64,000 nt of DNA from Pecten maximus (taxonomy: Eukaryota): the NCBI RefSeq assembly GCF_902652985.1, contig NC_047022.1, positions 15,252,001 through 15,316,000 of the forward strand. The letters are read 5' to 3'. Below the pieces are notes generated by a model that was not told the DNA's origin, ran no database searches, and saw only the letters and a program-made list of their open reading frames with translations. This document shows, one piece after another, positions 1 to 64,000 of this stretch (positions are counted from its first letter, which is position 1; every line of letters starts with the position of its first letter). The translations under genes and the position numbers were made by a program.

Positions 1-1798
1 CATTTCAACCCAGGAGCCTGTGACAATCCAATCACAGCCAGCCTTTTACTGTAAGATAAATCCCAGGGGCCTGTGACAATTTAATCACAGCCAACTTTAC
101 AGCAGCATTATGTACACAGAGTGAAGATACTATATCATTTACTGCCACCCAGCTTATTGATTGAGGAATGCATAGAAACCCCTCCAAGTCTGGTTTGTGC
201 TAAAATTGTCTGTAAACTAGAGAAAACTGCTCTCACAGTGACACTAACAAGCCTAGAGAAAACTGCTCTCATAGTGACACTAACAAGCCTCTGGTGTCTC
301 GTAACTGGTAATACATACAAATGTACTTGGATACTTAGAAGGTATTATATGTAATTCTATCTGACATGCATGATAGCTAAATATGCTCTGGTGTTTTAAG
401 TTCCATATATTATATACCCGGGTAATGTGAATTCTAGCTCCCACAACAACGCAAAAATAATACTGAACAAAAGTTTGAACTTAGTAAAACTGTGTTTGGT
501 CCAGATCTTATTATCATAGCGAGTTGCAATAAATTCACTTTATCAGTTTAATATTTTGGTGCATGGTTAATACATAATAAATATAACACATCAATTTTAT
601 GGAACAATTTTTAAATTGTTACCAAATTTCAGGATGCTTTCCCGAAGACATTAATTCAGATATACTCGGGTAACAGCTGCTTTTAAAAAATAAAATTGAA
701 TTAATGCTTTAATAATCAAAAATAACAAAGACCAGTTAAAGCTCTGTAAGTCACTCATGATCAATCAAGATTTTAACTTTGGATAATCAAAAATATTTGA
801 CGAGGCAAAGATGCTTATTAATGAAAAAAAATATGAAATTATGATTTGGTATATTTTCTATAGATACTGTAACTAAAGTCCTTCAACACTTGAGATATTT
901 GAAATGTTTTCCTCCATCTGGAGCTACAATCACAGCTGAAAGAACTGAATGGGTTAGGGTGATCCATAGAAAAAGTAATATCTTTAATATTATATTCCGG
1001 TATATGCTCTGTTGGACAGATGACCAGAACGAAACTTAAATAGCACCACTAATATTTACAAGACCAGACTACACAATACAGACATGGCTGCTAGTCATTA
1101 TTATAGATAAAATCTCGCTGCTCACTTTTATGTACATATAAATATTCAGTCTAACGTTCTATACACCATAACTTCCTCTATGTCACTTAGAGTATGTGTA
1201 GAGTATTCATGTTGAGGTTATAAATGTAAAGTCTCCGCTGATTGGACGACATTTCTAGTGTAGATCCTAAGTCTCATTAAACAGAAATACATATGTAGAC
1301 ATATACTGCCTATATTGTTTATCATCAAACAGTTACATTACGTTTAAGTGTGTATATATATTTGAAACGCAGAGAGATGATTTCACTTCAAACATGACAT
1401 ACACTAATAACAACATGCTCTGACTTGATACTTTTACATTCCATGCTCCACTGGTCACTTTTGAACAATGACGTTTTTCCACCCCTACGTACCTTCTAAA
1501 TATGGAAGGTTTGTTTACATCTACATATTGCACAGTGGCATGGTGGAAACATACGAAAAAGTGAAACCTCATTTGTGTAAGGATTATCAATACTTGTGTT
1601 TTATTTTGTTAGTCTTAAATAGCTTTTAATCAGCTGAAATATTGAGCTGGAAACTGATGCAATCATTTGGGATTTGTTTGCTTGAATAACCCCACTTCAA
1701 TCACTATTGTTAAGGTTTTTTTGTAAAAATATGTGTTTAAGCTATCTGGAGCACTGTTATATATCAAGCAGGGAGTCACTGCAGGCATCTAAGACTCT

Positions 1799-2062
1799 GT
1801 GAGTGGAAGTGAGTGTGAAAGGTGTGCTGTTTAGACTATGTATAATTATTATACCTATCTGCAACCAGTCTATGGAAAAGACTTATATAGGGTAATCCTG
1901 TTGTCTGATCCTATTATTTCATATATATATTTAAAAACTTAACAAATGATAATAATATAATTAAATAATAATTAACTTTCTAATATAATTAGGTTTATTG
2001 ATTGTATGTATATTGAACATGTAATTGTATATATTTGGAATAATAAAATAATTTTGAATTGA
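1799..2062 (+). mobile_element. 5'-truncated retroposon 3' end
   Basis: Flanked by 12-bp direct repeat ATCTAAGACTCT (1787-98 and 2063-74); ends AATAAA...TTGAATTGA tail. Confidence 0.55.
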
Positions 2063-5000
2063 ATCTAAGACTCTACTTTTACTTTCAATTGGAGTAACAT
2101 GAAGTATGTCAATTCTTATCGCCTGAAATTGAACTAGATCTTATTATAGGCTTATTGCAGGACAATGAAGAATCATTCTATAGCCGTTTTTTCTTTCTTT
2201 TTTATTAAACGACAATAGATTTTGTGTTTATAACCAGACTTTGACTTATTACCAGGCAACAATTTATTACCAGATGCACAGACTTATTACCATACATGGA
2301 TTTTCACCAGGCTTTGACTTATTACCAGGCACTGACCTACTGCCTGATAATTTAATAGAGTAAATGCAATCCTCACATACATAAATGTGAATAAAATAGT
2401 CTTAAGTCCCCCCCTTTGCAGTGTATATATGAATGAGTCAATGACATTGGGGACTAATATATATTTTATGCATGACGTGCATACTGACCACAAAGTTTGT
2501 TGCATGCATTACTTTATTTCTGAGGTTGATAAAATCAGTCACTGACCTCACTAAATGGTGATAATTGTATCATTTGCCTCATGTTAATAAGTAGTAGGCG
2601 GCTGCCTCAACTTGATTATAGGTTCGTTAACAGAACTTTTAACGAGTCAGTACTGTCAGTAATGACACATACATCGCTAATGAACACATTTCAAACAAAT
2701 CATTATGACAGAAAATCAATTTTGACTTGGACAAATTATCTGAGTATGTCCCAAGGCTTCCAATTAAATCTTCTTTACAAAAGATTCAATAACGATATTT
2801 TATACTACACACAAACAGAGACACATATTTATATATATCATACAGGAAGTTGGTGTGTTTCAGTTATGTCATCGAAGCACATTATCAAAATTTAAAGCGG
2901 TCATAAATTAAACAGAACTATTTTGTGACATTGGATATACCCAATTTACATGTGTTAACATGAATTGTGTAGTGAAGTACAACATTAATAGCCCAACGGG
3001 AATTAATGTTCCATGCTAGAGACGGTGACACAGTTTTGGTGACTGTGTCACAGTTATAGGATTAAGCATCAATGTGTCAGGTTTGAAAAATGATGCGTTA
3101 CAAATTTCCAGGTTTAGTCGTGTCACAGATTTGGGAACTGATGTCAAAGTTCCATCTGAGTAAAGTTAATGGGATTGATGTGTCAAAAGTTTTGGGAACT
3201 GATGTTCTTTAAACTTGAGATTTCTAGACCATGCACACTTGTAATGAGCTATATAAATAAGAAACAAAATAGCAATATAAAATCAATATCATCCTTGTTT
3301 CTCGATCCATTAATTCGTTTAAAATCTGTTTGTATGCATTTCCTAGTGTAGATTTAACAGGGAGAAGAGATGCCTAACAAGCTGTTACTGCAGACTAGAG
3401 ATGCGGAACAGCTCGCAAGGGGAAAGGAATACAGCTCGCTGGGGAGAACCGCCGTCAGATCAATACAGAGACAGCCGATCTCTGTCCTTCCCGATCAATG
3501 TCCCTCCCTACGTGGGTCAATCAATCACTCCACAAAATACTGGTTTTCACCATTTCTTGCAATTCTACTACTTTAACCAGTGATATGGATTAATACTGCC
3601 TGCTTGGTTTAGGATAGGTCTAAGTAGTCGTGTCTTGAACAAGACCTCTTACTCCACTTGGTACAACGTGTAGCAGACAATTTCAGGCTATACATTTCCT
3701 GCAACTTGTGCACTTAAACCAATATCTAACAAACATCTTTAAATATTTTGCAAGCTTTTAAATGTGAAATGCTAATTTGAAGCAATATCTTAAAATAAAG
3801 TCTTAAAATTTCATTATGTTTTGTTGTCTTTGAAGAATATAACTTAAACAGATAATGATGCTATCTATTTTATAGTGCTGTTGCACTGAATTGTCATAGC
3901 CTTGGCAAGTCATCCCACCTATTCTCACTATAACCACCTCAGACTAACAGAGTTGTATCTGACCAACATTGAGAACGTTTTACAATTCTAATCATGCAGA
4001 ATTATACACAAATTCACAGGTATACTGTTAAAAAATATAAAATTGTAATAAAATACATTGAGCAGAACAAATAAAGACCTATACCAGGTATTTTATCATT
4101 ATTATTTGATTTATACAGTTTAACAATATCCTGTGACAATTCAAATTCATAATTTTCTTTTCTTAAATGCTTAACAATGACCTACAGCCTGGGTAACAAA
4201 ACAAAATAATGTTTGATATAAAACACATCAAAAGGTTAACTTCATGGTCTAGCTGGATAAATGCTCTGAACGTAATCATACAGGATATCATTAATTTCTT
4301 ATCAAAATCTTTGAACATTACAGGTCTACTTAGTACAAAAGATACACAAGATATTAGCACCATTCTACCCAAATAGATGCATTATTATTAGGCGGCACCA
4401 TTATAGCTGTTTCATCCTTCTGGGGCTCGTGAGCAATGCTTATACATGTATTAGGCCTAAATGTTGTCAGAAGGTGACCAAACACTCAAAATTGATCAGA
4501 ATAATGCAATCTTAATCAGAATGGGAAGATGCAAAAGTCCCATTAGATTCAATAAATTTTATGATTTTTAAACAAAAGTTCATAATTTTCAATATCACAT
4601 TTTCTACATATGTGCATAATTATGTGTTTATACTTCCATTAAATTTGATAGATCAGGCACTGTAAAAAGATTAAATATTCCAACTGAGTTGTCATGTCCT
4701 AGTTTTTGCCAGCTGATAATCATCCAGCTGACCTTGAACTCCAGATATTAAACCTTTACAGGTTCAAGCTAATTTACTGAACACTCCCAAATGTACAATT
4801 ACATCTGACACCGTTGTCACTGTTGTAGTGAGAGTTAATTCAAAAATATGACTGAACCCTATTCACCAATGCTGAGTCAAAGAAAGCTGTGATAAAATTT
4901 TCAGTAAATTTAGAACTTCCTTTTAATGTCAATTTACATATCATCCTCTGCAGACTTTAGACTGTAAAGACAGATTGTCTTAGGTTTCTATCACCAGAAA

Positions 5001-6232
5001 GGGAAAGCTGACTTGATATGGTATCTACCAGCAGTATTTAAAGGAACTCTTATGTCTTTCATTGACCATAATTCAGACGATATACCGGTAGCATGGTCAA
5101 CTCCGACGTGTATGATTTTAGATGGTTAATTTTCTTTTTCCAGTGTTAAGTTTTTTGGAGGAATATAGTTAAATTTAATGACTGCTTTTAAAATCAGTAG
5201 ATTTTTTTTTTGATCTAAATTGTATTTATGAGAATATCATTTAAATAGGTTTGTTAAACGAAATATTGATCTACATAGATCTATACATTTTCTATGCTGA
5301 TGAGTTATTGACAAATTAATGTCGTTTTGAAACAAATTTGCAACACCTCTGTTGCTGTGGAAATACATATATGTTTTTTGTTTTGTTTATCCTATGTAAT
5401 GGATAATGTAACGAAGCAGGTCTGGCAGAACATTGGAGAGGCAATAAAGGAAAAGTAATGATGGGACTTGATGGTTAAAGGGAAGGTTTAGACAAAGGCT
5501 GCCATTATATCTATCTTTATAGTGTTAACATTCCAAATCTCAAGTTATGTAGATGGTAGCACCTCATGTAGATGGTTGCACCTAAGAAGAGTATTCACAG
5601 GCCAAGAAATAACCAACATATGCCATGGTAGTAATTACTTAACTACATGTAACACACAATAATGTTCACCTACACACAGTGAGAACTCAGAAAACTGAAA
5701 TATTAAATAAGTATATCACAGTGATGAACATCCAGTAACAAAAAAGACAAATGTCTGGTACAAATCTGGTGTTCTAACAGAGAACACTTGCTGCACCATA
5801 ATGTGGCAACCACATTGAATTCACAGTCTCGTAACGACATTGTGAAATTATGTATAATTAGTAAATGTGTACTCTACAGGTAGGGTGTAGTAACTACTAC
5901 CTCCACTGCATAAAAAGTACAACCCCTTTTCTTCCTAATGTCTACCTTAACACTGCCAGACTTTCGGGCTTTAGTAGAGCAATTGCCCTTGAGAAGGCCT
6001 TTGGTTATGTCCCCTGGCCGATATGCTTAACAGCTAGAGTCTATAAAAATGGTAGTTCATACTCATGCTTTAATTAGCACTTATAATTAGCATTTTGGGA
6101 GTATGATAATGTTCACCTGTTTCAGTATAATGTTGGGTGTCTTCAGCAGTATGCCTAGCTAAGGGAACATGAACATTCCATCACATTCTACAACACACAA
6201 ACACTCACCATACATGCATCTAACATATATGA

Positions 6233-6575
6233 CAAGGGAGGCCGTCTTTAAAATACTTTAGCTTTTGACAAGATGTTTAACAAGGGAGGCCATCCTTAAA
6301 ATACCATAGCTGTTGACAGGATGTTTAACAAGGGAGGCCGTCCTTAAAATACCATAGCTGTTGACAGGATGTTTAATAAGGGAGGTCAAACTTAAAATAC
6401 CATAGCTGCTGACAAGATGTTTAACAAGAGAAGGCCGTCCTTTAAAATACCATAGCTGTTGACAAGATGTTTAACAAGAGAAGGCCGTCCTTAAAATACC
6501 ATAGCTTTTGACAAAATGTTTAACAAGGGAGGCCGTCCTTCAAATACCATAGCTGTTGACAGGGTGTTTAACAAC
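6233..6575. repeat. 48-bp minisatellite, ~7 copies
   Basis: Unit ACAAGGGAGGCCGTCCTTAAAATACCATAGCTGTTGACAGGATGTTTA. Confidence 0.9.
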
Positions 6576-8172
6576 CAAACTTAGCTATTAGTGAAAGGGA
6601 ACATGCATGATGCTGGCAAAAACAGTTGATGGTGAAAAAAAAAACTGTTTCAAGGAATAAAACAACTTGGTGGATAATGATTCAAAATGCCGTTCATGTC
6701 ACTGTCTGGAGAGATCATGAAAATCAATACAAAATGCTTTTAAAACTAATATTTTTGTCAATAGCAAAGCCATTTAGACTCGAGATTGAAGCTTGGTCTA
6801 GATGCTGTATCCATGTGTCATGGAATTCTCGGCTAAACATAGAACACAGACTGATCGTTACATCTCGACCCTATAACTACCATCAAAGGTTATACTGTTT
6901 CCTTCAATCGATACCACCACAAATCTTATCAACTATTCTTCTAAAAGCCAAAGAAATGTAAACTACCCATACATGTATGAATTTGGTTGTTTGCATAAAG
7001 GGTGATATTTAGTTTTTGAACCATATTTGTTTCCATGGTTACTGAAAAATTATGAGAAATGAAAACCACTCCATACCAAAGGACACCGGACCAGAGCAAT
7101 GCATGTACCAGGTTTCGTGAAGTTTATTAATTGGTTTTGGAGTTATGCTTTGGAAACAGAGTCTGACACACACTCACATACCAATTTAAATGTGTTTTGT
7201 GGGGAACAAAAAAGACCCATCTAGCTCTTGGTGAGAAATGGCCACCCAATAACAAGATTGAAAAATTGCTTATTAGGCAGAGCGAATTAAGGACCACAGA
7301 TGAAGGGGGATTTGAACTGCCCACCAGAATTTGACAGGTTCGCTATGGATAATAAATGTTTCTAGAAAGGAAAATGATAAAAGTGATGTAAAATGTGTTA
7401 TAATCCATAGTCTGCAATATTAATATAAGTCTATTACCAGCGATACTATGTCAATGTTATCTAGTTGAGTTCATTACAGCACCTGGTAATATTTACATTT
7501 TTGACAGACACTAAATGATCAGCTGCTATAAAAATTCACACCCTTAATTATACCCCTGAAAGTCACAGGATTTACACAATATCCATATGAAAAACATGTC
7601 CAATTTTCAGGGAAAAGACTCTCAAGATGAATATTAAGTATATATTGACAATTTTCTTCCCCAACAACTCATTATTATCACACTAATAAGTATTACATAT
7701 TTATTTTCAACATACAAAAATCGCATGTCTCATATAATTTTAAAGGTAAAAGAAAGTTTCATATATATTTTACAATTAAATAACAATTAAAACAGGCGAA
7801 GATTTTGTGAGTAAATATCATAGATCTTATGCCTCTAAAAAGTATAATATTATTGTTATAATGTACATAAACTGTGTCTTGCAGTAACTTATCTAATACT
7901 ATTATAATATTAACTGAAATTAATTAGTCAATTTGTTATACATTAGCTCTTGTCTGATTACTTATATCTATATACCTATATCTGATGTGACCTATATGAA
8001 TGAGACCCTATATATATCTGCTGTGTGTGACAATTTATACAAAGCACTGTTAAGTGTGCCATAGATATATCATCACTGAACAGGTTTTTTTATGCAAGGT
8101 TCGTCACCTTTCCTTCCAAAAAGGCACACAGTTTGTCACAAACTAAAAGGTCATACAAACTAGTACTATATG

Positions 8173-8495
8173 CTCATCAAACATAAGGTTGGTGTTCTCT
8201 AGACTCATCATACATAGGGTGGATATTCTCTAGACTCATCATACATAAGGTTGATATTCTCTAGACTCATCATACATAGGGTTGATATTCTCTAGACTCA
8301 TCATACATAAGGTTAGGCTCATCAAACATAAGGTTGGTGTTCTCTAGACTCATCATACATAAGGTTGATGTTTTCTAGACTCATCATACATAAGGTTGAT
8401 ATTCTCTAGACTCATCATACATAAGGTTGGTGTTCTCTAGACTCATCATACATAAGGTTGGTGTTCTCTAGACTCATCATGCACATAAGGTTGAT
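8173..8495. repeat. 31-bp minisatellite, ~10 copies
   Basis: Unit CTCATCATACATAAGGTTGATATTCTCTAGA. Confidence 0.9.
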
Positions 8496-10570
8496 GCATT
8501 AGTTCTCATAAGAGTGATACAGGGTGATTCATTGGTTGCTACCAGGGGGAAGTTCACAAATAAAATGATCATTTATGCATATATATTATTATGATCAATT
8601 ATGCTATTTGGAACCTTGATATTTAAATAATTAGAAAAAAATAAACAGGACGTGAAATAAACACTTGTAGACTTTGGTCAGAGTTATAACTTAACATTAA
8701 ATCTTTAAGCACTTTTTTCACCTCAATTGTTTAAACAAAGGTGGTTGAGACTGTAATCTTGAGTCATGCACTGTAATGGCCAGACATGAATTATTGTCTT
8801 CAACCCGGACAGCTCAGTTTTCTGTTTGTCATCCTGGTTTTGAATCTAAATCCTGTTTAGTGTTTACTAAGTCAGTTTACTCAGAATTCAAGATCAACAA
8901 ACAGTTATAACCAAGTATTCTGTAACCTGAGTCTTGTGTACAAAGGAAGTATGTAAGGTGTAGAGCGAAAATTACAATGACTATAATAATAGCACTACAG
9001 GTTCTATAGGGTTCAGTGGTGATCATTATTAGAATATTCTCTTCCGGGTAGTGGTTGACTTGCATACCTACAGCTGTATTACCCTGTCATTAATTTTACA
9101 TGATATTTTAGTCAGTACCGCCATTCATACAAGATGGGTTGACCGAACCTGAATAGTTTCTAAAGCTGGGGACTGATTTATACAGAGCTGGGATGTTTAA
9201 CAAACAATGAATTAAGTGATTTATATATCTTATCCCCAAAAATGATTTATAAATACTTAGTGTGATATCCTGTATAGCAGTATTGGTTCATCTACATTTT
9301 TCCTTTTTGGATTCATTTATATACTTTTATATAAGAATTTAAATCAGGTAAAATACTAAATAAAAAAAAAACTATTTACACATAAATTATAAATGTACTA
9401 AGTTTACCATGATGGTAAGGTTGTCTTTACTGTGTTAATATACTAGTCAACCATACATCAACAACTTTACACTTTTGTAATATTCCTAGCTACTACACAA
9501 TGTAAATCTTACGATGTGATGATAAGCCCACTGGGTTAGTTTACTACTACAGCACTTATGCTAACACTGGTTCAGCAATCAGTTGACCTTGTCCCCATTC
9601 ATTGTTGAATGATAGGAACAAGGACTTGACCTCGATCAACTCTGGCAGTTGTGAAAAAAAAGTCAGTACAGATAAAACATAGTATTATCTTCTATATCAG
9701 CAACTAACACTACAGCTTTTTTATGCCAGACAGGTTACAAATTATGATAATTTCTTTTATTCAAAAAGATGTTTAAGTACGAATTGTTGAAATAATAGCT
9801 CTACTAAGCTATTGTTCCGCGATATACAACATTAAATAAAGTTTCTTCAGAATCTGTAATTGTTGATGTCAAAAATATAGCATCATAGATTTTAATCTTC
9901 AACGACTGTTATCAGATCTAAGACTTAATAGATTTGGGGGTTTTCCTCTGAGAATCTTGAAAGTTATTATAATATTGAAGGTGGTCAAAATTCAGAGAAA
10001 AAATATTAATGAAATCGGTAACTGATAAAATCCTCTGATCATTCAAGTTACATCTAAGCACAGGTCAAGAGTTTGACATTCTATCAGTAAGAATATATCA
10101 ATCCACAAGAAAATACCCTGTATGGATTTTTATAATTATATGTTCTATTTGATACAATGCACACTGCTGTGATTGTAGAATGTTTTATAATTTTTTTATT
10201 TATTTTTTTTATTTCTTGAAAGCTTTTTTCTCTCTTAAATTTACAAATATATAGATAATCACAACTGTAGATGAACTCATGGATTCCCGGAAAGAATAAC
10301 ATAACTAAATAATAATTAGTATTCTTTAGAGTTTATAATTATTATTTAGATCTAGTTTTGTAAAATACAGAAAATATATTTACTATTTTATAAATGACAT
10401 ATCCGCATCAGGGTACAATGTGTGCTTCAGGAGAGAGCACAGGTGGTGATGTCCTATCTATATAGACTAACGCGATAACGCTCAGAAGTAGGTCATGATT
10501 GTCAAACCATTTCATCAATTTTGTATGCTGACAAGCACGATGCAACTTTGACACTACATACTGCACTCAC

Positions 10571-10682
10571 CTGCAACTATTCCTTTGCAACTTTTCTGCC
10601 AGTTACTCTTCGGTTTTGGAGATATTAGGCTCAATGCGTCGGGCTGACCGTTCGGGACAGCTTTACTCTTGTCCTTATCCAT
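10571..10682 (-). CDS. SLC25A1: First coding exon of a mitochondrial citrate (tricarboxylate) carrier, SLC25A1-like; remaining exons not found in the window
   Basis: Minus-strand ATG at 10682 reads MDKDKSKAVPNGQPDALSLISPKPKSNWQKSCKGIVA-G, then a GTGAGT donor (phase 1). KGIVAG matches the start of helix 1 of invertebrate citrate carriers (KGIVAGGITGGIEICIT...), and human SLC25A1 exon 1 ends at the equivalent AILA-G phase-1 position. I could not find exon 2 in 1-10570. Confidence 0.65.
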
Positions 10683-10799
10683 GTTTTGACATGTGGTTTC
10701 ACTTCAATTCATACCGCCTGTAAACACGTCTGTGAAACGAATGTTCACAAAACAGCATGCAACGTAACTCATTGAAAGGGTCAAAGTTGGGCCTTCGTA

Positions 10800-10956
10800 T
10801 TAACCAATGAAATCATCGTGAGGAAAGTCACCTTACTTCCGGTCTATGAGAATATCGCGAAATCCCGCGAGACTATTTGCTGTAGCAACTTGGTTGCTAA
10901 GTAAGCGTCCATCATCCAAGTCTTCACAAGTTCACCTGTGGAAACAGAGCAACCAG
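10800..10956. promoter_or_regulatory. Bidirectional promoter for SLC25A1-like/TEKT1 plus the TEKT1 non-coding first exon; tandem RFX X-box-like motifs
   Basis: CpG-enriched patch. CCAAT 10804-10808; ETS ACTTCCGG 10835-10842; TCGCGA/CCCGCGAGA ~10855-10872; X-box-like TTTGCTGTAGCAAC 10876-10889 and GTTGCTAAGTAAG 10893-10905; candidate donor CAG|GTAAAA at 10956/10957. Confidence 0.6.
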
Positions 10957-11625
10957 GTAAAATATAACTATTACAGCAGAATTTTTATAATTTTCAACGA
11001 AATCTTTAAATCACCAGTAATATTTATCTCTTTTAAGAAAATACTTGACCCAGATAAAGCTGAGAAATTATTCAAAACAGCGACGAGGGGTTTAATACCT
11101 TTAGCTGTTGTCAACACACTTTTCACACAGATTGTCCGACTGTGTGTTGAGTTACTCTACTGTAGTTCCGATATTTTTCAATCTTTATCTGATGTCAGCC
11201 TAACAATGAAGAAAGTATTTAAGTTTAGCATAAATTCCACAATCTGTGTCGCTGTAGGCCTGTCTTCTTTGGTCCCCTATCAATGCAATTTTTACTGAAA
11301 TTCAGTCAAGAATTTCACCAAAACATTAACCTCCAAACGCTGATTCTTCCTCCGTAATGGATTTGATATCATTCATTCCACCAGAGTGTACTTTACAGTA
11401 TAGACTAAAGTATAATCATTTTTGAAGTTCTATTAGAAGCTAGGGTTTCCACCAATTAGTATTTATTACTACCTTAGCTATTATTACTCTGACCATATCA
11501 TAAAAATAAGCTTAGCTGTAAAGGTGTACAATGCGTGAAGTTTCTTTTTTTAATGTGAACCTGTGCCGTGCGATCTGTTTTATGTTAATGAACTAAATGA
11601 CACATCACTGTATTTGTACAGAGTG

Positions 11626-15108
<3,483 letters not shown>

Positions 15109-17530
15109 ACCAATTGGAGAAAAAAAAATATTGATAAACAATTTAGTCTGTGATAACAATACTTTGGACAGATTAAGCAGAACAGAAAATAAAATTCAAA
15201 AACCATTTTGTCAAGCTGGGAGAAAATATGTGGAGTTGTGATATAGTTCCATTTGTAAAACCCGAACAAGAACTGTTTATGCAATCGTTGCTATGTACCT
15301 CTGTGTCTTTCTACACTTTCCTGTTTTTCATGTGAACTGTTCCATGTGTTACTGTCAGAATTTAGAGTCAAAAGATAGGTTTATAATAAATTTACTGTGG
15401 GAATGTCCTATTTCCAAATCATTTTGTCCATCCAACCAATTTTACATATTTTTCCAAGATGTAAAAAAAAAACTACTATTGTTTTGTTAATTCCAAAGAA
15501 TGACAGGAATTATGACATATTGTAAATTGTAACTTATACAGAACTATGCCCAACTTAGTTACTATTTGAGTCGAAAGGAAACTTTGAATATTCCAAGCTT
15601 CTTTGGAAGGACTGGAATGCAATTTGAATATGAGCTTCAAACATGTCAAAAATTAACCAAACTTGGGTACATTTCTGTATTTGATATTTTGGAAATGTCT
15701 TTTTAGATATTTCTGTAAATTTTATTTACAAAACATAACCGTTTATTGTAAATACTATGTTATTGTAATATAATAAAAAAGAAATAAAATGATAAAATCC
15801 AGTAACTGATTCTATTTTGGTATACATCAGAGTTGTATGTCAATTGACTTTAGTTTGTTCCAAAATATGATCAAATTATGCTTAAAATTGCCTGAAATGT
15901 CCATTTTAAAGCTTACAATCTCTGATGAAAATATCCTGATTAATTTCCTCATCTTTACTGTTGTTATATACAGCTGTATATAATTGAAAAAGACCAACAA
16001 AAATTACAATGCAAGGACATAAAATATCTAATCATTGCCTTTATTTTCATTTGATGAAACAAATTTGTATTCCTCTTCCATTGATAGGCAACACACCTCG
16101 AAATATATTTGAAAAAAATTATGTGCATATATTCATATTTAATATGTTCTCCCAAAATAAATTTGAAAACATTTTTAACAATGCAAGGCACATAAGACAA
16201 ATTTATCTCAAGAATAAATAAAGTTCTGATGTTTTATATCATACACATGACACCTATGTAGAAAAGTTTTAGACAACAAGTGTCTGCTGTCCAATATCAG
16301 AATGTGTACACAACAATACACATTTCTCACGATAGGGGGTCAGAAAGCAAAGATCAACGATCGGGAAAATAGCACTTACGACAATGTACAAGGTCATTAA
16401 GATTTTACGCGAGACATAAAACTATCCACAAGTCTGGTTAGTTGTACCTGCTGAGAATAGTTCTCTTAATCAAGTTATTGACAACATCACTTTAATTTTA
16501 ATTCTGTTCAATAGAAATATGTATAAGTTAACATTGTGTAAATATAGGTTAGCTTGTCATCAACACCAGCCACAATACTTATCACTACATAATCAGCAAA
16601 ATTACATGTTATCTACATGGTAAAACCAATGACCCTTGTATATCAATATTACATTTAATTTAATTCCTTGATTGAGGTTGAAGATATTGACTTTCACAAA
16701 AGATTAATTAATTCAAACTCCTGCAAAATTTATATCACAACAAGATAGCTTTTAAAAAGATCAAAATTTTCCATACTCATTGCTATTTTTCACACAAAGC
16801 TTTCTTAAACATGTGTATAATGACCATTTCCTCGTATTTTACAATCATATAATTTCTATACACTTTTTCTGTATTTTCAAAACAAATTCAAATAATATAA
16901 ATGAATTAATACTCATTTAATATTTAGATATTTATTTCATATTTTATTTTAGGATTCCAAGTTTTAATTTAAACAACCCATAGATTTTTATTTTACCAAA
17001 AATAATCTTGTATTCAATCAAATGTCAAAAAAACAATTGGACAATACTACTGGTTTCAAGAAATATTTAATATGGTAACTTTTTTTTCATTGTGGCACCC
17101 AAATAGTCCCTTGAGTTCTGTATAAACAATCGACTTTTAACTCTGTAAGGGAGATAACTGAAGCACAAACCAATACAATATCTTTTTCATCATTTCATAG
17201 ATTCAAATTCCACTATTATTTACAGTGAAAAATAACACAATAAGAGACATTGCTGTTGCTCAAACAATTGAAATACCTAATTTTGTTTCACTAAGAACAT
17301 TTACAGAATTATTTCCCATGAAAATATTGGGATGTGGAATTTGTACAATGGAAAATGGAAAGATAGATGAGAAGACAGGAAAAATAGTTGTCATTTTCAT
17401 AATTTGATAAAAGGATTAATAAGTTATTTATATATTTACAAAATAACATCAAATCAGACATTCAAAAATACAAGTTGATACTATATACATGTATCATGGA
17501 TAATTTCCCACCATGGCCAGATGATATATA

Positions 17531-17955
17531 TAGAGGATATCTAACAGTGTCTTCAGTAATACGAAATATATTTCACGAGTGGGGCTAATATTTTGATATT
17601 TTTCACGAGTGCGCAGCACGAGTGAAAAATATCAAAATATTAGCCACACGAGTGAAATATATTTCGTATTACTGAAGACACTGTTAGATATTCTGTTTAT
17701 TACATTTTTTATCAACGAAAAACCTACCCCGTATGCTAACTAGGCCTACAGCGATAATTTGTAAACAAAAAAGTAGTTCCCCCTGTCCAGGTGCTGACAT
17801 ATATGTCGGGCTTTCTGATTGGTCAATTATTTTGGTATTTTCTAATCATTAATTTGATTGGTTAAATCAGCAAAAGTGATATTTTTCACTAGTGAAAAAT
17901 ATCACTTTTATAGAATGAATAATTTTTGATATTTCACTGGTAAAAATGTAATAAA
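17531..17955. mobile_element. Non-autonomous element with a ~150-bp near-perfect palindrome (family uncertain, possibly Crypton-like)
   Basis: Arms ~17537-17610 and 17618-17691 around a GCGCAGC loop; short inverted repeat TTTATTACATTTTT / AAAAATGTAATAAA. Confidence 0.6.
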
Positions 17956-19009
17956 TACCTGTTTCCTATTGTTTCATTGACAATGGGACATTATATACTA
18001 CAAGTACTAAATGCATTGTAATCCATCCAAAAAATAATGACTTGTTTAATAAACATTATTATTAGATTAATGGTACAATTCTAACAGTGAAGTTTGTTTT
18101 AATAAATTCATCTCACGAAGTACATTAGTCAGATGATCCTTAATATGAATAAGTCATGTCTGCCCATTTAAACTACTTACAAAGCATGAACAATGTATCC
18201 ATAATTTCATTACAGAAAGAAAAAATAAATTTTGAGGCAAAATAAGATGTACCAGTGACTGAGGGTAACTTGATTATCCCGTTAACATTAAAATTCTAAC
18301 ATTGAAAATATTCGTGATAAAAAAGTTCTATATACATTAAAAGTATAAATAGCAGGATGCATGTTTGTGTACATATTCACATTGAATTCATATGATGGGC
18401 TATACACTGGTATTATTTATTTTATTTTTTTTATTTTTTTTTCTATATATTACACATTTCACAAGTTTAATCAGCTCACACAAGTGAACGAGTGCAATAT
18501 TAGTATACAAATGAAATAGCAATATTAAATGGGGGGAAAACAGCACTTTCTCTTGATATCGTATGCTATTGTTAAAACAAATTCAAGAATGTCAACTGCA
18601 AGGAATGAACATTATGAGGTTATACCTGGTAGCATGTATTCATCACATTTAAAATGTGTTATTCAACACAATACTGTTATTCATAACATTTATCCAGTGC
18701 TTGTTAAACATTAAGAAGTCACTGTCCGATGAGCAGCAATCCGAGGGTACAATGAGAGTACACCACTTTATAACAGATATCTGAAATCATCTGAATTCAG
18801 TCAAAAGCTACAAAAGTTCAAAACGTAACTGTCAAAGTATCAATGAACCAGGTTCACTGTACATACACTTTCGGTCTGTTCATCACACTTCTGACCAGTT
18901 CTGGATTACAAATCAACAGTCATTTCTCATTGTTCAGACCATTTTTGGGCTAAAAACATCCATGTATTGTCCTTCAACCATTCAGGGTAATCGACTGACT
19001 TCAATGTCT

Positions 19010-19212
19010 CTTCGTTCAGACAAGTTCTGGTTAACCAATGTCAATCTGTGTCTTGTCATTCAGACCAGTCCTCAGTTACCGACTCACAACCATGTCTTGC
19101 GATTCAGACCAGTCCTGAGTTACCGACTCACAGCCATGTCTTGCGATTCAGACCAGTCCTGAGTTACCGACTCACAGCCATGTCTTAAAGCAATTCAGAA
19201 GAGTTCTGGGTT
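19010..19212. repeat. 44-bp tandem repeat in the CDC45 3' UTR region
   Basis: Unit GATTCAGACCAGTCCTGAGTTACCGACTCACAGCCATGTCTTGC; ~3 good copies plus degenerate ones. Confidence 0.8.
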
Positions 19213-19274
19213 GCGCCATCATCCCACAGTTCAGTCTAGTTTCGTTACAATTAACCATTCCTTATTTCCGGAGG

Positions 19275-22200
19275 TCACTGAAGTAAACTGATCAGGGCAT
19301 CAAAGAACTTGCTCTTATCTTCTGTCTTCATTTCCACCACTGATCGAAATGGAAAAAGATCATTTAAAAGCTTGTTAAAATATGAAAATGAGGCTGTATC
19401 GCTCACCTGTTTTGTATCTCATGAAATGAAGACTGGAAGATCAAATACACTGTACATATAAAATAATGTCTTAGGTCATAGGGAATCGTGTTCTTTATTT
19501 TCTTAAACTGTTATATGCTTCATATTATAACCTTGGAGTTCAGGTATTTGGTAATAGGAACAGATCATTGGAAGATTTTCGCACATTTGACTCCTGTGAC
19601 CTTGAAAGTAAATCAATGACATCAATCTGAACGTACATGACAGCCCTTAATTACATTGAAGACTTTTTCTGGCATTTTTGCCAAATGCCAAGACTTCGAA
19701 GGTAGTGTTGTAGTGATGATTGGTAGGAATCGATTAACTAATCAGAAAGGCCTTCCAATTCTGATCATCGATGGTAAAATCAATAATAGATTAATCAGCA
19801 GGAGATTGCTCTCTTTTATATATCAGGAGAAAATGCCACAAATGTCACTGTCAGTGGTCATACATATCACTGACAATAGGACATGGTATTAGACGAGCTA
19901 TTATGTACTAACTGGTCTCAGTCTAAAATGAAAACCACCACTGACTGTGTGCTGACTGAAGGGTGATGTGATAAAACTAACCACATTTTAGTGTAGCTTG
20001 TCCTTAAAAATGAGACATTTGATTTAATAAATGCGATTTATAATCATGAATAGTCTAGCTTTGCCGAGTCTATATATTTTTCAAATCAAAAATACATGTA
20101 TTGGAATGTTAACAACCTTTTACTAATAACACAATAAACAATTACCTGAAAGTACTGTAAAACCGATGATGAAAACCTATTATTGAATCGGTTTAACTTG
20201 CCGATTCCAACAGATCATTGATTTTGATTTTTAGCCGATTATACAACACTATTCAAAGGCATGACAACCCAAGTCTTTTTCAAGAAGGAGTCTTTTCCAA
20301 GGAGGTTCTAAAATTCAAGGACTTTTCATATCTGTATGAACCATAGAATCAGCTTAAAGTTCCATAGACATGTACACCCAACTACACAATAATGATAGTT
20401 TATGGACAGCCACACTTTCACAATAATGTCTAGTAAGAATTTATATTCAATATTCATATTTCTGCAGGTTTTTGTCACCAGATTTCAGTTAAGATTTAAT
20501 TCACGTTCACATTTTTGCAGGTTTTGAATACTTACCAAATGTGTCAAAGCTGTCCAGTAAAGTACGAGCATTGGACCCCACAGCTGCTTGTTCAAATGCT
20601 TTTCCAAAAAAGCTACAAACCAAAAATCCAGTTATGAACACCAGATCTATAGCATGACTTCTAAATGTATTTTGTTAAAATGAAGGTTTTATTTTCAATT
20701 CCAGCACTTTTTGTTGTCTCACAGTTTATGGTCATTATCTTAAATGAAGATTTTGTCTCCCAAACAACCAATCAAATATTGAGTGGTGAGTCAATTTACT
20801 ACTCTCATCAACAGAATTGTTCAACCTGTCAATCTTATAAGAGTATGATACTTACTTTTTCCTCTCATCATCGAGCTGTAGGGGTGGGATACCAATCACA
20901 AGAGTTGTCCCCTGCTCACTGTCTAATGGTGCTCCTAGCACCAGCGGCATTGACCGAGCACGCTTGTTACGACTCTGGTAATACAAAGGATTTAAAATAT
21001 TATGAGACGAGACTTGGAGCTGCCTCTATAGTTCAGTCAAGTTGTATAGATCTAATCACTGGTAACACATACAGGGGATGGAGATACAACGTCCCGGAAG
21101 GTAAAGAATCATAGCAATAGAGTCTGCCGTGTATACAGTTGTATACACGAGGTTTCACCAAAAATCCAGGCTGTAACCAACGATCTCCAATAAATCAGAC
21201 CATTGAATAAATCTCCGTGTTGGGCTCACCATTACACAGATAATATAGTTAGAAAATGAACATTTATTTATTTCAATATTATTTATACAAATTACTTAAA
21301 CATTGAACTGCTTTCAGTTGTAAGTAATGGGCTGGTGAATGCCTACTGGACAAAGGCAAATTTAATGAAGCATGCTAGCGCTTCATGTTGATTTTGCCTT
21401 TGCCCAGTTGGCCTTCATCAGCCCATAACTTCTAAACTGCGAGCAGTTCTACGCTTATATTTACCATTTGACAACAATTTTTAAAGACTATATCCAGGAA
21501 TTTTGCTCCGACGATGAACGAACAACTTATCATCGTCAAAGATGTAACAGCTTTTTCAATAGCCATCTTTGGTTATCGCCGTCGTGACAATAATAATGAC
21601 GCGATAATAAAGGTTTAGAAATTATGGACTCATAACCTTCAACAGAGCTTGGTAAAGTTATAAAGTGAGGCTGCACTGTTAATGTAAATATATAGAAAAT
21701 AAATTTGCGAATTCAAATAAAGAAAGAATATTTTCAGTTTTTCAGCATATGTACTCCTTCAGAACCAATTCTTATTAATTTGATACACTGATCTTGAAGG
21801 AGACATTTTTTCAAGGGAGTCCAGCTATGAATGACATTGAGACCATAGAGAGATGCTTTTTATGGAGACAAAAATTATCATGTGAATCAACAATGATCTA
21901 AATTACATTTTTGATAGAGACATATGACACGGAGTCAGCTTTACTTACAACAGAGCAGTGTGCCTCCTGTGTAAATCTCGCTAGCCTCATCAGACACTGT
22001 GGGGTGGAGAAATACTTCACATCCGCCGTACCCTGCAGGAAAGTCACAACCAAACATTACCACATATAGTTTTATTACAATTTTTATACAAAATTTTATT
22101 GTTAACTTTTCCAGTTCTCTATATGAAGACATCAAAAACACATGTCAGAAAAAAGTTACCTATATTACTTACGATCGTAAGATTATTTCAATTCTATTCT

Positions 22201-25200
22201 ATCTAAGCGACAATTTTAATGGCGATATGTATTGAATATTCAGTTTGCATTTTCCATAATTTGAATGAATCCCTAGCCTGACAATTAAAATTCTTGTCTG
22301 AAAGTAACGATAAATATGTAATTATTATTCATATCTAAATCAATTCTGATGAAAGGTGGAGATGGCGTACCTCCTGTATGAAGGCGTAGAGGAACGGTCC
22401 AGCAGAGATCACCTGGTGCATGTCCAGGAACGTCCGCACCTGTGTGACCAGAGCCTGCACCTGCATCTTGGCACAAACCAATGACTTCTCCAGAGCTATC
22501 ACATTCCCCCTGAGAGGTAAAACACCAGTATCATAATGGAGTTAAGTCAACACATTCATTATAGCCAGCTAACACAATCTCAAACAAGATTCCATCTGAT
22601 AGAAAAAAGTCTTTAGACAGGCAAAGATATCCGACAGAATGGGAAGGATATTTTCTCTTTTATACCCTGGACACTCTAGGTTGAGACAAGCTACATGTGC
22701 TCTTTGCACCTTCTCAAGAATTTCATTTCATCATGTCAACAATACCATGACGTCATGGCAAAAATACAATGTCATGCCGACAATTCAATCAAGTCACCTC
22801 AACATTTCCTTGCCCATATTAGATACATTGTATATAAGAGAGTAAAGATGGGGCCTGTTCGTTTACGCGGACAAACCGGTTTGTCAGTTTTTAAATCTAA
22901 TATTTCAAACATATGTCTTGATGGACCTGCAAATGTTAATACAGGCCTTGTAAGTTTTTGTCAAGACTTGTCTGAAAACAATATAAAATCACCAGGTCAG
23001 TCTTTATTTCATAAACGAACAACACCGATCCAAGTGGTCTAACCATTTGGACAGTACAAATGAAAACAGCCCAAGAGAAAAATAATCATTCACCCCTTGG
23101 AAGTGAGACAGGGGAATCTCAACCCTCGGGGAAGGATAGATAAGCTGCCAAACACTTAGAAAGCCTCATGTTTGGCAACTTAAAAAAAGATCTTCAAAGG
23201 TTTGGAATTGGACCATGTTTCCTAAGTTGCCTCTACAGCTGAATTCTTTGTGGATGTTGGTCATTGATGCCATGGTTAATAATATTGTAAGTCTTAGATA
23301 CTGATACTGTTATTAGAAAGCTGTAGAAATTTGTCTTACCTCTGTAACACATCCAAAGCATTCAGGAAATGGTCAGTAGCACTCTTTCCCTTTTCCTGAA
23401 TAAAAATCAACAATAAATCATGTGTATATGTGCCATTATTAACTATTAAACCTTTTTTTTTTTAAATAAAATCACGGTACACAGAGCCTAAACTGAATTT
23501 CTAGTTATAGCAATAATGTCATTTACTGCTGACTATGAACCAATTCCATACATTTCAGGCAAGTACACATACAAGGATTGATGCTAATTAAGGAAATAAT
23601 TATTGGTATGCTCTTGAAAATTCCAGACTATGAACTTGCATCTATATTCAAATATTGATATATTAACACTTACAATGTCAATAAAGCAAGCATGTACTGT
23701 GGCAGAGTTGCCTCATTGCCCTTGATTTCACTTACTGGTTCACATGTAGCCCCGAGCCAGCTTTACTTACAATTGACTCCAGCGTGGCCACACATCCCAG
23801 TACGACATCTGTAGCACAGAGCTTGTTTTTGTACCCATACTGAGCAAAGAAGGAGGGAAACACAACGTCTTGAGGGACCAGTCTGTCAGACACAACAGAA
23901 ACATACAAAGCTATAAAGAAACACAACGTCTTGAGGAACCAGCCTGTCAGACACAACAGAAACATACAAAGCTATAGCAGTCTCATTTCAAAAGGAGTAT
24001 CAAGATTATTGTGGTGTTATTGTATGGAAATATTTAGGGCTATCCCAGTAAAACATCTATCCCACCCCAGGACTCCAGGTTTTGTTAAGGGGAACCACCC
24101 AAAGAACTTATTTAATATTTGGTTTATTTTTTATTTTAATTTTTTTAACTTCCTATTAACAGCCAGGGTCACTTAAGGACATGCCTGGTTTTGGAGGTGG
24201 AGGAAAGCCTGAAAACCCGCAGAAAAACCACCTGCCTACGGTCAGTACCAGGCAACTGCCCCATGTGGGTTTCAAAATCGCTACCCAGAGGTGGAGGGCT
24301 AGTGATAAAGTGTCGAGACACCTGAACCACTCGGCCACCGCGGCCCCGGCTCTTATTTAATAAATCACAAAGAGGTAATTGGAAGAAAATCCAACCATGG
24401 ATAGAATTGATTTATAGTGGAGTCCTGGGGTCAGGTAGATATTTCAATGGAATAGCCCTTATATAGATTAAAGATATGTGCTACCAAACACTTAAATACC
24501 TGTGAATTGTCTCTGTGATTCCTGTTTGAGTTAAGGCTGAATGCATTAATACTGGATGTGCATGAAAAATCTAAAAACAATTGTTTACATACTAGATTAA
24601 CAGATATAGATGCAGATATCCTTGTGTTCCATACTACAACATGTACGCCTTCAGCACCCAAGTGTTACTGTCCAGCTCATATCTATGTTAAATCATTGTG
24701 AGGTGCAGGATGATCATTAATTACCCATATTTGGTCATATGCTCCTGGATCAGAGTTTTCACATTATTTCTCATACTTGAGTCCATTGCAGCATACTTCT
24801 GTTTACACTGTGTAAGAGGAATCCTGAAATACATAGACCAACATTATTGTTAATGATGATGTGACTTCTCTGTAAAAATGTACACCACATTTACTGACCA
24901 GCTAATGAGATCTTAAATTGTTGAATTGTGACAAAAGAATTACCCCATTTCTGCCAGAAATTCATGCAATCGTTTCTGTCCTTTGAGCGTCCAGACTTTG
25001 AACTTGCATGCCATGTTGGTTGAGTGACTGATGCTCTCAAACAGCGACCAGTGTCGATACAATGGCAGCTGGAGCTCCTCATCAAACGAGATCTTCAGGC
25101 AGTTTACAGACAGGATGTTGTCCTCGTCGTCTCTGACAAAAGTGTATAAAGAATGAGCACTTCAGGAGAAGAAAATTGATTGATAGGCCGTTTTAAATTG

Positions 25201-28200
25201 AAAGCACGTTTCACAGAAACATGGATCAGTACATTTCCTCAAAATTGCCTCAAATATATATATATATTTGTATTTACAGAATTATCATATGCTAATAAGC
25301 AAAGTTCAGCTTAAAAGTTGATACAACAAGGAGCCGCAAAGCTTGGCATTATCCCCCCCGCCCCGCAGTTGGTATGAAAACCCAAATACATGTATATATC
25401 AAGCTCAAACTAAAAGTTACTAAGGAAACAGTAATTTGGTATTTTTGATTAAGTTTCCATGGTGACAGAAAAAATACCAAAAATGGAAGGTCCGCAATAG
25501 CAAAAGGCACAACTAAGGCACTAGTCTGATAAATACAGAAAGTTTCAAGGAGCTGCGTTGAACAGTTTTGGAGTTATAGCCCGGAAACAGTAATTTAGTA
25601 TTTTTTATTAAGTTTCCATGGTGACAGAAAAAATACCGAAAATGGAAGTGTCGCAATAGCAAAAGTCACAACTAGGACACTAGTCTGACATATACAAAAA
25701 GTTTCAAGGAACTGCATCGAACGGTTTTTGAGTTATAGCCCGGAAAGAAAAGAAAACAGTCATTTGGTATTTTTGACTCAGTTTCCATGGTGACAGAAAA
25801 AATACCGAAAATGGAATGTCCGCAATAGCAAAAGGCACAACTAGGGCACTAGTCTGAGATATACAGAAAGTTTCAAGGAGCTGCGTTGAACGGTTATGGA
25901 GTTATAGCCCGGAAAAGAATCTTGGACGGACACACGGACGGACGGAGCCCAATTTAATATCCCCCGCAAACGCGTTTCGCGGGGGATAAATACACTTAAT
26001 TAAAATACAAAGAAGAACAAATTAGAACCTGAGAATTTTAAGTAAATAAGCAAGTTTCTGCCAATAACCAATATGCAAATAAGTGCATTCCTCTGTATCC
26101 AATCAAATAAAATATGCATAAAGAATGAGCACTTCAGGAGGAGATACACAGTGAAATATAACAAACTTCATCTTGATGGCCAAAAACAAAAAATGTCCTT
26201 TTTGAATATATAATATATGCACTTTTTTCGTAATGTAAACATAGCACAAGTAAGTTTCATGTGAGCTTTAAATTGAAAGCATTATATAAATATTTCGGAG
26301 TTACACCTTGCTCTGATAAGTTGAGTCTAAGGTTTAGTCACCTGTGGTTATGTCGAGATACGTGGGACTGTAAAGCCATGACATCATCTATGTACTTGTC
26401 CCTTGGAGTCTTGTAATGGATGAACTGGTCAGTAACTCCCAGGATAGACAACCTTTAAGCAATTGTTTGAATCAGATTAAACATTGATTTATCATATTGC
26501 AGAGCTATGAAATGTGACCTTAATGAGGCCTTGCTTTTGTCTCTTTAATCAGTACCTTATGGCCAAATTTTTAAATACGGTATAGATTGAAGTGACCAAC
26601 TTAAAACCAATTTGTTGGAAGTATGGATGGATAACTACATTAAAAAATCTCTTTTTATACTATATTAAAGTGAGGTGATCAATTCATGATAAATAAGCTT
26701 GTTCCATGAGATACAACCCTGAATTTTTTATTTTTTTTTATTTTGGTCATATGCGAAAGATCTTAAGTCAAATTCTTTGATGCTGCATTGGTCAAAGACC
26801 AAGTCTTTGGTCAAAGATAAAGTTTAAACAAGATAATGTACAGAAGGACACAATGCAGAACTATAGACCCCTCTCCACTCCCCCTTTGGTTCCCCATGGG
26901 GGACTAATACTTGGTTCTGCATTCTCAGAGGGATGCGATACTTTAAGCATCATACAATTCTGTAATGTAATAGTTTATACTTAACTATGACCTAAATAAT
27001 GATGTAACCCGATTTTATAAATAGTCAAACAGAGTTAATTAACATTTCACATAAATTGTACTTCTACTTACCATAACAGGTCATTTGTATCCTTGGACAT
27101 TTTCCATGCCAGTTCGAAAATAAGCAAGGCTGCCTATAAAATATAAATGTATACATTATACATAAATTTGTTTTTCTTATTCTCAAATGAATATTTAACT
27201 TTATAACCACTATTATTACCAATTTAATAGCATTTTATTATTTCATTAAAGAAAATTCTACAGATTATCTAAAATGCTCATACATGTATCGACATATGTA
27301 TCTGATTTGATAGATGTTAAAAACATACAGGGAAACTGAATTCAAACATATAAATCCATACTTATCAAAGACAAATGGGGGTTTAGCAAGGGCAAACAGG
27401 GGTCTGTTACATTTTATTTGATCATGTTACAGTATCTAGATACTGTAACATGACATTACAATGCTATCTTAATCAAATGCAAGAGGCCCATGGGCCTTAA
27501 CGTCACCTGATATTTGAAATATTTCACTTAATCTAATTGAACCGTTTTGGCCTCACCCATCAGTCCAAGGGGTCAGTAAGGGCCAACATGTGCATATCAT
27601 TAAGCTGGCATCCCATGCTGATAATTTTAAGAAAGTTAGAATGAATTCCAATAGAAATCAAACAAATGATTGTCAAAAATGTGATTTCCCTATATAAACT
27701 ATCGCAAAGTTTACCCTCTCCCAAGGGGCAAAACGTGCGACCCCAGGGTCATGAAATTCACAATTTAAGTAAAGCACCATAAGACCCTTCCATCTATGAA
27801 AAGTATTTGATTCTACCATATATTAAGAGTACTAAGAAGATTTTTGAAACTTCAGCCAATTTGACCCTTTTTAGCCCGGCCCATCAGCCCCTGGGGGTCA
27901 GTAAGGGCCAACATGTGCATACCATCAAACTTTTATCCCATGCTGATAATGTTAACCAAGTTAGAATGAATTCCAATACAAATCCAACAAATGAAAGTCA
28001 AAAATGTGATTCCACTATATAAACTATAGTAAAGTTTACCTCCTACCCAGGGGCAAACGCGAGACACCAGGGTCATGAAATTCACAATTTTGGTAAAGCA
28101 CCATAAGACCCTTCTATCTATGAAAAGTATTTGATTCTATCTTATATGGGTATTGAGAAGAAGATTTCTGAAATTTCAGTCAATTTGACCCTTTTTAGCC

Positions 28201-31200
28201 CCACCTCTCAGGTCTGTGGGGGTTGGGACCATATAATTCACAATTTTGGTTGACCTTCAGCTATAGAAGCTTTCTGCTAAATTTCATTGAATTTGGTTAA
28301 GCAGTTTTGGAGAAGAAGTCGAAAATGTAAATTGTTTACAGACGGATGACGGACAACGACAGACAACGACAGACAAAAGGCGATTAGAATAGGTCTCTTG
28401 AGACTTTGTCTCAGGTGACATAAAAATTAATCATATTCAAAATATAAAATCATTTTACATCTTTGTAGCAATAAATATTTATAGGAGTGGATAAGTTTTG
28501 GAGTCTGACAAAAATATCAGTTTGCTCATTCATACCAGATTTCAGCTTAAAAGTTGATGCAAATACACTTAATTAAAATACAAAGAAGAACAAATTAGAA
28601 CCTGAGAATTTTAAATAAATAAGCAGGTTTCTGCAAATAACCAATATGCAAATAAGTGCATTCCTCTGTATCCAATCAAATAAAATATGCATAAAGAATG
28701 AGCACTTCAGGAGAAGATACACAGTGAAATATAACAAACTTCATCTTAAATGCCAAAAACAGAAAATGTCCTTTTTGAATATATAATATATGCACTTTTT
28801 TTCGTAATGTAAACATAGCACAAGTAAGTTTCATGTGAGCTTTTAATTGAAAGCATTATATAAATATTTTGGAGTTACACCTTGCTCTGATAAGTTGAGT
28901 CTAAGGTTTAGTCACCTGTGGTTATGTCGAGATACGTGGGACTGTAAAGCCATGACATCATCTATGTACTTGTCCCTTGGAGTCTTGTAATGGATGAACT
29001 GGTCAGTAACTCCCAGGATAGACAACCTTAAAGCATTTGTTTGAATCAGATTAAACATTGATTTATCATATTGCAGAGCTATGAAATGTAACCTTAATGA
29101 AGCCTTGCTTTATGTCTCTTTAATCAGTACCTTATGGCCAAATTTTTAAATACGGTATAGATTGAAGTGACCAACTTAAAACCAATTTGTTGGAATTATG
29201 GATGAATGAATACATCAAAAAAATTCTTTTAATACTATATTAAAGTGAGGTGATCAATTCATGATAAATAAGCTTGTTCCACGAGATACAACCCTGAATT
29301 TTTATTTTTTTTTATTTTGGTCATATGCGAAAGATCCTAAGTCAAATTCTTTGATGTTGCATTGGTCAACGATAAAGTTTAGACAAGATAATGTACAGAA
29401 GGACACTATGCAAAACTATAGACCCCTCTCCACTCCCCCTTTGGTTCCCCATGGGGGACTAATACTTGCTTCTGCATTCTCAGAGGGATGCGATACTTTA
29501 AGTATCACACAATTCTGTAATGTAATAGTTTATACTATGACCTAAATAATGATGTAACCCGATTTTATAAATAACCAGAGTTAATTAACATTTTACATCA
29601 ATTGTACTTCTACTTACCATAACAGGTCATTTGTATCCTTGGACATTTTCCATGCCAGTTCAAAAATAAGCAAGGCTGCCTATAAAATATAAATGTATAC
29701 ATTAAACATAAATTTGTTTTTCTTATTCTCGAATGAATATTTAACTTTATAACCACTATTATTACCAATTTAATAGCATTTTATTATTTTATTAAAGAAA
29801 ATTCTACAGATTATCTAAAATGCTCATCCATGTATCTACATATGTATATGATTTGATAGATTTTAAAAACATACAGGAAAACTGAATTCAAACATATTAA
29901 TCCATACTTATCAAAGACAAATGGGGGTTTAGCAAGGGCAAATAGGGGTCTGTTACATTTTATTTGATTAATTATATAAAATTACATTGTAATGTCATGT
30001 TACAGCATCTAGATACTGTAACATGACATTACAATGTTGTCTTAATCAAATGCAAGAGGCCCATGGGCCTTAACGGTCACCTGATATTTGAAATATTTCA
30101 CTTAATCTAATTTAACCGTTTTGGCCTCACCCATCAGTCCAAGGGGTCAGTCGGGGCCAACATGTGCATATCATTAAGCTGGCATCCCATGCTGATAATT
30201 TTAAGAAAGTTAGAATGAATTCCAATAGAAATCAAACAAATGATTGTCAAAAATGTGATTTCCCTATATAAACTATAGCAATAAACCCCGCAAACAAATA
30301 AATCTTTAAAAGTAATAGGTCTCAGTTCCACTATTTTAACTGGACATTAACTCCTACATACTGTAAACATGAAAATTAAAAACCCTTGTGGAAATAGCCA
30401 TGTTTACAGTAAAAACAGATACTGAAGTAAAGAGAGGTTATTCTGATATGTCTGAAAACTTAATATTGAAGAGAAACTAATATACAAGTTACATAATTTA
30501 ATACTTACTGCTGTTCCATATGTAGAAAATTGGGAATATTCAAATAACAACTTGGACCTGAAACCCAACAATAAATTACATTAAAAATTGAGAACAATGA
30601 AGTCCAAACATATAAATTTAACAGGAGTTGCCAGAAGACAACATATCTCGCCGGATCGTTGAAATTCAGAATTATATTTTAAAAGTAGTTCAAAGGTCAC
30701 GGTCAAGGTCAGCAGGTCCACAAATGTAGCATCAATGGAAAGGTCAGCTAAACATGGCTTTAACAATGGATATGTATGTTTCTACCACAATACGCTGTGT
30801 TATTCCACTCTCAAGCCATTGTATAAGTGTGCAGACTGTTGGATATATATATATTATATTCCACTAGTGGAATATAACCTTCGGTCTTTTGATTGGTCAA
30901 CAATTGGCACTTTGAAACGAGCTGCAATTGTTATTGATGTAATCAATAATCGAATGATGTCACATCACTGGGTCCCAGCTGTCATCTGTACACCTTATTT
31001 GCATACACGAAAATAAACTTGGCCACATTTCCCTTTGATTCAAGCTGATAAATTATTGTGATAGAAACAGGTCATACGACTCATGATTTTTGGATATGAA
31101 ATTTATTTCACACTCATAAGTTATTTTTTAAAAGTTACAAAAGACACTTGCTAAAGCTCGTGTCTTTTGTAACTTTTAAAAAATAACTTATGAGTGTGAA

Positions 31201-34200
31201 ATAAATTTGATATCCAACAACCACTCGTTGTGTCACCTCTATATATCTTTAAATATTCTACTACACGACACATAGTGCCTAGGAATTTCTAACATTACCA
31301 TTCTATGGCCACAAAATTACCTATTCCTACTGCAACAAAAGAAAATATGAAACATTTTGTTTTATTATTTGTTTAAATACACAATCATAACTTAAGATAC
31401 TTGGTACACCTTCAACATTTAGATAGTTATGGGAATCTCATAAATATGGAAATGTGTTATTTGTTAGAATTATATCTTTAGTAAAAGTGACCTTTACCAT
31501 AAGGTCAAAGTAACCCAATTTTTCAGTTCAACGAATAAGACCTCATGTTTATTAACTCTTTCGCCCCTAGTCCCGACTGTAGTCGTGATAATAAAATGCA
31601 GTGTGCGGCGAGTCCCGACTACACACGTGTTGATTATCGTAGTCGCCATGTCGGATCCCGACTTGAGGCGTGCCAAACTATCCATGTATAACGGACATCG
31701 ATTGGCTTAGAATTAGACACCCCTTCTTCTCGACCAATGAAAATAAAGCTTACAAATGGTTTTTACACACAAAGAACTACGATTTGATTGGTTTATTTGA
31801 GGTGAAGGTCGCATAACAGCGCTAAATTTAACACAAAGAAACGCGGAAGTTTTAAAACAGTTTAAAAGTTACAGTATTGGAAACACATTGTTTACAATTA
31901 TCATATCTGATCTTAAAGTAAAAATCACACCAGGGCTTTTTCTCACTGGTTTGGAAAGAGCCTTTTTGTCTCATTCTGTGAAGAAAACTGGTGAACTGGG
32001 AAAGATTTTTTCAGGAGCAAACTGCAAATTATGGGAATTTGGCTTAAATATGAAATAATTTCAATTGGAAATGGGGCCCATTAACGGCCACAAAAAGCCT
32101 GCAGACTGACCAAATTTCAGTACAATGTACACCGTCTGTGAGTATTTAACTGTTTCCTGTGTCTGACATGAAGACATATCTCACAATTCAAAAGTTATTG
32201 CTTGTATTATGTATACATGTAGATTTAAATTATAACAATTTTATTATACACATGTGAACATTGCTTTCTTAAATACCATTAAACAAAGCTACCAGATCAT
32301 TCCATTAAATCTACCTTTCTTCATTCCATAATCGCTTCAGTCGTTTCTTTTCTAAGTAGTCATCATCATATCTTTTCCTTTTCCCAGATTTCTCAGAATC
32401 ATCGCTCTCATTGCCAGATTCATCATCTGTCTTCATTGCAAAATATAAACATTCATGTAGTCAACTCATTATGTAATTTATTAAAATTCTTAATTGCTAA
32501 AATTAATTCTTCAACCTATTCCTGCTGGCTATTGAAGTACAAGGCAATGTCACAGAGATTCTATATTCAAAGATATTACCATATTGAAAAAAAATCAATC
32601 GTCCTTATTGTCAAGGCTCTTTCCTTGTCCAATATGTATGCATGATACAATCTTGGCTACAGGGCCTTGTCTCTATGTCTTTTGGGTTCCATTTACATCC
32701 TAAATTACTTCATATTAAATCAACAATCACAAAATTTCCTTCCTAATTCATTTCTCTTTCCAAAAGAGCCGAAACGTCCTGGAGAAAAGAGAAGTCCACT
32801 TTTGAGTATAACTAACATTTAGAAAACTTTTTTTTATTATTTGGTGTGTCTTAATACTCAATTTTTTGTAAATAGTAGATAAATACCTCATCTCTGAAGA
32901 CTTGGTCGTATTCTGGCAGGTCATCAAACTCATCTTCCTTCATCAGCAGCTTCACTTGGACAGCATTGTATATGTTGTGTATATCTATTGGTCGGTGACT
33001 GGTTGAGAACAAAAATGAGCAACAATGATTTATGTTTGTTTATCCAGTAACTGATCCATCATTTCCTCCTGATACACGAGCAAAGTTTTAAAGTATACCT
33101 AAACATTGCTCAGCGAAGGAATATTTATAAACCTTTAATTTATCTTTTGATCAGAAAAATCAAATCGTGCATTATTGAGATAAAAGCTAGCTTTTATTCG
33201 AATCTTAGTTAAGATTCCTTGCATTTAACTTCAGTTATAAATGTCTATAAATTGCTCACAAACTTTGTGTATACAATTTGACCTCGAGGTCAAAGTCGTG
33301 AATATGTAATGATATCAGTATGCTGCCAGAGGTTAATCTAGACCATTTTCACTACCAAAATTAGGTAGCATTCCCCACTAATGGTATTTTCCTCTGTGAA
33401 TAAAATCCCCCAAATTTTTGATGAAAATATGTAAGAATAATAGCAAAGAATAGCTGTAAAATGTTAAAGTCTGAATAATAATTCAAGACACTGGGCTCTT
33501 TATTTTCCCAAAATTTCATAATGGGTAGTATTCCCAAAATCCTAGATGAACCCATGGCTGTGTACCATTCATTCATGTTGCCGACAACATTCTATGTAAA
33601 CACAGTTTAAGATTTCCAAAGTATCATTTAAAATTTGAAAATTGTGATATTTATCATCACATCTTGGTTGTTAATTTTCACCTGTCACAGATGTAGAAGC
33701 GCACACACTCTTCAGGCTGTAGTGTCTCAACCACATCTATAGTTCCCCCACAGTTTATCATCAATACATGCTTAATCTGGAACATTCAATTTAATGTATG
33801 AAAATTAATATATAAGTGAATAAAACTCCTATAATGATATCAATGCAGCTATTAAGAAATGTTTATAGATCTCCATATAGAATATACAATATACAGCTGT
33901 GTATGTCGACAAAATTTATTGAAACTTCATCATCTTTTATTAACCATTATCCTTACACAGGTAAAATTGAACAGGGAAATCAATACTTTAACTGTATATC
34001 ATAAATCATAATAGGGCCGACACCTATATAGCTTTTCGTATCTGACCCGTACCCGGGTACCTAACATATTTTGACCGTACACACAAATCGCCATTGATTA
34101 TTTTTATTGCATTGACATTACTGAAGCAAACAAATTACCCCTTCGGAATTCTCCACATATGCTCGCTCCAACTCCTCACGTCCAGACACAGGCACTATGG

Positions 34201-37200
34201 TGTATAAAATCTGGTCACTTTGGAACAAACACTGAAAAAAAAACAAATAAATGTGTATACATATATATCACAATTTTATGATGAATCTCAAATACAAATG
34301 GGTGTTTTGGGGTAAATAAATACAGGGCTTTTTCTGAGGTGCTTTGGGGGCCGTTAATGGGCCCTATTCCGAATTGAAATTATTTCCTATCTAAGCCAAA
34401 TTCCCAAAATTTGCAGTTTACTCTTGAAAAATATTTCCCCAATTCACCAATTTTCTTCCCATAATGAGACAAAAAGGCCTCATCCCAAATCAGTGAGAAA
34501 AAGCCCTGAAATATCTTGTTTATCCATATATTAGGTAGCCATATATAATTGCATATATAGGTATTATTCCATGTCTGATTACATTTTTTTCTGCACCAAA
34601 ATCAGAGTCGGAGAAAACTTGGACTTGTATCAACTGTCAAGTGTACTCTAGCTTTGTATGTTACTGTTGCAACTATTTTGCTGTTGGTTTAATGTCCTAT
34701 CAACAGCTGGTCATTTAGGACCACACATGCATCTCTCAGATGCATTCGTGCGATTTGATAGGGAGACAGCTGCTACATATGGTATGTTTATGTTTGCCTT
34801 TTTGTGATAGCAAAAAATGATGCCAAAAGTGCAAACTGTTATTGTATAAATTACTGGCAAAGTTTTCCTGCGAGAAAATTCAATAAAACCTTGAACAGGT
34901 CGGGGAGAAGTCCTGATTTCACTATTATAGTGGTATTCCACTATAATAGCTATAAAGCTACACAAACAGTAGCAAATCGAAGCATTTCGGCCAGAAAAGA
35001 CATACATGACAAAAAGCGAGAGTTATGGTCGGTATGTGCATGATCCATGTACTTGGTTGCTACAATAACTGTAAAAATTGAAATGCCGCCTGTGCATTTT
35101 TCTGTAAAATCATCTTTTTGTAATAGGAAATTGCAATTTCTGTTTCATTTGCTTATTTCTTGATATCTAATTCATTTGAATGTCACAACAATCTGTACAT
35201 ACTTTCACATAATTTTCCCAATCCAAACAGAGCCCCTACAACCGGAAGTGGAGTATTGCAACATTTTTTCTTTGTTTTTTTTTCCCCCCGACTCGGGAGA
35301 TGATTACCATCATTCTGATCTACTAGGGTTACTTCCCTTTGTACCATTTGGTCAGCATAGAGATAGAAAAACTGTGATTTTACAGAAAAATGCATAGGTG
35401 ACATTTTAATTTTATTGCCGGTATATATATAATATTGTAACAACCAAGTACATAGATCATGCACCTATAGCTACCAACCAAAACTCTCTGGCTTTTTGGC
35501 AAATATATATACGTATACCTTTTCTTGCGGAAAGGCTTCGATTTGCTACTGTTTGTATATATAGCTGTAGCAGGATTGGTTGTTTGGATTTTAACCTCCG
35601 TGATCGTCTGCCGGGTTGGCTGCCATGTTGGGTAGTAGTAAGTAGCGCCACCTAGCGTTGGTGACGTAGGGTTTTCCCCTGGCTATATTTGGTAACAGGG
35701 TACGTGTAGCCGGTTCGGGTAGTTGGTTACGCGTGTAGCACAGGGAAATACAGACTAGGGGAGGGGCTACTAGGACTATATATTTCGTTTCGCGGGGTTC
35801 TCGCCAGTGCTGGCTGAAGTTTTGACCACGGAACTGGTCAGGTACTGAGACCCTGCATGGCGCAACGTTATTCCAGTAAACAGGGTTTTTGCCAGCTATT
35901 TTGGGAAAGGGTCCCTGAACAAAAATTGGGAAAATATCATCGGCATTTTCCACAAATTGGGAAAATACGATCGGTGTTTCATCAAATTTGGGAATATATC
36001 ATAAAATTGGAAAAATATATGAATTATACAAGCTTAGCTGTTTCTTTTCAGGATATTTGTTTTAATCAATCAGAGAATGTTAAATTTTCTGTCTTTAGTG
36101 TGCTTAAACTCATTAACAAGCTTGTCAAAAGGGAAATCAGTCAGGTTGGAGATCGTTTGAAGCAGCTGCCTGACTTTCAGATCGGGAATTACCAGTATTT
36201 CGTTTGAAAAAGCTCGTAACTTTCATTAAATCTTTCGAATCTTTGAGCAAAATCTTCTTTGCGTAATATTTGGAATTGTGTGACATCGTCCCGAGTCCAG
36301 TACTTGATTTGACCTCGGTAAATAGAACGAGTCAATGTACGTAAACGCTTTGCATTAAACTCCCCTTTAAATGGGCGATTCAAACGCAGATATGATATGA
36401 CTTCAATAAGACTATCCAAGCGAATCGCAAAACCAACAACAACACGATGACTCACGGTAACATTTTAACGTTGACAAAATAATGACTGGAAGCTCATATC
36501 AATCCAAATTTTTAGGTTGTCTTATGTTAACAGCGATTGGGAAAATACAGACCGGAATTGGGAAAATATAGACCGAAATTGGGAAAATACATGCCAATTT
36601 TCAATTGGGAATGGGTTCGTGTACCGGACCCAAAATATGCCTGGCAAAAACCCTGGTAAATTAGTCTAAATTATTCCTATTCGGCCTGGGTCGCTAAATT
36701 TATGTTTCGGTGCTAGGTTATCAGTGGTATCTGCTGATTCCCGGCTGAAGTTTAGAGAGGAACTGACCGAGAATCGCCAGATACCGGCATTAAATGTCTA
36801 TTCTAAACTACCGTCGTCTATAGTATATAATATGTCCATCGTCTATTTCCAGTTATGTCCTTTGTCTGTCGTCTCTGTTAGGGAAACACCTGTAGCCCTA
36901 GTCGGGGGGTTCTTGTTCCGTGTATGAGAGAGTGCAGTATGCGAGTTACTTGTAATTGTATTTGTAGGCCTTGTATTGTTGAGTGTTCTGTTTAAATTCC
37001 TGTCGTGTAAATAAATATCTTAAGTTGAATCTGTCTGCTTGTTGATTGTCTTTTGCAATGTCATGCTGGAGATACATACCGGTGTATATAGAGTTGTATA
37101 TATAGCACACACGGAACCCAGTCGTAGGACCTGAGAAAATCATATCCACTATACGAAAACTGTTACATAGCTATAGCTATTATAGTGGAATATCACTATA

Positions 37201-37831
37201 ATACTTGAAATCAGGACTTTTCCCCGACCTGGCTAAAGTGCAAACTGTCATTGTATAAATTACTGTATAAAGTTTTCCTGTGACTAATTAAATTCAATAA
37301 ACCTTGAATTTGAAACCATCGTTTTCTGTTAGTGATGATATTGGAAGTTACCTGAAGGATCTTGCATGCGCACAGAGCATCAACATCAAAGGCAACAAGA
37401 ACCAGAACTCTCTGTAAAATAAATGGACTTTAATTGTATGCTGACATGTCCATCTGATCATGACAACATGTACAGTAAATATCGTTAGCCAATTGCAAGT
37501 TGTGATCACTGCAAATAACGAATTTTTTTTTACATATTTATATTTAAGGAAGTAAATATTCATTAAACTTAAGTTTAGTTTAAACACAAATTAGAAGAAA
37601 AAGAGTATAGATATCTATATGATTTGCTTTTTTATCAATTTATAAATGTCAACAAACATTATAAATTATAATTCACAACTTTAAAAGAACTTGTGATAGC
37701 AGAGAAATTGGGAGAATGATTTTGTGAGTGAGTAAAATTCTCATAATAAATCAGTGAAATGTAAGATGAGATATACTCACGTGGTTTTGAACGACATCAT
37801 AAAAACCCTTTCTGAAATCTTTCACGAACAT
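19275..37831 (-). CDS. CDC45: Cell division control protein 45 (CMG helicase subunit), ~562 aa, 18 exons with exons 8-9 present twice
   Basis: Exons in transcript order: 37781-37831 (MFVKDFRKGFYDVVQNH), 37352-37411 (RVLVLVAFDVDALCACKILQ), 34139-34231, 33682-33776, 32887-32998 (SHRPID), 32315-32430, 30509-30557, [29618-29679 + 28916-29026] or [27072-27133 + 26342-26452], 24944-25132 (LYRHWSLFES), 24725-24823, 23771-23882, 23340-23395, 22371-22509, 21949-22032, 20856-20974, 20536-20612 (FFGKAFEQAA), 19275-19339 (EDKSKFFDALISLLQ*). Total 1689 nt, open frame. Confidence 0.95.
19703..20251. mobile_element. hAT-like MITE in the last CDC45 intron
   Basis: TIR TAGTGTTGTA / TACAACACTA; 8-bp flanks TTCGAAGG / TTCAAAGG (1 mismatch). 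Confidence 0.65.
21290..21695. mobile_element. Degenerate palindromic non-autonomous element
   Basis: Imperfect hairpin ~21305-21450 (GAACTGC...GCAGTTC); short inverted repeat ATATTTAC / GTAAATAT. Confidence 0.45.
24141..24347 (-). mobile_element. tRNA-derived SINE with a V-domain-like core
   Basis: Minus strand: GGGGCCGCGGTGGCCGAGTGG (A-box), degenerate B-box, GGTTTTTCTGCGGGTTTTCAGGCTTTCCTCCACC (V-SINE-like core), A-rich tail. Confidence 0.75.
25325..25987. mobile_element. Non-autonomous Helentron-like (HINE/CvA-type) element with internal ~160-170-bp tandem repeats
   Basis: Starts AACAAG; three internal repeats (GTTTCCATGGTGACAGAAAAAATACC...); (GACG)n microsatellite ~25925-25945; terminal hairpin ATCCCCCGC...GCGGGGGAT. 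Absent from the duplicate copy (empty site ~28560), with no TSD. Confidence 0.8.
27479..28424. mobile_element. Non-autonomous Helentron-like element; truncated copy at 30051-30280
   Basis: CAAGAGGCCCATGGGCC...GTCACCTG start; ~355-bp internal duplication; GACG/ACAG microsatellite ~28340-28375; terminal hairpin ending CAGGTGACATAAAA. Confidence 0.75.
30845..31245. mobile_element. Palindromic non-autonomous element of the same architecture, opposite orientation
   Basis: Hairpin ~31075-31235 centred near 31150; ends CCTCTATATA, the complement of the TATAGAGG start at 17531. Confidence 0.55.
31931..32101. mobile_element. Second, inverted copy of the CAGGG MITE family
   Basis: CAGGGCTTTTTCTCACTG...AAAAAGCCTG is reverse-complement similar to 34322-34508; flanks CACAC/CAGAC. 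Confidence 0.65.
34322..34508. mobile_element. Short CAGGG-terminal MITE with 5-bp TSD
   Basis: TIR CAGGGCTTTTTCT / AGAAAAAGCCCTG; TSD AAATA; related inverted copy at 31931-32101. Confidence 0.75.
35566..37167 (+). mobile_element. Solo LTR (~820 bp once the nested MITE is removed), probably Gypsy-type
   Basis: Ends TGTAGCAG...CTGTTACA; 4-bp TSD TAGC (35562-65 and 37168-71); TATA-like ~35778; AATAAA ~37010. It interrupts the right arm of a foldback element, which resumes exactly after the TSD. Confidence 0.8.
35881..36655. mobile_element. Non-autonomous DNA transposon with CAGGG termini and 5-bp TSD (hAT5-like), nested in the solo LTR
   Basis: TIR CAGGGTTTTTGCCAG / CTGGCAAAAACCCTG; TSD GTAAA on both sides; subterminal AATTGGGAAAATA repeats. 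Confidence 0.8.
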
Positions 37832-38028
37832 TTTCACATTTGTTTATGGCGGGGTTTTTCAGCGGAAGCTTTAGTTCTCTCTGCGCAAGCGTATTTCCAT
37901 TTTCATTTTATATACATCCGGTTTCTGTTCTTGCCTGTCATCGCACATTGTCGACCAAAAACGTCTTAATATTGAGTCATTTCTAGAAATAAACAGTGGT
38001 AGAAGTCCATAACAAGACATTACTCAGC
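37832..38028. promoter_or_regulatory. Compact bidirectional CDC45/UFD1 promoter and 5' UTRs
   Basis: Only 197 bp between the divergent ATGs. E2F-like TGGCGGGG ~37847, ETS-like GCGGAAG ~37862 and ACATCCGG ~37914, NRF1-like TGCGCAAGCGTA ~37882. Confidence 0.75.
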
Positions 38029-41000
38029 ATGGTGGGTATATTTGTATATGATACACGCACTTTATTTTATCTAATCTATCTCGGCAAAGTTTTCTTCATA
38101 CTCGTCAGTTGTAAAGTAAGAACTAAAGAAAAACAGACGGTCGGTGTAAATCTTTACTAGTGGCATAATGTAAGTGTAGCCATACTAGACGAATCAGAAA
38201 ATTTCCAGATTATATACGGTACTTCGAATAGACGAAGGGGGATGGGGAATACCAGTAGATATATAGTAATAGTTTTAATATTTAGAAATATTATCTAGAG
38301 AAGTGTATGTTTCTAAAACCAGTAATTTATTTTAGAAATAGTGTATATTCATAACACATTATTTCTTTACAGTTCCGTTTTGGCAGAGGACAGTTTGAAA
38401 TGGGGAGCAAGTTTAAGGAGACATACCGTTGTTATTCGGTGTCCATGATGGGTGATCGTGACGATGTAGAGAGAGGAGGAAAAAGTGAGCAACATCATTT
38501 GTCGTTTGATAGGATTAAAATGTGTCACAAACTGGTATGAAATCTATAGCTCCTTCCTACTGACTAGCTAGTCAAGGGAGAATTTCTATGAGCTCAATTG
38601 ATAGACTATCGAGCCAGAGGTCCCAATTTTTATCCTTATGAGATCTAGAGGAATTGAAACAATAATGGCTTGCCCAAATTGCAGTGTATATGAAACATGT
38701 TCATGGATACGTACTCCTATACGTATATGAGGTCTTATTCCACCTGATTACATTGGTGGATATTGTGACCTCATATCCCATCAGCGTGTTTTTCTTGTAG
38801 CTGCTAGCGCCCTGAATCTGGGGCACCACCAAAAAGTGTCATATACCATGCATCTCAAACGAGAATTCATGTTAACAAATATGTGTACTCTTGCTTGTTG
38901 ATGAAGTATCAATCCATTTATACACATACTGTTGATGGACACCTCTCAAATATAATTATATCCACAATAATTCACTTGCAACCTACTGTGTTCAAATATT
39001 AGGTCACTAAAACAACTTTGCTGTTCCGGTTATTATAAAATACGGAACACAAATAAAATGGATAGCATAACGCAATATTTTCACTGCATTTCGTTTGTTT
39101 CGACTATTTCAACTCCAAATTTGGATAAACCGGAAATAACCTTGAGAGGTCACAACTCCAAATTTGGATAAACCAGAAATAACCTCGAGAGGTCACAATC
39201 AAAAAAAGTATGGCGGGATATACAAATGGGACCTAAGCTTAAACGACAAAAGAGGCTAATAATCACTAATCTTGGATAAAGATATGGACACAATAGTTCT
39301 ATGTTTATTTATCATAGCTTTATAGAATTATGTAAGTCACATCGTATAAAATGTGAGTTATTAATAACTTTTAAGCGATTTCAATTAGAGGTGTCACAGC
39401 AATAGGTTCTACGTGCGGTGGTGATTAGAGGTTACATGACAGCCTGTCAAAAGTTTCCTGTCGTGTAAACCTCTAATATTATTGGAGTAGTTCATGGAAT
39501 GCTTAACATTTCACAGAAAAAAATAGCTAGGGTCTGCTATAGTAGACATGTTCCCTTTTTATTACATTGTGTAAAAATGATGGAGAAAGGTCTTAGGGTA
39601 TGAGTTCACCTTAATTATTAGAATTTGTCATCTGCATTCTTGGCATATAATAAATTGTAATAGTAGAGGGAAAATGCACGGCCAGAGCAGGGTTCGAACC
39701 CGGGACCTCCAAACACTAGCCGGATGCTCTACCAATTGAGCTACGTGGTCGCTGGCGTTCATCCCAGTCCAGTTCCGCTACATTCCCCCCTCCTTCAACA
39801 AAGTCTTCAACCACGAAGACACACATGAGTCCCTATACCACCTCTGTGGGTATTTAGTTTGGCGACATATGTAATTGGTGAACCCGGTCCCTCCAAACAC
39901 TAGCCGGATGCTCTACCAATTGAGCTACGTGGTCGCCGGCATTCATCCCAGTCCAGTTCCCCTACATGATTTTACATATAATTGGAGGACTATACAGTTG
40001 TATTTGGCCAAATTGTCTTTTTTGTTTTAACATGTCACTAAATCGACAGAAGAAATCAATTAGCAAAAATAGCAGCATGAAGAAAATTTTACTGTTACTG
40101 AAAGTGGTGTTTCAGATAATCTGTGCTCCTTCACGCACCCATAATACAGGAGGCTATGTAATTATAATGCTTTACTTATATTGTGTTGTATTCTTTCAGT
40201 TATGATGCCACCATCTGCTTTGGATAAATTAAGTAAGTAAATTTCAAAGATAAATTTTCTATTGAAACTTTTAAATTTTTATCCCCAAGATATTTGCAAC
40301 TATTGATATTTTTTGGAGTTGTTTTAAAAACATGGTGTCCAAGTAGGGAGACATCAATTCCTGTAAGTTTTAATTTTAATAAGTAGTAATTTGAATGAGC
40401 CTAAGAACCCTGTTTTGTAATTTTATTAAAAAAAATTATAAACCCTTTTATGATTTATTTTTTCATAGCTCGCCTCCATATACAGTACCCAATGTTGTTC
40501 AAGCTCAGTAACAAAGGCAAGGCCAGGGAGACACATTGTGGGGTGCTGGAGTTTGTTGCAGATGAAGGCAGGATCTTCATACCTTACTGGGTATGTTTGG
40601 TCACTATACTGTATTACTATATACTGAGTTTGTAGCTAATTAAAATGTAATGTATGTCATATACTGTGTAGGTTTGACCAGCAGGAGGTTCTCTAAAGGC
40701 TGATATTACAAAATAACTTTGTTTTTATAACTTATCATTGCAGCAATGGCTTTATTGATGCAAATACAATGTACATTGTACATACATTCTAATGTAAGTT
40801 GAGATTCATTAATGCTTGTTTCAAGAGGCCCATAATGTAATATTGGTGTTTACTGAAGTGGAACATGATATGTCATGTAGATCACTATTCCACATGTAAT
40901 ATTGGTGTTTACTGAAGTGGAACATGATTAGGCCATGTAGATTTCTATTCCACATGTAATATTGATGTTTGCTGAAGTGGAACATGATTAGGCCATATAG

Positions 41001-44000
41001 ATCACTATTCCACATGTAATATTGGTGTTTACTGAAGTGAAAATGATTAGCCATGTAGATCCCTATTCCACATGTAATATTGGTGTTTACTGGAGTGAAA
41101 ATGATTAGCCATGTAGATCCATATTCCACATGTGATATTGGTGTTTACTGAAGTGGAACATGATTGGGCCATGTAGATCCCTATTCCACATGTAATATTG
41201 GTGTTTACTGAAGTGGAACATGATTGGGTCATGTAGATTTCTATTTTACATGTGATATTGATGTTTACTGAAGTAAAAATGATTAGCCATGTAGATCCCT
41301 ATTCCACATATAATATTGATGTTTACTGAAGTGGGACACGATTAGGTCATGTAGATTTCTATTTCACACGTGATATTTGTGTTTACTGAAGTAGAACATG
41401 ATTAGCCATGTATATCACTATTCCACATCTATAACAATAACTGTTGTATATAACAGATGATGAAGAACCTGCTACTGACAGAGGGAGACATGGTGACCGT
41501 AGAAAATGTGTCCCTCAAAGTGGCCACTTTTGCACGGTTCCAGCCCCAGAGTGTGGACTTCCTGGACATAACCAATCCAAAAGCTGTGTATCCTTTTGTA
41601 AATGTAGTCTGTGTAACGTCTGATATAACTATAGTTTGTATAGAATAGTTATTATGTGTTCTCTGAGCCACCATTTCTGCCAAAGGTTGTTCTGCAATAA
41701 GGTCTTCATACATTATCTATTACATACTGTAATAATGTACTCTACCAAAGGATATTTATGTTAATGGAAATCATGGAATATTTGTGATTTTATGCTACTG
41801 TATTTGTTGATACTAATTTTCTCAAAAACATAATCTGTGAATTTGATTGGTTTGGTTGCACAGTGGATAGCTTACTTGCCATTCACAGAGTCAGGCTTAT
41901 TGTAGTTTTATATTTAAGTAAAGCCCCCCCTAAGCCTATGTGTGTTTTTGTAAGGCTGCCATATGTCCGTGTTTGTCTCCATGTGATAGTTTGGAACTTA
42001 TGATGACTTTATAGTGCTATCTTTCACAGAGGCAGCCAGAGTTTTTCTCCCTGATCAGATGTATGAACTTTTTCCTGTCCATGTTTTCCGCCCATGTTTC
42101 CTGTCCATGTTTCCTGTCCATGTTTCCTGTCCATGTTTCCCGCTCATGTTTCCTAACCATGTTTCTCAGCCACATTTCTTGTCCATGTTTCCTGTCCACA
42201 TTTCTTGTCCATGTTTCCCATCCGTGTCCATGTTTCCCGTCCACATTTCTTGTCCATGTTTCCTGTCCATGTTTCCTGTCCATGTTTCCCACAATTTAAA
42301 ATTAAGATGCAGCCTCAAATCAAACATTTTAATTAACAAGTATAGAAACAGCTGTTGCTAGAAGTGGGCAATATAAACAGGAACAGACTGATATCGATAG
42401 AAAACAGGCTGACAATGACAACAACATGATAAAGATTCATTATACATGTATGTACAATTTGAGTGATATTTTAAGAAAGTAGTACATGTGTATGTCTATA
42501 TACAGTATTTCTTTTTGTAGTCACTGAGCTCTGTTATTATCCTTAAATCTTGTCTTTAGTTTAGAGAACATGCTAAGAAGTTTTGCCTGTTTATCAACAG
42601 ATGACATAATCTCCATCAAGTACAATGAAAGGGTAAGTAATGATATAACAGACCGTAGCCAGTGTTATCTGCAAAAGGGACAAATGAGACAATGAGATAA
42701 ATATTTACCACTTACAAGAAAAAGAAAACAATACAAATTTAGAAAAACTTTGTTTTAACAAAGTTACTGTAAAAGCTTGCAAGGCAGAACTTTGGAATTT
42801 TGTTTTCTTTGAAAAGAATTATTCTCAAGTCCAAACAATTGCTGAAATATATGGAACTGTTTTGTAATGAAGCTTCATGTATTATACAGGAAGTTTGATA
42901 TCTTATATCCTTTACTCATGACGGGGAGAAGGTTTAATAGTATAAACATATAGAAAGACTTCTACGATGACATCAACTAGAACAACCCTTACAGGATCTG
43001 CAACTTCAAGGGGAGACAACTTGGTATGATTTAGAAACAAGACAACCTTGTATGCTTTATACACATTGTTAATATATATTTCTAGAGTAAAGGTTATCAT
43101 TATGATACATGTACAAGTTTATGGTATCACTAGGTAGTGTTAACCTGCTAGTCTTTATCATAGTTCTCGTAAAATCAGATGAAAGACTAACCATTATTGT
43201 TGGTTTTTAACAGGAGTACGAGATGTTGGTATTGGAGACACGACCCGACAAGGCAGTATCCATAATTGAGTGCGACATGAACGTGAGTACTAATCTGTTT
43301 TTAAGAGTTATTTAAACAAATATTAAACCTTTCTGCAGATAGAATAAATCATTCTTGGTGTACTGGGTAGAGGTTTTTGACATACGATGACTTCATTTAC
43401 TACACTTTCAAGGTCACAAGGATCAATATCTTAAAATCTCTAAGCCTCCCTTTCTGAAAATCCCCAAGTTTAAATGAAAAAGCAATTTTCCTGTTGCTTT
43501 CTTGAAAGCATACTTCCAAATGATACAGTTTAGCTTTCTTGCGTACTCACGAAGATCCTTGAAGTAAATTTGGCCTTGGATGCTGAGGATGTGAGATATG
43601 TTTTCTAGCAGCACTGAATAATAGGTGAGTGATACAGACCCATTGGGCCTTTTCTTAAAATCTCTTTCTCTGAAATGATATGACATCATTACAGGTAGAC
43701 TTTGCACCACCTGTAGGCTACAAGGAGCCAGTACCGATGAAGAAACAGGAGGAAGAGGATTTAGATGCAGATGTGAGTCTAATTATAATGCTCTTGACAA
43801 TGTTTAACTTTAATTACATAATTCATATAGGACATGTAAAACAAAAACAGGTAAAAATACCTGCATCTTGTAACAACTGTAACAACTGTAACATTGTAAG
43901 AGGAAAGTCTTGTGAGAAAAAATTTGATTTTGATTATTATAAATTCCCACATTGTGTTAAAAGTATGGGTGAAGAAAGTCTCATTTGAATCTGATTTTTT

Positions 44001-47000
44001 GTAAATAAGAGGTAATCAGGGAGATTATGTTACATCTAAACAAAACTTTGTCATTTTATTTCAAAAATAAACAATCAATAATGTAATATTTTAAAAGGAA
44101 AGAATAGTTGAGATTTATTTCACTATCTAAATTTTTTTTTTTTTAAATTAGAGAGGAAGTGAGATAGAATGTAGGTTATGTTGTTCATGATTAGGCTTGT
44201 TTTTTTAGCCAACCATCATGAGATGGTGGGCTATTCAAATCGCCTTGCGTCTATAGTCTGTGATCCGTCCGTCCGCCTGCCCTTCCTTCCGTCTGTACGT
44301 CAGTCCCTCTATAAACAATTCTTGTTATCGCTATTTCTCTTCAAATTTTGGTACTGATTGGAAAACAACATGGCCGACAGGCTACCATCTTGGATTTTGA
44401 CAATTGAAGATTGTTATCGCTAAATCTCAGAAAGAACTGAAAGGACCTTTTTCAAATTTCATGTGTAAGTTGCCCTTGATCCCTAGTTATGCATATTGCA
44501 TTGTGGGACCGATCGGAAATCACCATGGCCGACAGGCGGCCATCTTAGATTTTGACAAATGAAGTTTTTACCGTTAGATCTCAAAAAGTACTGAAGGGAT
44601 GTTTCTCAAATTTCATGTGTCGGTTTCCCTTGGTCCCTTTTTCTGCATAACACATTTTGGGACCGATCAGAGAACATCATGGCTGACAGGGGCCATCTTG
44701 TATTTTGACAATTGAAGTTTGTTACTGCTATTTCTCAAATTTAAGTACTAATAGCGATTACAAGTCTTTCTCAGCTTTGAATGTAGATGTTCCCCTTGGT
44801 CCCTAGTTGTTCATGCAAGTCTGATTGAAAGAACTAAGTGGATGACAAAGAGTGTGGCCATCTTGGATTTTGACAATTGCAGGTTGCTCCTGCTATATAA
44901 TATTATATAAAGCTATTAAATGTTTTTAAGGAATAGTGAAAGAAGGGGAAAAAAGAGAAAAGATAAGTCTTTCATTTGATAGATATAGATTGTTTTATAC
45001 CAGTAATATCAACAGCTATGGTCAGTTATGGACTGCCTTCCCTGTGTACAAGATGTATGCATGTTATTATTTTTATTGTGTGTGTGTATGTTTACGGAGG
45101 CTGTGGTATGTTTGTTTGTTTCCATGTGATAGCCTAGAATTAATGCCGTCTTTATAATGCTGAAGTTTACTTCCCAAGACATTCAGCAGTCACCCCACTT
45201 AGTCACATTATACTTAGAACAGGCAAACCAATCATCACACTCCCAGAATGCTGAATGCTAAGCAGGAGTAGTAACTACCAGTTTTATAGACTTCAATCTT
45301 CCTCACGTGTGCTCTTCTTAAGGCAAAAAATGAGGCAGTTTCAAGGGAGACATTACGTAGATAGAAAGATGTTTAGAAAGAAAGAGAAAAAGAAGATCCG
45401 AGATTTAGTCACCTCATTTGAATTATGCAATGGGAACAGCAGGAACCAATCTTATGCCCTAGTCAGGTAGTCATGAATTGTAATTAATGGTTGTGTGACT
45501 TAGTTGTTATCTATAAACTATTTTTCTGTTCCAGAATGCTATGGACGTAGCTGACTGTATGGATAACGCATTTAGGGTAAGTGTGGGGACACTTGATAAA
45601 CAAATTTATCAAATTAATCCAAACATTTCATTGCACACAAGAATCAATGCCAATTTTGTATAACTGCAGCCATAAAGATGATAATACATTTCATACAAAC
45701 ATCATTTGCACTCAAATTTTATACCTCTTTAAAAGATATGAAATTTAATTACAAAGTAGGTAATGTAGAATTCTGAACTGTCCTTACAGGCATTTAGTGG
45801 ATCTGGAAACAGACTAGACGGTAAGAAGAAGGGTATGGAGACAGATAATCAGATCACCCCTACAGGGCCTCCAAAAAGGTGAGAGAGACTTAACAGTATT
45901 TCACAGACTCATTCAGCAAGTTAAAAAGAGATCGATATTTTACACTGATGTCATTATGAGGTCTGATAATATCTCTTCTATTACCTAAAATATTTAGAAA
46001 AAAAATCTGAAATAAGTAAAAAATGAAGGAGCATTTATATATTTTTGATACCAATCTAGTTCTTAACATTTTTTTAAAAGCAAATCAGAAACACAGAAAT
46101 AGTCTAGTCTCTTTATAGAAATAGAATATGTTACAGAATATTTTTCATCTTATCTACCAAGTTTTTGATTTCTGTGTTCCCCTGGTCACTTGAATATCTT
46201 TTGTTATATCTCTAGGGGAATTCCAAACTACAACTACAAAAAAGGAACTCTCACATTTATCCGGACACAACGACAGATACAGACAAATGGGGAGGATGTA
46301 AGTTTGGTTAATGTAAAGTTATTTCTGTAAGATGTAAAAATTTAAATCGTCATGTGAATTTCACAATATTTTAGATAAATGGATTAAAAATTAAACTGTA
46401 TTAGATTTGTCATAAAAGATATTTGATTATTACTCTAGACTGTTTGATTTAGGGTTGTCCCTGTAGTCAATGGTTACATACACAACTAGATTTAGGGTTG
46501 TCCCTGTAGTCAATGGCTACATACACAACTAGATTTAGGGTTGTCCCTGTAGTCAATGGTTACATACACAACTAGATTTAGGGTTGTCCCTGTAGTCAAT
46601 GGCTACATACACAACTAGATTTAGGGTTGTCCCTGTAGTCAATGGTTACATACACAACTAGATTTAGGGTTGTCCCTGTAGTCAATGGTTACATACACAA
46701 CTAGATTTAGGGTTGTCCCTGTAGTCAATGGCTACATACACAACTAGATTTAGGGTTGTCCCTGTAGTCAATGGTTACATACACAACTAGATTTAGGGTT
46801 GTCCCTGTAGTCAATGGCTACATACACAACTAGATTTAGGGTTGTCCCTGTAGTCAATGGTTACATACACAACTAGATTTAGGGTTGTCCCTGTAGTCAA
46901 TGGCTACATACACAACTAGATTTAGGGTTGTCCCTGTAACCAATGGCTACATACACAACTAGATTTAGGGTTGTCCCTGTAACCAATGGCTACATACACA

Positions 47001-48379
47001 ACTAGATTTAGGGTTGTGCCTGTAGTCAATGGCTACATACACAACTAGATTTAGGGTTGTCCCTGTAACCAATGGCTACATACACAACTAGATTTAGGGT
47101 TGTCCCTGTAACCAATGGCTACATACACAACTAGATTTAGGGTTGTCCCTGTAACCAATGGCTACATACACAACTAGATTTAGGGTTGTCCCTGTAATCA
47201 ATGGCTACATACACAACTGGATTTAGGGTTGTCCCTGTAGTCAATGGCTACATACACAACTAGATTTAGGGTTGTCCCAGTAGTCAATGGTTACATACAC
47301 AACTGGATTTAGGGTTGTCTCTGTAGTCAATGGCTACATACACAACTAGATTTAGGGTTGTCCCTGTAGTCAATGGCTACATACACAACTAGATTTAGGG
47401 TTGTCCCTGTAGTCAATGGCTACATACACAACTAGATTTAGGGTTGTCCCTGTAGTCAATGGCTACATACACAACTAGATTTAGGGTTGTCCCTGTAGTC
47501 AATGGCTACATACACAACTAGATTTAGGATTGTCCCTGTAACCAATGGTTACATACACAACTGGATTTAGGGTTGTCCCTGTAGTCAATGGCTACATACA
47601 CAACTAGATTTAGGGTTGTCCCTGTAACCAATGGCTACATACACAACTAGATTTAGGGTTGTCCCTGTAGTCAATGGCTACATACACAACTAGATTTAGG
47701 GTTGTCCCTGTAGTCAATGGCTACATACACAACTAGATTTAGGGTTGTCCCTGTAGTCAATGGCTACATACACAACTAGATTTAGGGTTGTCCCTGTAGT
47801 CAATGGCTACATACACAACTGGATTTAGGGTTGTCCCTGTAGTCACTGGCTACATACACAACTAGATTTAGGGTTGTCCCTGTAGTCAATGGCTACATAC
47901 ACAACTAGATTTAGGGTTGTCCCTGTAATCAATGGCTACATACACAACTGGATTTAGGGTTGTCCCTGTAACCACAGGCTACATACACAAAGATTTACAA
48001 TATTTGATATAAAATATAATTTCTGTCACATAATTATTTATCAGTCTGAGTGAAAAATGACATAAATGAGGGGTGCAGAGTATACTCATAAAGGTACTCT
48101 TTTATAGAAACTTCTCTCACTTTTAAATCTTTATAAGGAAACGTTTTGTATTACTGTTTGTGAATTTGTGAGTGGGTTGGATCACAAATGTGCATTTATG
48201 TGAAATGAGAAAACAAAAGAAATTAGATTTTGTATACAGCAACACTATTGTCACCTAACAGATCCATGTAAGTAAGACGTCAATTCATCGTTTTTCTTTC
48301 TATCTAGGATAAAGATGGAAAAGGATTCGAAGCATTTTCTGGATCAGGACAAGCCCTACGCAAAAAGGGACGGAAGTGA
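38029..48379 (+). CDS. UFD1: Ubiquitin recognition factor in ERAD 1 (p97/VCP cofactor), 301 aa, 12 exons
   Basis: Exons 38029-38031 (ATG only), 38373-38484 (YRCYSVSMM...ERGGK), 40200-40232 ([11 protein letters not shown]), 40469-40590 (YPMLFKL...[13 protein letters not shown]), 41457-41587, 42560-42632, 43214-43282 ([10 protein letters not shown]), 43695-43772 ([12 protein letters not shown]), 45535-45576, 45790-45878 ([13 protein letters not shown] box), 46216-46297, 48308-48379 ([17 protein letters not shown]). Total 906 nt. Confidence 0.95.
39656..39966 (-). mobile_element. TRIM (miniature LTR element) with tRNA-like sequence in both LTRs, Helenus-type
   Basis: LTRs 39656-39782 and 39870-39966 (internally deleted), both TG...CA. 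On the minus strand, PPT AAGGAGGGGGGAA (39783-39795) directly precedes the 3' LTR, and a PBS-like TGTCGCCAAAC lies 2 nt after the 5' LTR. The internal part is only 87 bp. The LTRs carry A-box TAGCTCAATTGGTAGAGC and B-box GGTTCGAACCC (B-box damaged in the deleted copy). Confidence 0.75.
40833..41428. repeat. ~59-60-bp minisatellite, ~10 copies, UFD1 intron 4
   Basis: Unit ATGTAATATTGGTGTTTACTGAAGTGGAACATGATTAGGCCATGTAGATCCCTATTCCAC; ends ~28 bp before exon 5. Confidence 0.9.
41588..42559 (+). other. U12-type (minor spliceosome) GT-AG intron in UFD1
   Basis: 5' site GTATCCTTT at 41588; branch-point-like TCCTTAAAT ~42540-42548, about 10 nt before the AG at 42558-42559. Splicing gives PKAV|LENML in frame. 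Confidence 0.85.
42070..42292. repeat. 13-bp tandem repeat inside the U12 intron
   Basis: Unit CATGTTTCCTGTC. Confidence 0.9.
44203..44900. mobile_element. Non-autonomous Helentron-like element in a UFD1 intron
   Basis: TTTTAGCCAACCATC...GATGGTGGGCTA hairpin; (CCGT)n; ~4 internal repeats of CATGGCCGACAGGCGGCCATCTTGGATTTTGACAATTGAAG. Confidence 0.65.
44990..45292 (-). mobile_element. Degenerate, 5'-truncated SINE with a Meta-domain-like core
   Basis: GTCACATTATAC...GGCAAACCAATC...CACTCCC...ATGCTGAATGCTAAGCAGG...ACTACCAGTTTTATAG resembles mollusc MetaSINE cores; related fragments at ~34690-34810 and ~41950-42030. Confidence 0.5.
46446..47991. repeat. 43-bp minisatellite, ~36 copies, last UFD1 intron
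   Basis: Unit GATTTAGGGTTGTCCCTGTAGTCAATGGCTACATACACAACTA; very homogeneous. Confidence 0.95.
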
Positions 48380-49893
48380 TGTATGGACAATAAACTTTTT
48401 TTACCATCAGATGTGGAGATTTAAACCAGATCTACAGACACCATTAAAAATACAGAGACCCTATTCATAATACCGTCATCATTTAATAAACAGACACCCA
48501 TCCCTAAAACCATTAAAAAAATGGTACAGACATTCAGATAGGGTTAAATAAGTTTTGAACTTGATGATAAGATTGAAATCGGTTAAAACAGAGTTTTATG
48601 AATTGCGGTATTCAGCATACAAGTAATTAATCTGTCATTAACGACTAAGACAATAGAATGAAAAAAAAGGTTTGTGTCGATTGAATTTCATGCTGTTTTT
48701 ACTGAGCTGTAACACATTTCAGTTGCTATCATTACGGTATAATTTTAGTAGAGATTGAAAATCTGTTTGTGTGAAAAGTTATGAATGTGATGAATGAAGT
48801 AAAGGTGGCTGTGCTTGGTGTATAATGTAATAACATCTCTTGAGGATATCACAATATATATTGATGATGTAGATATAAAATCATACTGTGGATGTGTGTT
48901 AGTGAAGTATGGTATGAGGTGTGTATTACCAGTGTAGCATGGTATTTTGGATCATGGTGAAATGACCATGGGGTCAAAATACCATTATGGTGAAATGACC
49001 CCAGGGGTCAATTTACTATGGGGGTCAAAATACCATACTACACCACACCAACTGTTTCTGTATCCACTTCCAGTCCACCAATATATCCTGCTGTGATCAA
49101 TGTAGCATTAGAAAGACTTTCTGAGTACAGGTGTATTTTGTCAAAACAAATCAAATTTTATTCAGCAAAGTACTCTATTATAAGTGTATATTTAAATCTG
49201 TTTTCCATTAGTCTCCATTTTTGTATTACATCACCAAAATTCAGTGTGAATAGATAATCAAATTAACGAAAAATCTCATCAATTTATACAAAACACCAAA
49301 AACCTCATGATTGTATAAAACAATATTTATTGGTTAAATTTTTTATCTACAGAATATATAACACAAAGATATGTTGATGGTAATCACATAAGACCTACTG
49401 TTTATTACAAGTATGTAAAGGTATTAAATAAGGAGAACTTTTTTTTGTGGAAGACATCTTTGAGAATAGAAAAGGAATTATTACATTATGAACACTGAGC
49501 TATATGGTGAATATATGGGTGAGAATGTGTATGTTACCAGTACAAAAGTGCTGACCTCATCTATTTATTATATCAACATAATGTTGAGTGTATGTTACCT
49601 TTCTAATAAAACAATAAGGTAAACTTTTTTGTTTAATTATATTTTCTTCAGAACAGAATTGGATGCAGCAAGAAATATTTCAACGCTACATGTACCTTAT
49701 GAGGAAGAATTTGATTTATGAGATTTTTTGGTGTCCGTTTGGTGATTTTTTTTCTTCTTTATGTAGCCACCTCCAGTCTTCAACAGTCACCTTTATGTCA
49801 CAGTTTCTTGTTTACGGAGATCACCTTTATATATTTCCATTCGCTCTGCATTTCCCCATTGACACTATGCTAAGGGGCAGTTGCCACCATACG

Positions 49894-50686
49894 CCTATAG
49901 CACCCAGTGCCTCAGGCTATAACACCCAGTGTCTCGGGCTATAACACCCAGTGTCTCGGGCTATAACACACAGTGTCTCCGGCTATAACACCCAGTGTCT
50001 CGGGGCTATAACACCCAGTGTCTCAGGCTATAACACCCAGTGTCTCAGGCTATAACACCCAGTGTCTCGGGCTTTTACACCCAGTGTCTCAGACTATAAC
50101 GCCCAATGTCTCAGGCTATAACACCCAGTGTCTCAGGCTATAACACCCAGGGTCTCGGGCTATAACACCCAGTGTCTCAGACTATAACGCCCAGTGTCTC
50201 AGACTATAACACCCAGTGTCTCGGGCTATAACACCCAGTGTCTCAGACTATAACACCCAGTGTCTCAGACTATAACACCCAATGTCTCAGACTATAACAC
50301 CCAATGTCTCAGGCTATAACACCCAGTGTCTCGGGCTATAACACCCAGTGTCTCAGGCTATAACACCCAATGTCTCAGGCTATAACACCCAGTGGGTCAG
50401 GCTATAACACCCAGGGTCTAAGTCTATAACACCCAATGTCTCAGACTATAACACCCAGTGTCTCGGGCTATAACACCCAGTGTCTCAGACTATAACACCC
50501 AGTGTCTCAGACTATAACACCCAATGTCTCAGACTATAACACAAAGTGTCTCATGCTATAACACCCAGTGTCTCGGGCTATAACACCCAGTGTCTCATGC
50601 TATAACACCCAAGGGGTCAGGCTATAACACCCAGTGTCTCATGCTATAACACCCAATGTCTCGGGCGACAACACCCAGTGGGTCAT
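49894..50686. repeat. 22-bp minisatellite, ~36 copies
   Basis: Unit CTATAACACCCAGTGTCTCAGG. Confidence 0.95.
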
Positions 50687-51094
50687 GTGACATTTAAAAA
50701 GGCGGATTATTTCTTTTTTTGTTGGTTCAGTTTTCAAAATTGACGAAAATGGTAAGGCAATGTAAATATAAGTATTGACCTGTGATTTTAATGTTGTTAT
50801 AGACGATTTGACAGCAAGATATATGGTGGACAGATGCCATTGGAACTATTGATGCCATATTGACTCTTACAACATTAAAACCACTATTGATTGCTTAAAT
50901 AAAAGCCACGTTCTCTACAAAGGTCACCTGACATGCCTGTTGCTCAGTTGTTGTTGACAAGAATGGATTAACAGTCATGTCTGGCAAAATAAACATGTAG
51001 TAGGGATTGTGTGCTTGTGAAATTGGTTGCTCTAGATAAGTGGCAAACAGTGGTTGAAAGGTGTGTAAACACTGCTATTTAATATGTGACCCTA

Positions 51095-51266
51095 ACCATT
51101 GGAAAATACAGGATTGAGTGAAATGTCAGTAGGTGGACCCCAACCATTGGAAAATACAGGATTGAGTGAAATGTCAGTAGGTGGACCCCAACCATTGGAA
51201 AATACAGGATTGAGAGAAATGCCAGTAGGTGGACCCCAACCATTGGGAAATACAGGATTGAGAGAA
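51095..51266. repeat. 48-bp tandem repeat, ~3.5 copies
   Basis: Unit AACCATTGGAAAATACAGGATTGAGTGAAATGTCAGTAGGTGGACCCC. Confidence 0.9.
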
Positions 51267-51491
51267 TCGACTCGGACAAGCTATTCCCTAAGCAGTCCAG
51301 GACAGGGATTTGATGTGTGTGGAAGTACTAGACTTAAGTCATAACATCAGATCTGTAATATAAACTAACATTCACAGAAAGCACACAAATAAACCCTAAT
51401 TGGGCCAGTATGTGACTATCACAGTAAGATATAAGACAAGGACCCACCCTTACTGTCATGATCTTGTCATTGGCAAGATACATTATCTAAA

Positions 51492-52275
51492 TTGCTTTGG
51501 GCCGTAGACCACGTTCTGGCCTCCTGTATGTTGTTTGGACCGTATACCATGTGCTGGCCTCCTGTATGTTGTTTGGACCGTATACCACGTGCTGGCCTCC
51601 CGTATGTTGCTTTGGACCGTATAACACGTGCTGGCCTCCCGTATGTTGCTTTGGGACCGTATACCACGTGCTGGCCTCCTAGTATGTTGCTTTGGACCGT
51701 ATACCACGTTCTGGCCTCCCGTATGTTACTTTGGACCGTATACCGCGTGCTGGCCTCCTGTATGTTGCTTTGGACCGTATAACACGTGCTGGCCTCCCGT
51801 ATGTTGCTTTGGACCGTATAACACGTGCTGGCCTCCCGTATGTTGCTTTGGACCGTATACCACGTTCTGGCCTCCCGTATGTTACTTTGGACCGTATAAC
51901 ACGTGCTGGCCTCCCGTATGTTGCTTTGGACCGTATACCATGTGCTGGCCTCCTGTATGTTGTTTGGGCCGTAGACCACGTGCTGGCCTCCCGTATGTTG
52001 CTTTGGACCGTATAACACGTGCTGGCCTCCCGTATGTTGCTTTGGACCGTATACCACGTGCTGGCCTCCTGTATGTTGCTTTGGGCCGTAGACCACGTGC
52101 TGGCCTCCCGTATGTTGCTTTGGACCGTATAACACGTGCTGGCCTCCCGTATGTTGCTTTGGACCGTATACCACGTTCTGGCCTCCCGTATGTTACTTTG
52201 GGCCGTATACCACGTTCTGGCCTCCTGTATGTTGCTTTGGGCAGCAAACCACGTGCTGGCCTCCTGTATGTTGTT
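51492..52275. repeat. 39-bp minisatellite, ~20 copies
   Basis: Unit TTGCTTTGGACCGTATACCACGTGCTGGCCTCCCGTATG. Confidence 0.95.
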
Positions 52276-52762
52276 CAATAAGGTAGCCACCAGCTACTCC
52301 AAGGTGACCCCTTCTAAAAAGTAACATCTTTCTGTTCAATAAGTGATACTCAAAAAGTATTAAGTTGAACAAACAAACCACACAGACTGGGTACATATGG
52401 GCTTGGATTACCAATCTGCACAGTCCGTGTATGGGATTAATGTACAGAAAGATATGTGGAAAGTTACAACAGTTGGTGAACACGAGAGAAATAATACAGA
52501 AACCACCATGAAGGTCTTGGTATGTGAGAACTGATCATGACAAATCACTGTGATGATTACCTCCCTTAGACCAGCTGACCATCGCATCATTTCTCAATGG
52601 GTTAACTATTATGATCTATGGGACATATGAGACACGTGATGGGTATTGGGCACATACCAATTGGTGAGGCATTTAATTTGCATGTTAATATAGCATTGTA
52701 AAAGAAATTACAGAATACGGACATATCCGTGGGATAGGGTCGTGCATCTGGACACGAGGACA

Positions 52763-55700
52763 TCTCACTCTCGTGTCCGTAAACACAACTCCAACTCACT
52801 CTCGTGTCCTTATACACAAATCCATCTCACTCTCGTGTCCGTATACACAACTCCATCTCACTCTCCTGTCCCTATACACAACTCCAACTCACTCTCGTGT
52901 CCATATACACAACTCCATCTAACTCTCGTGTCCGTATACACAACTCCATCTCACTCTCGTGTCCGTATACACAACTCCATCTCACTCTCGTGTCCGTATA
53001 CATAACTCCATCTCACTTTCCTGTCTGTATACACAACTCCATCTCAATCTCATGTCCCTATACACAACTCCATCTCAATCTCATGTCCCTATACACAACT
53101 CCAACCCACTCTGATGTCCGTATACACAACTCTATCTCACTCTCGTGTCCGTGTACACAACTCCGTCGCACTCTCGTGTCCCTATACACAACTCCATCTC
53201 ACTCTCGTGTCCATATCCACAACTCCAACTCACTCTTATGTCCCTATACACAACTCCGTCGCACTCTCGTGTCCCTATACACAACTCCATCTCACTCTCC
53301 TGTCCGTATACACAACTCCATCTCACTCTCCTGTCCGTATACACAACTCCATCCCACTCTCCTGTCCGTATACCCAACTCCATCCCACTCTCCTGTCCGT
53401 ATACACAACTCCAACTCACTCTCATGTCCGTATACACAACTCCATCTCACTCTCCTGTCCGTATACACAACTCCATCTCACTCTCATGTCCCTATACACA
53501 ACTCCATCTCACTCTCGTGTCCCTATACACAACTCCAACTCAATCTTATGTCCCTATACACAACTCCATCTCACTCTCATGCCCGTATACACAACTCCAA
53601 CTCACTCTGATGTCCGTATACACAACTCCATCTCACTCTCCTGTCCGTATACACAACTCCATCTCACTCTCGTGTCCCTATACACAACTCCAACTCAATC
53701 TCATGTCCGTATACACAACTCCATCTCAATCTCATGTCCGTATACACAACTCCATCTCACTCTCCTGTCCGTATACACAACTCCAACTCACTCTCGTGTC
53801 CCTATACACAACTCCAACCAAATCTCATGTCCCTATACACAACTCCATCTCACTCTCATGCTCGTATACACAACTCCAACTCACTCTGATGTCCGTATAC
53901 ACAACTCCATCTCACTCTCATGTCCGTATACACAACTCCATCTCACTCTCATGTCCCTATACACAACTCCATCTCACTCTCCTGTCCGTATACACAACTC
54001 CATCTCACTCTCCTGTCCGTATACACAACTCCAACCCACTCCGTATACACAACTCCATCTCAATCTCATGTCCCTATACACAACTCCATCTCACTCTCCT
54101 GTCCGTATACATAACTCCAACCCACTCCGTATACACAACTCCATCTCAATCTCGTGTCCCTATACACAACTCCATCTCAATCTCATGTCCCTATACACAA
54201 CTCCATCTAACTCTCGTGTCCCTATACACAACTCCATCTCAATCTCATGTCCCTATACACAACTCCATCTCAATCTCGTGTCCCTATACACAACTCCATC
54301 TCAATCTCATGTCCCTATACACAACTCCATCTAACTCTCGTGTCCCTATACACAACTCCATCTAACTCTCGTGTCCGTATACACAACTCAATCTAACTCT
54401 CCTGTCCCTATACACAACTCCATCTCAAGCTCATGTCCCTATACACAACTCCAACCCACTCTGATGTCCGTATACACAACTCCATCTAACTCTCGTGTCC
54501 CTATACACAACGCTATCTAACTCTCATGCCCGTATACACAACTCCAACTCACTCTCGTGTCCCTATACACAACTCCATCTCAATTTCATGTCCCTATACA
54601 CAACTCCTTCTCACTCTCGTGTCCCTATACACAACTCCGTCTCACTCTCCTGTCCCTATACACAACTCCATCTAACTCTCCTGTCCGTATACACAACTCC
54701 AACTCACTCTCATGTCCCTATACACAACTCCATCTAACTCTCATGTCCGTATACACAACTCCAACTCACTCTCATGTCCCTATACACAACTCCATCTAAC
54801 TCTCATGCCCGTATACACAACTCCATCTCACTCTCATGTCCGTATACACAACTCCATCTAACTCTCATGTCCCTATACACAACTCCGTCTCACTCTCGTG
54901 TCCCTATACACAACTCCGTCTCACTCTCCTGTCCCTATACACAACTCCAACTCACTCTCATGTCCCTATACACAACTCCAACTCACTCTCATGTCCCTAT
55001 ACACAACTCCAACTCACTCCCGTGTCCCTATACACAACTCCATCTCACTCTCATGTCCCTATACACAACTCCAACCCACTCCCGTGTCCCTATACACAAC
55101 TCCATCTCACTCTCATGTCCCTATACACAACTCCAACTCACTCCCGTGTCCCTATACATAACTCCATCTCACTCTCGTGTCCCTATACACAACTCCAACC
55201 CACTCTCGTGTCCCTATACACAACTCCAACCCACTCTCGTGTCCCTATACACAACTCCAACCCACTCCCGTGTCCCTATACACAACTCCAACTCACTCTC
55301 GTGTCCATATACACAACTCCAACCCACTCTCGTGTCCCTATACACAACTCCAACCCACTCTCGTGTCCCTATACACAACTCCAACCCACTCCCGTGTCCC
55401 TATACACAACTCCAACTCACTCTCGTGTCCCTATACATAACTCCAACTCACTCTCGTGTCCATATACACAACTCCAACTCACTCCCGTGTCCCTATACAC
55501 AACTCCAACTCACTCTCGTGTCCATATACACAACTCCAACTCACTCCCGTGTCCCTATACACAACTCCGTCTCACTCTCGTGTCCCTATACTCAACTCCA
55601 ACTCACTCTCGTGTCCATATACACAACTCCAACTCACTCTTGGTCCCTATACACAACTCCAACTCACTCTCCTGTCCATATACACAACTCCAACTCACTC

Positions 55701-55926
55701 TCGTGTCAGTATACACAACTCCAACTCGATCTCGTGTCCGTATATACACAACTCCAACCCACTCTCCTGTCCGTATAGGGACACGGGAGTATGATGGAGT
55801 TGTATATAGGGACACGAGAGTGAGTTGGAGTTGTGTATAGGGACACGGGAGTAAGTTGGAGTTGTGTATATGGACACGAGAGTGAGTTGGAGTTGTGTAT
55901 AGGGACACGGGAGTGAGACGGAGTTA
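52763..55926. repeat. 31-bp satellite, ~100 copies; terminal ~5 units inverted
   Basis: Unit TCCATCTCACTCTCGTGTCCCTATACACAAC to ~55775, then the reverse complement (TATAGGGACACGAGAGTGAGTTGGAGTTGTG) to ~55926. Confidence 0.95.
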
Positions 55927-56277
55927 CATGTGACATTATAGGGACACCCGAGTTCTATGCCTTGTTTGTAGATTGCCTGTAGCTCTCTGTTGAATCGTCA
56001 CGCACACTCGTAAAGTATCTCAACTCCTTAGGACGAATGGTGTTAATATTGGCACGCTGACTCGCTATGGTACGTTTGGGTAATGAGAAAGTGATATCCA
56101 TCAGAGATACCATTGACCGCCTGTCTTATGAAAGTATGATCAGACTTATAGCAGTTCTCCATGAGGATAAAACACGCCAGCCTATCCGTGTGTGTAAATA
56201 GATTAATATTTAGTACACAAGATTAAGACAGGGGATCATTACGATGGCCGATATCAGCCGTCACGTTACTCGCATTT

Positions 56278-56598
56278 ATGTGATGCGAGTAACCTGACAT
56301 AGTAAAAATCACATGACATGTTACTAGCATGTGATGCGAGTAACCTGACATAGTAAAAATCACATGACAGGTTACTAGCATGTGATGCGAGTAACCTGAC
56401 ATAGTAAAAGCACATGACATGTTACTAGCATGTGATGCGAGTAACATGACATAGTAAAAATAACATGACAGGTTACTAGCATGTGATGCGAGTAACATGA
56501 CATAGTAAAAATCACATGACAGGTTACTAGCATGTGATGCGAGTAACCTGACATAGTAAAAATCACATGACAGGTTACTAGCATGTGATGCGAGTAAC
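56278..56598. repeat. 51-bp minisatellite, ~6 copies, internally palindromic
   Basis: Unit ATGTGATGCGAGTAACCTGACATAGTAAAAATCACATGACAGGTTACTAGC, containing AGTAACCTG...CAGGTTACT. Confidence 0.9.
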
Positions 56599-57184
56599 TG
56601 TACACAGTCGCGAATGAGATGACTGTACACTTACAAAACCCATTAACATTCCAGAGTATCGTTTTACTAGACCTTTCAAAAGAGGTTATCATGGCGACTG
56701 TAGAAAATGGTTTTATAAGCCAAGGTGTGGCATGTATATACAATGGAGCTCGTGTAGTCTTGTCAATTCATTATTTGACCACAGACTAATTGCAACAGAT
56801 TATTAAAAAAAATCCTGTAGATTGGTATATTTATGTGATAGAAAGAAATGCCCTCAAATCTAAATTGGGGGAAATGGTTTTATTCACCAAATAGAATTGA
56901 GGAAATAAGAGAAATTGACCAATATTATACTCTTGAGTGACATTGGACGAGAGATTTTGTATGCAACACAAATAGACTAAAATAGTCAATTGGAACCATA
57001 TGTACTATACTGCACAAAGCCACGAACTGGATGGCAGAACAGTTGCAAAACCCATTAACATTTCAGAGTATAGTTTTACTTGATCTTTCAAAAGAGGTTA
57101 TCATGACGACGGTCAGATATCTACGCAATTTTGTTTTATCCTGATTAAACCGGTTTTATAGCTAAGGTGTGGCATGCAGTTACA

Positions 57185-57909
57185 ATGGATCTCCTGGAGG
57201 AATGCGTAACTTGTGAGTATTAATTATTGTTGCTGATTTGGTTATATTTGCCAAACATTTGGTTTATGTAACTTTTGAAAGACAAAAATCAAAATTTTAC
57301 AATGACATGATGTTGAAGTTACATTTCTGGTATATTGCAATCATTATGCTTTATTGAATTTATTCAACAGTGAATGATGGTTTGGTTATCCTAGCGACAA
57401 AGAACTATCCTTACAAAGACATGTCAGGATTGATTTACAAACAATATGGACAGTATTTAAGGTAAATTTAAGTGTATAACTTTTGATAGTAATTCATCAA
57501 TATATTTCTGACGGATAATAAGAAAAACTTTGAACTGTGTAGAGAAAGTTTGCATCCAGTATAACCCAACTCTTATTACGTAAGGTGTATATGTATATCC
57601 AGATTGTTATTAAAATACATTATAGTTTATACAATAAGAGTTGTGCATACAAATTTGAAATAATGTCAATACTCTTGGATGTATTAGGGCCTTTTATAAT
57701 ATTCATGTCCCTCTAACAGGAAGTCACTATGTATTGTTTGACAACAATGTTTTACACCAACCTGGTTTTGATGAATACATAATGTCGGTAACTAACAAAA
57801 TGAACATTTTTGAAAGGAAATGTTTGTGTATCAGATACTTCATATAAATAGTCTGTTTTCTTTCAATTTATACATGTAAGTCCCCACACGCAGTGTTCTG
57901 GTGTAATTC

Positions 57910-57940
<31 letters not shown>

Positions 57941-57952
57941 TGAGTGTGAGTG

Positions 57953-57988
<36 letters not shown>

Positions 57989-60900
57989 ACAGAGTGGAGG
58001 GGGTTATAGTTCCTCTCCAACTGTGTACATAGGCTTCATTCCTGAATTGTTTATATTAAATTTTACATCAGAGCAATGTCACCGTAATATGTTTTAGATT
58101 TCATAATTGATAATACGTCACAATGTCAGCATTAATCAGTTGCTTCATTTTATTTTTGGAAAGTATCAGCAGAGTGCTGAATCTTTATAGAATACTGTGA
58201 ATATTAACCTCCATGGGTGAAGAGGGGGACAATAGCTAGGGTCATACATTGTTTGTTTGTTGTCTCTTCTAGTCCAAATGCCATCGGCAAACGACTAAAA
58301 CGTCTAGGAATATTGCCCAGGAAAGGAATTACTTTACATAGCGAGGATGACATTAAACACACTATTCAGGTTAGTAACAAGACTAGCTATCACTGTATTG
58401 TCACGGAAATGATGTTTTGATCGCTGAGGTTCATGATCAAATATGGTGTATCGACTTAACTGGAAATATGATTGGCTATGACGATTGCATAATTCCAGTT
58501 GATATGGAATCAAGTCAATATTAATAACATATAATAAAGTAAAAACACGGAAATAATTTAGTAGAAAATATTGCGTTTGCTTCAAAGACTTCAAATCTTT
58601 TGTCGTTATGTGACCACGAGATTCGTTTAATGTACATGAAAGGGTCGAACACGTCTGCTTGCTGTTCTCTGTAATCTTCAAAAGACAGGCGTCCGAGCCT
58701 AGTGATTGGTCAGTTTTTTCACCTGAGCAAGCCGTCATTTTCGCTATGAAATGTTCCAGGGGTGAAGAGAGCATAAGTACTCGTAATCCCTGGATGTTGG
58801 CACTGTTGCAGCGTTATAGACAAGTTTATATCTTAATTATGTGTTAGCAATATTACAGGTTATTTTACATGATTTGCCGGAGACTGTTGGCTACAGGAGC
58901 ATGACCAATATACTCTGTCGGAAAGGAATGCACGTGAGAAGGTGTGTATACAGAATTATTATGAGCTGAATTGTTTGTATGAAAAGTCATTTCGATTTCC
59001 CATGAATGAGCGAAATGAGAAAACATTATTATGCTTTACCTTTTGAAACTTTCGTTCTAACACCCTCTCCAGAATGTGACTGAGTGAAAGCTTTTATAAC
59101 TCTCTTGACAATGGCAACACATGTGCGCAAGCTGGTTGATAAGCTTTAATAGGATATATCTAAATTAGTCTTCCAAACAATGGTAGAACTATTCAGCGAC
59201 ATTATAGTGACCATTCGGTGCATTGAAATCGATGGATGTGTTTTTACTACTTAATAGAAATAGGGTTGATTGGATGCAAAATGCAAAAACATAATTTTGC
59301 TTACTTTTTTAAATAAAAAATTCCTACGTTCACACACTCAAACCTTTTAAATTGTTCCTGTGTTTCCATCTTGTCACGTTGATGTTGGTTTGCCGAATGT
59401 GTGTTCTTGTGTATGCTTCCTCTTGTATTCCAGGGACATTGTCATGAAAGCAATGAGGGAAGTCGATCCGGATGGAACTGAACACCGACGGAGACGTAGG
59501 ATTCAAAGAAGAGTGTACAGATCCATTGGGCCAAATCACACTTGGCATGTTGATGGGTAAATACTGGATAATCGTATATGATTTCAGATTATGTCCCAAA
59601 GTTCTGTAGCCGACACGGTGTCGTATTACTTTATATTATAGAAGTATTCCCTCGAAAATGTTGCTATTGCTAAGTATTGATATTTTGAAACATTATAATT
59701 TATCATGATCATAGTGCCGTAAAATATCAGTCCACAATAAATGTTCAAAAAAGTACTTTCAATGTCAACATCGGGTACATACATTACGGTACTAAAGACT
59801 GACTAAACATATCATGCACAGTTGCCTTATCAAATCTGAAAGGATCTTTCATTTCGTACTATAAGTAAAGTTGATCAGTGTAATTTATAAAATGTAATGA
59901 TGTGTCAGATTTTAAGATTTGGTTACATTTTATTTAAAAAACATGATATTATGTCGTTTATTCAACATAATATAATGTCTTTTATTCGACATAATATTAT
60001 TTCGTTTAAACGAAATGATGTCATTGATTCAACATAAACTTATGTTATTCGACATACTATTTTTCTTGACTTGGTCCACTTGGGCTTCCGTAGGATTAAA
60101 TTGTTGCAGTTTGGGCAATATAATCCGATTAGTATAAACCCATATGAATCTAGCTAGAATATAAATATTAAATATTTCATGAAATCATGTTATTTATTAG
60201 AGTAAACATAACTCATCATTTTATAAGGATCCGTTGTAAAATACTGTATGACCATTAGAAGTATTTAGTGATTAAAGTGATCATATGAATCGAACTGAAA
60301 TTAGACTATTTGTATTTTACTTTTTAGGTATGACAAAATGAAGCCTTTCGGTTTTGCAATCCACGGATGCATAGACGGGTAAGTAAGTAGTTAATCATAT
60401 TTGAAATACTTACTATGTTCCTGAAACAATTGGTACAGAGCAGTCTACAACATTTCGACAAAGATAATCATAATTGTCTGTGTTTATCGTTTCACCAACT
60501 GCTAAAAGTATACTACATATATTTTCATTTTTTGTTGATCAACATACATGCAAGCTCATACAGAAAGGAAAATATAACATTAGTCTAAACACGCTTCAAC
60601 GTCAGTGTAGATCTAGGATGTAAGGCAGAAATATAAATGTAGTATGGGTAAATACAAGCAGAGAACAGTCATCTGTTGACAGTTGATCAATGCGATCTCC
60701 AACGTAACAATTATGACGTCCCAATGGTCAAATGTGTGTTATACGAAAACTTGAAGCAAACATTTGACCCAGAAGTTTCATCTAGGCACTGTTAAATAAG
60801 TAAACGTATATGAATGATTTATTACACATTTACTACAATTTACAAATACATACTTTTGTTCTGTAGATACTCCAGAAAGGTCATGTGGTTGACAGTAGGA

Positions 60901-63323
60901 CCGTCTAATAATGATCCAAGGATTGTCGCAACAAATTTTGTCCAGTGTGTAAACAGAGTGAAAGGTAGAACGATATATGCATGTTCAAATACCCCTTAAT
61001 GAAAGTCTTATCTTGATTACCATTAAACGAAAACATTTACTAGACAGTGTAGCTTTCTTTGATAACTGATAGTCATTTTATCTTTTTATGTGAGGGTTTT
61101 AAGTACCTCTCACGAGGCTACAATGACAGCCTTTTACGTCTTACATCACCACAACCACCGACATACAATTATCTTAATAATGCTGGTGCTATACATGGTC
61201 ACCTGTCATACTATCAGCACTTAAATCAGGGTCGACATTTGAATAGCACATGGCGTGAGGGTTGGATGAAAATATTTACATTTACGCTGCATTGTCACTA
61301 TATGAACCAACCAAAATCTGATTCTTTTCATCAGATCAAGAACCGAAACGAGTAACATTACAAGCGTGTGCTGAAGGTTAACAAACAATGCAGGTGTCAC
61401 GCCGAATTACCGTTTTGTACGAGAAGATGTAGAAAGTATCTTAATTAGATAATCTCGTTCACTTTGCCGACTTTTATAGCTTTAGCCGGCAAAATTAAGT
61501 CAACATTTGTATTCACGAATCGAAAATATAAGCATCGTCAATACAAGTAGTAAGTTTTAATCATTCACTAATCACCGTTGATGGAAAAGAATCACGCAGA
61601 AGGGTTTGTTCCGTTAACTTACATTCCATAGCTTCTTCATTTAAGCATTAAATTGCATTCTGTTTCGATTGATAGGCATATGAACGCACACTGCATTACA
61701 GAAAAATAGCGCGGTTCATTCTATTTTTCCATTCGTGTCTAATTAAATGTTGTTTCACATAACATAAAATTGTTGCGTCCAGATGAACTGAGACTACCCA
61801 TTTATAGATTGAACTCATATTTCGGTCGTGGTAGGTAATAAGCAATAGCTATCAAAATATATACATGTAGTAGGTCCATTTCAAGTCATTCTAAACACAT
61901 ACACATTTTTTCATAATTCAAGTTTCTTACTTTGTTTATTGCGTTCTGCAAACACGATACACATGGTTTTCTTTGTTTAGGATGTCCAATTGTATTGCAA
62001 ACTGATCCTGGGACGGAAAATGTTATTATGGGAGGAATACAGTGTGTTTTCAGACATGAGGCAGATGACTGTTTTTCTGGTATCAATTCTTTCCGTGTTT
62101 CGCGGTCTGTATTCAACCAGGTAAGTTTCTGCTACTGGTAAATTTCAAGAACATAATACCAAAGCACTAATTAGATCTCCGCACACAAGTGCGGGTGCCC
62201 TATAATTACCGTTTCCGTCCGTCCATCCGTCCGTCTGTCTATCTGTCTGTTCGTCAGCACATTTGTTTCGGATAAATATTATTTGTTTGTTTGATTTTCC
62301 CTGAGTCGATCCAACTTAAACCTCCCCTTCCCTTATTGAGATTTTTTGCTCGATATTGCTTTCAGGGACAGGGTAAGAATGCAAAGGTCGAGGTCACAGT
62401 AATTATAGATAAAGTATCAGTTTTCATTTAATATCTAGATTTTCCGAAATTAAAACCTTATAACATGCTTCCTGATTGTAAGCGCCTGCTTGAGATTGAT
62501 TTTCATCAGCGAAGGTCAACGATCCAGGTCATTGTTATAAAATGTAGGAAATCAATTTCAATGCAATCTAACTAAGACATCTTTCTGTACTACCTTACTG
62601 AAAACATTTTCTTAGAATCGATTAATAATTTTAAATGTCAAATGTCAAGATCAGTGAATAAAAATAGAAAATCAGTTATCATGCATTAAATTCTGTTTGC
62701 TTTTGACAATCAAACTGAAACTTCTGTCAAAATGTATCGGTATTTATATTTTTGTTTTTACGTTAAACAAGAAAATATTTTATAAATGATAAACATAATC
62801 AACCAATATCTTCACCAGGAATGTGAGTGTCTATATATATAGGAAGGGGACTTCCAGTCCCACTGCGGGGCCCTCACTGACATGTTGGTATTCTAGTTAC
62901 ATATAGTGTGTAACAGAATGAAATAGGGTATTAGTTCTATGCACTCACGCACACATCTATATTGAATGATGATTTTCTTTGTGTCGTAACTATACAATAT
63001 ACTCGTTATTAAGAATTCCATGACTACATGTATGATTGTAATTATCAATGTGAAAAGAGTAATATAACACACAAAATTATTCATGTGTATTAACGGTATC
63101 ATAGCAAAGTAAACAAGCTATATACTGTAGCAATGTGATACACAATAGTGTGATGGGATATGTTTTCGCAACAAGATTTAGAGTTGATATAAGACAATGC
63201 TTAAATTTAGAGGATAGAAGCATGGTGGAGTATGTTGAGGCGGCGCCAAACTCATTCATGGATCGCTATGCTGAAGGACTTCGAGGCATTGGGCAACTTT
63301 CACCGGGGAAATGTCAATGAAAT
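57185..63323 (+). CDS. Spliced DDE integrase-core/transposase gene (IS3/IS481-type, IS3EU-like); continues past the last traceable exon
   Basis: Exons 57185-57212, 57371-57461, 58273-58369, 58859-58941, 59434-59556, 60328-60378, 60867-60964, 61981-62120, 63211-63323; all GT-AG, phase-compatible, no stops (~274 aa so far). Motifs: KRLKRLG (HTH-like), GYRSM, VDPDG..RRRRRIQRRVY..GPNHTWHVDGYDK..FAIHGCIDGYSRK, QTDPGTEN, SVFNQRIEAWW, giving a D-D-E triad. Confidence 0.85.
57910..57984. repeat. (GT)n microsatellite
   Basis: Interrupted GT dinucleotide run. Confidence 0.95.
62171..62898. mobile_element. Non-autonomous Helentron-like element in an intron of the transposase gene
   Basis: Terminal hairpin CCGCAC...GTGCGG; (CCGT)n 62215-62235; AAGGTCA-type internal repeats; ends TTCTAGTT. 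Confidence 0.6.
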
Positions 63324-63336
63324 GTATGTTTACATT

Positions 63337-63761
63337 CAATCTGATTAAAATCTAGATAGCCATTCTCACTACGTTACATGAACATCTAACAACACCCCAT
63401 AAGGGGTCACGTCAGGGTAACCTTTTGGATTAGCCAATCAAATGACTACTTCCAGAATCCTGGAAGTGAATTTTATATGTCCGAATTAGCATGACTAGCG
63501 TGCATAGCTTGTATAATCTGACAATTTGTTTCAAGTCATTTCGTCTCATATAGTATATAGCTATATACTGTGCCGAAATGGTTTGCTTCAGATGCATGTT
63601 GTGACGAAATGTTTTGCTTCGATGACATCGACAAAATGCCAATTCGCCCTGAAAGTGAAATACACACATCTCAGAGGTCATCCGATCGTGACCCCTTATG
63701 GGATGCTGTTAGATGTTCATGTAACGTAGTGAGAATGACCATCTAGATTTTAATTAGATTG
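63337..63761. mobile_element. Mutator-like MITE with 9-bp TSD
   Basis: ~75-bp TIR (CAATCTGATTAAAATCTAGATAGCCATTCTCACTACG... and its reverse complement); perfect TSD GTTTACATT (63328-36 and 63762-70). Confidence 0.85.
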
Positions 63762-64000
63762 GTTTACATTGATTTTAATTATTCAACAAAACGATAATAT
63801 TACATAATACTATTTAGTATATTCATTAGAAGTTAATATCAACATGTTTGATGAAATATGAGAAAAGAAATTATATGAAGTATAAATTGGTTTTTGAAAT
63901 TAGATGTGAGAGAAGTTAAATTGAAGTGTCTTAAATGAATTATGACACCTGTAATCGCCAGCATATGGTTAAACAAGAAAAACCACCTCTTTTTAACAGA

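What the first reader, a model, noticed from the sequence alone, without database searches (positions are those of the whole stretch)
57185..63323. Intact, intron-rich IS3/IS481-type DDE transposase gene that the ORF track misses
Seen: nine small exons join with canonical, phase-compatible splice sites into an uninterrupted frame with an HTH-like N-terminus and the catalytic WHVD / QTD / QRIE triad. The introns are up to ~1.1 kb and hold other elements (Helentron-like, Mutator MITE, GT microsatellite), yet the coding frame shows no lesion. I found no clear 5' TIR upstream. Known: this motif set is typical of eukaryotic integrase-core proteins of IS3EU-like DNA transposons. Inference: either a very large, still-functional spliced transposon, or a domesticated recombinase under purifying selection. 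This is my best candidate for an undescribed system here.
Basis: partly seen in the sequence, partly recalled or inferred. Interest (0 to 1): 0.7.

Follow-up and report, generated by a model that had tools for sequence, protein, structure and literature searches.

The report
Intron-rich IS3EU transposon with ubiquitin ligase
The gene is the spliced, intact transposase of a complete 17-kb jumping gene (IS3EU type) in a scallop, not a domesticated host gene, and the same element family carries a second, facing gene for a shortened ubiquitin-ligase-like protein that likely binds and regulates the transposase.

Summary
The spliced DDE gene is real: 11 exons, 393 aa, D140-D199-E240. Introns 2-10 are spliced in transcript contigs from three studies. 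The gene lies in a 16,827-bp element with TACG..CGTA inverted repeats and a 6-bp target duplication. A second long copy is 99.7% identical, and the 22-bp terminus has 73 exact hits in the genome. Three sister families (19-23 kb) share the ends and, where mapped, the exon layout. It is a mobile IS3EU/GingerRoot transposon; domestication is refuted.

Facing the transposase is a 12-exon gene: three ubiquitin-like folds plus a HECT domain about 90 residues shorter than Rsp5's. It is open in the second copy and lacks three exons in the window copy. A complex prediction for a sister pair gave weak support for binding (0.60, best control 0.27).

I found the HECT partner in no paper, but this scan noted IS3EU+HECT in at least 11 other genomes. 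Verdict: new variant of a known superfamily.

The parts
56234..56239 (.). Left 6-bp target-site duplication GATCAT
56240..56657 (+). Left terminal inverted repeat (starts TACGATGG; contains a 51-bp tandem array)
   Evidence: self-BLAST 94% over 308 bp with the right end, first 78 bp identical; 51-bp period measured on the right arm
57185..57212 (+). Transposase exon 1 (ATG, 28 nt, phase-1 donor)
   Evidence: same 28-nt exon and donor in sister family C13b; junction not seen in transcript contigs
57371..57461 (+). Transposase exon 2 (HTH region; holds M27, the RefSeq start)
57911..57985 (.). GT microsatellite in intron 2 (approximate limits)
   Evidence: sequence
58273..58369 (+). Transposase exon 3
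58859..58941 (+). Transposase exon 4
59434..59556 (+). Transposase exon 5 (first catalytic Asp, D140)
60328..60378 (+). Transposase exon 6
60867..60964 (+). Transposase exon 7
61981..62120 (+). Transposase exon 8 (second catalytic Asp, D199)
63211..63323 (+). Transposase exon 9 (catalytic Glu, E240)
63337..63761 (.). Nested MITE in intron 9 (94-bp arms, 9-bp TSD at 63328-63336 and 63762-63770); also present in the second copy on C7
64000..64000 (+). First base of transposase exon 10. The gene goes on past the window (numbers continue the window's count, i.e. G000:C8 position minus 15,252,000): exon 10 64000-64151, exon 11 with stop 64466-64671
64000..64000 (-). Placeholder for ORF2, which lies wholly past the window (continued count, minus strand): exons 72565-72564, 72450-72365, 72250-72098, 71846-71713, 71268-70929, 70680-70475, then three exons missing (about 6.6 kb absent at the poly-C/CA tract 67365-67458, present in the C7 copy), then 66941-66820, 66494-66320, 65418-65180 (HECT C-lobe with the catalytic-Cys motif); AGACC-type satellite in an intron at 67768-69591
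64000..64000 (.). Placeholder for the right end past the window (continued count): right terminal inverted repeat 72700-73066 ending CCATCGTA (G000:C8:15325066) and right target-site duplication GATCAT 73067-73072

Best explanation
The gene is the intact, spliced transposase of a 16.8-kb IS3EU/GingerRoot DNA transposon bounded by inverted repeats and a 6-bp target duplication; it likely moves the whole element and its short derivatives by cut-and-paste, and the facing HECT-type gene likely binds and ubiquitylates the transposase to tune its level. Shown: ends, TSD, copies, splicing of introns 2-10, catalytic triad, the two-gene layout in four families. Inferred from family knowledge: N-terminal HTH domains bind the TIR arrays and the integrase-fold core cuts both ends and joins them across a 6-bp stagger. 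The element moves as DNA, so introns and nested repeats travel with it (the intron-9 MITE is in both copies). Inferred, weakly: the role of ORF2 (about 35% that the transposase is its substrate). In the window copy ORF2 lacks three exons and would need the C7-type copy in trans if it is required. The confidence given is for the mobile-transposon part.
For: TIR and TSD. Second long copy on C7: 12 mismatches in 4,203 aligned bases and a different right flank. 73 exact hits of the 22-bp terminus, 0 for the reversed control. Of 22 loci examined, 14 distinct short copies had both ends and 11 of the 14 had a perfect 6-bp TSD; two of the 11 share flanks, one locus was a duplicate, 7 were unpaired. 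Sister elements with the same 12-bp terminus and own 6-bp TSDs: 19,098, 20,495 and 22,790 bp, each with transposase and convergent ORF2. The 19-kb family has further copies at 98-99.7% on C13 and C10. Exons 2-10 have identical lengths and phases in the C8b family and in C15 except one codon in exon 8, at 50-57% protein identity. Pfam rva_4 102 bits; model pLDDT 92.8, nearest folds retroviral integrases, TnsB, IstA. Introns 2-10 joined in contigs: 9 of 9 in X5 and X3, 8 in X6, 7 in X1. ORF2: 701 aa, open, 12 GT-AG-bounded exons in C7; HECT matches; ubiquitin-like folds. A distant 9.6-kb IS3EU in the same genome also has a convergent HECT ORF. Complex prediction for the C8b pair: weak support, 0.60 against best control 0.27, runs agree in at least 26% of contacts, partner pLDDT at least 58; the mark was reached by 51 of 78 solved and 2 of 108 mismatched pairs, but at 0.60 or under by only 5 of 78 solved and all 4 passing mismatches; on eukaryotes 39 of 65 novel solved pairs and 2 of 126 unrelated pairs.
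Against: No empty site was found: the left flank is single-copy in the assembly, so the insertion is not shown to be polymorphic. The left part of the C7 copy is behind an assembly gap, so its TSD and exons 1-8 are unseen. Intron 1 is not seen spliced, and contigs in X1, X3 and X6 run across its donor; if it is retained, translation from M27 would lack the first helix. The 6.6-kb loss in the window copy could be an assembly collapse at a poly-C/CA tract; no DNA reads were laid. The ORF2 HECT is about 90 residues short, so it may not be an active ligase. The complex score is at the level the tool calls more often wrong than right unless likely beforehand, neighbours picked blind passed 7 of 44 times, and the chain used lacked the HECT C-lobe.
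Confidence: 0.9

Rival explanations
1. A domesticated single-copy recombinase under host purifying selection.
For: Intact frame, 10 introns, spliced transcripts in three studies; 89% identity to an Argopecten protein; pN far below pS between families (pN 0.28-0.37, pS 0.76-0.90); bivalve Tc1-like TLEWI elements with introns were proposed as co-opted (bioRxiv 10.1101/656579).
Against: Near-perfect TIRs, intact TSD, a 99.7% dispersed copy, many short derivatives with TSDs. Sister copies carry stops, a lost donor and frameshifts as decaying transposons do. Selection between families is also expected for transposons. UFD1 ends near 48,360, so the element is not inside it.
Confidence: 0.04
2. Mobile IS3EU as above, but ORF2 acts on host proteins (silencing or chromatin factors, recognised by its ubiquitin-like domains) to protect the element, rather than on the transposase.
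For: Fungal IS3EU carry TET and alpha-kinase genes, the TET genes thought to counter silencing (PMC12730594 passages). ORF2 has three ubiquitin-like folds that could mimic or bind host factors. N-terminal parts of HECT partners differ between IS3EU lineages (C3 versus this lineage).
Against: No host target is indicated by any search; the one complex tested (with the transposase) passed weakly.
Confidence: 0.3
3. Mobile IS3EU as above, but ORF2 is a catalytically dead HECT scaffold or ubiquitin decoy that works as a structural transposition cofactor.
For: The span from the GGP..RE motif to the Cys is 196 residues in ORF2 and 191-203 in 16 of 19 relatives, against about 283 in Rsp5; the missing stretch falls where the E2-docking subdomain lies (recalled from the E6AP-UbcH7 structure).
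Against: The catalytic Cys motif and the C-terminal Phe-containing tail are kept across relatives (rows were selected for having the motif), and the Cys motif in all four local families.
Confidence: 0.25
4. ORF2 is a neutral passenger captured from the host.
For: GingerRoot elements capture gene fragments (PMC6839031 passage); ORF2 is broken in the window copy and frameshifted in C8b.
Against: It is kept in the same orientation in four families whose transposases are as little as 50-57% identical, and a HECT gene faces the transposase in a distant few-intron lineage too. Of 11 genome hits to its middle domain, 7 lie in elements with at least one TIR found; 4 hits on C17, C3957 and C3959 were not resolved.
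Confidence: 0.08

Closest known systems
[quoted passage not shown]
   Same: TA..TA ends, TIRs, 6-bp TSD, integrase-like DDE core with the WH-D-YDK, HG-IDG-SR and NQRIE-WW motifs seen in Repbase IS3EU cores (supplement part 12; closest by eye IS3EU-4_CGi, IS3EU-5_DR); two proteins.
   Different: 17-23 kb against 3.9-12.9 kb for GingerRoot; TIR here about 300-400 bp with a tandem array against 100-150 bp; 10 introns in the transposase and 11 in the partner; partner is Ubl-Ubl-Ubl-short HECT, which I found in no paper.
Fungal TET+ IS3EU (PMC12730594) and Zymoseptoria REP9 (PMC8232023)
   Same: 6-bp TSD, TIRs, accessory genes; in the TET+ elements the alpha-kinase gene is in opposite orientation to the transposase.
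   Different: Ends TAYGG..CCRTA in rust-fungus elements, TACGA..TCGTA here; cargo is alpha-kinase/TET or other genes there, HECT here.
TLEWI, intron-bearing Tc1-like elements of bivalves (bioRxiv 10.1101/656579)
   Same: Spliceosomal introns in a bivalve transposase; copies made after intron gain.
   Different: Other superfamily; 2-5 introns, no TIRs, proposed as domesticated; this element keeps TIRs and TSD and has recent copies.
HECT E3 ligases (Rsp5/NEDD4, E6AP)
   Same: N-lobe start motif, C-lobe with catalytic Cys.
   Different: About 90 residues shorter in the N-lobe; no WW or other known substrate module found; three ubiquitin-like folds instead.

Membership tests
IS3EU/GingerRoot | Termini TA..TA with terminal inverted repeats | tested here: met
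   TACG..CGTA, 60 of 60 first bases identical; definition from PMC10045372 passage
IS3EU/GingerRoot | 6-bp target-site duplication | tested here: met
   GATCAT here; 11 of 14 short copies; three sister elements
IS3EU/GingerRoot | Integrase-related DDE transposase without HHCC motif, first Asp 100-300 residues from the N-terminus | tested here: met
   D140/D199/E240; rva_4 102 bits; HTH N-terminus; folds of integrases, TnsB, IstA
IS3EU/GingerRoot | Transposase groups with Repbase IS3EU sequences in a tree | tested here: inconclusive
   Motifs compared by eye with supplement part 12; Repbase sequences were not in my tree
IS3EU/GingerRoot | Two proteins encoded | tested here: met
   Transposase plus ORF2; definition second-hand from PMC8232023 citing Kojima 2019; the review itself is not held
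IS481EU | TNT..AYA ends; TSD about 4, 15 or 25 bp; single protein; parabasalids | tested here: not met
   TAC..GTA ends, 6-bp TSD, two genes
Domesticated transposase gene | Single copy, no TIR/TSD, no recent dispersed copies | tested here: not met
Domesticated transposase gene | Syntenic orthologue in related species | not testable with these tools
   No DNA of relatives is held; Argopecten homologues come as proteins only
HECT E3 ligase (ORF2) | C-lobe with catalytic Cys | tested here: met
   Pfam HECT 28.7 bits over cut-off 23.9 on the last exon; Cys669
HECT E3 ligase (ORF2) | Full-length N-lobe including the E2-docking subdomain | tested here: not met
   196 against about 283 residues between motif and Cys; identity of the missing part as the E2 subdomain is recalled, not modelled
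HECT E3 ligase (ORF2) | Ubiquitin thioester and ligase activity | not testable with these tools
   needs a bench assay

The most novel reading that the evidence does not exclude
The second gene of IS3EU transposons is a dedicated, transposon-owned minimal HECT ligase that has lost the usual E2-docking subdomain, docks on its own transposase through ubiquitin-like domains and ubiquitylates it, giving a DNA transposon a built-in post-translational switch; in this bivalve lineage both genes have become fully intron-rich, host-like genes while the 17-23 kb element stays mobile, perhaps with intron-1 retention as a second, P-element-like control.
Probability: 0.25. Interest if true: 0.75.

Novelty: new variant of a known kind. 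Interest (0 to 1): 0.42.

Why it matters
IS3EU is one of the least studied eukaryotic transposon superfamilies, and the passages I could read do not say what its second protein is in animals. This locus gives a clean, expressed, recently mobile example with both genes mapped, so excision and ubiquitylation assays can be set up directly. It also shows that an intact frame, many conserved introns and spliced transcripts do not mean domestication: such genes sit in RefSeq as 'uncharacterized' host genes, and many short-HECT 'genes' of molluscs and other animals may likewise be transposon parts. A HECT without its E2-docking subdomain would interest ubiquitin biochemists if active.

Tried and rejected
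Single transposase exons gave no Pfam hit (0 of 9 pieces); the RefSeq protein did. Empty site: the 280-bp left flank has one match only. ORF2 expression: its last exon had next to no cover in four runs; on the C7 stretch four other runs showed no joint between ORF2 exons, only one 160-nt piece inside exon 9 of 12 at depth 2; this is no evidence of silence. The run search listed no holder on record as RNA; the spliced joints are what show these contigs to be transcripts. dN/dS within families was uninformative (C8b/C13 7 non-synonymous and 3 synonymous changes; C15/C17 5 and 2), and dS between families is saturated. Element inside a UFD1 intron: rejected. Helentron-like insert: not verified. 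Horizontal transfer with Argopecten: not testable, no DNA and no host-gene baseline. The unnamed middle domain of ORF2 had no Pfam family; Atlas hits were unnamed clusters, one with HECT in 34% of members; it was not folded alone. C17:13.8-13.9 Mb holds decayed ORF2-like pieces for which I found no matching ends. C9:26.33 Mb and C13:31.34 Mb are internal fragments or deletion derivatives. Literature searches without a relevant hit: HECT + DNA transposon + TIR + transposase + Repbase (3 papers; one checked, no HECT in its text; two seen as listings), transposon + HECT + E3 ligase + 'encoded by transposon' (0), G2E3 + transposon + HECT (1 unrelated listing), IS3EU + ubiquitin (2 listings, not read), HECT + E2-binding + subdomain + lacks + transposon (0); no 'HECT' in PMC6839031 text or in the supplements of PMC10045372 and PMC12730594. 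Earlier-finding look-ups by place, by sequence and by two longer word sets returned nothing.
Full report
1. Observation. The window is G000:C8:15252001-15316000. With two more exons at and past the window end they join through ten GT-AG introns (158-1090 bp) into a 393-aa frame without stops. The acidic residues are D140, D199 and E240. From M27 on, the model equals RefSeq XP_033747421.1 of Pecten maximus, which names the host as very probably this scallop. It scores 102 bits on Pfam rva_4 and weakly on HTH_21. The AlphaFold model (pLDDT 92.8) matches retroviral integrases, TnsB and IstA. Transcript contigs from four runs in three studies join introns 2-10 (9 of 9 in X5 and X3, 8 in X6, 7 in X1). 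Intron 1 is not in the joint table. Contigs in X1, X3 and X6 cross its donor unspliced, though X1 also has other intronic pieces, and the X5 contig appears to begin at the exon-2 acceptor. Exon 1 is nonetheless supported: sister family C13b has a 28-nt first exon with a similar peptide and the same phase-1 donor, and RefSeq's model of family C8b has a phase-1 intron before an exon 2 of the same 91 nt.

2. The element. A self-comparison of the window plus 40 kb downstream shows inverted repeats at 56240-56657 and 72700-73066 (count continued past the window). The first 78 bp are identical and GATCAT flanks both ends. The element is 16,827 bp and starts about 7.9 kb downstream of the last UFD1 exon. 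A second long copy on C7 has 12 mismatches in 4,203 aligned bases, the same nested MITE, a right TIR and a different flank; its left part is behind an assembly gap. The 22-bp terminus occurs 73 times (37 forward, 36 reverse; reversed control 0). Of 22 loci examined, 14 distinct short copies (274-1,440 bp) had both ends and 11 of these a perfect 6-bp TSD; two of the 11 share flanks, one locus was a duplicate and 7 were unpaired. Their best-stretch identity to the window element runs from 79 to 96%, so the family has likely been active over a long span. No empty site was found.

3. Sister families. Three more complete elements share the first 12 bases of the terminus and have their own 6-bp TSDs: 19,098 bp (C8:17.54 Mb), 20,495 bp (C13:8.58 Mb) and 22,790 bp (C15:23.49 Mb). 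The 19-kb family has copies at 98-99.7% on C13 and C10, the 23-kb family one at about 97% on C17. Exons 2-10 have the same lengths and phases in the window, C8b and C15 (one codon shorter in C15 exon 8) at 50-57% protein identity, while intron lengths vary from 114 to 3,533 bp; C13b shows breaks at matching places by tblastn. So the introns are old and the element has moved many times since gaining them. Several copies have stops, a lost donor or frameshifts. In a tree of 43 proteins (three models of mine, two few-intron frames and 38 of the 120 hits listed) the window protein is sister to an Argopecten protein (89% identity, 100/99), then to C13b, in a 14-row group of scallop, oyster and two unnamed proteins (94/87); the few-intron relatives of the same genome lie far away.

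4. The second gene. On the minus strand, facing the transposase, is ORF2. In the C7 copy it has 12 exons with GT-AG boundaries and an open 701-aa frame. It holds a TDP-43-NTD-like fold (Pfam below cut-off here, above it in the C8b protein; TM 0.79 to 6t4b), an unnamed domain with beta-grasp-like neighbours in the Atlas, a ubiquitin-like domain (Z 12.5, rmsd 1.2, 74 aligned, on the C8b model) and a HECT domain. The HECT is short: 196 residues from the GGP..RE motif to the Cys, 191-203 in 16 of 19 relatives that have both motifs (three shorter), against about 283 in Rsp5 by my count on the printed alignment. The gap falls where, from memory, the E2-docking subdomain lies. The window copy lacks about 6.6 kb with three ORF2 exons at a poly-C/CA tract, and the remaining exons would join out of frame; this may be a real deletion or an assembly collapse. 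A distant 9,588-bp IS3EU on C3, with a two-exon transposase and a 7-bp TSD, carries an intronless 687-aa convergent HECT frame, so the pairing is likely older than the intron-rich lineage. Argopecten has both genes at similar identity.

5. Mechanism. Shown: boundaries, TSDs, copies, splicing, triad, layout. Inferred from DDE-family knowledge: cut-and-paste by an integrase-fold enzyme with a 6-bp stagger, which also mobilises the short derivatives in trans. For ORF2 I commit to binding and ubiquitylating the transposase as the single likeliest role (about 35%), ahead of acting on host factors (30%), an inactive scaffold (25%) or a passenger (8%). The idea of docking came from earlier notes of this scan. 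I tested it on the cognate C8b pair: weak support, score 0.60 against best control 0.27, runs agreeing in at least 26% of contacts, partner pLDDT at least 58. The mark was reached by 51 of 78 solved and 2 of 108 mismatched pairs, but at 0.60 or under by only 5 of 78 solved and all 4 passing mismatches; on eukaryotes by 39 of 65 novel solved pairs and 2 of 126 unrelated pairs; 7 of 44 blind neighbours passed. No interface was given and the chain lacked the HECT C-lobe.

6. Comparison with what is known. PMC10045372 (passages; supplement part 12) defines IS3EU by TA..TA ends and usually 6-bp TSDs and lists cores with the same motifs. PMC6839031 (abstract, passages, sections 15-16) gives GingerRoot 3.9-12.9 kb with 100-150 bp TIRs and mentions no HECT. 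PMC8232023 (passages) says described IS3EU encode two proteins. PMC12730594 (passages; supplement search) describes fungal IS3EU with TET and alpha-kinase genes. PMC11934779 (passages) calls IS3EU largely unexplored. bioRxiv 10.1101/656579 (abstract, section 14) describes intron-bearing Tc1-like elements in bivalves without TIRs; its supplements are closed. PMC10294476 (passages), a bivalve TE survey, does not mention IS3EU. PMC5753468 (passage) only lists it. Kojima 2019 could not be read and Repbase entries are not on hand; they may already name the second protein. All directly tested IS3EU features are met; the tree test against Repbase sequences was not done.

7. Novelty and verdict. The transposase is an ordinary IS3EU enzyme, and domestication is refuted. 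What differs from the papers read is the size, the ten plus eleven introns in a still-mobile element, and the Ubl-Ubl-Ubl-short-HECT partner. Five searches found the HECT pairing in no paper, but this scan has 19 notes on IS3EU with HECT in at least 11 genomes, none from this genome; those notes are unchecked leads. New variant of a known kind; interest 0.42.

Noticed in passing
window ~40432-48360 (+): UFD1 gene, several exons, ending about 7.9 kb before the element.
   Followed up: partly
window ~52800-55925: Long tandem array (unit about 31 bp) whose last ~150 bp are inverted (arm 55773-55925), just upstream of the element.
   Followed up: no
window 56597-56701 and 57009-57113: Direct repeat (83%) in the left subterminal region; the downstream copy runs towards exon 1.
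   Followed up: no
window 62060: All four transcript sets read C where the assembly has G (codon 217, Glu to Asp, as in Argopecten): allele, other copy or assembly error.
   Followed up: no
window 63337-63761 and L011 ~1700-2160: Intronic repeats with very deep transcript-contig cover, i.e. high-copy elements carried inside the transposon.
   Followed up: no
G000:C7:41625871-41632464: 6.6-kb non-autonomous element with the same ends and a 6-bp TSD that keeps only the 5' part of ORF2 and no transposase.
   Followed up: partly
G000:C3:10117757-10127344: Compact 9.6-kb IS3EU with two-exon transposase, intronless 687-aa HECT frame and a 7-bp TSD.
   Followed up: partly
G000:C15:23483433-23484945: 1.5-kb derivative with its own 6-bp TSD inserted about 150 bp beside the 22.8-kb parent element.
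   Followed up: no
P0001, P0124 (Argopecten): Both genes have Argopecten counterparts at about 81-89% identity on small scaffolds; recent horizontal transfer between scallop genera is possible but untested.
   Followed up: no
G000:C17:13.83-13.90 Mb: Cluster of decayed ORF2-like pieces in both orientations near a few-intron transposase; no ends found.
   Followed up: partly
P0151, P0196: Unnamed proteins with several stretches like the ORF2 middle domain; P0151 is a tandem array of it.
   Followed up: no
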